Assembly (NCBI GenBank): GCA_051747065.1
Contig: JBNJFT010000001.1
Span: 15,376-56,321 of the forward strand
Source: Bacteroidota bacterium
Lineage (GTDB): Bacteria; Bacteroidota; Bacteroidia; Bacteroidales; UBA12077
Length of the DNA stretch: 40,946 bases
Direction of reading: 5' to 3'
Shown: in pieces, positions 1 to 40,946 of the stretch
How the letters are laid out: each line of letters begins with the position of its first letter
Numbering within the stretch: position 1 is the first letter of the stretch
The notes under the pieces: generated by a model
The model's input: the letters and a program-made list of their open reading frames with translations, nothing else
Databases searched by the model: none
What the model was told of the DNA's origin: nothing
Program-made: the position numbers and the translations under genes

Positions 1-112
1 CTTCTTCTTCAAGCGGGGAGGCTTTGGCAATTCCGCAATCTGCAAAGCCAAGGCGCAAAGCTTCTGATTTTATGATTTGGCTGTATGTTGTTTCTTTATC
101 CAATAACATATA

Positions 113-330
113 AATTAGGTAGATTCAGAAGTAGAGGCAAATAATAAAATAACCAGCAATTAGCTAATGAGTAAGCAGTAAGCACTCTGCAGCAGGCAGT
201 GAACATGCTGCATGTAGTGGATAAACAAATTGTTCTCCATAATTTGCAGTAGAATAATCTAAAGTTTTGTGAGTTCTTTTCATATGTCGATGATTCAGCA
301 GCCTCGTTTTTTGATAATTTTGGTTAATTT
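113..330 (-). repeat. Modular intergenic repeat, copy A (X module plus a second head motif), reverse orientation
   Basis: 170-330 is the reverse complement of 40668-40828, equal in length (161 bp) and about 85 percent identical by eye. 113-134 is the reverse complement of the 40583-40604 head motif with 1 mismatch. Confidence 0.75.
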
Positions 331-404
331 CAATGCCGAAAATTATTACCCGGTCACGTAACACGCTAATAATTACAGCTTTAAGTTTCTATGAATGAAT
401 GCGC

Positions 405-725
405 CTAAATTAATCCCAGGTCCAGTTTGGCTTCTTCAGACATCATCTCCTTGTCCCATGGCGGATCGAATACGAGTTTAACGTCAACTTCGTTTACTTC
501 TTCTATTTCTTTAACCTTGTCATGAACTTCCTGCAGAATATCATCTGCAATCGGGCAGTTTGGAGCTGTGAGGGTCATTCGGACCTCTACGTTATTGTCA
601 TCATCTACATCAATGTTGTATATTAATCCCAAATCATAGACATTCACCGGAATTTCCGGGTCATATACTTCTTTGAGCGCCTTTACTATTTCGCCTTCAA
701 CAGCCAGAAAATCTTGTTCACTCAT
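405..725 (-). CDS. sufT: SUF system Fe-S cluster assembly protein, DUF59/SufT family
   Basis: The ORF track gives 405..794. I prefer the ATG at 725 (MSEQDFLAVEGEIV...) because the longer form overlaps the sufE 3' end. DUF59 motifs DPEIPVNVYDLGLIY and TLTAPNCP are present. It is the last gene of the suf operon. Confidence 0.85.
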   Translation of the reverse strand: MSEQDFLAVEGEIVKALKEVYDPEIPVNVYDLGLIYNIDVDDDNNVEVRMTLTAPNCPIADDILQEVHDKVKEIEEVNEVDVKLVFDPPWDKEMMSEEAKLDLGLI

Positions 726-774
726 AATTGTTGTTTTGTTTTTTAAATTGACAATCTGAACTATGAAAAGTTCA

Positions 775-1200
775 CTACTGGTTTTGTTTTGCATCGTAGG
801 CCATCGCGTAAGCCTTGATTTTATTAATCATGGCAACCAATCCGTTTGACCGTGTAGGCGAGAGGTTTTCTTTCAGCCCGATTTTATCAATGAAAAACAG
901 ATCAGCATCTTTAATTTCTTTGGGAGTTCTTCCTGAGAGAACTTCAATTAAAAGAGCAATAATGCCTTTTGTAATAATGGCATCACTGTCTGCGGAGAAT
1001 TTCAATGTACCATTATCCATCTCAGCATGTAACCATACTTTAGACTGGCACCCTTCAATCAGGTTGTCTTCTGTCTTTTGCTCCGGCGGCATTTCCGGTA
1101 AGTCTTTGCTTAATTCGATCAGGTAGTTATACTTATCCATCCAATCGTCAAACATCTGAAACTCTTCAATAATTTCTTGCTGCTTTTCTTCTAATGTCAT
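775..1200 (-). CDS. sufE: Cysteine desulfuration protein SufE
   Basis: 141 aa with the SufE-type motif EGCQSKVWL. It lies directly downstream of sufS. Confidence 0.9.
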   Translation of the reverse strand: MTLEEKQQEIIEEFQMFDDWMDKYNYLIELSKDLPEMPPEQKTEDNLIEGCQSKVWLHAEMDNGTLKFSADSDAIITKGIIALLIEVLSGRTPKEIKDADLFFIDKIGLKENLSPTRSNGLVAMINKIKAYAMAYDAKQNQ

Positions 1201-1217
1201 GTTCTTATTGTTTTGAA

Positions 1218-2450
1218 TTAACCAAACATTTGTTTTACTTTCATCAATCCGTCATAAAGTGCATCAACCTCTTCTTTTTTGTTATAGATAGCAAAAGTAG
1301 CCCGCACCGTTCCATCGACATTAAAATGTTTAACTAAAGGTTCTGTACAATGATGCCCGGTTCGAACGGCGATGCCCAGCTTGTCAAGAACCATTCCGGT
1401 ATCATAATGATGAATGTTGTCAAGTAAAAACGATATTACGCTGATTTTATCTTTCGATTCACCATAGATTTTAAAGCCGTCTATGGATGTTAATTTTTCC
1501 GTTGCATACTCAAGCAAAACGTGCTCATGTGCAAGAATAGCATTAAAACCGATGTTTTCCATGTATTTCAGAGCCTCTGCTGTTCCTATTGCTCCGACAT
1601 AGTTGGGCGTTCCTGCTTCAAATTTGAAAGGAAGTTCGTTGAAAGTAGTTTTTTCAAACGATACATTTTGGATCATTTCTCCTCCGGTTTGATAAGGCGG
1701 AATGTCTTCAAGCCATTTTTCTTTTCCGTAGAGAACGCCTGTACCATTAGGACCATAAATTTTGTGCCCCGAAAACACATAAAAATCACAATCCAGCGCC
1801 TGCACATCTACATTTTCATGTTGAATGCTTTGTGCGCCATCAATAAGTACCGGAATATTTTTTTCATGAGCCAGTTTTATGATTGTGTTAACGTCATTGA
1901 TTGTCCCCAACGTATTGGAAACATGAGTTATAGCAACTATTTTGGTTTTTTCGGAAAGCAGTTGTTTGTAAGTATCCAGTATCAGCTCTCCTTTATCATT
2001 TATTGGAATTACTTTCAGCTTTGCATTTTTCCTTTCACAAAGCATTTGCCACGGCACAATATTGGCATGGTGCTCCATCTCTGAAATTACCACCTCATCC
2101 CCTTCGTTTACATATTTCTCCCCAAAAGAAAAGGCTATTGTGTTGATGGAGTGAGTTGTACCGCTAGTAAAAATGATCTCGTGTTTGTGTTTAGCATTGA
2201 TGAATTTCTGAACAACTTCCCTGCTTGTTTCATACTCTTCCGTGAGCTGATTGCTGAGGTAATGCACACCTCTGTGAATGTTGCTGTTTTTAATACTGTA
2301 AATTTCATTCACTTTATCAATTACCTGCCTTGGCTTTTGCGTTGTTGCAGCATTGTCCAGGTAAACAAGCGGTTTGTCGTGAACTTTTTGATGAAGTATT
2401 GGAAAATCTTTCCTTATCTTTTCTATATCGTAATCTTTTTCCTGAGCCAT
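1218..2450 (-). CDS. sufS: Cysteine desulfurase SufS (class V aminotransferase)
   Basis: PLP-lysine motif FSGHKIYGP and active-site RTGHHCTEP. The ORF track start at 2492 is a TTG extension; the ATG at 2450 (MAQEKDYD...) is preferred. Confidence 0.92.
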   Translation of the reverse strand: MAQEKDYDIEKIRKDFPILHQKVHDKPLVYLDNAATTQKPRQVIDKVNEIYSIKNSNIHRGVHYLSNQLTEEYETSREVVQKFINAKHKHEIIFTSGTTHSINTIAFSFGEKYVNEGDEVVISEMEHHANIVPWQMLCERKNAKLKVIPINDKGELILDTYKQLLSEKTKIVAITHVSNTLGTINDVNTIIKLAHEKNIPVLIDGAQSIQHENVDVQALDCDFYVFSGHKIYGPNGTGVLYGKEKWLEDIPPYQTGGEMIQNVSFEKTTFNELPFKFEAGTPNYVGAIGTAEALKYMENIGFNAILAHEHVLLEYATEKLTSIDGFKIYGESKDKISVISFLLDNIHHYDTGMVLDKLGIAVRTGHHCTEPLVKHFNVDGTVRATFAIYNKKEEVDALYDGLMKVKQMFG

Positions 2451-2563
2451 ATTCTGCCTTATTAAATTATTGTTCTTTTTATAAAGTAACAATTGAAATT
2501 TTGGAAGCTATCCTGCAGAAAACGAATTTAATATAAATCCTCTGTAATAGCAATTATCTCCTT

Positions 2564-3931
2564 CTATCCGCAATGCATTTCGCAATAGTTACAGCGGGAG
2601 AGTTCTCCTCTTAGCCGTTTGTCTACAAGTTCATGAATTCTGTCCTGCAGAGGCTTAACTTTAATTTTTTCAATCACTTCGTGGGCAAAAGCATACATTA
2701 ATAAAAGCCTTGCCTCCTTAAAATGAATGCCCCTTGAACGGAGATAAAACAACCCGTCTTCATCTAACTGCCCTACTGTCGCCCCGTGGCTACATTTTAC
2801 ATCATCTGCATAAATTTCCAGTTGGGGTTTGGTGTTCATGGTTGCATCGTCCGTAAGAAGGATGTTGTTGTTCGATTGATATGCTTCTGTTTTTTGGGCA
2901 TCCTGACGGACGAGAATTCTTCCGTTAAATGCTCCCGTAGCAAAATCATCCAAAACTCCCTTGAAAAGCTGATTGCTTCGGCAATTTGGTTTTGCATGAT
3001 CCATGTGAACATAACTGTCAATATGCTGGCCTCTGTCCGTGAGATAAAGCCCTACTGTATCATTGTTACAGCCTTCTCCGTTGAGCAGAACGTTGTAATC
3101 ATTACGTATCAAACCACCATGCAAAGAGAGCGTATTTGTAGTTACGTTGCTGTCTTTTTCTTGTTGAACATAGAGGTGAGAGAGCTGCGTTGAGCCATTG
3201 TGCTCATTTTGAATTCGTGCAATATCAAAACGGGCGCTCTTGTCGACAAAAACTTCTGTAACAGAATTTGTGAGGAAGTTTTTTTGAGAAAGCGTGTGGT
3301 CGCAGATAACCATCCGTGCTTCACTGTTCTCTTCCATAACAAAGAGATTCCGGTGTTGAGCCATTCCATCCTCTTCGTCCATGAGGAGGTTAATGATTTG
3401 GACAGGAACTTCCAGTGTTACATTTTTGGGGACGTAAAAGAATATGCCATCCTGAACAAAAGCTGTATTTAATGCAGTAAAACTATCTTCTTCAGATTTG
3501 GTGTACTTATTGTAATGTTTCTGAACAAGTTCGGGATATTTGCTTGCAGCTTCACGTATGCTGCCAACAATAGCTCCACCCGGCAGTTCATACAAGGATT
3601 TGTTGGAGCTTGAATACCAGCCGTTTAGCAACAAAATCACCTGGGTATCCAACTCAGGAACGTCACATTTAAAAATATTGTCGATGTCAAAATTGATTGT
3701 CTTGGGTTGGAAATAGTGCCTGTATTCTTTATTGAACACACCTGTCAAATCAGTGTATTTGTAACGTTCGTTTTTTTTGGTAGGTATGCCCAGTTTTCTG
3801 AAGTTTTCCAGGGCTCTCTCCCTGTGTTCATTTATAAAATCAGGCAACCCTTCATTTAAGGTTGAAATGTTGTTATGGAACAGATCGATAAACTGTTCTT
3901 TTATATCTGGTGATTTAGTGTCAGTACTCAT
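2564..3931 (-). CDS. sufD: Fe-S cluster assembly protein SufD
   Basis: 455 aa lying between sufC and sufS. The C-terminal half is SufB/SufD beta-helix-like (QLEIYADDVKCSHGATVGQLDEDGLFYLRSRGI). Confidence 0.9.
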   Translation of the reverse strand: MSTDTKSPDIKEQFIDLFHNNISTLNEGLPDFINEHRERALENFRKLGIPTKKNERYKYTDLTGVFNKEYRHYFQPKTINFDIDNIFKCDVPELDTQVILLLNGWYSSSNKSLYELPGGAIVGSIREAASKYPELVQKHYNKYTKSEEDSFTALNTAFVQDGIFFYVPKNVTLEVPVQIINLLMDEEDGMAQHRNLFVMEENSEARMVICDHTLSQKNFLTNSVTEVFVDKSARFDIARIQNEHNGSTQLSHLYVQQEKDSNVTTNTLSLHGGLIRNDYNVLLNGEGCNNDTVGLYLTDRGQHIDSYVHMDHAKPNCRSNQLFKGVLDDFATGAFNGRILVRQDAQKTEAYQSNNNILLTDDATMNTKPQLEIYADDVKCSHGATVGQLDEDGLFYLRSRGIHFKEARLLLMYAFAHEVIEKIKVKPLQDRIHELVDKRLRGELSRCNYCEMHCG

Positions 3932-3954
3932 AGTTTTGTTTTTAGTTTTCTGAA

Positions 3955-4707
3955 CTACATTTCAGCTTCCTTTTTAAGCCAGTCGTAACCTTTTTCTTCC
4001 AGTTCAACAGCCAGCCCTTTATCTCCTGATTTCACGATTTGCCCGTCGTACAATACATGAACATGGTCTGGCACTATGTAATTCAGCAGTCTTTGATAGT
4101 GTGTAATAACAATTGTAGCATTATCATCGGATTTTAGTTTATTCACCCCATTGGCTACAATTCTGAGTGCATCAATGTCAAGCCCGGAGTCGGTTTCATC
4201 CAGGATTGACAATTCAGGGTTGAGCATAGCCATCTGAAAGATTTCGTTTCTCTTTTTTTCTCCTCCGGAAAAACCCTGATTTACAGACCGGTTTGTTAAA
4301 TTAGAATCAATTTCTACAATTTCTTTCTTTTCTCGCACCATCTTCAGGAAATCCGATGACTTCATAGGCTCAAGGCCTCTATGTTTGCGTTGTTCATTAA
4401 CAGCAGTTTTTAGAAAGTTCATCATGCTTACTCCCGGAATTTCTATAGGATACTGAAACCCGAGAAAAATTCCTTCTCTCGCTCTTTCTTCCGGAGCCAT
4501 CTTTAAAAGGTCTTTTCCATGATATTCCACTTCGCCTTCAGTTACATTGAATAATTCTCTTCCCGCCAAAATGGAAGCCAATGTGCTTTTTCCTGAACCA
4601 TTCGGCCCCATGATTGCATGTATCTCTCCCGCTTTTACTTCCAGATCGATTCCTTTTAGAATTTCTTTTCCTTCTATTGAAGCATGTAAGTTCTTTATTT
4701 TAAGCAT
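3955..4707 (-). CDS. sufC: Fe-S cluster assembly ATPase SufC
   Basis: Walker A GPNGSGKST, ABC signature FSGGEKKR and Walker B LSILDETDSGLD. Confidence 0.95.
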   Translation of the reverse strand: MLKIKNLHASIEGKEILKGIDLEVKAGEIHAIMGPNGSGKSTLASILAGRELFNVTEGEVEYHGKDLLKMAPEERAREGIFLGFQYPIEIPGVSMMNFLKTAVNEQRKHRGLEPMKSSDFLKMVREKKEIVEIDSNLTNRSVNQGFSGGEKKRNEIFQMAMLNPELSILDETDSGLDIDALRIVANGVNKLKSDDNATIVITHYQRLLNYIVPDHVHVLYDGQIVKSGDKGLAVELEEKGYDWLKKEAEM

Positions 4708-4744
4708 ATAATTTGTTTTATTTTGTTAAGTTGAATGATGATTT

Positions 4745-6196
4745 TTATCCTACACTTCCCTCCAGGCTTATTTGCAGAAGTTTTTGAGCTTCTACCGCAA
4801 ATTCCATAGGTAATTTGTTAAGAATTTCTTTCGCGTAGCCATTCACAATTAAGCCAATAGCATCTTCAGTTTCAATACCACGCTGGTTGCAATAGAATAT
4901 TTGGTCTTCACCAATTTTTGATGTAGTAGCCTCATGTTCAACAATAGAACTTCTGTTATCCGTTTCTATGTATGGAAATGTATGTGCGCCGCATCTATCG
5001 CCCAGCAACATAGAGTCGCATTGCGAGAAATTACGTGCGTTTTCTGCATTTTTAGTGATTTTTACCAGGCCACGGTAGCTATTGTTGCTTTGTCCGGCAG
5101 ATATACCTTTGGAAACTACTGTGCTTTTGGTATTTTTTCCGACATGTATCATTTTTGTGCCCGTATCGGCTTGCTGGTGATTGTTTGTCACCGCCACTGA
5201 GTAAAATTCGCCAACAGAATTGTCCCCCAAAAGTATACAGCTTGGGTATTTCCATGTAATTGCTGACCCGGTTTCAACCTGTGTCCATGAAATTTTGGAA
5301 TTGTCTCCTTCGGCTTTTCCACGTTTCGTTACAAAGTTATAAATTCCGCCTTTCCCTTCTTTGCTTCCCGGATACCAGTTTTGAACGGTGGAATATTTTA
5401 CATGCGCGTTTTTCTTAGCTACAATCTCAACAATTGCTGCGTGAAGCTGGTTTTCGCTTCTCTGGGGCGCCGTGCATCCTTCCAGGTAGCTTACATAGCT
5501 ATCGTCTTCAGCAATAATAAGAGTCCGCTCAAATTGCCCCGTGTTTGCTGCATTGATCCTGAAATATGTGGACAATTCCATCGGTGCCTTCACTCCTTTT
5601 GGAATATAACAGAATGAACCATCGCTAAATACAGCAGAGTTTAAAGCTGCAAAATAATTGTCAGTGGGCGGTACAACTGAACCCATATATTTTCTCACCA
5701 AATCGGGATGTTCCTGAACTGCTTCGCTGAAGGAACAGAAAATAATTCCCAATTCCGCCAGTTTTTCTTTGAATGTAGTTTTCACTGACGAACTGTCCAT
5801 CACAGCATCAACTGCAACGCCTGCCAGTTTTTTCTGCTCGTCCAGAGGAATCCCTAATTTGTCAAAAGTGTTCTTTAACTCCGGGTCAACCTCATCTATG
5901 CTACCAGGAGCTGAAGCCTTTTGTTTCGGAGCAGAGTAATATATGATATCCTGGTAATTGATTTCAGGAACAGTTAAATGTGCCCACTCAGGCATTTTCA
6001 TAGTTTTCCAGTACCTATATGCTTCCAATCTGAAATTCAACATAAACTCAGGCTCATTCTTCTTTTTGGATATCATCTTAATAATATCTTCGTTCAGCCC
6101 TTTCGGCAGGCTATCACTTTCTATATCTGTTGACCAGCCGTACTTATACTCTCCCTGAGCCAGATTGTTTAATATTTTATCTTCATTTTTTCCCAT
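4745..6196 (-). CDS. sufB: Fe-S cluster assembly scaffold protein SufB
   Basis: Strong SufB-like sequence throughout. The ORF track start at 6265 is a TTG extension through a hydrophobic junk N-terminus. The ATG at 6196 (MGKNEDKIL...) sits 6 nt downstream of a TACTTTTG -7 box. Confidence 0.93.
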
Positions 6197-6202
6197 AATT
6201 TG

Positions 6203-6210
6203 CAAAAGTA
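6203..6210 (-). promoter_or_regulatory. Bacteroidota -7 box (TACTTTTG on - strand) for the suf operon
   Basis: The reverse complement of 6203-6210 is TACTTTTG, matching TAnnTTTG. It lies immediately upstream of the preferred sufB ATG. Confidence 0.45.
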
Positions 6211-6324
6211 ATATTATTTTTATTCGATAACGGGTTTTATATAGATTAATTCTAAATTGGTACAAAGATATTACTTTAACAATAATTTTTACATGATTGT
6301 TTATACGTTCGTGTAATTTAAAAT

Positions 6325-7398
6325 ATGATAAATGTTATGGAAAACGAAGATAATAAAAACATACAGATATCAGACCTTGGCGAATTCGGCCTAATCGATC
6401 ATTTGACAAAAAATATCAAACTTAACCATGAGAGCACAGTTAAAGGAATTGGTGATGATGCCGCTGTTCTGGATTACGGCAGCAAAAAAACTGTTGTGAC
6501 AAGCGATTTACTTTTGGAAGGGATACATTTTGACCTGATGTACAGCCCTTTAAAACACCTGGGCTACAAAGCCGTTGTTGTTAATATTTCCGATATTTTA
6601 GCCATGAATTGTATCCCAGGCCAGATTATTGTTTCTGTCGGTTTTTCCGGCAAATTTAGCCTTGAACATATTGACGAATTATATAACGGAATAAAGCTTG
6701 CGTGTGATAAGTACAACATTGATTTTGTCGGTGGTGATACAACCTCATCCTTAACCGGAATGACAATAAGTGTGACAGCTATCGGGCAGGGAGAAGAAGG
6801 GAAGATCGTTTACCGGAATGGAGCCAATAAAAACGATATCATCTGTGTGACCGGGGACCTGGGCGCTGCGTATATGGGGCTACAACTTCTTGAACGCGAG
6901 AAAGAAGTATTTAAGTCAAAACCCGGTTCACAACCAAATCTTTCCGGGTACGACTATATCCTGGAAAGGCAACTTAAACCTGAAGCGCGCCTTGATGTAG
7001 TTCGTTTTTTACATGAAAAGAACATCGTGCCTTCTGCTATGTTGGATGTTTCCGATGGCCTTGCCTCCGAACTTCTGCATATTTCACATAATTCTGAACT
7101 GGGATGTAAATTGTTCCAGAAAAAAATCCCGATAGAGGAAAACACCTCAAAGATGGCTGAGGAATTTGATATGGAGCCAACACAAGCTGCCTTGAATGGA
7201 GGAGATGATTACGAATTGCTTTTCACAGTTTCCACCGATGATTACGAAAAGATTAAGAATGAAGAGAAAATAAGTTTTATCGGCCACATGGCAGATGAAG
7301 AAGATGGCTGCTACATGGTATCCACCAGTGAACATTTGATAAGGCTACAAGCACAAGGTTGGCAGGGTTTGGAAAAAGGCCGGGGTGAACAAAGGTAA
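6325..7398 (+). CDS. thiL: Thiamine-monophosphate kinase
   Basis: AIR-synthase-like fold motifs ([28 protein letters not shown]). 357 aa. Confidence 0.9.
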
Positions 7399-7399
7399 A

Positions 7400-8188
7400 C
7401 TATTCGTTCTTTCTGTTGCCTTTTATAATTCCTCTGGATGCATTTTTAAGAAAAAGAATAATTTCGTCTCTTTCTTTGGTCTTGGGCATGGTTGCTTCTA
7501 TATTCTCAATTGCTGTAGAATAATTGTTGCCTTTCAAAAATATTTCACGATAGATATCTGAAATTTCATTGATTTTTTCGTTGTTAAAGTTTCTCCGCCG
7601 TAAACCAATAGAGTTTACGCCGGCAAAAGCGAGCGGTTCATGAGCAGCTTTTATGAAAGGAGGGACATCTTTTCGCACCAAAGAGCCGCCTGAGATCATT
7701 ACATGCCCACCGATGTGGACAAACTGGTGGACGGCTACCAGGCCGCTGAGTATTGCAAAGTCGTCGATGATAACTTCACCAGCGAGTTGGCTTGCATTAC
7801 CTATAATCACATTATCTTTAAGAATACAATCATGAGCCACGTGTACATAAGCCATCAACAAACAATTATTTCCAAGTATCGTTTTGCCTTTTGAAGCGGT
7901 TCCTCTGTTTACTGTTACACATTCTCTTATTACAGTATTATCGCCAATTTCAGTAGTCGATCTTTCTCCTTTGAATTTTAAATCCTGCGGCACGCCAGAT
8001 ACGACAGCACCCGGGTATATTTTGCAATTTTTACCGATTCGGGCTCCTTCCATTATCGTTGCATTTGGGCCAATCCAGGTTCCTTCTCCAATGGTTACAT
8101 CCTTTGAAATGGAAACGAAAGGTTCAATTGTAACGTTTTCAGCGATTTCAGCTTCCGGATGTATGTATGATAAAGATGCTTTATTCAT
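7400..8188 (-). CDS. lpxA: Acyl-ACP--UDP-N-acetylglucosamine O-acyltransferase
   Basis: Left-handed beta-helix hexapeptide repeats, 262 aa. It follows lpxC-fabZ with a 1-nt TAATG stop/start overlap. Confidence 0.92.
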   Translation of the reverse strand: MNKASLSYIHPEAEIAENVTIEPFVSISKDVTIGEGTWIGPNATIMEGARIGKNCKIYPGAVVSGVPQDLKFKGERSTTEIGDNTVIRECVTVNRGTASKGKTILGNNCLLMAYVHVAHDCILKDNVIIGNASQLAGEVIIDDFAILSGLVAVHQFVHIGGHVMISGGSLVRKDVPPFIKAAHEPLAFAGVNSIGLRRRNFNNEKINEISDIYREIFLKGNNYSTAIENIEATMPKTKERDEIILFLKNASRGIIKGNRKNE

Positions 8189-9585
8189 TACTCTTTTGTT
8201 TTGGTTATTTGTGCGGTAAAATCTCCCTCCATGACAAGTGATTCTCCAATAAATGCCTGGCCATGCATATTCACTATACCGCGCCTTATAGGGACTGTAA
8301 GGTTTAGTTTAAAGAACAATGTGTCTCCGGGAACCACTTTCCTTTTGAATCTTACTTTATCAATTTTCAGAAAGTAAGTGCTATAATTTTCAGGGTCAGG
8401 AACAGAATTCAGGGCTAAAATACCGCCAGCCTGAGCCAATGCTTCTACTTGTAAAACGCCAGGCATAATTGGTTCATCAGGGAAGTGCCCGACAAAAAAG
8501 CCCTCGTTCATGGTAACATTTTTTAAACCAATGATTGAACTCTGGTCCATCTCCAGCACTCTGTCTACCAGTAGGAATGGAGGGCGATGAGGCAAATACT
8601 TTTTTATTTGATTTATATCCAGTAACGGCTCTTGGGTAAGGTCGATCTTTGGAATATGGTCTTTTGAAGCTTCTTTTTTGATTTCTTTTTGAATAGTCCT
8701 GGCAAGTTGTGTATTAGCATGATGCCCCGGCTTTTTTGCAACAATCTTGCCTTTTATTGGTTGCCCTATTAGAGCCAAATCGCCCATCATGTCAAGTAAT
8801 TTATGACGCGCTGGTTCATTGTTGTAATGCAGGTCTATATTATTTAGCACGCCCTCCGGTTTAACTTTTACATGAGGCTGATTGAAGAGGTCTGCAATCC
8901 TGTCCAGCTCTTCTTGTGGCACAGAGTTTTCCATGATAACAATGGCGTTCTCAAGATCTCCGCCTTTTATGAGGTTATTCTTTAAAAGAAACTCCAATTC
9001 ATGGAAAAATACAAAAGTCCTCGAAGCGGCAACTTCTTTTTGAAAATCAGTTTTTTCAGTCAGCGTTGCATATTGATGCCCTAAAACCTTTGAATTATAG
9101 TCAATCAAAACATTTATTGAAAACTCCGGGTCTGGATAAACACCAATTTCGATTCCATTCTCTTCATCTTTATATTCAATTTTCTCCTTTATTTCATAAT
9201 ATTTCCTATCCTCGTCCTGTTCTTCTATGCCCGCTTCTTGCAAAGCTTCAACAAATCTTCTGGAACTTCCGTCCATAATTGGGGTTTCCGGGCCGTTGAG
9301 TTCAATAAGGGCATTATCAATCATCAATCCCTTTAAAGCAGCCATAACATGTTCAATCGTATGAATGCGAATGCCATTTTCTTCAATGGTAGTTCCGCGG
9401 GAAGTGTCTACTACATTTGACACATCAGCCTTAACAATTGGGGATTCTTTATGGTCAATACGTTTGAATTTGTATCCGTGATTTGGTGGAGCAGGATTAA
9501 ATATAATTTCAACTTCATAGCCGGTATGTAAACCCTGGCCGCTTAATTTTACAGGTTGAGATAAGGTAGTTTGTTTATCTTCCAT
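8188..9585 (-). CDS. lpxC/fabZ: Bifunctional UDP-3-O-acyl-GlcNAc deacetylase / 3-hydroxyacyl-ACP dehydratase (LpxC-FabZ fusion)
   Basis: The N-terminus is LpxC-like (GLHTG, HTIEHVMAAL, PGHHANT). The C-terminus is FabZ-like (FFVGHFPDEPIMPGVLQVEALAQ). This fusion is typical of Bacteroidota. Confidence 0.93.
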   Translation of the reverse strand: MEDKQTTLSQPVKLSGQGLHTGYEVEIIFNPAPPNHGYKFKRIDHKESPIVKADVSNVVDTSRGTTIEENGIRIHTIEHVMAALKGLMIDNALIELNGPETPIMDGSSRRFVEALQEAGIEEQDEDRKYYEIKEKIEYKDEENGIEIGVYPDPEFSINVLIDYNSKVLGHQYATLTEKTDFQKEVAASRTFVFFHELEFLLKNNLIKGGDLENAIVIMENSVPQEELDRIADLFNQPHVKVKPEGVLNNIDLHYNNEPARHKLLDMMGDLALIGQPIKGKIVAKKPGHHANTQLARTIQKEIKKEASKDHIPKIDLTQEPLLDINQIKKYLPHRPPFLLVDRVLEMDQSSIIGLKNVTMNEGFFVGHFPDEPIMPGVLQVEALAQAGGILALNSVPDPENYSTYFLKIDKVRFKRKVVPGDTLFFKLNLTVPIRRGIVNMHGQAFIGESLVMEGDFTAQITKTKE

Positions 9586-9606
9586 AGTCCAGTCGATTAA
9601 ATGAAT

Positions 9607-10641
9607 TTAATCTTTCTTTAAATTTTTTATTTCTTTCTCTAATTCTGTAATTTGCTTATAAAGATCGGGCAATTTTCGGAAAAGGACATAAGATTTCTGG
9701 TATTTTCCAAAGTCGAAGGCAGGTGCTCCCTGCACCACAGTTCCTTCTTTAACATTGGATGATATTCCGGATTGGGCAGCTATTTTAGCGCCATCACCAA
9801 TTTTTAGATGCCCTACGATCCCTACCTGCCCGCCTATCATACAGTCTCTGCCAATTTTGGCGGAGCCTGCAATGCCTGTTTGAGCTGCTATAACTGTGTT
9901 TTCGCCTATTTCAACATTATGAGCAATTTGAATTAAATTGTCCAGTTTAACTCCTTTCCGAATGATCGTAGAACCTATCGTAGATCTATCCAGACAAGTA
10001 TTGGAGCCAATTTCGACATTATCTTCTATGATTACGTTACCCACTTGGGGTATTTTCTGATAGTTGTTGTCTGACTGTGGCGCGAAACCAAATCCATCAC
10101 TTCCGACAATTACACCTGCGTGAATAGTGCAATTCTTGCCTATTTCACAATCATGGTAAATTTTCACATCGGGGTAGATAACCGTGTTATCCTTTATTAT
10201 AACACCATCCCCAATATATGTATGGGGCAATATCTTCACGTTTTTTCCTATTTTGGCTTTCTCTCCGATGTAAACAAAATCTCCAATATATGCACCTTCG
10301 CCTATTTCGGCGTTTTCTTTAATTGAAGCTGATTCACTGATGCCTTCTTCATTGATATTGCTCTTGTCCTCCATTGTAAGCAGCTTGGCAAATGCATGAT
10401 AAGCATTGTCTACTTTTATCAGGGTGGTATTGACTTCCGAATTTATTGTAAAATCCTTATTCACTAAAACTGCAGAGGCTTCGGTGTCGTAAATGTATTT
10501 TGTATATTTAGGATTTGCAATAAAAGAGATTGTTCCTTTTCTTCCTTCTTCAATTTTTGAAAAACCTTTAATTATCACATTCGGGTCCCCTTCTACTTCA
10601 CCTTTTAGAAGGTCTGTAATTTCCTGTGCCGTGTATTCCAT
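9607..10641 (-). CDS. lpxD: UDP-3-O-acylglucosamine N-acyltransferase
   Basis: 344 aa with hexapeptide repeats and an LpxD-type N-terminal domain, in the lpx cluster. Confidence 0.92.
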
Positions 10642-10663
10642 AGATTTTTCAATTAAATTTTTG

Positions 10664-10671
10664 CAAAAATA
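10664..10671 (-). promoter_or_regulatory. Candidate -7 box (TATTTTTG on - strand) upstream of lpxD
   Basis: The reverse complement matches TAnnTTTG, 22 nt upstream of the lpxD ATG. Confidence 0.35.
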
Positions 10672-10685
10672 ATGATATTTTAGAA

Positions 10686-11906
10686 TTAAATGATATTTTG
10701 TTTAGGATAACATAAAAAATATTTTTTGACAGTTTTTGATAATATCGATAGATTGAGCATATCAGAAGCCTCTGTTATGTCTGTAACATCCTGATTCTTA
10801 AATAAAATCTGAATGTTTTCATTTTTAGCACTATATGCCTTATTGCTTATATAATTAGAAAAAACTAAATATTCAAGTTGCTCATTATTCATCTCATATT
10901 CTGCCTTTATGCCAGCTTTAATGATTTCAATTTTATCCTCATCAAAAGGAGCATTTTGTAAATCAATTTTAAATAATTTTCTGTTAAGCATATTTTGAGA
11001 CAGAAGGGAAAGCACCCTGTCATCGGATTCTGTCCACAGTTTAAGAGACGCCGCTATGTCATTGTCGTCTAATTTAGAATAATTTATTAGCAAATTTTGC
11101 GAATTGTCATCTTTGTATTTTTCTTTTAAAAAGTATTCCAATTGAGGCGTACAGCCAATGTTTTCTCCTTCGTTGATGAGGTATTTGGCTCTTTTCAAAA
11201 TGGATGAAACAAGCTGATCGGCTGAAATAACTGTTTTGTGGAAGTATACCTGCCAATACATGATCCACCGGGCAATAAGAAATTTTTCGATGGAATGGAC
11301 TCCTTTTGCTTCAATGACCAAATGATCATTGTGGACATTGAGCATTTTTATTATTCGATCAGAGCCTATAACACCTTCTGAAACACCGGTAAAGAAACTG
11401 TCTCTTCTCAGGTAATCCAATCTATCCATGTCTAATTGACTGGAAACCAGCTGATGCAGAAATTTTTTGTAATACTGGTTCTTAAAAATTTTGATAGCAA
11501 GGCTTAATTCCCCGTTAAATTCCTTGTTTAATTCATTCATAAAGAGAAGAGAAAATTCTTCATGTGAAAAGTCGGTTAGCCAAACATCTTCCAGTGTATG
11601 TGAAAGAGGCCCATGCCCGATGTCATGTAAGAGGATTGCGATCTTAGCTGCAAGAGCTTCTTCTTCAGTTATTTCATGCCCTTTTGAACGTATTATGTCA
11701 ATGGAAGATTGCATCAGATGCAGGGAACCCAGGGAATGCTGAAAACGTGTATGCATCGCACCGGGATAAACAAAATGCGTCAGCCCCAATTGTTTTATTC
11801 TTCTTAATCGTTGAAAATATGGGTGTTCAATAAGATCAAAAATGATCTCATCGAATATATTTATAAATCCGTAAACGGGGTCGTTAATAATTTTTTTCTT
11901 GTTCAT
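10686..11906 (-). CDS. HD domain-containing phosphohydrolase (dNTPase-like)
   Basis: HD motifs HSLGSLHL and [12 protein letters not shown]. The ORF track start at 11942 is a TTG lying inside a -7 box; the ATG at 11906 ([14 protein letters not shown]...) is preferred. Confidence 0.85.
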
Positions 11907-11939
11907 TATTGAATTATTTCTTGATTGATGAAAAGGTGT

Positions 11940-11947
11940 CAAAAGTA
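11940..11947 (-). promoter_or_regulatory. Candidate -7 box (TACTTTTG on - strand) for the HD/lpx cluster
   Basis: The reverse complement matches TAnnTTTG, 33 nt upstream of the ATG at 11906. Confidence 0.4.
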
Positions 11948-12063
11948 AAAAAATATTTAACTCGTTGAAAATCTTGTAGCTTAATAATATAGATACACCT
12001 TAAAAAAATGGGTTTTTATACAATAAAATCAGTTGGATACTTGTCATTTAATTAGATAATTGT

Positions 12064-12071
12064 TATTTTTG
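12064..12071 (+). promoter_or_regulatory. Candidate -7 box (TATTTTTG) of the rimP-nusA-infB promoter
   Basis: Exact TAnnTTTG match. A TTG lies about 20 nt upstream (acTTGtc). It is the only + strand promoter-like element in the divergent region. Confidence 0.45.
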
Positions 12072-12103
12072 CACCAGTAAAATATGAGAGGAGGGATTTT
12101 GCT

Positions 12104-12124
12104 GGGGACGTTGTCCCCTTTTTT
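12104..12124 (+). terminator. Intrinsic-terminator-like hairpin in the rimP leader
   Basis: GGGGAC-gtt-GTCCCC (6-bp GC-rich stem, 3-nt loop) followed by six T. It lies 33 nt upstream of the rimP ATG and about 30-45 nt downstream of the -7 box. Confidence 0.6.
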
Positions 12125-12157
12125 CGTATCAAAAACTAAGCCGAACAAGCCGGGAAG

Positions 12158-12616
12158 ATGGTAAAAGACAGAGAGATAGAAAAAGCAGTAAGAGATGTTT
12201 TGGATTCTGATAATTATTTTATCGTTGGAATTCAAAATAAGCAAGATACGATAAAAGTTATTGTTGATGGTTATAAAGGTATTGATCTGGAGAAATGTGG
12301 TGAAATCACAAGAAACCTGAGAAGCTCGTTTGGGGAAAAGGTTGATGATTACAATATAGAAGTGACATCACCCGGATTAACCTCCCCCTTTCAGGTGATA
12401 GAACAATATAAGAAGAATATCGGGCAGAAAGTTGAGACTCTTCTAAAAACGGGCGAAAAGATTACAGGGAAATTACAGGAAGTGAATCCGGACAGTATCC
12501 TTTTAGAGGAGAAAAAAAGAATTAAGACAGATAAGAATAAGAAAAAAACAGTGCGGGAAGAGAAAACAATAAAGTTTGATGAAATAAAATACACAAAATT
12601 GATAATATCATTTTAA
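12158..12616 (+). CDS. rimP: Ribosome maturation factor RimP
   Basis: 152 aa with a RimP-like sequence (EVTSPGL motif), immediately upstream of nusA. Confidence 0.88.
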   Translation: MVKDREIEKAVRDVLDSDNYFIVGIQNKQDTIKVIVDGYKGIDLEKCGEITRNLRSSFGEKVDDYNIEVTSPGLTSPFQVIEQYKKNIGQKVETLLKTGEKITGKLQEVNPDSILLEEKKRIKTDKNKKKTVREEKTIKFDEIKYTKLIISF

Positions 12617-12629
12617 AATTAATAGAGCG

Positions 12630-13865
12630 ATGGATAATTTGAATTTGTTTGATACCTTTTCTGAGTTCAAGGAGCTAAAGAATATAGACAGGCCTTCGAT
12701 GATGAATGTTTTGGAAGATGTTTTCCGCAAATCTCTTGAAAAGATTTTCGGAACCTCGGAAAATTTTGATATCATTATTAATATTGATAAGGGTGATTTT
12801 GAAATATGGAGGAACAGAGAAGTTGTTGAAGATGATGAGCTTGAAGATGACAACCTTCAAATACCTATTTCAAAAGCAAAGAAAATAGACGATGATTACG
12901 AAGTTGGAGAAGAAGTAACAGATGAGGTGAAACTGGAAGATTTTGGAAGAAGAGTGATTCTTTCTCTGAGACAACATCTTACTTCAAAAATTCTTGAGAT
13001 TGAAAGAAACAATGTATTTGAAAAATATAAGCAGCGTATAGGGCAAATTATAAGTGGTGAGGTTTACCAGGTTTGGAAACGCGAGCTCATGGTATTGGAT
13101 GATGAAGGAAACGAACTTATCATGCCACGCGATGAACAAATTCCTTCTGATCATTTCCGCAAGGGTGATCTTTTAAGAGCCGTTGTGGTAAGGGCTGAAA
13201 TGAGGAATAATACACCATTGATTATAATTTCACGGACTTCACCCGTATTTTTAGAGCGGTTATTTGAGTTTGAAGTTCCCGAGATATATGACGGCCTTAT
13301 CACCATAAAAAAAGTTGTGCGGGCTCCCGGGGAAAAAGCCAAAGTTGCAGTAGAATCTTATGACGACAGAATTGATCCGGTTGGATCGTGCGTTGGAATG
13401 AAAGGTTCAAGAATTCACGGTATTGTTCGCGAATTAAGAAATGAAAATATAGATGTAATTAACTATACAAATAACACACAACTATTTATTCAAAGAGCCC
13501 TGAGTCCTGCTAAAATCAACTCCATTAAGATTGATGACGAGAATAAAACAGCAGAGGTTTATCTTGATCCCGAGGAAGTCTCTCTGGCAATTGGAAAAGG
13601 CGGACTCAATATTAAACTGGCAAGTCAGCTGACAGGCTATGATTTAGATGTTTACAGAGAAGCGGAAGAAGATGAAGAGGACGTAAATATTGATGAATTT
13701 TCAGATGAAATCGATCAGTGGGTTATTGACACACTGAAATCTGTCGGTCTTGACACAGCAAAGAGTGTTTTGGAGCTTAGCAGGGAAGAACTCGAGCGGC
13801 GAACTGATTTAGAAGAAGAAACTATTGATGATATTACTCAAATTTTTAAATCAGAATTTGAATAA
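12630..13865 (+). CDS. nusA: Transcription termination/antitermination factor NusA
   Basis: S1 and KH domain motifs (CVGMKGSRI, AIGKGGLNIKLA). 411 aa, in rimP-nusA-infB synteny. Confidence 0.95.
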   Translation: MDNLNLFDTFSEFKELKNIDRPSMMNVLEDVFRKSLEKIFGTSENFDIIINIDKGDFEIWRNREVVEDDELEDDNLQIPISKAKKIDDDYEVGEEVTDEVKLEDFGRRVILSLRQHLTSKILEIERNNVFEKYKQRIGQIISGEVYQVWKRELMVLDDEGNELIMPRDEQIPSDHFRKGDLLRAVVVRAEMRNNTPLIIISRTSPVFLERLFEFEVPEIYDGLITIKKVVRAPGEKAKVAVESYDDRIDPVGSCVGMKGSRIHGIVRELRNENIDVINYTNNTQLFIQRALSPAKINSIKIDDENKTAEVYLDPEEVSLAIGKGGLNIKLASQLTGYDLDVYREAEEDEEDVNIDEFSDEIDQWVIDTLKSVGLDTAKSVLELSREELERRTDLEEETIDDITQIFKSEFE

Positions 13866-13927
13866 TTTAACAGATTAATTATAATTTAGCGACTTAATAG
13901 GAGCAACAAATTTTCTAAGGGGTATAT

Positions 13928-16900
13928 ATGGCAAAGGACAAAAAAATAACGAGATTGAGCAAGGTGGCAAGAGAATTCAATGTGGGGATTTCAACAATTG
14001 TGGATTTTCTTCATAAAAAGGGATATGGTATCGATTCTAACCCTAATGCAAAAGTATCCCCGGAACAATACAATCTTTTGGTGGATGAATACAGTACAGA
14101 TAGTGATGTTAAGAAACAATCTCAAAAGATAAATCTGGATAAATCCCACGAGAGCAGTAAGCATTCTATTTCTATTAATGATATTGAGCAGGAAACACAA
14201 GAAGATGACACAAACTCTGAAGAATCCGGAGACGATGAGGAAATTTTCATTAAAGATGTGAGTGGAAAAGAACAAAAAAAATCTGCTCAAAAACCCAAAG
14301 AAAAAGAGACCAGTAAAGAAGAATCAGAAAAAGAGAAAGCCGCTAAGGAAGAAAAAGCAGAAAAGGCCAGGAAAGAGAAAGAAAAACAGGAAAAAGAACC
14401 TAAGGTAGTAGGCAAAATTGATTTAGATTCAGTTACCAAAAAACAAAAAGCAGAAAAAGAAGAGGATAAAAGCCAGAAAAAACAACAAGAGACCCCCGAG
14501 AAAACGGAGAAAAAAGAAAAATCCAAACAACCTTCAACAAAAGAAACAGAAAAGAAAACCTCTAAGAAAGAGGAAACGAAAGCTCCCAAGAAATCTGAAA
14601 CTGTAAAGAAAGAAGAGGAAAAGGATAAGAAAGCCAAAAAACAGGCGAAAACAGAAAAACAAGAAACGGAAGAAGCCAAAAAAGAGGAAAAAACAGACGA
14701 GAAAGTGAAAAAAACAGAAAAACCCGCTGAAGAAACACCGGAGAATGTTGCTGTTGGTCAGAAAAATACTATAGATATCAAGGACGAAGAGGAAAAAGAA
14801 CAGATTAAGGTTGTCGGAAAAATAGATCTGGATTCACTAAATCAAAAAACAAGGCCGGATAGAAAGACGCGTAAAGAAAAAGAGGCAGAACGTACGAAAA
14901 AAGAGGGTACAAAAAAAGAGGGAGCCAAAAAAGAAAGTGCGAAGAAGGAAGAAGAGAAATCTACGGATGAAAGTACAAAACCGAAAAGAAAACGAAGAAA
15001 GCGTATTAATAAAGATAAAGAAAAAGTTCAGGTAGATAACAAGACGAAACAACAAGAAGGAACAAAGGAAAAGAAAGAGCCACCAAAAAAGAAAAAGTCT
15101 AAGAAAAAACGACCTGTTCGAAATGAAGTAGACGAGGAAGATGTTCAGAAGCAGGTAAAAGAAACCCTTTCAAGGCTTACTAGTAAAGGAAAGTCAAAAG
15201 GGTCAAAATACAGAAGAGAAAAACGACAGGCTATAAATGAAAAACAGCAGGAAGAAGCAGCCAAGCAGGAGGAGGAAAAGAATGTATTGAAGGTAACGGA
15301 GTTTGTTTCCGTAAATGAATTGGCTAGTATGATGGAGGTTCCTGTCAACGATGTAATTCAAACCTGTATGAATCTCGGGTTGCTCGTTTCAATGAACCAG
15401 CGCCTGGATGCAGAAACAATGGCATTGGTTGCTGATGAGTACAATTATAAAGTGGAATTTGTAAGTGTCGAAGTACAAGAGGCAATTAAAGATGAAGAAG
15501 ACAGAGAAGAGGATTTAGAACCTCGTGATCCAATTGTTACTGTCATGGGGCACGTTGACCATGGCAAAACTTCTTTACTTGACCACATTCGTAAAGCAAA
15601 CGTAATTGCCGGCGAGGCCGGAGGTATTACCCAGCATATCGGCGCTTATCGCGTTGAAGTCACTGATGAAAAAAGAATAACATTTTTAGACACTCCCGGT
15701 CACGAAGCTTTTACGGCAATGCGTGCGAGGGGTGCACAAATTACTGATGTGGCAATTATTGTTGTTGCCGCAGATGATAATGTTATGCCCCAAACTATTG
15801 AGGCAATCAATCATGCATCTGCAGCCGGAGTGCCTATAGTCTTCGCTATCAACAAGGTAGATAAGCCCGGCGCCAGTCCGGAACGAATTAAGGAAGAGCT
15901 GGCGAATATGAATTACCTTGTAGAAGAATGGGGCGGAAAATATCAATCACAGGATATTTCTGCCAAGAAGGGTGAAAACATTGAGGCTTTGCTGGAGAAA
16001 GTTCTGCTTGAGTCTGAGCTGCTTGACCTTAAAGCGAACCCGAATAAAAATGCCATTGGCACCGTACTTGAATCATGGCTTGACAAGGGACGAGGGTATG
16101 TTTCAAATATTCTTGTACAAGCCGGAAAGATGATAATTTCAGATGTTATATTAGCAGGAAGCCACATGGGAAGGGCTAAGGCAATGTTCAATGAAAGAGG
16201 TAAAGAAATTAAAGAAGTTGGTCCTTCACAACCTGTACAGCTTCTTGGTTTAAGCGGAGCACCTCAGGCAGGGGATAAATTTAATGTGATGGACACTGAA
16301 AAAGAGGCGAAAGAGATTGCAAACAAGAGATCGCAGCTTGAACGTGAGCAGACAATGAGGACACAGAAACACATTACCCTTGATGAAATTGGACGCCGTA
16401 TTGCAATTGGCAACTTTAAAGAGGTAAATCTCGTTGTTAAAGGTGATGTTGACGGTTCTGTCGAAGCACTTTCAGATGCATTTGCAAAACTAAGTACTGA
16501 AGAAATTCAAATTAACATTATACACAAAGGCGTAGGACAAATTACGGAATCTGACATCTTATTAGCTGCTGCATCAAATGCTGTAGTTATTGGTTTCCAG
16601 GTTCGGCCTTCAGCTTCTGCACGAAAGCTTGCTGCTAAAGAACAAATTGATATTCGTTTATACTCCATTATTTATGACGCCATCAATAATATGAAAGATG
16701 CTCTTGAGGGTATGCTTGAGCCGGAGATTAAAGAGGAGATAACCGGAAATGCAGAAGTGAAAGATATCTTTAAAATTAAAAAGGTTGGAACTATTGCCGG
16801 ATGTATTGTCAAAGATGGCAAGCTGGAACGAGACAGTAAAGTCCGGGTAATTCGTGATGGTATTGTAATTCACTCAGGTGAACTCGAAAGCTTGAAACGC

Positions 16901-17050
16901 TTTAAGCAAGATGCCAAAGTGGTTACCTCAGGATATGAATGTGGTCTGAATGTTAAGAACTACAACGATATTGAAGTTGGCGATGTGATTGAAGGTTATA
17001 AAGAAGTAGAAGTCAAGAAGAGTTTAGAGGATTCGAAGAAGAAAAAATAA
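13928..17050 (+). CDS. infB: Translation initiation factor IF-2
   Basis: GTPase motifs [17 protein letters not shown] and NKVDK. 1040 aa with a roughly 390-aa Lys/Glu-rich N-terminal region. Confidence 0.96.
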
Positions 17051-17071
17051 TTGCTTTCCTTTATAAGAACT

Positions 17072-17099
17072 CAGAATACAGAATACAGAATACAGAATT
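17072..17099 (+). repeat. Tandem heptamer array (CAGAATA x3 + CAGAATT)
   Basis: Four head-to-tail 7-mers read directly from the sequence. They form the left edge of repeat copy B. Confidence 0.9.
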
Positions 17100-17296
17100 C
17101 CTACCTGCCGCCTGCCTCCCGGTAGGCAGGGCAGGCAGGCATAATGCGGTAATATCTAACTGTCAATTAAATGCAAAGATCATTGTATCTGATATCTTAA
17201 TATGTTAATTAAAAGAATGAGCGTTTTATAAAATTCTATTTAAAATTTGACCCCGCTTTTTAATCATTTTTGCATTTTTCGGGGTTTCGCCTTGCT

Positions 17297-17304
17297 TAAC
17301 TTTG
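17297..17304 (+). promoter_or_regulatory. Conserved -7-like box TAACTTTG inside repeat copy B
   Basis: Matches TAnnTTTG and is conserved in position in copies C and D. It sits 8 nt after the invariant 24-mer. Confidence 0.4.
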
Positions 17305-17388
17305 CCATTAACCTCCTGTTTTTCGTAACATTGCTTACTTGTGAATGTGACTGTTGATTATCAGAATATGACTGCAGAAAGTTACATG

Positions 17389-20205
17389 CTATTCATTGTT
17401 ACTTTGCTCTTCCAGTTTTTCTAAAACATCCTTTAATTCTTTCATTGATTGTGCTGCCTCATCAAATTTTTGTTCGCCCGTGAATCGCAGATAATTCTGT
17501 AATGCCTGACTCGCATTCTTTATCAGCATGCTTTGATCTTTGGAGATTCCTTCGGCTTCTTTAGAGGGGACCTTTTTTACGGGTTCGCCGTAAATTCCTT
17601 TTAATGCTTCATCAAAACTTTCTGCATAGCTCAAATTGTCATTGTGCATAACTGCTACCAGCCTTAACTCAGGATAAGCAGCTGTTTCTGACTGAAGATA
17701 AATAGGTTCAACATAGATCATAGTTTCTCCAACCGGAATAGCCAATACATTACCCCTAATTACGCTCGAACCTCTCTGATCCCAAAGAGATAATTGTCCT
17801 GAAAGGTAGGATTCCTGATCGATTTTTGTCTCTACTTGTTGAGGGCCAAGTATTCGTTTGTCTTTAGGAAATTTATACGCTACAAACTTTCCATAATTTT
17901 CTCCATCGCTCATGCCTGCGATCCAGCCGATCATCACCTGTCGGTTTTTCGGGGTGAAGGGTTGCATTAATACAAATTCCACTTCATCTTCTCCCGGACG
18001 TTCCCACATGATATAATATGGATCTACTGGTTTGATGTTGTCGTAATATTTTTCTGTTGCGCGAATCCAAATATCCTCCTGGTTGTAAAATACTCTTGGA
18101 TCTTTCATGTGGTATTTTGCATAAACCTGGCCCTGAACCGATAATTTATCTATAGGATATCTGACATGTTTCCTCAGGTCCTCAGGCATTTCCTCCTTTT
18201 CATTAAACATTTTCGGGAAAACATTTTTCCATACGTTAATTACAGGGTCGTCCTCGTCGTAAACATAAAGCTCGGGTTTGCCGTTAAATGCATCGATAAC
18301 GACCTTTACCGGGTTGCGCAGATAATTTATCCCGTTTAACTTAGGAGCTACGTTTGAAATAAGCTCTCTTTCTGTTTCTCCCCGGCTATATTCAATGACT
18401 TCCCTGGAAGTAAAAGGTTCGCTGTAAGGAAATGATGAAGAAGTTGTGTAACCATCAAGAATCCAGTATAACTTTCCATCTGAAAGCACAATGTATGGAT
18501 CCTCGTCAAACTCCAGAAATGGAGCTATTTTCTGAACCCTTTGCTTAATATTTCTGTGAAACATTAAGCGGCTGCTGTCTTTTGGATAATTTGAAAAGAA
18601 AAAACGGGTTCCGTCAAATTTCCACCCGTACAGAAATTTTCGCCATAAGTTTGAAATCTGTACACCACCGGTGCCATCATATCGGGTATATATGTTTTCA
18701 TCTCCGCTTGGGTAATCAAATTCTTCTTCTTTGGAGTTTGTAATTACATGAGAGTTCGTAAGTTCCCCATAATATATGCCTGGGGTTTCAACTTCCAGTT
18801 CGTCATATTTGCTTTTTGGGGGAATGTCTTTAATCATCAGGTTTGGAAGCCCATTAGAAGTAAATTCATGGACGTTATTAAGAGTTATTCCATAACCATG
18901 AGTATATTTAAATCTTTTATTTACAAAGGTTTTACTTTGCTCCGGAAGGTTTTTAGTATCCATTTCTCTTGCTGATACCATAACTTGCTGGTAGGTGCTG
19001 TCAATAGTATAGCGGTCAATATCAACATCATTGAATTCATAATACAAGCGAATTTCCTGGAATTGTTTGTAAACTTCATCCAATGCCTGCCAATCCCATA
19101 GCCGGATATTCGAAAAAATGCCAGGATTGGATTCTACTGTTTGTTTGTTAAATGTTTCACTCACAGGATATTCTTTTTCTTCAATATCCTCCAAATCAAA
19201 TGCATAACGCGTTAACTCAATATTGTTTTTAATGAAAGGAGATTCCATCGTAATTTCATTGGGCTCTACTTTTAGCCATTGGAATGTTGCAGGGATAATA
19301 CTAAGAATTAAGAGCCATATAACCAGGATAATTCCAAACAGAGATCCTAAGGCTGCTGGCAATAGGCTCATTACTTGCATCTTAAATCTTTGCAGATATT
19401 TAAGCAGTCTTTGCCTGGTAGCCGGCATTATAAATACTACAGCGATCAGGAAAGTGAGAATTGCAGCAATGGTATAACCCGGCAAACGAATATGTGCATC
19501 CGTCCACCCTGGGCCATTTACAGCGCCCCAGCTTGAAAAAAGCAGGTCATATCTTGCTAAGAATTTATCGAGGGCCAGCGCTATAAAGAATACACTCCCA
19601 CTGTAAACAAGAGACCGGCCTTCTCTGACCCCATAGGTTAGATCATTTGAAGGAGCATTGGTTCCTGTTTCTTTGGCAAATATACCGAGAAGAACAGCCG
19701 CCATAGAAATAATGGAAGTAACAATGAAAAAGTTGACAATTTGATGGTAGAAAGGCAACTTGAACATATACAAGGAGGCGTCCTGGTTAAGAATTGGCTC
19801 CTGAATTCCTGCATTCACAGAGTTAAAGAACTTCAGAACCACTTCCCAGTCAGAAAACCCCCATGAAATACCATAAATAAGCGCAATAATCAATGCTAAA
19901 TATTTATGGAAAATACTTTCTTTAGCAATAGAGCGGGTCATCAAATGCACAAGTAAAACGCCTAATCCGCCGCCAATGATCACCATGGAAGCTTTTGTAA
20001 TGATCTCTATCCAAAAGCGGTCGCCAAATCCAACATTATCGTACCATAACTTCTCACCCCAGAATGACATAAACAAAAAGAAAAGGGCAGTCAAGGCGAT
20101 CACAACTCCTCCGGTAATGATTTTTCCTTTTGTTTTCTTTTGGATTCCGAGGTACATAAAACGAATGCCTACAAAAAGCAGAGCAATAATAATTACAGTA
20201 TACAT
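17389..20205 (-). CDS. UPF0182 family membrane protein
   Basis: 938 aa with an N-terminal multi-pass membrane region and a large soluble C-terminal region. The family call comes from overall architecture and remembered sequence character only. Confidence 0.7.
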   Translation of the reverse strand: MYTVIIIALLFVGIRFMYLGIQKKTKGKIITGGVVIALTALFFLFMSFWGEKLWYDNVGFGDRFWIEIITKASMVIIGGGLGVLLVHLMTRSIAKESIFHKYLALIIALIYGISWGFSDWEVVLKFFNSVNAGIQEPILNQDASLYMFKLPFYHQIVNFFIVTSIISMAAVLLGIFAKETGTNAPSNDLTYGVREGRSLVYSGSVFFIALALDKFLARYDLLFSSWGAVNGPGWTDAHIRLPGYTIAAILTFLIAVVFIMPATRQRLLKYLQRFKMQVMSLLPAALGSLFGIILVIWLLILSIIPATFQWLKVEPNEITMESPFIKNNIELTRYAFDLEDIEEKEYPVSETFNKQTVESNPGIFSNIRLWDWQALDEVYKQFQEIRLYYEFNDVDIDRYTIDSTYQQVMVSAREMDTKNLPEQSKTFVNKRFKYTHGYGITLNNVHEFTSNGLPNLMIKDIPPKSKYDELEVETPGIYYGELTNSHVITNSKEEEFDYPSGDENIYTRYDGTGGVQISNLWRKFLYGWKFDGTRFFFSNYPKDSSRLMFHRNIKQRVQKIAPFLEFDEDPYIVLSDGKLYWILDGYTTSSSFPYSEPFTSREVIEYSRGETERELISNVAPKLNGINYLRNPVKVVIDAFNGKPELYVYDEDDPVINVWKNVFPKMFNEKEEMPEDLRKHVRYPIDKLSVQGQVYAKYHMKDPRVFYNQEDIWIRATEKYYDNIKPVDPYYIMWERPGEDEVEFVLMQPFTPKNRQVMIGWIAGMSDGENYGKFVAYKFPKDKRILGPQQVETKIDQESYLSGQLSLWDQRGSSVIRGNVLAIPVGETMIYVEPIYLQSETAAYPELRLVAVMHNDNLSYAESFDEALKGIYGEPVKKVPSKEAEGISKDQSMLIKNASQALQNYLRFTGEQKFDEAAQSMKELKDVLEKLEEQSNNE

Positions 20206-20428
20206 GGCTTATAATTTAAATTTACCTTAAGATATAAAATAAAATGGTTTCATCACAATAATTTCATAAATAACAACTTCGGGATTTCTTCTTTATCTTT
20301 ATCAACACTATTCTTTTCCCGGATATTCTAATATTGTAAGAATGGTTTTTCTATTGCACCTAAGTTGAGCGGTTTGAACGAAGTGAAAAAGCGCTTTACT
20401 TAGGTATAACCCCGACTTAGAAATTATA

Positions 20429-20458
20429 GGTTTTTACCGAATAGGTGAGGTAAAAACC
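20429..20458. other. Perfect 10-bp stem hairpin (GGTTTTTACC / GGTAAAAACC)
   Basis: Exact inverted repeat with a 10-nt loop. The strand of function is unresolved. It may be the terminator of the 20593..21588 gene or part of a structured RNA. Confidence 0.5.
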
Positions 20459-20592
20459 ATACAATTTCTTTGTCGTGAGTGAGAATCGCTCAATTTGGGT
20501 TGCATTTATGTACACACATCCATCAACGTCCAGACTGCTGATTTTCAGCGCATAACCAGTAAAAACAAACAGATTCGAACCCGGAAAGAATT

Positions 20593-21588
20593 TTATGTCG
20601 AAGTCTTGGTTCTGAATAATTGTTTTAGAGAAGAAAGCTCCATTTCTATATGTTCAGAATGATAGACAACAAAGGCTCCAAAAATAGCCGGAATAGCCAG
20701 GTTTATTATCCAAAGACTAAGAACTGCCAAAACGCCGCTGCCTGCCTGTACTGTAAAAAGTCCGAAAACAAAGCCGGCGACACTCCCTCTCACTCCAAGT
20801 TCAACAAGCGATGACAATGGTAAAAAAGTCAGTATGAAGTAAGTTAAGCCAATACCGATAGCGGATTCAACAATGTCGGCAGATTGGTCAAATAATCGTA
20901 TCAGTAAAAAAAACTGGATAGAAAATGTTATATACCTCATCATACCAACCACAAGGAGCCAGAAAGTTTTTTCCCGGGATTGAGAAGCAAGGTTATTGAA
21001 AAGGTGCGCATAATTTTTCAACCATGGAATTCTGAGTACCCATTTTACTGTCAGGGGGAGATTGAAGATCAGAAAAAGTAACATGAGAAGTAGAATGCCA
21101 ACTATTATCAGGAATAAATTGAGGTTCTGCAGTTCAAGTGTAGAATACTTAATAATTAAGACCAACCCGGCAATTATGCCAAAAAAAGCTGTCACACTGG
21201 TTTGAATGATGCTCCCAAGACCAAATGCCGGAATTCCCTTTAGTTGATTATCCCGCTTCAGTAGAACAATTCGCCCACCCACTTCCCCAAGTCGTTTTGG
21301 AGTTAACAAGCCGGCAGTTATGCCAATTAAAACCGAATGTATTGAATGAAAGAGTGTGATATTTTGAATGCCGCTAACCAGCCATTTCCACTTAACAGCC
21401 TCTAAAAGCCAATTCAGGCACATAAGAGCAGCAATAAGCAGAATTATCATTCCATTTCCAGGAATCAACAACTCACTGAGTTCACCCGCTGAATTTTGAT
21501 AAAATTCTTTGATTTTATAAAACACAACGACAAACGAAACAAGCAGAATTACTGTCTTAATAAGCTTACCAACCCATCTTCTGTTCAT
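20593..21588 (-). CDS. Lysylphosphatidylglycerol-synthase-TM-region-like (UPF0104, flippase-like) membrane protein
   Basis: 331 aa with about 8 predicted TM helices and a basic N-terminus. The family call is based on architecture. Confidence 0.65.
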   Translation of the reverse strand: MNRRWVGKLIKTVILLVSFVVVFYKIKEFYQNSAGELSELLIPGNGMIILLIAALMCLNWLLEAVKWKWLVSGIQNITLFHSIHSVLIGITAGLLTPKRLGEVGGRIVLLKRDNQLKGIPAFGLGSIIQTSVTAFFGIIAGLVLIIKYSTLELQNLNLFLIIVGILLLMLLFLIFNLPLTVKWVLRIPWLKNYAHLFNNLASQSREKTFWLLVVGMMRYITFSIQFFLLIRLFDQSADIVESAIGIGLTYFILTFLPLSSLVELGVRGSVAGFVFGLFTVQAGSGVLAVLSLWIINLAIPAIFGAFVVYHSEHIEMELSSLKQLFRTKTST

Positions 21589-21610
21589 GGAAAAAATTCA
21601 TAATGTAAGA

Positions 21611-21618
21611 CAAATATA
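21611..21618 (-). promoter_or_regulatory. Candidate -7 box (TATATTTG on - strand)
   Basis: The reverse complement matches TAnnTTTG, 22 nt upstream of the ATG at 21588. Confidence 0.35.
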
Positions 21619-21753
21619 CAAAATGATCGTTTCTTTCTGAAAACAGGAACTAAAAGCCATTTTTCTCTTATCCTGAATTATTCAGGTTATAATAGTAAAA
21701 TTCTTATTTTTTAGATTTATTTTACGAAATTTACTATCTAAACTAAAGAATTT

Positions 21754-22518
21754 ATGTCTGTCAGACCCAAAAAACATTTAGGCCAGCATTTTTTGTGGGA
21801 TAAAAATATTGCACAAAAAATAGTAGCAGCCTTCAAACATACACCTTCGGATAAAGTGCTTGAAATAGGGCCGGGAAAAGGAGTTCTTACACAATATCTG
21901 CTTCAGTATTTTGGCAGGAATTTTTTTGCAGTAGAAATAGACGCAGAATCTACTCAATATCTTTTGGAGGAATACCCGGAGCTAAAGGATTATCTGATTG
22001 AAGAAGATTTTTTAAAAATGGATTTCAAATCTTTCACTGATAAGCCCTTCTCAATTATAGGAAATTTCCCCTATAACATTTCCAGTCAGATATTTTTTAA
22101 AATTCTGGATAACAGAGATCAGATTACATTTGTTATAGGAATGGTTCAAAAAGAGGTTGCAGAGAGGATTGCAGCTAAACCCGGGAGCAAAACTTATGGT
22201 ATCCTAAGTGTTTTTCTGCAAGCCTATTTTGACGTTAAAATTCTTTTTAAAGTAGGACCCGGAGCCTTTCAACCACCACCAAAAGTGAATTCTGCTGTTA
22301 TTGAATTAAAAAGAAATAGCGTCGAACAACTTGGGTGTGACGAAAAACTCTTTTTTCAAATAGTAAAACAAAGTTTTAACCAAAGAAGAAAGATTATAAA
22401 GAATTCATTAAAAAGCTTTTTATTAAATTTGGGAAATGAAGATTATCGCTTTGAAAAGCGCCCAGAACAATTGTCCGTACAGGATTTTGTTGAACTGGCT
22501 AATATAATTAAGAGATAA
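21754..22518 (+). CDS. rsmA: 16S rRNA (adenine1518/1519-N6)-dimethyltransferase
   Basis: HLGQHFL N-terminal motif, SAM-binding LEIGPGKG, and IGNFPYNISS. Confidence 0.93.
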   Translation: MSVRPKKHLGQHFLWDKNIAQKIVAAFKHTPSDKVLEIGPGKGVLTQYLLQYFGRNFFAVEIDAESTQYLLEEYPELKDYLIEEDFLKMDFKSFTDKPFSIIGNFPYNISSQIFFKILDNRDQITFVIGMVQKEVAERIAAKPGSKTYGILSVFLQAYFDVKILFKVGPGAFQPPPKVNSAVIELKRNSVEQLGCDEKLFFQIVKQSFNQRRKIIKNSLKSFLLNLGNEDYRFEKRPEQLSVQDFVELANIIKR

Positions 22519-22542
22519 GGGTCACCTAAAAGGGAGTACATT

Positions 22543-23901
22543 ATGAATTTTGAATTAACTAAGGAATTTTTAGATGAATTAAGGGAACGGATAGACAATA
22601 AGGATGAAACCAGTGCCTACAAAATGATCGAGGATCTTCATCCTGCTGATATTGCCGAAATTTATGATGAATTGAACATTCAGGAAGCTCGTTTTCTGCA
22701 TATCATGCTTGACGGAGAAAAAGCAGCAGATGTTCTAATAGAGCTTGAGCAGGATGACCGCCGGCGATTTTTGGAAGTACTTCCGGGTGATGTTATAGCC
22801 AAACAATTTATTGATAAGCTTGATTCGGATGATGCTGCGGACGTTTTGGGGGAACTGTCCAAAGAAAAAAGGGAAGAGGTTTTATCTTCTGTAGAGAATA
22901 TGAAACAAGCCGGTGACATTGCCGACTTGTTAAGTTATGATGAGAATTCAGCCGGTGGATTGATGGCCAAAGAACTCATCACCGTGAATGAGAACTGGAA
23001 CATAACAACGTGTTTGAAGGAATTACGCAAGCAAGCCGAAGACATAGAAGAAATTTATTATGTTTATGTAGTTGATGACGATAATAAACTTAAAGGAACA
23101 CTTTCATTAAAAAAACTGTTGCTTTCTCCCAGCACAACGAGCATAAAAGACATACTCAACACAGATGTTATTTCAGTGAAGACAGATACAGATTCTGAGG
23201 AAGTGGCAAATATTATGGATAAATATGACCTGGTTGCCCTGCCTGTTGTTGATTCCCTGGATCGACTCGTAGGACGTATCACGATTGATGACGTAGTGGA
23301 TGTAATTCGTGAAGAAGCCGGCAGAGATTATCAAATGGTTTCAGGTATTTCGGAAAAAGTAGAAGCTTCAGACACTGCTTTTCAATTGACACGAGCAAGA
23401 ATCCCCTGGCTGTTTATCGGTCTGTTAGGTGGAATTTTCGGAGCTATTGTAATTGGTTTTTACGAAAATGATCTGCATATCTATCCCGAAATGGCCTTCT
23501 TTATTCCTTTAATCGCTGCAATGGGTGGGAATGTAGGCGTTCAGTCCTCGTCAATCATCGTACAGTCTTTGGCTTATGATTCATTAGGAGTAGAAAGTAT
23601 TGGGAGAAAACTACTCAAAGAATTGGGAGTGGCATCTATCAATGGTATTATTTTGTCTTCAGTTATTTTCCTTTATAATTTCTTTTTTACAGAATCTTTT
23701 GCCTTAACAATAACAGTCAGCACAGCGCTTTTTGCAGTGATCATTTTTGCATCGATTTTTGGAACGTTTATTCCTCTTTTGATGAATAAATTTAAAATTG
23801 ACCCGGCTCTGGCTACCGGGCCTTTTATCACAACTGTCAATGACATAATGGGACTATTTATTTATTTAATGATTGGCAGAATGTTTTACGGGATATTGTA
23901 A
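22543..23901 (+). CDS. mgtE: Magnesium transporter MgtE
   Basis: MgtE N-domain, a CBS pair (VVDDDNKLKGTLSLKKLL; VVDSLDRLVGRITIDDV) and a C-terminal 5-TM domain. Confidence 0.93.
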   Translation: MNFELTKEFLDELRERIDNKDETSAYKMIEDLHPADIAEIYDELNIQEARFLHIMLDGEKAADVLIELEQDDRRRFLEVLPGDVIAKQFIDKLDSDDAADVLGELSKEKREEVLSSVENMKQAGDIADLLSYDENSAGGLMAKELITVNENWNITTCLKELRKQAEDIEEIYYVYVVDDDNKLKGTLSLKKLLLSPSTTSIKDILNTDVISVKTDTDSEEVANIMDKYDLVALPVVDSLDRLVGRITIDDVVDVIREEAGRDYQMVSGISEKVEASDTAFQLTRARIPWLFIGLLGGIFGAIVIGFYENDLHIYPEMAFFIPLIAAMGGNVGVQSSSIIVQSLAYDSLGVESIGRKLLKELGVASINGIILSSVIFLYNFFFTESFALTITVSTALFAVIIFASIFGTFIPLLMNKFKIDPALATGPFITTVNDIMGLFIYLMIGRMFYGIL

Positions 23902-24117
23902 GGCGGCAGCTTTTGAATAGAGAATGCAGAATACAGACACCTACCTGCCGCCTGGCTGCAGGCAGAATACGATAAAACTAACTATCAACGAAATACAAAA
24001 AAATTGTATCTGATGTTTTAATGTGTTAATTGAAAGAATGAGCGTTTTATAAAATTCTATTTACAATTTGACCCTGCTTTTTTATCATTTTTGCATTTTT
24101 CGGGGTTTCACTTTACT

Positions 24118-24125
24118 TAATTTTG
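24118..24125 (+). promoter_or_regulatory. Conserved -7-like box TAATTTTG inside repeat copy C
   Basis: Matches TAnnTTTG with the same spacing from the invariant 24-mer as in copies B and D. Confidence 0.4.
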
Positions 24126-24306
24126 TTTTTAACTTCTTGTATTCCAAAACATTACTTGCTCATGAAAGTGCCTATTTAGGAAAAGGCGCGTTATTCAACG
24201 CCGGCCACTTTCTCCACTTAGTTTACTCAATCAACTCAGTCAACTCAATTTACTTTAATTCTCTCATTGCAAGAAATGAAAAGAATTCTATATCCTATTA
24301 GGTTCC

Positions 24307-24334
24307 GAATTCTGAATTCTGAATTCTGCATTCT
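24307..24334 (-). repeat. Tandem heptamer array (GAATTCT x3 + GCATTCT; reverse complement of AGAATTC/AGAATGC)
   Basis: Four head-to-tail 7-mers, inverted relative to the CAGAAT motif at the left end of copy C. Confidence 0.85.
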
Positions 24335-24397
24335 GTCTTCTAATTTACCTGTTTGACGTTTTTTTCCGAAATTTTCTAAAGAAATCTTACAACTGAC

Positions 24398-25279
24398 CTA
24401 TTCGTTATTTTCATTTCCCAGATACTTGTAGATTGCCGAAAAATCTTTGTCTGCGTAACCGGAGTTTTTAGCCTGCGCATAAATCTCTTTAATGAGATTG
24501 ACTGCCGGCAAAGCAATACCTTGTTCATAAGCTGTCTCGGAAGCTAATTGAAGGTCCTTTTGCAACCATTTTAGAGGAAATTCAGCTTCATAATTTTTTT
24601 GATCCATCTTTTCCCGTTTTGTAGTTATAAAAGGTGCTACAACCGGTGAGCCCAATAAAGTATTAAAAAGTGTGTCCTTATCAATTCCCAGAGATTCACC
24701 TAAAGCCATTCCTTCTGAAAATGCATTCATTGCCTGTCCCAATAGTAAGTTAAATACCATTTTTAAGGACGTACCCTTTCCATTCTCTCCCACATGGATG
24801 TACTTTTTTCCCATTATCTCAAAAAAATGAGCACAGTTGCTTACTAACTCTGCATCACCCCCGACAAGAAAGATTAACTCTCCATTCTCGGCCGGTTCTT
24901 TTGATCCTGCTACTGGTGCGTCTAAAAACTGTATGCCGGCTTTTTCGCTTGATGAGGCCATTTTCTTTGTGAAGGAAGGATTCACGGTACTTGAATCAAT
25001 CCATGTAGCCCCTGAATTAAGATATTTTAGAAACCCTTCCTCACCGATGGCTACCTGTTCTACAACCGAAGGAGATGACAGCATAGTGAAAAGGATGTCT
25101 GCACCTTCCGCCACTTTAGCAGGAGATCCTTTCCATGATACGTTTTTCCTCTTCAATAAATTGCTGGCTTTCCCTTTTGTTCTATTGTATATTAGCAACT
25201 CATAACCAGCTTCCGCAAGGTTTTCTGCCATGCGGCTGCCCATGATTCCTAATCCGATAAATCCGACTTTCATAAACAC
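24398..25279 (-). CDS. NAD(P)-dependent oxidoreductase, 3-hydroxyisobutyrate / 6-phosphogluconate dehydrogenase-like
   Basis: Rossmann motif GFIGLGIMGSRMA, 293 aa. The true start may be the second Met at 25273 (MKVGFIGLG). Confidence 0.85.
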   Translation of the reverse strand: MFMKVGFIGLGIMGSRMAENLAEAGYELLIYNRTKGKASNLLKRKNVSWKGSPAKVAEGADILFTMLSSPSVVEQVAIGEEGFLKYLNSGATWIDSSTVNPSFTKKMASSSEKAGIQFLDAPVAGSKEPAENGELIFLVGGDAELVSNCAHFFEIMGKKYIHVGENGKGTSLKMVFNLLLGQAMNAFSEGMALGESLGIDKDTLFNTLLGSPVVAPFITTKREKMDQKNYEAEFPLKWLQKDLQLASETAYEQGIALPAVNLIKEIYAQAKNSGYADKDFSAIYKYLGNENNE

Positions 25280-25324
25280 CTCCTATTAATTTATTAATTA
25301 CTTGTGCATTACACCTGCTTTTTT

Positions 25325-25332
25325 TACTTTTG
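25325..25332 (+). promoter_or_regulatory. Candidate -7 box (TACTTTTG) for tRNA-Ser
   Basis: Exact TAnnTTTG match 19 nt upstream of the tRNA 5' end. A TTG at 25302-25304 gives a spacing of about 20 nt. Confidence 0.45.
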
Positions 25333-25351
25333 CAATGGTTCATCAATTAAG

Positions 25352-25440
25352 GGAGAAGTGGCAGAGTGGCCGAATGCGGCGGTCTCGAAAACCGTTGTCC
25401 GGCTATCGCCGGACCGGGGGTTCGAATCCCCCCTTCTCCG
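25352..25440 (+). tRNA. tRNA-Ser (anticodon CGA)
   Basis: The cloverleaf folds by hand. The acceptor is GGAGAAG/CTTCTCC, the anticodon loop is CTCGAAA, the long variable arm is TCCGG..CCGGA, and the T-arm is GGGGG-TTCGAAT-CCCCC. No CCA is encoded. Confidence 0.93.
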
Positions 25441-25457
25441 CTTTTTAGATGAAATAC

Positions 25458-26336
25458 TTAGCCGGTGTGTTCCCGTATTTCCCCAAAATTAGCCATTGCC
25501 ACAGCAGCCGTATCAACAAATTTATGTGAAAGCACCCATTGAACAGCACCCGAGTAAGTAGTTTGTTCCTCATTTCTGAAAGCATAAGCCCCTCCTGAAC
25601 AAGTTTTCATTGCCACAATCCCGGTTCCATTCTTGTGTGCCTTTTTCATTTCAGCGATCAGGGCTTCCTGGTCCCAGGAAGTGCTCCAATCGCTTTGAGA
25701 ATGTTTAAAAGCTCCGTAAGGATTAAAAGGAACCATAACCACATCAAAGAAATGATCCTTATTTGCTTCTTTGAGCATATTAACATGGTTTGAGTGGGAA
25801 GAAAAACCGCAAGCTCTTATTGCTCCACGATTCTTCATTTTGGTAAAGACTTCCCGAATGGTCTCATTCTGTAGCACTTTTTCATTCCTGATTCCATGAA
25901 GCAACATAACATCAATATAATCCGTCTGTAAAGCCTCCAGGCTTTCTTCCAGGGAAGTTTCCATTTGATCCTTTATTTCTTCCGAAGTTGCAGTACCATC
26001 ATCTAAATCCACCTTCATCTTAGATTGAATAACAAACTTTTCCCGTTTTCCTTTGAGAACTTTTCCGATCATTGTTTCATTCTGCCCATTAGCATAAGCT
26101 CGTCCTGTATCAAGGAACGTAATACCTTTTTCAATTGCACTTCTGAGAACAGCGGGTTCTTGAATACGTGGAGTACCAAAACCTATAGAAGACACTTTAA
26201 TACCAGTATTTCCAAGCATCCTTTCTTCAGGGAAGAATTTTTTTGTGGGAGTCAGACTGAAAACTCTAGGCATAAAGCCAATACCCAAAATGCCAACCAG
26301 TGATCTTGTAATAAATTTTTTCCTGCTGATCTTCAT
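25458..26336 (-). CDS. Aldo/keto reductase with an N-terminal signal-like segment
   Basis: AKR-like sequence (LDTGRAYANGQNE, IDVMLLHG). The ORF track start at 26387 is a TTG extension; the ATG at 26336 (MKISRKKFITRSLVGILGIG...) is preferred. Confidence 0.82.
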   Translation of the reverse strand: MKISRKKFITRSLVGILGIGFMPRVFSLTPTKKFFPEERMLGNTGIKVSSIGFGTPRIQEPAVLRSAIEKGITFLDTGRAYANGQNETMIGKVLKGKREKFVIQSKMKVDLDDGTATSEEIKDQMETSLEESLEALQTDYIDVMLLHGIRNEKVLQNETIREVFTKMKNRGAIRACGFSSHSNHVNMLKEANKDHFFDVVMVPFNPYGAFKHSQSDWSTSWDQEALIAEMKKAHKNGTGIVAMKTCSGGAYAFRNEEQTTYSGAVQWVLSHKFVDTAAVAMANFGEIREHTG

Positions 26337-26437
26337 TTGGATATAGTTTTTTAAAATTTTAAATTTCGCAAGGCATAGAAGTAACAAATAAGTTTGATTT
26401 ATATGTAACTTCTTTGACGTTTAAAGTATAACCACCT

Positions 26438-27520
26438 TCAATCTTGTTCTGAGTTGTCTGATTTTAATTTGTCCATTTTTTCAAGTGGTTCGGAAGAAAT
26501 TTCTTTATATTCTTTACGTTTTTTGGCTATATCAATAGCAAGAAACAATGCATTGCGGAAGCTTTCGGGCGAAGCCGTTCCCTTTCCGGCTATTTCATAG
26601 GCTGTGCCATGTCCCGGTGAAGTCCGCACAACATTCAATCCGGCAGTATAATTGACACCTTCATTAAACGCCAGGGCTTTGAATGGGGCAAGGCCCTGAT
26701 CATGATACATTGCAAGGATTGCATCAAATTCCTGGATACTTGCTGAACCTAAAAAGCCATCTGCCGGATAGGGACCAAAAGCCAGAATATTATTGTCTTT
26801 TGCCTGTTGAATAGCGGGAAGAATAACATTGCTCTCCTCATCACCAATAAGACCTTTATCCCCGGCATGAGGATTCAGTCCGAATACGGCTATTTTGGGC
26901 TTTCTGATTCGAAAATCCTTAATAAGCGTCTCGTTCAATGTACTCAACTTGCTTAATATCTTATCCTGCGTTAATTGTTCCGGCACATCTTTTAATGGTA
27001 TGTGACCTGTGACCACTCCCACACGAAGCAGGGAGCTCACCATCAACATTAACACTTCCCCGGACTCAGTTTGAAAATGTTGTGCAAAGTATTCAGTGTG
27101 TCCGGGAAAAGTAAAATCTTTGGATTGAATATTATCCTTGTTGATGGGAGCAGTAACGAGAGCATCTATTTTTTCTTTTTTTAGATCTTCTACAGCTTTT
27201 TCTAATGCCGAATATGAAGCGATCCCTGCAGCATAAGTCGATTTTCCTAATTCTACTCGTGTTGTATCGTCAATGCAATTGATTACATTTGGGCGCTTTG
27301 GGTTTGCTTTGTCAGCATCTGCAACTATGTTCAAGCTAAAATTTTCTATGTCAAGCGCTTTTCGGTGATAAGCCGCAACCTTTGCAGAGCCGTATACAAC
27401 TGGTGTGCAAAGCTCCATTATGCGGGCATCCATTAAGGTTTTTATAATAATCTCATAACTGATTCCATTAACGTCGCCGTGAGTAATTCCTATTTTTAGT
27501 TTATCTTGTTGTTGTGTCAT
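26438..27520 (-). CDS. pdxA: 4-hydroxythreonine-4-phosphate dehydrogenase
   Basis: PdxA family motifs (GITHGDVNGI, FPGHTEYF, TSPGHGTAYEIAGKG). Confidence 0.9.
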   Translation of the reverse strand: MTQQQDKLKIGITHGDVNGISYEIIIKTLMDARIMELCTPVVYGSAKVAAYHRKALDIENFSLNIVADADKANPKRPNVINCIDDTTRVELGKSTYAAGIASYSALEKAVEDLKKEKIDALVTAPINKDNIQSKDFTFPGHTEYFAQHFQTESGEVLMLMVSSLLRVGVVTGHIPLKDVPEQLTQDKILSKLSTLNETLIKDFRIRKPKIAVFGLNPHAGDKGLIGDEESNVILPAIQQAKDNNILAFGPYPADGFLGSASIQEFDAILAMYHDQGLAPFKALAFNEGVNYTAGLNVVRTSPGHGTAYEIAGKGTASPESFRNALFLAIDIAKKRKEYKEISSEPLEKMDKLKSDNSEQD

Positions 27521-27542
27521 ATTTAATTAAGTTTTTCTGAAA

Positions 27543-28985
27543 TTAATTGTTGTATAAAGAAGAAATAAAATTCAGAAACAACCTTATACCAACGCCGGTT
27601 GCTCCTTTTCCTCTGTAATAATCCTTTTTATCTAAATAAGCCATTGGAGCTATGTCAACATGAATCCACGGATAAGCTGTAAAATGTTCCAGAAATTTTC
27701 CGGCGGTAATAGCGCCGGCCTCTCTCCCACCCGCATTTTTAATGTCAGCGATGTCAGATTTTATCATCTCGTTATATTCTTCCCAAAATGGTAATTTCAC
27801 CACCCGCTCATAAGTATTGTAACCACTATCAATTAAAGAATTAAATGTTTTTTCATCAGCATTTCCCATGGCAACAACTCCTTGCGGGCCTATGGCTACT
27901 GATGCAGAGCCCGTAAGAGTTGCAAAATCCATGACAAGCTCCGGATCATATTGCTTAGCAAAGCTTAGTGCATCTGCCAGAATAATACGCCCCTCAGCGT
28001 CTGTATTAATTACTTCTACTGTTTTGCCGTTGTGCATCTTGATCACATCTCCAGGAGTGTAGGCATTTCCATCAGGACGGTTATCAGTAGCAGGAACCAA
28101 CCCAATTATGTGAAAAGGCAAATTTCCCGAAGCGACAGCATACATGACACCTGCAACAGTTGCAGCACCTGCCATATCTGATTTCATCCCCAACATTGAA
28201 GAAGAAGGCTTCAGACTTAATCCGCCTGTATCATAAACAATTCCTTTCCCTACAAGAACTATTGGTTTTGAGTTTTTTGCATCTGAGGGTTTCCACTCCA
28301 TTACAGTAAACGTGGGTGGATCAATACTTCCTTTATTCACAGCAAGAAGCCCACTTAGCTTTAAGCTTTCAATCTTCTTCTTACTAAACACATCTACAGT
28401 AAAACCCGATTCATCTCCCATTTGTTGAAATTCCTTTCCCAGTTGGGAAGCTGTAAGAAAAGATACGGGCTCATTAACCATGTTTCGCGCTTTAAAAACA
28501 GCAGAGCAGGTAATTTCCAGATTTTTTACTGATCGATCATCAACTCCGCGGCTAAGAACTTGTATTTCTTTAATAAAATTTTCTTCGCTTTTTTCTTTTT
28601 GTGTCCGATATTTTAAGAATGCATACTGGCTTAAGCCAAAACCTTCCAAAAAGGCATACGTCATTTCCGGTTCATCAGAAACATCTACAACTACAATTTC
28701 TTGTTCGTCATGCTCTTTTAAAAGCGAAAGTAACTTAGATGCTTCTCTGCGCATAGCCTCAATACCAGCACTCCTTTCTTTATCCCTGGGAAGAATCCGA
28801 ATATAGGAACGCTTAAAATACGAGTTGATATCAATACTGGTTTTTTCATTCTGAACCTGGTTTTTTACGTATTCCAATTCAGTAGTTGTGAAGGAATATT
28901 CGCTGAAATCGGCTTCCTTAGCTGCAAGATACACAACTGATACATCTACGGGTTGTTCCTGTATTTTCTTATAATTGGGAATCAT
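27543..28985 (-). CDS. pepA: Leucyl aminopeptidase (M17 family)
   Basis: M17 signature NTDAEGRIILADAL and the VGKGIVYDTGG motif. 480 aa. Confidence 0.9.
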   Translation of the reverse strand: MIPNYKKIQEQPVDVSVVYLAAKEADFSEYSFTTTELEYVKNQVQNEKTSIDINSYFKRSYIRILPRDKERSAGIEAMRREASKLLSLLKEHDEQEIVVVDVSDEPEMTYAFLEGFGLSQYAFLKYRTQKEKSEENFIKEIQVLSRGVDDRSVKNLEITCSAVFKARNMVNEPVSFLTASQLGKEFQQMGDESGFTVDVFSKKKIESLKLSGLLAVNKGSIDPPTFTVMEWKPSDAKNSKPIVLVGKGIVYDTGGLSLKPSSSMLGMKSDMAGAATVAGVMYAVASGNLPFHIIGLVPATDNRPDGNAYTPGDVIKMHNGKTVEVINTDAEGRIILADALSFAKQYDPELVMDFATLTGSASVAIGPQGVVAMGNADEKTFNSLIDSGYNTYERVVKLPFWEEYNEMIKSDIADIKNAGGREAGAITAGKFLEHFTAYPWIHVDIAPMAYLDKKDYYRGKGATGVGIRLFLNFISSLYNN

Positions 28986-29043
28986 CGGCTAAAAATTTCC
29001 TGCGGATTAAACTCTGTTTTTCCTGAGTTATAACACTAAAATT

Positions 29044-29068
29044 GGAATAGAGTTTAAAATTCTATTCC
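29044..29068 (-). terminator. Hairpin overlapping the stop codon of the DUF4837-like gene
   Basis: GGAATAGA / TCTATTCC forms a perfect 8-bp stem with a 9-nt loop. On the - strand it is followed by AATTTTAG. The T-tract is weak. Confidence 0.3.
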
Positions 29069-30063
29069 TTTATGTCTAATGTATATATAATAGACTCTAA
29101 TTGTCTTAGATAATCCCGCTTAGAAACTTCCGGGCCATAAATAAATCCATCAACAGTGATTACTTCCTCTTTATCTTTATTCAAAACTGAAGCATTGATA
29201 AACGGGCCGCCCATAAAATCATTTTTCACTTTCCACAATCCCCTCATAAAAGCAACTTTATTGCCATTAATCGTTTTTTCACCGAGATACGGGATAATTT
29301 CTTCTTCAATAACCATATAAGAATCGACAGAAGGGCCCGGCACATATTTCTTTGTAAATTCGTTTCGGGTATCCATAATGTTGTTTATCTCAAATGCTTG
29401 ATCACTCTCGTATTTGTGTTTGTATATCAATATTCCCTGGGTGTAATCCCTTGCTTCATTCTCTATCCATACAAAATCAGTTGTATCTAAAGCCAGTGAA
29501 TATCCTTTGGGAATAACAAGTTCAACTCCGAATTTTTCTTTAACACGCTTCATTACTCCCTTGTTGCGCATGTTTTTGTATGTGTTTATATATCTATTCC
29601 GTTCCGCTTCTATATATTTTTCAGCAATTGTCTCGCCTTGTTGTAGAAATAATTTTCGTAGAGATTTAAAATTTGAAGCCTGGGCATTAATTATCATCTG
29701 TGGTTCTGCATTCACATTTTTTCGCACAGCAAATCGGGGTTTTGAATATTTCTCATCAATATCTATGAGCAAAATGTTTCTGTATCTCTGAAATACATCT
29801 TTATAGCCGTGTGGTGGGATATTAACCAGGTTAAATATCGGTTCAGCCTGAGGCAAAGCTCTTTGTGCCCGCTGCAACTCTTTTTTGATCGCCAAACCTG
29901 GTTTTTTATTAAACTGAGCAGTATCCATAACCACAAGTATCTCTCCCGGTTTTCCTGAAACTCCTGGCTGGGAGCCACTTCCTTGTTGATCAGGCTTACA
30001 GGCAAAAGAAATGATTATTATGCCTGCAATTAACAGTATGTTGAGAAAAAGTTGTCTTTTCAT
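29062..30063 (-). CDS. DUF4837-like lipoprotein
   Basis: Lipoprotein signal peptide with a lipobox (IISFAC). 333 aa. The family assignment is from memory of similar Bacteroidota proteins and is not verified. Confidence 0.6.
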   Translation of the reverse strand: MKRQLFLNILLIAGIIIISFACKPDQQGSGSQPGVSGKPGEILVVMDTAQFNKKPGLAIKKELQRAQRALPQAEPIFNLVNIPPHGYKDVFQRYRNILLIDIDEKYSKPRFAVRKNVNAEPQMIINAQASNFKSLRKLFLQQGETIAEKYIEAERNRYINTYKNMRNKGVMKRVKEKFGVELVIPKGYSLALDTTDFVWIENEARDYTQGILIYKHKYESDQAFEINNIMDTRNEFTKKYVPGPSVDSYMVIEEEIIPYLGEKTINGNKVAFMRGLWKVKNDFMGGPFINASVLNKDKEEVITVDGFIYGPEVSKRDYLRQLESIIYTLDIKE

Positions 30064-30167
30064 AGCTTTAATATTTAAGTAATAAGTTTAACATAAAAAT
30101 AAAAAAAATATTGTTAATATGTGATTCATTATCCGGTAATAACGGTAAAATACCGCAATTATAAGGA

Positions 30168-31523
30168 TTAATGATTTAGATAGATCTTTAGTTTTTTTCC
30201 TGGTTCTATGTCTGCTTCATCTTGTATTTCATTTGCTTCAAGTAATTCGCTAATGGAATCGCAATTGAATTTATCTGCAATGCTCCAGATGGTATCACCT
30301 TTTTTGATGGTATAGTATACTACCCGCCTGTTGGTATCGCCGGGATTTTCCTTTTTTACTTCAGTTTGTTCCTCTTCGATTTTTTTCAGGAATACGGGGT
30401 CAACCCAAATATCCAATTTTTGCCCTACCTGTAAGTCATTATTTTCCAAATCATTCCACTCTCGTAAATCTTCAATGCTACAATTGTACTTCATGGCAAT
30501 TTTATGAAAATATTCTCCTTTTTCCACTCTGTGAACCAGTTTTGTTTTTTGTTTCTCAGGTTCATCATCACTGGTGAATTCTCCCTTTGCCCCATTAAAT
30601 ATTTCTTCCTCATTTTCCAAAAACTGAACAACTTTATCTTCAGGTAAAATGAGATGTGAAGGCTGATTAAGTTTAGGAATAACATTCCGCCGGTACATGG
30701 GGTTTAGGTCTTTTAAAACAGAAACCTCCATGTTTAATATTTCAGCAATTTTTTGGAAAGATGTTTCTGCGGAAATATTTACTGTATCTGTTTCGTGATG
30801 AGTATGTTTTAATTCTTTAGGTTCTATATTGTGTTCTTTCATGTAATTCATCGCATAATTTACTGCAATAAAAGCAGGAACATAGCTTTTAGTCTGCCCC
30901 GGAAGATGCGGATAGAGTTTCCAGAAAGACCTCTCTCCGTCGGAGCGGGCAATTGCTTTTCTTACTACGCCCGGCCCTCCGTTATATGAAGCTAATGCCA
31001 ATTGCCAGTTTTCGTATGTATCGTATAAGTATTTTAAATATTTGCAAGCTGCTATGGTTGATTTATAAGGGTCTCGCCTTTCATCAATATAAGAATTTAC
31101 TTCCAGATCAAACATCCGGCTTGTATTTAGCTTAAACTGCCAAAGACCGACTGCACCGGAGCTGGAAACAGCAAAAGGGTCTAATGCCGACTCTATAATC
31201 GCAAGGTATTTCAATTCATGAGGCAAGCCATATTCATCTAGTTTTTCTTCAATCATTGGGAAATAACGCTTTGCCTTTCCTACAATTTTGGCAAAATGCT
31301 CTCTTTTTTCAACTGTATATACATCAATATATCTCCTGACGTGTTTGTTGTACTCTAATTCTATGGGAGTTAAGTTGTTAAGCTCTGTGATTCTGTATTC
31401 ATATACTAAATCAGGAAAAATGGGTATAGAATCAGAATCTGCCGCAGTTGCGGATGAAAAAAAACATAATGTGGATGCAAAGAAAAAAACTGACAGTAAC
31501 CGCTGTGGGATTCTGCTTTTCAT
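30168..31523 (-). CDS. Lytic murein transglycosylase (MltD-like) with two C-terminal LysM domains
   Basis: Signal peptide. SLT catalytic region LAIIESALDPFAVSSSGAVGLWQF. Two LysM repeats (HRVEKGEYFHKIAMKY..., YTIKKGDTIWSIADKF...). Confidence 0.88.
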   Translation of the reverse strand: MKSRIPQRLLSVFFFASTLCFFSSATAADSDSIPIFPDLVYEYRITELNNLTPIELEYNKHVRRYIDVYTVEKREHFAKIVGKAKRYFPMIEEKLDEYGLPHELKYLAIIESALDPFAVSSSGAVGLWQFKLNTSRMFDLEVNSYIDERRDPYKSTIAACKYLKYLYDTYENWQLALASYNGGPGVVRKAIARSDGERSFWKLYPHLPGQTKSYVPAFIAVNYAMNYMKEHNIEPKELKHTHHETDTVNISAETSFQKIAEILNMEVSVLKDLNPMYRRNVIPKLNQPSHLILPEDKVVQFLENEEEIFNGAKGEFTSDDEPEKQKTKLVHRVEKGEYFHKIAMKYNCSIEDLREWNDLENNDLQVGQKLDIWVDPVFLKKIEEEQTEVKKENPGDTNRRVVYYTIKKGDTIWSIADKFNCDSISELLEANEIQDEADIEPGKKLKIYLNH

Positions 31524-31560
31524 TTGGATAATTTTAAAATTGTTGAAAAATCATAAAAGA

Positions 31561-31568
31561 CAAATTTA
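31561..31568 (-). promoter_or_regulatory. Candidate -7 box (TAAATTTG on - strand)
   Basis: The reverse complement matches TAnnTTTG, 37 nt upstream of the ATG at 31523. Confidence 0.35.
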
Positions 31569-31674
31569 ATAAGAAAATACATCTAAAAAAGGATAAATGC
31601 ATCGGAGTGATAAAGAAAAAGCGATTTTTCAGGTAAATTGTGAAAAAAAGCCTGAATTTTGCTTTGATTGTTTT

Positions 31675-32241
31675 TTATGAGTATAAAGTGAAAAACAGAA
31701 ATATTATAGGAATGAGAATCCCCGCCGTTGTCAGCCAGGCACCTCTTCCTTTAATGCCCTTTTTGCCGCGTAAGATAAAAAGCCCCGAAATTGCAATTAA
31801 GATTAAACCACCCGAAAAGATATCCGAAAACCATGTCCACCATCTGTTAGGATTGTAATGCAGATAGTTTACTTCATAAAAAACGGGACGCCTTTTTGAT
31901 AGTTCAACCTTTCCCTCCCCGGTTTCCAGATCGAGCGTAATATTTCCATCTTCTAAAAAAATTTTTAAAAGTTTTTGTTCCGGGAAATAATAATTTTTGA
32001 AATTCTCCTCAGCGTCAAAACGTGCTGTGATTTTTTTGGCGTAACCTTTATCTACTTCCTCCTTTGATTCAGGCACATCCTGAACAGTAAATTTTTCGCT
32101 GGTAATGCTATATTCAGAATTCCAGTTATCAATTACCTTGTGATTTAAAGCAATACCCGAAAGGCAATAAATAATAGTCATTCCAAAAAAGAAATAACCC
32201 AAATCCCTGTGGATTATGCGATTAATTTTTCTCCACTTCAT
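31675..32241 (-). CDS. PepSY-associated TM helix domain protein
   Basis: N-terminal motif KINRIIHRDLGYFFFG typical of PepSY_TM proteins, TM helices at both ends, 188 aa. Confidence 0.7.
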   Translation of the reverse strand: MKWRKINRIIHRDLGYFFFGMTIIYCLSGIALNHKVIDNWNSEYSITSEKFTVQDVPESKEEVDKGYAKKITARFDAEENFKNYYFPEQKLLKIFLEDGNITLDLETGEGKVELSKRRPVFYEVNYLHYNPNRWWTWFSDIFSGGLILIAISGLFILRGKKGIKGRGAWLTTAGILIPIIFLFFTLYS

Positions 32242-32339
32242 AAGAACGAAGTTTTAAATTCTTACCAGAAGGCACATAAAGTATAGATGAAAATCCTTAT
32301 GCGCCTTCAATAATCAATTAAAAATCAGGTTAAATTTTC

Positions 32340-32903
32340 TTATTCATCCTTTATTTCAACCTCATCTGCTATCAGCCAATATTCAGAAATATAACCTTTT
32401 TCACTATCCTCTATTTTTTCTTCAAGTTCACTTATATATTCTTCTGAGACTCCCTGATGATCCTTATGTTCTTCCTTTTCTTCATCTTCATGTTCATGTT
32501 CATGATGCTCTTCCGAATCACCTTTTTTCAACTCATCAATATAGTCCTGATCAATACGATCTTCAGTAAATTTGCCTGTTACCTGTACTGTATTTCCTTC
32601 AATTTCCTGTTCGAATGGCGGCATGCCTTCACCGGCTTTTACCCGGAGTTTCTGATCGGAATCAGTTTCTGAAACATGCAGTTTTTTACCTCCGTGCTTA
32701 CAAACATGAATAACCATCCCGTCTATTGTAATTTTTTTGTCTACATAATTTTCGGGCTGGTCAATAACTTCTGATACCTGCAAAATTTCAGTTTTTTCTT
32801 TACTTTCTTTCCCTTCTGATGCTTCTTTTTCATTTTGTTTTTTGTTTGTACAGCTAAATGCCACTAAAGTCATAATGGCTAGTGCAATGATTCTTAAATT
32901 CAT
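32340..32903 (-). CDS. Hypothetical lipoprotein with an acidic His-rich C-terminal region
   Basis: The ATG at 32903 gives MNLRIIALAIMTLVAFSC (lipobox); the ORF track start at 32951 is a TTG extension. A His/Glu tract EEHHEHEHEDEEKEEHKDH is encoded at 32457-32513. Confidence 0.7.
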   Translation of the reverse strand: MNLRIIALAIMTLVAFSCTNKKQNEKEASEGKESKEKTEILQVSEVIDQPENYVDKKITIDGMVIHVCKHGGKKLHVSETDSDQKLRVKAGEGMPPFEQEIEGNTVQVTGKFTEDRIDQDYIDELKKGDSEEHHEHEHEDEEKEEHKDHQGVSEEYISELEEKIEDSEKGYISEYWLIADEVEIKDE

Positions 32904-33138
32904 ACGCTCAAATTTTATGGTTAAAAATAGTTTGACCCTGCAAATATGCAATTAATTTTAATATATTTAAAAAGAAGAATTAAAAAGCCCGTGAAATAGC
33001 CCTCAAGATTAGCTGCGCTTTTAATAGAAATATATTCCTGCCAGAACTGTTTTTATTCGAATGAATCAAAAATTTTGGGGTTGGCGATTTTTTTATTATT
33101 CACATCTTCAATTCGTATTAGAATTGGATTTATTTTGA

Positions 33139-33146
33139 TAAATTTG
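33139..33146 (+). promoter_or_regulatory. Candidate -7 box (TAAATTTG) upstream of purH
   Basis: Exact TAnnTTTG match 17 nt upstream of the purH ATG. Confidence 0.35.
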
Positions 33147-33163
33147 TTGCACAAAATAATTGT

Positions 33164-34693
33164 ATGGAAATGAGTAACCTGAAAAAAATACAATCCGCTT
33201 TAATATCAGTCTACAATAAAAATAACCTTGAACCGGTTATTAAGAAACTTGAGCAATTAGGAGTAACAATATATTCTACAGGAGGTACCCGGAAATTCAT
33301 TGAAAATTTAGGAGTCAAAGCTATACCAATCGAAGAAATAACGGACTACCCTTCTATATTATCCGGCCGGGTAAAAACTTTACACCCTAAGATTTTTGGT
33401 GGAATTCTTTTTCGAAGAGATAATGAAGAAGACAGGAAAGAACAGGAAACTTATGAAATACCCGAGATTGATCTGGTGGTAGTAGATTTATATCCTTTTG
33501 AAGAAACATTAAAAAACACGCAGGAAGAAGATGAAATCATCGAGAAAATCGACATTGGTGGTATTTCATTAATTCGCGCAGCAGCAAAGAATTACAAAAA
33601 CACTCTTGTCATACCATCAAAAGACCAGTATGATACATTAATGGACATTCTTAATAACAACGGGGAAACCACTATCTTGAAACGTAAAGAAATGGCTTTA
33701 GAAGCCTTTGACGTTTCTTCCCACTATGATACTGTAATTTTCAACTATTTTAACAGGGATTTCAGTAAACCTTTCTTTAAGCAAAGCGAGCATAAAAAAA
33801 CAGAATTGCGATATGGAGAAAATCCACATCAGATGGGGATTTACTATGGAGATTTTGATGAATTGTTTGATCAGTTGCACGGAAAACAAATTTCATATAA
33901 CAATTTGATCGATATTGACGCAGCAGTTCATCTTATTGCTGATTTTGACCCAAAAACTTTTGCGATTCTAAAGCATAACAATGCATGTGGAATTGCAACA
34001 CGCCAAGACCTACTGGAAGCATGGAAAGATGCACTTGCCGGAGATCCGGTTTCAGCTTTTGGAGGGATACTCATTACAAATAGCAAAGTAGACAGCGAAA
34101 CAGCAGAAGAAATTAATAAGTTATTTTTTGAAGTTATAATAGCTCCTGCTTATGATGATGAAGCTTTAGGGGTGTTAAAGCAGAAGAAAAATCGCATTAT
34201 TCTGGTTCAGAAGAGTGCTTGTTTTCCAAAACAACAGTATCGGTCTCTGCTAAATGGCGTAATTGTCCAGGATAAAGATATACGAACCGAATATAAAAGT
34301 GATTTGGATACTGTTACGGAAAAAACTCCATCAGAAAAAGAGATTGAAGATTTATTATTTGCAAATAAAATTGTGAAGCACACGAAGTCTAATGCTATTG
34401 TTTTGGCCAAAGATAAACAATTATGTGCCAGCGGCGTTGGACAAACATCAAGAGTAGATGCACTGAAACAGGCAATTGAAAAAGCGAAAAATTTTGGTTT
34501 TGACCTTAATGGTGCGGTTATGGCTTCCGATGCCTTTTTTCCATTTAAAGACTCAGTGGAAATTGCTCAAAAAGCAGGTATTGTTTCAGTCATTCAGCCA
34601 GGAGGCTCCAAACGTGATCAGGAATCCATCGATTATTGTAACAAAACCGGATTATCAATGGTCTTCACTGGTGTAAGACATTTTAAACATTAA
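33164..34693 (+). CDS. purH: Bifunctional AICAR transformylase / IMP cyclohydrolase
   Basis: 509 aa with an MGS-like N-domain (ALISVYNK, STGGT, GRVKTLHPKI) and an AICARFT C-domain (QPGGSKRD). Confidence 0.95.
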   Translation: MEMSNLKKIQSALISVYNKNNLEPVIKKLEQLGVTIYSTGGTRKFIENLGVKAIPIEEITDYPSILSGRVKTLHPKIFGGILFRRDNEEDRKEQETYEIPEIDLVVVDLYPFEETLKNTQEEDEIIEKIDIGGISLIRAAAKNYKNTLVIPSKDQYDTLMDILNNNGETTILKRKEMALEAFDVSSHYDTVIFNYFNRDFSKPFFKQSEHKKTELRYGENPHQMGIYYGDFDELFDQLHGKQISYNNLIDIDAAVHLIADFDPKTFAILKHNNACGIATRQDLLEAWKDALAGDPVSAFGGILITNSKVDSETAEEINKLFFEVIIAPAYDDEALGVLKQKKNRIILVQKSACFPKQQYRSLLNGVIVQDKDIRTEYKSDLDTVTEKTPSEKEIEDLLFANKIVKHTKSNAIVLAKDKQLCASGVGQTSRVDALKQAIEKAKNFGFDLNGAVMASDAFFPFKDSVEIAQKAGIVSVIQPGGSKRDQESIDYCNKTGLSMVFTGVRHFKH

Positions 34694-34727
34694 CAGGAAA
34701 TTAGAAATTTAAAATACACATAAAAAA

Positions 34728-35750
34728 ATGGGAATCTTTTCATTATTTACGCAGGAATATGCTATCGATCTTGGCACAGCCAATACTATCATAATATATA
34801 ATGACAAAGTAGTAGTTGATGAACCTTCAATTGTTGCTATCGAACAAAATACAGGTAAACTTGTCGCAATCGGCGAGAAAGCTCGTCAGATGCATGGCAA
34901 AACACACATGAATATAAAAACTGTCCGCCCGCTTAAAGACGGAGTGATTGCTGATTTCAATGCTGCTGAGCAGATGATACGGGGAATGATAAAGATGGTA
35001 AATCGAAAGACCCAGTTTTTTGCACCCACTTTGAGAATGGTTGTGTGTATCCCCTCAGGAAGCACCGAAGTTGAAATACGAGCTGTCCGTGATAGTTCTG
35101 AACATGCAGGAGGAAGAGATGTTTACCTGATTTATGAACCTATGGCAGCAGCAATAGGAATGGGCATTGATGTAGAAGAGCCTTCAGGAAGTATGGTTGT
35201 GGATATAGGGGGAGGAACTACAGAGGTTGCTGTTATTGCTCTCGGTGGTATTGTTTGCAATAAATCCATACGTATTGCAGGAGACAGCTTCACTGCTGAT
35301 ATACAATCCTATATGCGGCATCAACATAATATAAAAATTGGAGAGAGAACAGCAGAAGGGATCAAGATAAATGTCGGTTCAGCTTTATCTGATCTGGAAA
35401 ATCCTCCAGAGGATTTTCTTGTGCGAGGCCCCAATCTTATGACAGCGATGCCTGTTGAAATTCCAATTTCTTATCAGGAAATAGCACATTGCCTTGATAA
35501 ATCCATTAATAAGGTTGAAACGGCTGTTTTAAGTGTTTTAGAGCAAACGCCGCCTGAACTTTACAGTGATATCGTAAACGAGGGCATATACCTGACAGGT
35601 GGAGGTGCATTAATGAGGGGTTTAGACAAACGCTTGTCAGATAAAATCGGAATTAAATTTCATGTTGCTGATGATCCACTCCATGCTGTTGCAAGAGGCA
35701 CAGGAATTGCCTTAAAAAATGTAGAAAACTTTTCATTCTTAATGAGGTAA
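34728..35750 (+). CDS. mreB: Rod shape-determining protein MreB
   Basis: Actin-like ATPase motifs DLGTANT and VDIGGGTTEVAV. 340 aa. Confidence 0.96.
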   Translation: MGIFSLFTQEYAIDLGTANTIIIYNDKVVVDEPSIVAIEQNTGKLVAIGEKARQMHGKTHMNIKTVRPLKDGVIADFNAAEQMIRGMIKMVNRKTQFFAPTLRMVVCIPSGSTEVEIRAVRDSSEHAGGRDVYLIYEPMAAAIGMGIDVEEPSGSMVVDIGGGTTEVAVIALGGIVCNKSIRIAGDSFTADIQSYMRHQHNIKIGERTAEGIKINVGSALSDLENPPEDFLVRGPNLMTAMPVEIPISYQEIAHCLDKSINKVETAVLSVLEQTPPELYSDIVNEGIYLTGGGALMRGLDKRLSDKIGIKFHVADDPLHAVARGTGIALKNVENFSFLMR

Positions 35751-35768
35751 TAAGTCTTATAAATATTT

Positions 35769-36599
35769 ATGCAAAATTTAATACGTTTTTTGATAAAGAA
35801 CCATTTTTTCATCTTTTTTATCTTTATTGAAGCGTTTGCAATTTTTTTACTCATCAACAATAACAATTATCAACAAACAAAATTTGTGGATTTCACAAGA
35901 TCGGTTTCCGGCTCTTTTTATCAGGAAGTTGAAAAATTAAATGAGTACTTAACACTGAAAGAGAAAAATATAAGGCTTAAAGAAGAGAATGCGAAACTCC
36001 GAAATTATATCCAAAAAAATTTAGAGGTTGATATTGATTCTTTTAAAACAAAAATTGATAGCAATTACAATCAGCAATACGAGAGCATTTCAGCTAAAAT
36101 TATAAATAATTCCGTTAATAAGCAACACAACTACATTACCTTGAATCGCGGAGAGTTGGATGAAGTAAAGCCGGGAATGGGAGTCATAACCAGTGATGGC
36201 ATTATAGGAGTAATCCGGGGAGTATCTGATCATTTTTCGACAGCTATCTCCCTGTTAAACAAAGAGATAAAAATCAGCTCCAAAATGAAAGAAAGTGAGT
36301 TTTTCGGACCTTTGGGCTGGAATGGCCAGGATTACAAATTTGCTTATTTGAGGGAGATTCCGCTTCACGCAGATGTAGCCAAGAATGATACTATTGTCAC
36401 GAGTGGTTATTCAAGTATTTTCCCTGAGGGCATTCCTATTGGATATGTTGAAGCCTTTGAAGAAAAGGGAGGGCGGTTTTATGAGATCAAAGTGCGATTG
36501 TCTGTGGATTTTAAACAAATTTCTGAAGTGTATATAATTCGTAATTTGAGAAAACAGGAACAAAAAGAACTGGAAAATCAAGTGAAATACGATGATTAA
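35769..36599 (+). CDS. mreC: Rod shape-determining protein MreC
   Basis: N-terminal TM helix, a coiled-coil, then a beta-rich domain (GMGVITSDGIIGVI). Positioned between mreB and mreD. Confidence 0.88.
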   Translation: MQNLIRFLIKNHFFIFFIFIEAFAIFLLINNNNYQQTKFVDFTRSVSGSFYQEVEKLNEYLTLKEKNIRLKEENAKLRNYIQKNLEVDIDSFKTKIDSNYNQQYESISAKIINNSVNKQHNYITLNRGELDEVKPGMGVITSDGIIGVIRGVSDHFSTAISLLNKEIKISSKMKESEFFGPLGWNGQDYKFAYLREIPLHADVAKNDTIVTSGYSSIFPEGIPIGYVEAFEEKGGRFYEIKVRLSVDFKQISEVYIIRNLRKQEQKELENQVKYDD

Positions 36600-37095
36600 T
36601 CTTTTACCCCGATATATTCTTAGCTTTTTAATTCTGGTCTTACTCCAGGTATTAATTCTCAATAATATCCAATTGAGCGGTTATATTAATCCTTATATTT
36701 ATATTCTGTTTATTTTAACACTCCCTTTTAACACACCCAAATGGGCACTTTTGGTGTTAGGTTTTTTATTAGGGCTCAGCATTGATCTGTTTACACACAC
36801 AGTAGGAATGCATGCTTCTGCTACTGTTTTTCTTGCCTTTTTAAGACCTGGTTTGTTAAATAGTATGGAACCAAGAGGAGGCTATGAGCCTGATAGTAAT
36901 CCTTCTATTCAGGATTTTGGCTTAGGATGGTTCTTTAAATATGCTGCGCTGTCAGTTCTAGCTCACCATCTGTTTTTGTTTTATATAGAAGTATTTAAAC
37001 TGGAAGGTTTTTTCCAAACTTTATCTCGTGCATTACTAAGTGGTTTGTTTTCATTGATATTAATCTTATTTATCAAATTATTCATAAAAAAATAA
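36592..37095 (+). CDS. mreD: Rod shape-determining protein MreD
   Basis: 167-aa polytopic membrane protein with an 8-nt overlap on the mreC stop (ATGATTAA). Assigned from synteny. Confidence 0.8.
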   Translation: MINLLPRYILSFLILVLLQVLILNNIQLSGYINPYIYILFILTLPFNTPKWALLVLGFLLGLSIDLFTHTVGMHASATVFLAFLRPGLLNSMEPRGGYEPDSNPSIQDFGLGWFFKYAALSVLAHHLFLFYIEVFKLEGFFQTLSRALLSGLFSLILILFIKLFIKK

Positions 37096-37107
37096 GGGGA
37101 TTTATCG

Positions 37108-38952
37108 TTGGATATTTATGCAATTAGAAGAAATATAATTGGAGGAATTATTGTTCTTGTTGCTTTCGTTTTTTTAGCAAAGCTGTTTTCGATACAGGTG
37201 GTGGATAAATCTTATCAGCTTTCTGCCGATAATAATGTTTTACGTCGCATTACACAATATCCTGCACGTGGATTGGTTTATGACAGAGATAGTAATTTAG
37301 TCGTTTATAATCAGGCTGCTTACGATATTATGGTTACTCCTACCCAGGTTCAGAAATTTGATACCACTGAATTTTGTAATATTTTAGATATCTCAGAGGC
37401 CTATCTTAAGAACAGACTTGATTCCGCAAAGAATTATTCATATTATAAGCCATCACCTTTTTTAAAGTTAGTATCCTCAGAGACTTATGCTACCTTACAA
37501 GAAAAATTCTATAAATTTCCGGGATTTTTTGTCCAGCCGCGTACTGTAAGAAAATACGAGGATTCTGTAGCAGCGCATGCATTAGGTTATGTTGGTGAGG
37601 TAGATGACAATTTGGCGGATAAAAGTGACTACTACAGATCAGGAGATTATGTGGGTATAAGTGGAATTGAAAGGTCGTATGAAGAATATTTGCGGGGACA
37701 AAAAGGTGTGAAAATGTACTTAGTGGACGTACATAACAGGATAAAAGGGGCATATAGAGACGGAAAATTTGATCAAAAAGCAAAAAAAGGCAGCAATATC
37801 ACATCCACAATAAGCCTGGATTTGCAACGATATGGTGAAAAGTTAATGCAGAATAAAATAGGAAGTATTGTTGCTATTGAACCCAAAAGCGGAGAACTTT
37901 TATCATTGGTTTCATCACCAAATTATGATCCCGGGGAACTGGTTGGCAGAATGCGTAGTAATAACTACCAAAAACTGAACAATGATACTTTAGAACCATT
38001 ATTCAACAGAGCTCTTATGGCCAGCTATCCGCCCGGATCAACCTTTAAGGTAATGAACGCCATGATCGGATTGCAAGAAGGAGTGGTGAGACCGCAAACT
38101 AAATTTGGCTGCAATGGAGGTTTTTACTATGGAAGTTTCCATGTAGGATGTCACGATCACAGATCTCCCACTGACTTGATTGGATCTATCCAGGTATCTT
38201 GTAACGCCTACTATTGCAACACTTTTTTAGACATTCTTGATAACCCTGAATATGAATGGTCAGGAGAGGCATTAGATCAGTGGGAAAGATATGTTGAATC
38301 TTTTGGTTTTGGAAACAGACTTAACATTGATCTGCCTAATGAACTTCCAGGATTAATACCTAATTCAACTTATTATAATAATATTTATCCGGCCGGAAGA
38401 TGGAAAGCAATGAATGTGGTTTCATTAGCAATCGGACAAGGCGAAATAGGAACGACACCAATACAATTGGCAAATATGACTGCAGCGATTGCAAACCGGG
38501 GACATTTTTACACCCCGCATATTGTTAAGGAAATAGAAGGAGAAGCAACCATTGACGAACGGTTTAAAAAGAAACGGGAAACTTTGATTGATTCTTCCTA
38601 TATTGAAACGGTGATAGAGGGAATGGACCTGGCAGTTAACGGGCCTGCCGGCAGTGGAAGTACTGCAAGAACTGCTGCTTTAGACAGCATTAGGGTTTGC
38701 GGAAAAACAGGAACTGCAGAAAACCCACATGGTAAAGATCATTCAATCTTTATTGCTTTTGCACCAAAAGATGACCCCAAAATTGCAATCGCCGTATTTA
38801 TTGAAAACGGAGGTTATGGAGCTACATGGGCTGCACCAACGGCAAAGCTTATGATAGAAAAATATCTGAATAAAACTATCTCAGTCAAATGGTGGGAGAA
38901 ATATGTAACAGAAAAAAATCTAATTAAAAAACGACATGAGAAGGAAGATTAA
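37108..38952 (+). CDS. mrdA: Penicillin-binding protein 2 (elongasome transpeptidase)
   Basis: Motifs PPGSTFK (SxxK), SCNAYY (SxN) and KTGTA (KTG). The apparent start codon is TTG. Confidence 0.92.
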   Translation: MDIYAIRRNIIGGIIVLVAFVFLAKLFSIQVVDKSYQLSADNNVLRRITQYPARGLVYDRDSNLVVYNQAAYDIMVTPTQVQKFDTTEFCNILDISEAYLKNRLDSAKNYSYYKPSPFLKLVSSETYATLQEKFYKFPGFFVQPRTVRKYEDSVAAHALGYVGEVDDNLADKSDYYRSGDYVGISGIERSYEEYLRGQKGVKMYLVDVHNRIKGAYRDGKFDQKAKKGSNITSTISLDLQRYGEKLMQNKIGSIVAIEPKSGELLSLVSSPNYDPGELVGRMRSNNYQKLNNDTLEPLFNRALMASYPPGSTFKVMNAMIGLQEGVVRPQTKFGCNGGFYYGSFHVGCHDHRSPTDLIGSIQVSCNAYYCNTFLDILDNPEYEWSGEALDQWERYVESFGFGNRLNIDLPNELPGLIPNSTYYNNIYPAGRWKAMNVVSLAIGQGEIGTTPIQLANMTAAIANRGHFYTPHIVKEIEGEATIDERFKKKRETLIDSSYIETVIEGMDLAVNGPAGSGSTARTAALDSIRVCGKTGTAENPHGKDHSIFIAFAPKDDPKIAIAVFIENGGYGATWAAPTAKLMIEKYLNKTISVKWWEKYVTEKNLIKKRHEKED

Positions 38953-40357
38953 CGTTTGGACAAATATTGACTGGTTTACTGTTATTCTTTATGTTATTCT
39001 TGTGTTCATAGGGTGGTTGACAATTTATTCTGCTCTCTATAATGAAGAGCATAAGAGTGTTTTTGATCTTTCTCAACGGTATGGCAAACAATTTTTATGG
39101 ATATCTGCAGCATTTTTGCTCGCTATCCTTATTATGGTTATAGATAGTAATTTCTTTTCATTTTTTGCTTATGGCTTTTATGTGCTTGTAATCATCTTAT
39201 TGATAGCCGTGCTTTTTTTCGGAGAAGAAACTCAAGGTTCAAAAGCCTGGTTGAGAATTGGCAATGTGAAGTTCCAGCCTGCTGAATTTGCCAAAGTTGC
39301 TACTGCCTTAACCATTGCAAAGTATCTAAGTGGCTTTAACGTGAAATTAAATGTGCTAAAAACTTACTTTAGAGTAGCCATGCTCATCTTACTTCCTATG
39401 GCTTTGGTCTTTATTCATGATGCAGGTACGGCACTTGTATTTGTAGCCTTTCTTTTGCCACTATACAGAGAAGGTTTATCATCTGCTGTTTTATTATTAG
39501 GTGTATATTTTATTATCCTTTTTATTCTCTCTTTCCTGGTTGAAAAGATTATACTAACCCTGGGAGCTATTTTTATTGTTCATCTAATCTTCTTGTTCAT
39601 TCAACGAAATATAAAACAAACCCTGGTTTCTCTGCTCATTTTTATCGGAATATCTGGTCTTTTCCTTGGAATTAATCAATTATCCGGCTTCAGCATTGAC
39701 TATATATATATAATACTGGGAGGTTTTATCGGTTCGAGTATATTTTACCTCATTCTTTCATATTATCATAAAATTTCTAAAGTCCCATTATATATATTGT
39801 TTGTTTTTGCTTCTATTACATTTACGTATTCAATAGATTTTGCTTTTGACAGCTTCTTGCAACCTCATCAGCAAAGGCGGATAGTCCAAATAATGGGATT
39901 AGAAGACAGTCCGCAAGGTGCCGGTTACAATGTTAATCAATCAGTAATTGCTATCGGGTCGGGAGGTTTTTCCGGGAAAGGCTATTTGAAGGGGACTCAG
40001 ACCAAATATGATTTTGTACCTGAACAGAGTACAGATTTTATTTTCAGCACAATAGGGGAAGAATTTGGTTTTGTCGGGTCGTCTATTTTGATTATATTAT
40101 TTGTCACCCTGTTATTACGGCTGATATTTCTTGCAGAAAGACAGCGTTCTTTTTTTAGCCGGATTTATGGATATGGTGTAATTTCCGTTTTTTTATTCCA
40201 TTTTATAATCAATATCGGCATGACAATAGGTTTGGCACCTGTAATTGGCATTCCTTTACCTTTTATCAGCTATGGTGGCTCATCCCTTTGGGCTTTTACC
40301 GTAATGCTTTTTATTTTTATCCGGTTAGATGTGAGTCGGTTAAAAGTGTTAAGATAG
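38936..40357 (+). CDS. rodA: Rod shape-determining SEDS glycosyltransferase RodA
   Basis: SEDS family polytopic protein (PEQSTDFIFS, ISYGGSS). It overlaps the mrdA stop by 17 nt. Confidence 0.92.
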   Translation: MRRKINVWTNIDWFTVILYVILVFIGWLTIYSALYNEEHKSVFDLSQRYGKQFLWISAAFLLAILIMVIDSNFFSFFAYGFYVLVIILLIAVLFFGEETQGSKAWLRIGNVKFQPAEFAKVATALTIAKYLSGFNVKLNVLKTYFRVAMLILLPMALVFIHDAGTALVFVAFLLPLYREGLSSAVLLLGVYFIILFILSFLVEKIILTLGAIFIVHLIFLFIQRNIKQTLVSLLIFIGISGLFLGINQLSGFSIDYIYIILGGFIGSSIFYLILSYYHKISKVPLYILFVFASITFTYSIDFAFDSFLQPHQQRRIVQIMGLEDSPQGAGYNVNQSVIAIGSGGFSGKGYLKGTQTKYDFVPEQSTDFIFSTIGEEFGFVGSSILIILFVTLLLRLIFLAERQRSFFSRIYGYGVISVFLFHFIINIGMTIGLAPVIGIPLPFISYGGSSLWAFTVMLFIFIRLDVSRLKVLR

Positions 40358-40363
40358 GCAGTT

Positions 40364-40593
40364 TCAGAAGTATCGGCTATATTTCTATTTCTGAGGTAAC
40401 ACAGCTTTTTTCTATTTTTGATTGTTTTCGAGGTCGTAAAAGTTAAATAGATTTTTCATATGCAGGTATTTTATATTATCTCATTGCTAGCCAAGAAATG
40501 AATTCTATAGCCTTTAACTGTTACCAAATCGCTACTAACTACTTTTCTTTCAGCTAAAAAAATGTGTTTCTAAGATTATCTTCTACTTCTGAA
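40364..40593 (+). repeat. Short repeat unit D1 bounded by inverted TTCAGAAGTA / TACTTCTGAA
   Basis: 10-bp perfect inverted repeat (40364-40373 versus 40584-40593). The internal 40480-40520 resembles the tail of copy C (24263-24300). Confidence 0.5.
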
Positions 40594-40946
40594 TCTTCCT
40601 AATTATCAAAGGAATACAAAAATATTGTGTCTGGTATTTTAATGTGTTAATAAAAAGAATCAGCACTAAATTAACAAATATTATTAAAAAACGAGGTTAC
40701 GGAATTATTTACATACAAAAGGAACTCACAAAACTTTAGGTTATTCTAATGCGGATTATGGAGAGCAATTTGTTTATCCATTATGTGCTGCATATTCACT
40801 GCCTACTGCAAAGTGCTTACTGCTTACTTGCTACCCTGCTTTTTACTCATTTTTGCATTTTTCGGGGTTTCGATTTTCTTAATTTTGTCGTAAATTTCTT
40901 GCAATTCAAGATATTGTCTGCTTCTAAAGACACCTATTTTTCACTT
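40583..40946 (+). repeat. Modular intergenic repeat, copy D (head variant + module 1 + 161-bp X module + core), truncated by the window end
   Basis: Module 1 (40613-40664) and the core (40842-40897) align to copies B and C. 40668-40828 aligns to the reverse complement of 170-330. Confidence 0.75.
40890..40897 (+). promoter_or_regulatory. Conserved -7-like box TAATTTTG inside repeat copy D
   Basis: Matches TAnnTTTG with the same spacing from the invariant 24-mer as in copies B and C. Confidence 0.4.

Follow-up and report, generated by a model that had tools for sequence, protein, structure and literature searches.

The non-coding module between infB and the UPF0182 gene, here named copy B, is probably an old copy, now immobile, of a MITE-type non-autonomous DNA transposon. 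Its family has three copies in the 41-kb window (the whole stretch of 40,946 nucleotides that was analysed) and at least eight in a related species. The family is new and of a familiar kind, namely an undescribed repeat together with a wider superfamily which shares its end motif.

Copy B and its relatives in the window

Copy B is located in the gap between two convergent genes. The following features were assigned to this region (window coordinates):

13928-17050, plus strand: infB (Pfam)
17051-17388: gap between the convergent stops of infB and the UPF0182 gene
17072-17098, plus strand: heptamer array CAGAATA, 3.9 copies (TRF); flanking context, outside the mobile unit
17100-17139, plus strand: GC-rich hairpin with the 15-mer CCTACCTGCCGCCTG (17100-17114) and the truncated left terminus TAGGCAG (17123-17129)
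17156-17351, plus strand: body of copy B, homologous to positions 71-264 of the 267-nt full-length unit (alignments)
17204-17288, plus strand: conserved centre of about 85 nt, including the 24-mer at 17265-17288; 95-97% identity to the related-species copies
17249-17286, plus strand: hairpin GACCCCG / CGGGGTT with a 24-nt U-rich loop (-9.8 kcal/mol, z = -1.2)
17336-17353, minus strand: degenerate right terminal inverted repeat CAGTCACATTCACAAGTA with 4 mismatches to TAGGCAGATTCAGAAGTA
17389-20205, minus strand: UPF0182 gene (Pfam)

The initial annotation had described the gap as free of any credible ORF, and the longest ORF inside it comprises indeed only 36 aa. The reported match of 17182-17288 to 24003-24109 was recounted and amounts to exactly 100 of 107 identical positions without gaps. 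Comparison of the copy B gap with the copy A gap by blastn yielded an E value of 2e-61, in agreement with the claim that the match exceeds the expectation for unrelated gaps. Moreover, three occurrences of the 24-mer CATTTTTGCATTTTTCGGGGTTTC were counted in the window, versus 0 expected (100 shuffles). The match between copies A and B is not due to chance. Downstream, the similarity decays to about two thirds as had been stated (47/67 identical positions at 17289-17355).

The 15-mer was found to be identical in both copies, at 17100-17114 and at 23940-23954. The CAGAATN heptamers that had been noticed in front of it are present as the CAGAATA array in copy B and as a degenerate array (23915-23937) in copy A. 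The GC-rich hairpin reported behind the heptamers (CCTGCCT-cccggt-AGGCAGG, 17111-17130) was recovered as part of a longer hairpin with a folding energy of -28.7 kcal/mol. The 15-mer is the inverted complement of a AGGCGGCAG-type terminus, and the two sequences pair in copy A. A search with the full-length profile (nhmmer) detected copy B with an E value of 6.5e-34. Its left inverted repeat is cut down to TAGGCAG and provides no usable left end. Copy B, at approximately 17123-17353, is best explained as a decayed member of a MITE-like family.

Besides copy A in the mgtE gap, the window contains a third relative of the module behind rodA (copy C, core at 40599-40937) and an element D behind a sufT-like gene (116-407), both of which had been overlooked initially:

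116-407, minus strand: element D, a complete 290-bp sister element of type 2 with module 2 and TA on both flanks
23912-23937, plus strand: mgtE gap, left arm of the native heptamer hairpin (inverted repeat)
23958-24175, plus strand: body of copy A (nhmmer E = 2.3e-40); the right inverted repeat ends at GCCTA (24170-24174)
24318-24343, plus strand: right arm of the native heptamer hairpin; the repeat modules inserted between the two arms, copy A among them, span approximately 370 bp
40355-40936, plus strand: copy C, a 582-bp composite with both family termini
40355-40372: left inverted repeat of copy C
40584-40601: nested type-2 end in copy C
40599-40665: core piece of copy C
40668-40828, plus strand: module 2 of copy C, 161 nt
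40833-40937: right part of the core of copy C

Copies A and B share the reduction of the left end to TAGGCAG and a deletion of about 50-60 nt behind the left terminus. They represent one subfamily, and both adjoin the same inverted terminus remnant, i.e. the 15-mer. Copy C and element D are bounded by the end motif TAGGNNNATTCAGAAGTA, and module 2 of copy C recurs inverted at 170-330 inside element D with 85% identity. Module 2 includes an ORF of about 39 aa (MKRTHKTLDYSTANYGEQFVYPLH...; 170-330 on the minus strand and 40668-40828 on the plus strand), which is also present in four contigs of relatives (L001, L006, L094 and L100). Some of the changes seen in relatives of this ORF (..SNANSLxLFxxPLH..) look synonymous. 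However, copy C has lost the start, and an internal stop interrupts the frame in L094. The ORF may be a coding relic or a product of chance.

The intact unit and its insertion sites

An exact search of JGI metagenomes with the 24-mer retrieved 8 contigs (L001-L008) from a related species. The same search gave 0 matches in 185,579 GTDB species-representative genomes, and two exact patterns gave 0 matches in viral contigs. No family members were present at 80 infB loci of other Bacteroidota, and blastn in distant mode revealed no match in plasmids and phages. The 8 copies of the related species reside at unrelated loci, 3' of pyrG, ribBA, fmt, lon and other genes. Consequently, the module belongs to a dispersed repeat family, as had been claimed, and a restriction of the copies to the window, which had been named as a weakening result, is excluded.

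Three of these copies (L003, L004 and L007) are full-length with 266-268 bp and are 93-95% identical to one another. They share the same exact end points at unlinked loci behind different genes. The intact unit of about 267 bp can be written as (TA)GGCAGATTCAGAAGTA ... TACTTGTGAATACGCC(TA) and carries 18-nt imperfect terminal inverted repeats, of which TAGGCAGATTCAGAAGTA and TAGGCGTATTCACAAGTA match at 15/18 positions. Judging from its sequence, the unit has defined inverted ends and is thus MITE-like. The small size with reproducible ends, the inverted repeats, the lack of coding capacity and the dispersed presence/absence are all features of MITEs. The sites at which modules are joined in L001, L002, L005 and copy C speak against this model, since they are replacements and not simple insertions. 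In these four sequences the right-hand 100 nt are joined to different left parts, which bears out the modular structure proposed before. Solo ends and same-orientation tandem ends also exist (e.g. L100 8824 and 8900) and suggest that the elements spread by recombination in addition or instead.

Sister elements with long internal 7-nt arrays (GTTTCGN, CCGAATGA, GTTGCAG, TTAGCTN) between same-type ends were observed in two contigs of relatives:

L100 8827-9427: sister element with 7-nt arrays
L106 2721-3337: sister element with 7-nt arrays
L106 11342-12093: sister element with 7-nt arrays

The window stems from an uncultured, Bacteroidales-like lineage with a G+C content of 37%. Its IF-2 is at most 72-74% identical to that of any species representative (best: Prolixibacteraceae, Thermophagus and Tangfeifania), and the MgtE relatives with an identity of about 86% carry the label "Bacteroidales bacterium". 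The corresponding loci of relatives were collected by searching for homologues of MgtE, UPF0182 and the sufT-like protein, followed by contig look-ups. Copy A is absent in three related lineages with mgtE gaps of 70, 137 and 27 bp. The 70-bp gap of L091-L093 (96% MgtE identity) consists of a contiguous hairpin of CAGAATC repeats and their inverse (folding z = -2.5 and -4.8); the gaps of 137 and 27 bp belong to two more distant relatives. Because element-free relatives keep the heptamer hairpin, the heptamers are native to the site and lie outside the unit. Thus, of the modular family with heptamers that had been proposed, the family was confirmed, whereas the heptamers had to be removed from the unit. 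The infB gap of a relative (601 bp) is free of copy B and contains an ordinary GC hairpin, other members of the end-motif superfamily and other heptamers.

A group II intron (RVT_1 ORF, 429 aa, minus strand) was observed in the mgtE-gap heptamer hairpin of two relatives with 96% MgtE identity (L089, approximately 11385-13410, and L090), and is missing in the equally close (96%) L091-L093. Since the intron and copy A occupy the same hairpin, the mgtE-gap hairpin is a common landing site for different mobile elements.

At the sufT/queG site the stop is followed immediately by an insert that differs in each of three lineages, and all of them resume at TAATTT. The sequence is ATT TAA in one relative and ATT TA[G GCGC...ACC TA]A TTT in the window; relatives show ATT TAA or TGA followed by other spacers. 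The pre-insertion sequence for element D was rebuilt from the relatives as ATT-TAA-TTT, which leads exactly to TA[element]TA. The window sequence differs from this rebuilt empty site as predicted by a TA duplication at a TAA stop. Another relative possesses a 600-bp composite where the window and a 96% relative have 7 nt between two convergent stops. The composite insertion changes the end of lpxA and adds 2 codons (L106 2690-2725).

TA adjoins about ten, that is most, of the element ends examined. A TA duplication is suggested by one reconstruction (element D) and these recurrent TA flanks. Together with the first G of the element, the terminal TA forms the TAG stop of rodA (40355-40357) and of the sufT-like gene (405-407). 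The TAG of the end motif also serves as the stop of fmt (L005), of lon (L002) and of UPF0182 in a relative (L100 8824), and probably of a gene in L003 whose ORF runs off the contig. Several further element ends are found at most 15 nt from a stop. A preference for stop codons is suggestive only, the excess being borderline versus a TA-restricted null for about 20 gene-proximal ends. The elements are nearly confined to gene 3' ends, mostly in convergent gaps.

According to the MITE model, a transposase provided in trans would bind the inverted ends of the unit and insert it at TA, and duplication of TA would be the general rule. Insertions would survive almost only at gene 3' ends, either at stop codons, where TA and the first G of the element remake TAG, or in hairpins between convergent genes. 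The copies would then decay and would be invaded by, or recombine with, elements carrying same-type ends, which would give rise to the "modules" noticed initially. Inverted end pairs around a transposase-sized ORF were sought in the approximately 2 Mb of fetched loci, and no transposase with matching ends was detected there.

The conserved centre

Between the window and the related-species copies the centre is 95-97% identical, versus about 68% for the flanks and the rest of the unit. The four-fold degenerate sites of mgtE are 51.5% identical between the same two species. Copies with 68-97% identity compared to 51.5% at neutral sites indicate that the family spread or was exchanged after the two species separated, or has stayed under constraint from then on. 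The related-species copies were retrieved via the 24-mer, so that its invariance among them is given by construction, whereas the contrast between copies A and B is unselected (100/107 in the centre versus 47/67 in the right flank; Fisher p = 6e-6, computed with 44/67). The centre is under stronger constraint than the inverted ends. This is the opposite of the prediction for a plain MITE, and the 85-nt centre is the only out-of-the-ordinary feature of the family. Its near-unchanged sequence between species would suggest some sequence-specific role for the element or the host, and conservation far above the neutral level makes it a candidate exapted regulatory element.

Alternatively, the centre itself could be the selected entity, i.e. 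an RNA or protein-binding module (3'-UTR element, small RNA or atypical terminator hairpin) with the inverted-repeat element as its mere vehicle. The identity values given above favour this explanation. Furthermore, copies A, B and C are sense-oriented behind mgtE, infB and rodA, respectively, but nearly all sites are convergent gaps, in which orientation relative to the neighbouring genes is uninformative. The hairpin of the centre (GACCCYG / CGGGGTT among the copies) keeps its 5' arm in 7/10 copies, and the C-to-T changes in this arm preserve G-U pairs on the plus strand only. However, only the 5' arm varies, and no compensatory changes were found; L001 and L005 lack this arm, and in copy C the centre is split by module 2. 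Folding was no better than that of shuffled sequences (z = 0.06 for the plus strand, -1.4 for the minus strand and 0.24 for the whole unit as DNA) and showed no covariation, so that a structured RNA was rejected. Neither a sigma-70-type promoter nor a canonical terminator rose above shuffles in copy B, no Rfam family matched, and the constancy of the 24-mer among the metagenome copies follows from the mode of retrieval. This explanation seems unlikely. Inspection of copy B by eye also revealed no Bacteroidetes promoter (TTTG/TAnnTTTG) with proper spacing.

The idea of a payload is compatible with the MITE model. In its boldest form, a TA-duplicating superfamily would land preferentially on stops and 3' hairpins and replace the stop by its own TAG, and its 85-nt payload would stay near-invariant through a function at the 3' ends of mRNAs, either as an RNA or as a module bound by protein. 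We regard this combination as improbable. If true, the family should be viewed not as junk DNA but as a mobile 3'-end cassette open to selection.

Alternative origins and relation to known repeats

The origin as a MITE-type transposon was further weighed against a mosaic of the BIME/REP type. In such a mosaic the 18-35-nt "end" motifs would be short repeats at gene 3' ends in both orientations, shuffled with variable linkers by recombination or by a REP-type tyrosine transposase, and no cut-and-paste unit would exist. The four different left parts attached to the right module, the solo and tandem ends (such as those in L100) and the almost exclusive location at gene 3' ends, mostly between convergent genes, fit this proposal well. 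It does not agree with the three 267-bp copies that end identically at unlinked loci. The end motif is also not self-complementary, and the base in front of TAG varies (T, A, C or G), so that a palindrome and a GTAG tag are both missing; a Y1 transposase gene was not seen in the fetched loci. A mosaic is unlikely.

Pseudogene relics of a duplicated protein-coding gene are highly improbable. A minus-strand frame of copy C (..QEIYDKIKKIETPKNAKM..) is open over 38 codons, and part of the variation between copies is located at the third codon positions of a single frame. However, in-frame stops occupy conserved positions in all related-species copies, the most conserved 85 nt contain stops in all six frames, translated fragments gave no Pfam match at threshold, and tblastn found no longer homologue in any fetched locus. 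A coding relic in the form of the minus-strand C-terminus of a gene was rejected for the same conserved stops and the missing homologue. The unit has no coding capacity, with stops in every frame and ORFs that are not conserved. This also holds for a small ORF MAKLSKAKPRKMQK, which is preceded by AGGAGG in copy B only, and for plus-strand hydrophobic ORFs of 36-77 aa, none of which is conserved between copies.

A local segmental duplication or an assembly artefact in this contig can practically be dismissed: copies A and B are indeed only 6.8 kb apart in the same orientation with the same deletion, but other copies occur at unrelated loci of another species, the flanks of A and B are about 30% diverged and hence too different for a collapse, and misassembly is unlikely because L113, which was assembled independently from the same species (98.5% identical), reproduces the mgtE junction as far as the heptamer array. 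The L113 contig ends inside a longer CAGAATA array behind mgtE (L113 1499-1547 versus window 23902-23940), which reflects either a strain difference in heptamer copy number or assembly breakage.

Two mobile or mutagenic systems were also rejected as candidates. Of the 7 differences between copies A and B, 5 are at A, which is not significant evidence for DGR-like A-specific mutagenesis in AT-rich DNA; moreover, the sequence does not code for protein and its vicinity contains no RT gene. An IS200/IS605 or TnpB guide-RNA-like end was discarded because the elements have true inverted ends, flanked by TA.

The module had been left without assignment to any named element, and this held true. Rfam searches of the whole window and of short regions returned no match at the gathering threshold and only chance-level matches under permissive conditions (E <= 10); the best scores had E values of about 0.5 or higher and were below half of the gathering score. 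The end and centre sequences occurred in no paper covered by a literature string search.

Bacterial MITEs with TA target duplication include Correia/NEMIS of Neisseria and RUP of Streptococcus pneumoniae, and the parent insertion sequence of RUP is IS630-Spn1. The family described here resembles them in its 100-300-bp non-coding units with terminal inverted repeats and TA at both ends, in its many dispersed intergenic copies near gene ends, in its presence/absence between relatives and in having no transposase of its own. In contrast to these elements, it is hosted by an uncultured Bacteroidales lineage, its centre is better conserved than its ends, its copies are heavily nested and recombined, its sister elements carry internal heptamer arrays and no parent insertion sequence was identified here.

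BIMEs, the REP mosaics of enterobacteria, include GTAG-tagged REPs (PMC3733652). They share with our family the motif mosaics in both orientations at gene 3' ends, especially between convergent genes, but the end motif reported here forms no palindromic hairpin, lacks the GTAG tag and delimits defined 267-bp units. BrickBuilt, a Porphyromonas gingivalis MITE with a minisatellite (PMC4596501), likewise represents Bacteroidota MITEs with internal tandem repeats. Compared by description, our elements differ from it by a 7-nt unit of variable sequence and by their lineage. Intergenic heptamer direct repeats (TAACTGA and others) were reported for Beggiatoaceae, Cyanobacteria and some Bacteroidetes (PMC4679880). 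Those are also intergenic tandem 7-nt arrays whose copy number varies between close relatives. However, most of them directly precede start codons, and a role in translation has been proposed for them, whereas the arrays described here lie behind stops, form hairpins with inverted arrays and are linked to inverted-end elements.

Few MITEs are documented in the phylum, and the family adds to them. The elements explain hypervariable 3' intergenic gaps in this lineage as well as assembly breaks in metagenomes at such gaps. Insertions at stop codons alter the stop and sometimes the C-terminus of housekeeping genes, as observed for lpxA. For annotation, the elements are otherwise ordinary mobile-DNA debris.

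Some further features of the window were recorded. The gap between the stop of an LPG_synthase_TM-family gene and the UPF0182 start (20330-20560, minus strand) contains nested long hairpins (-66 kcal/mol, z = -5.7 versus shuffles) which have no Rfam match and do not belong to the repeat family. The N-terminal part of IF-2 (14300-15270) comprises a long Lys/Glu-rich low-complexity region, resulting in many imperfect direct repeats at the DNA level. Finally, a tRNA-Ser gene (anticodon CGA) is located on the plus strand at 25352-25441 between two minus-strand genes.

Follow-up and report, generated by a model that had tools for sequence, protein, structure and literature searches.

A MITE-like repeat family and inverted heptamer arrays in the apparently mosaic gap between convergent mgtE and dehydrogenase genes of an uncultured Bacteroidales lineage

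In the window, that is, the whole 40,946-nucleotide stretch of Bacteroidota DNA analysed here, an MgtE gene (22543-23901, + strand, TAA stop codon at 23899-23901) and a gene assigned by Pfam scan to the 3-hydroxyisobutyrate/6PGDH-type dehydrogenases (24398-25279, - strand) are convergent and leave between them a gap of 496 bp (23902-24397). The initial annotation had read most of this gap as an apparently complete, non-coding and possibly mobile repeat unit of 426 bp, bounded by inverted heptamer arrays. The region does lack a credible ORF, since the only one in the gap is a 77-aa frame with a TTG start (24068-24301) that has no Pfam match; its downstream half is sequence without counterpart in the related copies termed B and D (the copy in the gap being copy C). 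By BLAST, the gap gave no match to plasmids, viral contigs scanned with a 22-mer from the core of the repeat gave none either, and an exact-protein look-up of the window's MgtE returned no record. The features of the gap and of the other copies are collected in Table 1.

Table 1. Features of the mgtE-dehydrogenase gap (copy C) and of the other repeat copies of the window
Feature	Position	Strand	Basis
GC stem 5' arm AGGCGGCAG, its first base being the final A of the mgtE TAA	23901..23909	+	inverted-repeat search
Left heptamer array, GAATAGA GAATGCA GAATACA GA	23915..23937	+	TRF period 7, 3.3 copies
371-bp segment missing at the sister-species junction (L023, L025, L026)	23936..24306	.	pairwise alignment
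GC-rich motif CCTACCTGCCGCCTGGCTGC, including the stem 3' arm (23945-23953)	23940..23959	+	alignment
Family body, model positions 48-264 of 265	23958..24175	+	nhmmer E 2.6e-41
Core hairpin ACCCTG-N24-CGGGGT	24071..24106	+	alignment, fold
Degenerate right terminal repeat TACTTGCTCATGAAAGTGCCTA (consensus TACTTGTGAATACGCCTA)	24153..24174	+	alignment
Palindrome GGCGTTGAATAACGCGCC followed by TTTT, terminator-like, in the direction of the dehydrogenase transcript	24185..24202	-	terminator scan
Short 9-mer array ACTCAATCA x2.8, in filler without counterpart in other copies	24225..24249	+	TRF
Fragment 81% identical to 40467-40513 (rodA-downstream repeat cluster)	24251..24296	+	alignment
Right heptamer array, in opposite orientation to the left one; + strand GAATTCT x3, GCATTCT, GTCTTC	24303..24340	-	TRF, arm match
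Copy B, flanked by the stop codons of infB and UPF0182	17056..17351	+	profile, TRF, fold
Copy D, downstream of rodA	40356..40937	+	profile, alignment
A-type relative, left terminal repeat TAGGTAGATTCAGAAGTAGAGG, heptads (AGTAAGC...) from 170, degenerate core	116..405	+	models

Both ends of the presumed unit had been described as CAGAATN heptamer arrays, and TRF, which calls period 7 at 23915-23937 and at 24303-24335 (the latter with 4.7 copies and 92% matches), agrees with this. The left arm, GAATAGAGAATGCAGAATACAGA, and 24318-24340 taken as reverse complement agree at 20 of 23 positions, exactly as first reported. When CAGAATNCAGAATNCAGAAT (CAGAATN x3) was searched for with up to 3 mismatches, 10 matches were obtained in the window against 0.07 expected, all of them confined to the two arrays of copy C and the single array of copy B. 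A target duplication flanking the arrays had been looked for at copy C in vain, and we again saw none, either there or at the one other locus with the same layout (L013). In L027, a contig from a strain of the window's species, the sequence is 98.5% identical to that of the window along 1534 nt, departs from it exactly at 23937/23938 and runs on into more GAATACA units, the left array there being longer by at least 2 units; hence the arrays behave as slipping microsatellites. This Logan contig stops inside the heptamer array, and assembly breaks of this kind are explained by such arrays. Between copies the array sequences vary as well (CAGAATA, GTAAGCA, CTGCCGA, AAAGCCA).

Relatives of the repeat were sought with an exact 22-mer from its invariant core, and as all metagenome copies were found in this way, their core conservation is biased by the search. 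The seed retrieved 1 MAG contig and 13 metagenome contigs, of which 11 metagenome contigs proved to be related; L004 and L006 were discarded as chance coding matches to the 22-mer. The family thus stands at 4 loci of the 41-kb window, to which the MAG and metagenome contigs add 12 related loci, and the flanks are unrelated. Four copies (L005, L007, L012 and L013) are 92-94% identical to one another over about 265 bp, and their similarity ends abruptly at AGGCAGATTCAGAAGTA on the left and at GAATACGCCTA on the right, beyond which the flanks are unrelated. Intact members measure about 266 bp, contain no transposase ORF, and are closed on either side by an imperfect inverted repeat of 17 nt, (T)AGGCAGATTCAGAAGTA on the left and TACTTGTGAATACGCC(TA) on the right; read by eye, AGGCAGATTCAGAAGTA agrees with the right end, AGGCGTATTCACAAGTA, taken as reverse complement, at 14 of 17 positions. 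The terminal motif has 4 matches in the window against 0.11 expected, and T precedes most of its 36 occurrences in L001-L026 and the window (counted by eye from the contexts). Left edges read TA/GGC and right edges ...CGCC/TA, which is compatible either with a TA duplication or with TA as part of the end. The boundaries of the family lie at these 17-nt inverted repeats.

The heptads, on the other hand, lie inside those boundaries. In a profile model of 265 positions built from the same four copies (the long form), the heptads AAGAATC CAGAATG AAGAACT CAGAAAA occupy positions 33-60, so that degenerate heptads sit 30-60 nt inside the left end of the family. A-type relatives, found at window 116-405 and in L001, L003, L010, L012, L014, L017, L032 and L036, show heptads some 55 nt behind a terminal repeat, and these are perfect AGAATGC repeats in the A-type copy of L010 and GTAAGCA, GGCAGTC and the like in other A-type copies. 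Given this position within the element, the heptamer arrays are a native, subterminal and sequence-variable module of the superfamily. They are best read as hypervariable microsatellite modules tied to the family and not as transposition termini, which is where the initial annotation had placed them: copies 92-94% identical end at a different repeat, of 17 nt, with their heptads inside. Nor do inverted arrays bound most copies, as they were found only at copy C and at L013, and an inverted right array is missing from copy B, L005 and L007.

The repeats are flanked by convergent gene ends at 6 of the 7 loci for which both sides are known. They begin at, or a few nucleotides from, stop codons, and in three cases the family supplies the TAG stop of the neighbouring gene. 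The family is best read as a MITE-like one, small, dispersed and non-coding, that is common in this uncultured Bacteroidales lineage; its sharp terminal repeats, unrelated flanks, many copies, TA edges and location at convergent gene ends suggest the behaviour of a non-autonomous transposon. It would move as a non-autonomous DNA transposon, with transposase provided in trans and possibly into TA, in which case the gene of the cognate transposase should be flanked by (TA)GGCAGATTCAGAAGTA. No transposase flanked by the family motif was seen among the nine Pfam-scanned ORFs of the window or in the fetched loci, and no empty site was found, among the loci compared, for a copy bounded by the terminal repeats of the family itself. 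An IS3-type OrfA adjoins one family copy in L009, an observation of proximity only.

Against the profile, copy C is far from a complete unit. Its alignment starts at model position 48, so the left terminal repeat of the family is missing, and only 23958-24175 of the 426 bp formerly taken as one apparently complete repeat recurs elsewhere. The first 15 nt of the GC-rich motif to the left of the body are the same as copy B 17100-17114, and CCTACCTGCC is found ahead of the L007 copy too. Beyond 24175, about 130 bp is non-family filler, save for the 46-nt fragment resembling the rodA-downstream cluster. The outer ends of copy C at the two stop codons (TAAGGCGGCAG... and ...GACCTA) were considered as degenerate family ends; this idea was dropped because a model of ten A-type left ends matches neither end of copy C or of copy B, even at E<=20. 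The gap is best read as a mosaic and not as a single bounded element.

Copy B is made up of a perfect array, (CAGAATA)3.9 (17072-17098), a GC-rich hairpin (17100-17139) and a family body (17156-17351; profile E 5.6e-35), and at its right flank the CAGAA motifs are direct and not inverted, as already remarked in the initial annotation. Copies B and C, though at different loci, have in common the junction of heptamer array, CCTACCTGCCGCCTG and body, and so they belong to a single sub-family whose left array moved together with the body. In both, the left terminal repeat of the family is missing and an array stands where the unit's own heptads would be; arrays and heptads are collinear, with matches that are individually non-significant (E 0.3-9; B 1.5, C 9.2), so that the left array may at most possibly represent the heptads of the unit itself. 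Copy D consists of three collinear pieces (model 1-31, 68-134 and 160-264), interrupted by two other repeat fragments, and the rodA TAG stop (40355-40357) overlaps its terminal TAGGCAG. At the other edge of the window, the A-type relative ends on the right with ...GAATGCGCCTA, whose CTA is the TAG stop of a minus-strand Fe-S assembly gene. Similarity among B, C and D covers the middle of the region and not its edges. An A-module of 161 nt lies in opposite orientation to the core in L001 as compared with copy D. An invertible segment was rejected as its explanation, the order of the pieces in copy D fitting neither simple inversion nor nesting, and no recombinase was seen flanking the module in L001 or copy D; judging from this piece order, the difference in orientation may be put down to mosaicism.

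The comparison of orthologous mgtE/dehydrogenase junctions that the initial annotation had proposed yielded a clear difference in presence and absence. For this comparison, relatives were grouped into clades by the amino-acid identity of their MgtE to that of the window; the names given to these homologues point to an uncultured Bacteroidales. Within the 96% clade (about 81% at the nucleotide level), L023, L025 and L026 have a gap of 70 bp in which both heptamer arms abut as a hairpin (-20.1 kcal/mol, z = -2.8), reading TAA GTT GAATGCA GAATCCA GAATCCA GAATTCT GTGTTCT GTGCTCCT GTCTCC ... TTA, and L015 and L016 carry, within about 5 nt of the apex of the palindrome, a group II intron (Rfam RF02005, 126 bits; RF00029, 43 bits) that encodes a 429-aa protein with RT and maturase domains. 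Arrays are absent from the 93% clade (L017-L020; gap of 137 bp, with a short pair of family-type terminal motifs), the 92% clade (L039 and L040; gap of roughly 30-40 bp) and the 90% clade (L021 and L022; gap of 27 bp), the arms being found, in this comparison across mgtE clades, only in the window's species and its sister. In a pairwise global alignment of the window with the sister, whose intergenic orthology rests on short flanks because the sister is only about 81% identical in DNA, the central difference appears as one 371-bp gap, and its break points sit in the arrays and not at the terminal repeats of the family.

Since both arms persist in the sister without the centre, arms and centre are separable, and the 426 bp therefore neither arrived nor left as one arm-bounded piece. 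At this junction we thus have the presence or absence of 371 bp, a length polymorphism of the array and a second mobile element at the same apex. As for the mobile-element reading from which we started, the part that stands is a dispersed, non-coding, MITE-like family in the gap, and the part that has to be given up is the heptamer arrays as its termini.

The explanation that we consider somewhat more probable than all others together is that a palindromic heptamer array received, by insertion or recombination into its centre, a mosaic of MITE-family modules. The gap would accordingly hold one diverged family copy without its left end, placed between two inverted CAGAATN arrays together with a GC-rich motif of the copy B type and some 130 bp of filler, with a piece of another repeat in it. 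Under this scheme, the junction would already have had a palindromic heptamer array before the window's lineage and the sister species separated; the 371-bp centre (family sequence plus filler) would then have entered at the apex in the lineage of the window, by insertion or recombination, and the group II intron would have been placed at the apex in part of the sister lineage. Two events at the one locus would make the palindrome an insertion hot spot, and the hairpins may contribute to 3'-end formation of the convergent genes. The array junction common to B and C sits uneasily with a left arm at mgtE that was purely pre-existing.

An unlikely alternative is that the whole composite was ancestral and its centre was lost in the sister, or that the centre was copied in through array recombination or template switching, as a recombination cassette. 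That copies B and C lack the left terminal repeat and have an array in the place of the heptads is what capture mediated by arrays would predict, and arrays slip readily. Counting events does not separate the two orders, as 'palindrome first' and 'composite first, centre lost in the sister' call for two events each. For the loss of the centre, however, no simple mechanism would delete what lies between two inverted arms while sparing both of them and producing a neat GAATTC apex. Copying in through the arrays would find no homology on the right side to resolve a conversion tract, copy B having no matching right array, and the array matches to the unit's heptads are, as given above, too weak to be significant one by one.

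A rather improbable reading, in our estimate, keeps the arrays as ends after all. Eukaryotic Foldback elements have inverted arms of variable numbers of short tandem repeats, with a centre that is variable or absent, and a non-autonomous element of this type would have variable-length arrays as its terminal inverted repeats, the 70-bp hairpin of the sister then being a minimal copy composed of arms only. The complementarity of the arms at copy C is in keeping with this, as are L013, an unrelated locus where inverted CAGAAT-type arrays lie on both sides of a family copy, the array-CCTACCTGCCGCCTG junction that B and C have in common, and L001, L010, L012 and L014, where an inverted left-end module with heptads lies beyond the core. 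Yet near-identical copies end at the 17-nt repeats, L005 and L007 as well as copy B have no inverted right array, the sequences of the arrays differ between copies, which speaks against a sequence-specific end, and there is no duplication outside the arrays. Foldback elements are, besides, eukaryotic and much larger, and the arms here fail as family boundaries. The layout of L013, for which a larger composite or foldback element would account equally well, and the sub-family of B and C carrying the left array nevertheless keep alive such an element, or recombination mediated by arrays, next to the preferred insertion of a family mosaic into a palindromic array.

A more general and speculative proposal, which we regard as possible though not likely, is that, in this Bacteroidales lineage, palindromic heptamer microsatellites where genes converge serve as dedicated landing pads for mobile elements unrelated to one another, or else that the subterminal arrays have a function of their own within a new MITE superfamily. 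As landing pads, they would have received a MITE-family mosaic in the window's species and, in the sister, a group II intron, within about 5 nt of one and the same apex. As functional parts, they might offer a series of binding sites, or serve as handles for recombination by which bodies devoid of terminal repeats spread.

We give least credit, as very improbable, to the view that the repeat works primarily as RNA or as part of a 3' UTR, in the form of a small RNA around the core or of a hairpin that terminates or stabilises transcripts, and that it is kept by selection and is not mobile DNA. The 24-mer CATTTTTGCATTTTTCGGGGTTTC (24086-24109), with which the core hairpin overlaps, is invariant in copies B, C and D of the window, which are otherwise 78-85% identical, and a 6-bp core stem, ACCCYG...CGGGGT, is retained in 12 of 14 copies and also in L036 despite a different loop; together they hint at a constrained site. 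The start of the elements at or near stop codons would also suit a module of this kind. So would the situation at infB, where the homologue search gave mostly partial proteins: the usable junctions of relatives show a mini pair of terminal repeats besides canonical terminators, but no heptamer arrays, and the window has the GC hairpin of the repeat in place of those terminators. However, the core stem shows one-sided C/U changes only, none of them compensatory, with the 3' arm fixed by the search pattern, and Rfam gave only a tRNA-Ser for the whole window at the gathering threshold and only a 12-bit chance match to a snoRNA for 23850-24450 at E<=5. RNA fold z-scores were non-significant (-0.14 locally, -1.1, and -1.7 for the whole region). 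Sharp boundaries at terminal repeats and unrelated flanks indicate mobile DNA instead.

A 9-bp stem around the left array had also been described in the initial annotation. Its arms, AGGCGGCAG (23901-23909) and CTGCCGCCT (23945-23953), are indeed perfectly complementary, and most of AGGCGGCAG falls in a 10-nt stretch (23903-23912) that is absent from the sister species. As a significant structure the stem was rejected: inverted repeats of 9 bp without mismatch and with loops of 3-60 nt number 20 in the window, where shuffled sequence gives about 15, and the local fold is that with z = -0.14. Arrays and stem were likewise rejected as an intrinsic terminator, a scan of the gap having found no terminator-like site, that is, no GC stem with a T-run, on the + strand beyond the mgtE stop. 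A single canonical site of this type lies in the gap, on the - strand at 24185-24202, and could serve the dehydrogenase gene. No clean match to the Bacteroidetes -7 motif TAnnTTTG was found by eye, and a sigma-70 promoter scan gave fewer sites than in shuffles.

Overall, these data define an undescribed intergenic repeat family of uncultured Bacteroidales, down to its true ends, the core and the heptamer module, which should aid annotation, the family filling gaps between convergent genes. The junction, with two mobile elements at the apex of one palindrome, offers a locus for the question of insertion into hairpin-forming microsatellites.

Several known systems resemble parts of this picture. 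Heptamer repeats in intergenic regions are also found in cyanobacteria, as the STRR sequences. Intergenic GGGAATC heptamers of Xanthomonas and Nostoc lie near the 3' end of the upstream gene and vary between close relatives (PMC4692102); they are likewise tandem heptamers near a 3' gene end and variable in length and sequence, but they are G-rich, quadruplex-capable and not reported in MITEs, whereas the CAGAATN units are A/T-rich and tied to a family with terminal inverted repeats. REP/BIME palindromes are insertion targets of IS1397 and ISPpu9 (PMC1525189, PMC12288879), and the likeness lies in an intergenic palindrome at gene ends that is repeatedly entered by mobile DNA. Here, in contrast, the palindrome consists of tandem heptamers without a GTAG head, and targeting is suggested by two events at one locus. 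Membership in REP, BIME or REPIN was rejected, as the family unit is about 266 bp and non-palindromic and the sister hairpin is made of tandem heptamers; neither a RAYT-like ORF, sought among the nine Pfam-scanned ORFs of the window, nor a targeting IS was seen.

The pneumococcal BOX, RUP and SPRITE elements are modular, vary in the number of their subunits, and are clustered and inserted into one another in intergenic regions (PMC10969869). Our family is like them in its modularity and in the nesting or clustering of elements, as in copy D of the window, L010, L012 and L013, and differs in that it belongs to another phylum, has unrelated sequences, and has a heptamer microsatellite where BOX subunits are of about 45 nt. 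Among described elements BrickBuilt of Porphyromonas gingivalis comes closest, a MITE with short terminal inverted repeats on a leader and a tail around a 23-nt tandem repeat of variable copy number; its terminal repeats, GAGACCTTTGCA, are IS5-like, and its promoter activity was tested (PMC4596501). Both are small, intergenic, non-coding elements of a Bacteroidales host, with terminal inverted repeats, a variable tandem array, many partial copies and no internal transposase. Membership in BrickBuilt itself was rejected, as repeat period and terminal repeat sequence both differ: its 23-nt repeat forms most of the element, whereas the repeat here is of 7 nt, short and subterminal, and GAGACCTTTGCA is unrelated to AGGCAGATTCAGAAGTA, with no sequence similarity found. 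The current understanding of MITEs is left unchanged by the present family, which adds to it an unusual microsatellite module.

In three cases, the terminal TAG of a repeat end (TAGGCAG... or TAGGCGC...) in the dispersed, non-coding repeat family serves as the stop codon of the neighbouring gene (see table). As rodA also encodes 473 aa in relatives, the position of its stop codon is itself conserved. Downstream of infB, the family copy lying between the infB and UPF0182 stop codons (copy B) contains a GC-rich hairpin, CCTACCTGCCGCCTGCC...GGCAGGGCAGGCAGG (window 17100-17139; -28.7 kcal/mol, z = -1.8), which is situated some 50 nt downstream of the infB stop codon, and relatives carry a canonical terminator at the matching position after infB.

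Features located in the window and in the loci compared with it
Feature	Location	Strand	Context
TAG stop within repeat end	window 40355-40357		rodA
TAG stop within repeat end	window 405-407	minus	Fe-S assembly protein gene
TAG stop within repeat end	L003 ~516-518		ORF in L003
Very short elements, ~55-85 bp	L028 1413-1510 (also L029, L030); L017 5756-5815
Group II intron	L015 11389-13426 (also L016 tail)	minus	sister species, mgtE-dehydrogenase gap
tRNA-Ser(CGA) gene	window 25352-25441		between dehydrogenase and aldo/keto reductase genes

The very short elements consist of hardly more than one pair of the family's terminal motifs, and the one in L028 adjoins a canonical bidirectional terminator, again downstream of infB. 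A 161-nt inverted repeat of 85% complementarity (window 170-330 versus 40668-40828) connects both ends of the window; both of its arms derive from the A-type repeat, a relative of the family, and one arm is nested within the cluster downstream of rodA. Sequence of this repeat family that shares about 80% identity with the A-type copy in the window was also present in a 2.8-kb contig (L001; JBNJGH010000313.1) of a metagenome-assembled genome labelled Candidatus Rifleibacteriota. The protein evidence uniformly assigns the window to Bacteroidales, so the contig might have been mis-binned. In another locus (L009), an IS3-type transposase OrfA (HTH_Tnp_1; 101-487) starts 11 nt to the right of where a family copy ends; no connection was established between this OrfA and the ends of the repeat family.

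The N-terminal part of IF-2 (13928-17050) comprises a long Lys/Glu-rich low-complexity region (window 14300-15270), from which the repeat finder returned many imperfect direct repeats. The tRNA-Ser(CGA) gene was the sole Rfam match in the window at the gathering threshold.

In the sister species, another imperfect heptamer array, of GAACACG type (L015 5560-5592; also in L016, L023 and L024), sits between convergent histidine-kinase and TrkH genes, with no recognisable family sequence in its vicinity. At the mgtE-dehydrogenase junction of this species, where two inverted heptamer arrays abut to form a palindrome, L015 and L016 carry a group II intron no more than about 5 nt from the palindrome apex; the same gap is devoid of the intron in other strains (L023-L026). 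The L015 intron encodes a 429-aa protein with reverse transcriptase (RT) and maturase domains, and matches the Rfam families RF02005 and RF00029.

What the first reader, a model, noticed from the sequence alone, without database searches (positions are those of the whole stretch)
24086..24125. Invariant 24-mer followed at fixed spacing by a conserved outward-facing TAAnTTTG -7 box in all three core-bearing copies
CATTTTTGCATTTTTCGGGGTTTC is 100 percent identical in copies B (17265-17288), C (24086-24109) and D (40858-40881), although the flanking sequence diverges. Exactly 8 nt downstream each copy has CTTAA(C/T)TTTG, a match to the Bacteroidota sigma-A -7 consensus TAnnTTTG (17297-17304, 24118-24125, 40890-40897). 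This is preserved even though the surrounding tail is only about 60-67 percent identical. The TTTG inside the 24-mer lies 24 nt upstream of the -7 box. That is 3-5 nt longer than the canonical -33/-7 spacing, so the -33 assignment is uncertain. If the box is active, each element would launch a rightward transcript. In copies B and C that transcript runs antisense into the 3' end of the convergent neighbour (the UPF0182 gene and the dehydrogenase gene). The repeat would then be a portable promoter/sRNA or antisense-RNA cassette rather than inert DNA.
Basis: partly seen in the sequence, partly recalled or inferred. Interest (0 to 1): 0.7.

Follow-up and report, generated by a model that had tools for sequence, protein, structure and literature searches.

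The report
Conserved arm of a Bacteroidales MITE
The invariant 24-mer and its "promoter box" are real, but they are part of one arm of a small mobile repeat (a MITE) that sits between convergent genes in an uncultured Bacteroidales bacterium, and the box is not conserved as a promoter in half of the related copies.

Summary
TAAYTTTG follows 8 nt later in all three copies. The invariant run is 25 nt, P about 1.5e-4 by column shuffling.

Twenty-one further copies from metagenome contigs of close relatives show what it is. [quoted passage not shown] The evidence:
- terminal inverted repeats, GGCAnnTTCAGAAGTA ... TACTTsTGAAnnnGCC;
- flanking TA, with perfect 7-bp duplications in two copies;
- elements of 243-288 bp with no transposase;
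- arms that recombine with at least three other arm types;
- 12 of 13 scorable copies between convergent genes;
- shorter spacers with no core-bearing element at the same sites in relatives.

The promoter reading is only partly supported. This lineage does use TAnnTTTG promoters, and only the T-first form is enriched upstream of genes. Yet 12 of 24 copies have G, C or A at that position and one lacks the box. There is no -33 element at canonical spacing. The spacer is more conserved than the box.

What constrains the 24-mer is unresolved. A weak plus-strand hairpin and a short open frame are the only leads. This is an undescribed but ordinary kind of element. Interest is low to moderate.

The parts
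24070..24174 (+). Copy C of the core-bearing MITE arm ('Hc'). Hairpin left arm GACCCTG 24070-24076; 24-mer 24086-24109 (hairpin right arm CGGGGTT 24101-24107); TAATTTTG box 24118-24125; degenerate terminal inverted repeat TGCTCATGAAAGTGCC 24157-24172, followed by TA.
23963..24069 (+). Body of copy C homologous to the 'Type I' arm of metagenome copies (cagaatacgataaaactaactatcaacg ... tttacaattt). It has no intact outer inverted repeat on this side.
17249..17353 (+). Copy B of the core-bearing arm. GACCCCG 17249-17255; 24-mer 17265-17288; TAACTTTG 17297-17304; inverted repeat TACTTGTGAATGTGAC 17336-17351.
17140..17248 (+). Type I-like body of copy B. It is preceded by a G+C-rich hairpin (17100-17139) and (CAGAATA)n repeats (17072-17099) directly after the infB stop.
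40832..40936 (+). Copy D of the core-bearing arm. TACCCTG 40832-40838; 24-mer 40848-40871; TAATTTTG 40880-40887; decayed inverted repeat TGCTTCTAAAGACACC 40919-40934. Here it is joined to a Type I fragment (40599-40664) and to a segment (about 40665-40831) that is the reverse complement of part of copy A.
40357..40599 (+). Complete 243-bp MITE of the same family without the core. Inverted repeats GGCAGTTTCAGAAGTA / TACTTCTGAATCTTCC, TA on both sides. The TAG stop of the FtsW/RodA-family gene overlaps its left edge.
118..405 (+). 'Copy A': a 288-bp family member without the core. Inverted repeat GGTAGATTCAGAAGTA at 118-133. Flanked by a perfect 7-bp direct duplication TAAATTA (111-117 and 406-412).
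23917..23942 (+). Left arm of the original inter-gene hairpin (GAGAATGCAGAATACAGA). Its partner TCTGAATTCTGCATTCTGTC lies at about 24316-24337. In the 96%-identical relative the two arms are adjacent, so everything between them in the window is inserted DNA.

Best explanation
The 24-mer and the box belong to one roughly 105-bp 'arm' of a modular, non-autonomous DNA transposon (MITE) family that has colonised the spacers between convergent genes in an uncultured Bacteroidales lineage.

Shown:
- Full elements are 243-288 bp and carry no transposase.
- They end in imperfect 16-bp inverted repeats, GGCAnnTTCAGAAGTA ... TACTTsTGAAnnnGCC.
- They are usually flanked by TA. Two copies have perfect 7-bp target duplications.
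- They are built from two arms drawn from at least four arm types.
- The core-bearing arm is one of these types. It is joined to different partners, with the join at or within a few bases of (A/T)TGACC.
- The same spacers in close relatives lack the core arm or hold other arm combinations.

Inferred:
- The elements are moved in trans by an unidentified transposase that recognises the inverted repeats.
- They persist in terminator-bearing spacers between convergent genes because insertion there harms no promoter.
- The invariant 25-39-nt block is a cis-acting feature of the arm, either a protein-binding site or the weak plus-strand hairpin GACCCYG/CGGGGTT with a 25-nt T-rich loop. It is not a promoter.
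- The TAAYTTTG match is an inherited piece of T-rich arm sequence. It may give some outward, antisense transcription in copies that keep the first T, including the three in this window. It is not the conserved function of the family.
For: Family and ends:
- The 20-mer scan found 19 family loci in metagenome contigs and one in a genome-collection contig (L004). One more copy came from a protein look-up.
- Matches to the inverted repeat number 4 in the window against 0.13 expected. They bracket the elements in the loci.
- Target duplication: TAGGTTA around the 255-bp core-bearing element in L030, TAAATTA around window 118-405, and TA in most others.

Modularity:
- The same right arm is joined to Type I, Type II and other left parts.
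- L047 carries a Type II arm plus an inverted Type I arm and no core arm.

Location:
- 12 of 13 copies with both neighbours called lie between convergent genes.

Insertion polymorphism:
- The mgtE-dehydrogenase spacer is 496 bp in the window. In the 96% relative it holds a short hairpin plus a group II intron. In the 93% relative it is 137 bp and holds a roughly 55-bp repeat-to-repeat remnant. In the 90% relative it is 27 bp.
- The ftsW-rpsT spacer is 76 bp in an 85% relative.
- The infB-UPF0182 spacer holds different elements in each relative.
- A profile of the arm finds no core in any of these protein-anchored loci except L037/L038.

Block:
- The invariant run of 25 nt has P = 1.5e-4.
- The plus strand has a consensus hairpin whose only variation is C/U opposite G. 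The minus strand has none.

Box:
- Census of the box and the lineage's own promoter usage.

No known family:
- No Rfam family, no plasmid or phage match, no paper containing the sequences.
Against: - No autonomous partner with matching inverted repeats was found, so transposition is inferred from structure and polymorphism only.
- Most copies show only TA rather than a longer duplication.
- In the three window copies the inverted repeats are more decayed than the 24-mer (2-5 mismatches of 16). That is odd if the block matters only for mobilisation, and it hints at selection on the block in place.
- The hairpin is weak (-6.5 kcal/mol, 25-nt loop) and has no compensatory double changes.
- Twenty of the 24 copies were found with a 20-mer from inside the block (the three window copies define that 20-mer), so conservation of the block across the family is partly built in. 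Copies found without that bias are the three window copies and L037/L038. L037/L038 has a C-to-T change and a 1-nt insertion in the 24-mer.
Confidence: 0.7

Rival explanations
1. Portable outward sigma-A promoter. Each arm fires a rightward transcript from the TAAYTTTG box, about 50 nt inside the element end, giving antisense or small RNAs against the convergent neighbour.
For: - There is a full TAnnTTTG in the three window copies and in eight others.
- The host lineage uses this box. It lies 18-90 nt upstream of several genes and of tRNA-Ser.
- Few of its promoters have a TTG at 19-21 nt (4 of 34), so the missing -33 is not fatal.
- The columns AAyTTTG are the least variable patch of the tail across ten lineages.
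- There are precedents: the BrickBuilt MITE of Porphyromonas gingivalis has outward promoter activity (PMC4596501), and Bacteroides insertion sequences carry complete outward promoters (PMC9330008).
Against: - The first T of the box is the most variable column of the whole arm, with all four bases seen. Twelve of 24 copies lack it, including the most prolific subfamily.
- Only T-first boxes are enriched upstream of genes in this lineage. TA is described as highly conserved in flavobacterial -7 boxes (PMC9723704).
- Chance matches to TAnnTTTG run at about 1.2 per kb in AT-rich spacers, so one match in a 270-bp element is expected.
- A promoter model does not explain the invariance of the 24-mer.
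- There is no co-oriented downstream gene in 15 of 19 copies.
Confidence: 0.2
2. The block encodes the start of a small hydrophobic peptide on the plus strand, (M/L)TLLFNHFCIFRGFxLLNFVxNxL, 24 to about 77 residues long. The 24-mer would be HFCIFRGF and the box Leu-Asn-Phe. A type I toxin-like peptide would be one possibility.
For: - This is the only one of six frames with no stop in ten lineages over 23 codons.
- Arm homology begins at or within a few bases of an ATG or TTG, which has A-rich upstream sequence.
- The hypervariable first box base is the third position of a CTN Leu codon, and all four bases are seen. The Y is the Asn wobble position.
- L019 has an in-frame 3-nt deletion.
- pN/pS is lowest in this frame: 0.54 against 0.63-0.78 in the others.
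Against: - The excess of synonymous variants is not significant: 13 of 44 against 25% expected, P = 0.31.
- Variation is not three-periodic overall: 16, 14 and 19 by codon position.
- There are frameshifts in L026, L033 and L037/L038. There is no start at the homologous position in D, L004 and L019 (D and L004 have upstream in-frame starts), and L006, L024 and L027 are cut short at the 5' end. The C-terminal length varies from 24 to 77 residues.
- The composition (F, L, I, N, Y, C) is what T-rich DNA gives when translated.
- The protein database holds only two tiny predicted ORFs of this kind.
Confidence: 0.08
3. The arm is the right end of the lost autonomous parent element, and the block is the 3' end of its transposase gene reading towards the inverted repeat. 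Conservation would then be inherited from selection on the parent.
For: - The open plus frame ends 45 nt or less before the element tip in several subfamilies (TAA in the main subfamily and in L022). That is a common layout in insertion sequences.
- MITE arms are normally derived from the ends of insertion sequences (general knowledge).
Against: - No protein longer than 55 residues among 5.8 billion clusters contains the peptide, although the same metagenomes are in that database.
- In Type I copies the frame is closed by a stop two codons upstream of the start.
- The hydrophobic, Cys- and Phe-rich sequence is unlike transposase C-termini.
Confidence: 0.07
4. The block is a host-exapted cis-RNA element. 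It would be a plus-strand hairpin with a T-rich loop carried into the 3' untranslated region of the upstream gene, acting on mRNA stability, termination or protein binding.
For: - The hairpin is predicted on the plus strand only. The left arm varies solely by C-to-U changes that keep G-U pairs, at two stem positions where about half of 11 sequences carry each form.
- No structure is predicted on the minus strand.
- The block is better conserved than the inverted repeats in the decayed window copies.
- The window has lost the canonical infB terminator that relatives keep.
Against: - The stem is only 7 bp with a 25-nt loop, at -6.5 kcal/mol. There is no compensatory double change.
- The whole element folds no better than shuffles, with z of -0.1 and -0.7.
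- There is no U-tract after the stem.
- Between convergent genes the orientation is not informative.
- No Rfam match.
Confidence: 0.1

Closest known systems
BrickBuilt and other MITEs of Porphyromonas gingivalis (Bacteroidales), PMC4596501
   Same: It is a small non-coding repeat with terminal inverted repeats in a Bacteroidales genome. It is exclusively intergenic and present in multiple copies, and it has leader and tail segments that can occur in different combinations. Outward promoter activity has been proposed for it.
   Different: There is no sequence similarity. The inverted repeats differ (GAGACCTTTGCA against GGCAnnTTCAGAAGTA). There is no internal 23-nt minisatellite. Here the promoter-like box is not conserved across copies, and copies sit almost only between convergent genes.
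Correia repeat-enclosed elements of Neisseria (from my own knowledge; cited in the reference list of PMC9330008)
   Same: It is a MITE of 100-300 bp with inverted repeats and a TA target. It is inserted near gene ends, has internal conserved protein-binding or promoter-like sequences, and comes in subtypes with different internal parts.
   Different: It is from a different phylum and has a different sequence. Correia promoters and the IHF site were shown by experiment, whereas nothing has been tested here. The arm-shuffled structure seen here, with at least four arm types, is more pronounced.
Outward promoters carried by Bacteroides insertion sequences (IS1186, IS1187, IS1168/1169, IS4351), PMC9330008
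   Same: These are mobile elements of Bacteroidota that carry a TAnnTTTG-type promoter facing out of one end.
   Different: They are autonomous insertion sequences that activate a downstream co-oriented gene. Here the element is non-autonomous, faces the 3' end of a convergent gene, and has lost the critical T in half of its copies.

Membership tests
[quoted passage not shown] | Small size (about 50-1000 bp) and no transposase gene | tested here: met
   Complete units are 243-288 bp (window 40357-40599, window 118-405; 255-263 bp in L030, L010, L033, L035). The longest open frame through the arm is 82 codons with no database relatives.
[quoted passage not shown] | Terminal inverted repeats | tested here: met
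   GGCAnATTCAGAAGTAG matches four times in the window against 0.13 expected. Paired, inverted matches bound the repeat in most loci. The core-bearing arm has a diverged version, TACTTGTGAATACGCC.
[quoted passage not shown] | Target-site duplication | tested here: inconclusive
   There are perfect 7-bp duplications in two copies: TAAATTA at window 111-117 and 406-412, and TAGGTTA in L030. TA lies on both sides in most others, and several copies have none. TA may instead be part of the repeat.
[quoted passage not shown] | Many dispersed copies at unrelated loci, with presence/absence polymorphism | tested here: met
   More than 20 loci have different flanking genes. The mgtE, ftsW and infB spacers in relatives lack the core arm or hold different elements.
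[quoted passage not shown] | An autonomous partner element with the same inverted repeats | not testable with these tools
   No pair of inverted repeats enclosing a transposase was found in about 290 kb of the loci scanned. The IS3-family element next to the arm in L023 appears to have unrelated ends (by eye).
Bacteroidota sigma-A promoter (-33 TTTG / -7 TAnnTTTG) | -7 box TAnnTTTG, conserved among homologous copies | tested here: not met
   It is present in the three window copies. Across the family it is a full match in 11 of 24, and the first base is G, C or A in 12. Only T-first boxes behave as promoters in this lineage.
Bacteroidota sigma-A promoter (-33 TTTG / -7 TAnnTTTG) | -33 TTTG/TTG about 19-21 nt upstream | tested here: not met
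   The nearest TTTG is 24 nt upstream and is invariant. The weight of this is low, because only 4 of 34 candidate promoters in the lineage have TTG at 19-21 nt.
Bacteroidota sigma-A promoter (-33 TTTG / -7 TAnnTTTG) | A mapped transcription start and a transcript | not testable with these tools
   No transcript data were available.
Known RNA families (Rfam 15) | A match to a covariance model | tested here: not met
   The only window hit is tRNA-Ser. Nothing was found at E of 5 or below on the elements apart from a chance snoRNA hit.

The most novel reading that the evidence does not exclude
The invariant 25-39-nt block is not needed for transposition. Instead it is a functional module that the MITE arm distributes to the 3' ends of convergent genes. 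It could be an antisense promoter in T-first copies, a plus-strand RNA hairpin or protein-binding site, or a 24-36-residue hydrophobic peptide. It would be kept by selection in place after the inverted repeats decay, so that many unrelated genes are wired to one common factor.
Probability: 0.15. Interest if true: 0.55.

Novelty: new member of a known kind. Interest (0 to 1): 0.3.

Why it matters
It explains a striking repeat without invoking a new mechanism. Annotators of Bacteroidales metagenome-assembled genomes will meet these arms at contig breaks and in spacers between convergent genes. Four of the 20 scan-ascertained family copies lie within about 100 nt of a contig end; those contigs may have broken in the repeat. 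The family shows unusually free shuffling of arms and repeated insertion into the same terminator spacers. That makes those spacers useful markers of strain divergence. If the conserved block proves to be functional in place, it would be an example of a regulatory module spread by a MITE in Bacteroidota. So far only the BrickBuilt element offers experimental hints of that.

Tried and rejected
- **Minus-strand coding (..KLSKAKPRKMQK*).** The frames are only 13-42 codons long, closed by stops, with no conserved start.
- **Plus-strand small ORF.** I tested it with a synonymous/non-synonymous variant count (P = 0.31), a periodicity count and pN/pS in six frames. The support is weak and not significant. 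The protein database search gave only two tiny ORFs.
- **Structured RNA.** There is no Rfam match. The whole-element fold has z of -0.1 and -0.7. The minus strand has no consensus structure.
- **Plasmid or phage origin.** No blastn match. There were no hits in viral contigs.
- **Genome-collection scan.** It returned only chance hits, plus one short misbinned contig, L004. The host genome is not in that collection, and the window's MgtE is not on record.
- **IS3-family element beside the arm in L023 as the autonomous partner.** Its ends appear unrelated (by eye) and it simply abuts the arm.
- **Orientation bias relative to the upstream gene.** It looked striking at 13 of 13, but it is uninformative, because flipping a convergent spacer gives a convergent spacer. 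The real signal is the preference for convergent spacers.
- **Sigma-54, ECF-type and IHF-like readings of the 24-mer.** I checked these by eye against the consensus sequences as I recall them, and none fits.
- **Literature search for the sequences.** Nothing was found.

Full report
**1. Observation**

The 24-mer CATTTTTGCATTTTTCGGGGTTTC is present exactly three times, all on the + strand, at 17265, 24086 and 40848. None is expected by chance. CTTAAYTTTG follows 8 nt downstream in each copy.

I aligned the three copies without gaps over 105 nt.
- 68 columns are invariant.
- The longest invariant run is 25 nt, reached by 0.015% of column shuffles.
- The tail after the 24-mer is 57-69% identical pairwise.

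The 24-mer is therefore significantly conserved. By my rough estimate (not a computed test), the box's conservation among these three copies alone would arise by chance about one time in three.

**2. Host and context**

The window is housekeeping chromosome:
- rimP-nusA-infB
- UPF0182
- rRNA adenine dimethylase (Pfam RrnaAD), mgtE
- a 3-hydroxyisobutyrate-type dehydrogenase
- PBP2, FtsW/RodA

The closest MgtE and IF-2 relatives are from metagenome-assembled Bacteroidales. The lineage uses Bacteroidota-type promoters. TAnnTTTG lies 18-90 nt upstream of several genes and 20 nt upstream of tRNA-Ser.

I then looked at 78 upstream regions from the window and from related contigs.
- The T-first box is enriched on the sense strand: 34 sense against 14 antisense.
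- 21 of the 34 lie 23-48 nt from the ATG.
- G-, C- and A-first versions are not enriched.
- A TTG at 19-21 nt upstream of the box is rare (4 of 34).

**3. Related copies**

The host genome is absent from the genome collection. A scan of metagenome contigs with an internal 20-mer gave 19 true family members, mostly from two JGI samples. The genome-collection scan added one more (L004). The remaining hits from both scans were chance matches. A protein look-up added one more copy, L037/L038, in which the 24-mer has a C-to-T change and a 1-nt insertion. A profile of the arm found no further diverged copies in any fetched locus.

**4. What the repeat is**

*Terminal inverted repeats.* The copies are bounded by imperfect inverted repeats, GGCAnnTTCAGAAGTA on the left and TACTTsTGAAnnnGCC on the right. 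The pattern matches four times in the window against 0.13 expected. One of those matches is the right end of copy B.

*Other family members in the window.* The window holds a complete 243-bp family member without the core at 40357-40599. It also holds a 288-bp member at 118-405, flanked by a perfect 7-bp duplication TAAATTA.

*Target duplication.* A 255-bp core-bearing element in L030 is flanked by a perfect TAGGTTA. Most others have TA on both sides.

*Modular arms.* The same 105-115-bp right arm (start of homology at (A/T)TGACC, then the 24-mer, the box and the inverted repeat) is joined to at least three unrelated left parts. In L047, a Type II arm is joined to an inverted Type I arm with no core arm at all. 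An element is thus two arms, each an inverted repeat plus about 110 nt. The finding lies in one arm type.

*Size and coding.* The units are small and encode no transposase. No autonomous partner was found in the data held. An IS3-family element in L023 merely abuts an arm.

**5. Location and mobility**

Of 13 copies with both neighbours called, 12 lie between convergent genes and one lies between tandem genes. An apparent orientation bias relative to the left-hand gene is uninformative in convergent spacers.

Orthologous spacers differ between relatives.

| Spacer | Genome | Content |
|---|---|---|
| mgtE-dehydrogenase | window | 496 bp |
| mgtE-dehydrogenase | 96% relative (L039) | short hairpin GAATGCAGAAT..ATTCTGCATTC plus a group II intron |
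| mgtE-dehydrogenase | 93% relative (L041) | 137 bp, with a roughly 55-bp repeat-to-repeat remnant |
| mgtE-dehydrogenase | 90% relative (L043) | 27 bp |
| ftsW-rpsT | 85% relative (L045) | 76 bp |
| infB-UPF0182 | four relatives | a different element in each, never the core arm |

In the window, the two hairpin arms are about 380 bp apart, so the repeat mosaic sits in the loop of that hairpin. The ftsW-rpsT spacer is, and the infB-UPF0182 spacers are. This is insertion polymorphism at hot spots, as expected for a MITE.

**6. The promoter reading**

Among 24 arm copies the spacing is fixed: 12 nt after CGGGG in 22 copies. The box itself is not fixed:
- 11 copies have TAnnTTTG.
- 10 have G at the first base, one has C and one has A.
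- Two of these also have CTTG instead of TTTG.
- One copy has no box.

Across ten lineages the first base of the box is the most variable column of the arm, with four states. A..TTTG is nearly invariant. Only T-first boxes behave as promoters in this lineage. TA is reported as highly conserved in flavobacterial -7 boxes (PMC9723704). So the box is not conserved as a promoter.

Three further points argue against the promoter reading:
- The 24-mer would be the spacer plus an off-register -33, yet it is more conserved than the box.
- Chance TAnnTTTG matches occur at about 1.2 per kb in such spacers.
- Copies almost never have a co-oriented gene downstream.

The three window copies keep the T, so weak outward antisense transcription from them remains possible. 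Precedents exist in BrickBuilt (PMC4596501) and in Bacteroides insertion sequences (PMC9330008).

**7. What constrains the 24-mer**

*Structured RNA.*
- No Rfam family matches.
- The whole element does not fold better than shuffles.
- On the plus strand only, there is a consensus hairpin GACCCYG/CGGGGTT with a 25-nt T-rich loop. Its only variation is C/U opposite G. It is weak (-6.5 kcal/mol) and has no compensatory changes.

*Short plus-strand frame.* The frame (M/L)TLLFNHFCIFRGFxLLNFVxNxL is the only one of six frames free of stops. The box would then be Leu-Asn-Phe, which fits its wobble-like variation. But the evidence is weak:
- The synonymous excess is not significant (P = 0.31).
- pN/pS is only slightly lower than in the other frames.
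- Frameshifts and missing starts are frequent.
- No longer protein carries the peptide.

*Minus-strand frame.* I rejected this.

*Conclusion.* I favour a cis-acting role for the arm, as a binding site or hairpin. One point cuts against a purely transpositional role: in the decayed window copies the inverted repeats are less conserved than the block.

**8. Comparison and verdict**

Structurally this is a MITE. The size, inverted-repeat, dispersion and polymorphism criteria are met. The target duplication is partly met. The autonomous partner could not be tested. No sequence relative was found in Rfam, in the plasmid or phage collections, or in the literature. It is therefore a new member of a known kind.

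Interest is low to moderate.

Noticed in passing
window 17072-17099, 23917-23942 and 24307-24340; also the flanks of L035, L024 and L033: Heptamer repeats (CAGAATA)n on one side and (TATTCTG)n on the other form long hairpins in many spacers of this lineage. MITE arms often sit inside them. In the 96% relative L039 (11361-11390), the same site is a plain hairpin with a 10-bp stem.
   Followed up: partly
L039 about 11390-13440: A group II intron (RVT_1 reverse transcriptase ORF at 11465-12754, minus strand) is inserted directly beside the terminator hairpin in the mgtE-dehydrogenase spacer of the 96% relative. This is the same spacer that holds copy C in the window.
   Followed up: no
window 17051-17100, compared with L047 8160-8240, L048 8148-8230 and L050 8094-8160: Relatives have a canonical hairpin-plus-T-tract terminator right after the infB stop. 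The window lacks it. In its place are the heptamer repeats and a G+C-rich hairpin (17100-17139) that belongs to the repeat.
   Followed up: no
window 40355-40357 and 405-407: The stop codons of the FtsW/RodA-family gene (TAG) and of the Fe-S assembly gene 405-794 (minus strand) overlap the TA or edge of a MITE.
   Followed up: no
L041 5760-5815: There is a roughly 55-bp mini element made of little more than two inverted repeats (GGCGCATTTATGAGTA ... TTTCTGAATATGCC) at the orthologous mgtE spacer of the 93% relative. A similar mini element of about 85 bp lies in the infB spacer of L050/L051.
   Followed up: partly
L023 86-1378: An IS3-family insertion sequence (orfA 104-487, orfB 574-1326) starts about 18 nt after the end of a core-bearing arm. 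The contig begins inside the 24-mer, which suggests that assemblies break in this repeat.
   Followed up: partly
window 25325-25332: TACTTTTG lies 20 nt upstream of tRNA-Ser(CGA) (25352-25441), with a TTG at a 20-nt spacer. It is a clean example of the lineage's promoter. rimP has the same layout at 12064.
   Followed up: partly
window 14300-15270: There are imperfect repeats rich in AAG, GAA and AAA inside infB. They encode the Lys/Glu-rich N-terminal region of IF-2 and account for most direct-repeat families in the window.
   Followed up: no
window 24185-24202 (minus strand): A terminator-like hairpin GGCGTTGAATAACGCGCC followed by TTTTCC lies immediately right of copy C's end, about 200 nt beyond the dehydrogenase stop codon.
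   Followed up: no
window 24240-24300 and 40470-40530: A further short repeat module (ctcattgc..aagaaatga..attctata) is shared between the copy C spacer and the 243-bp element at 40357-40599.
   Followed up: no
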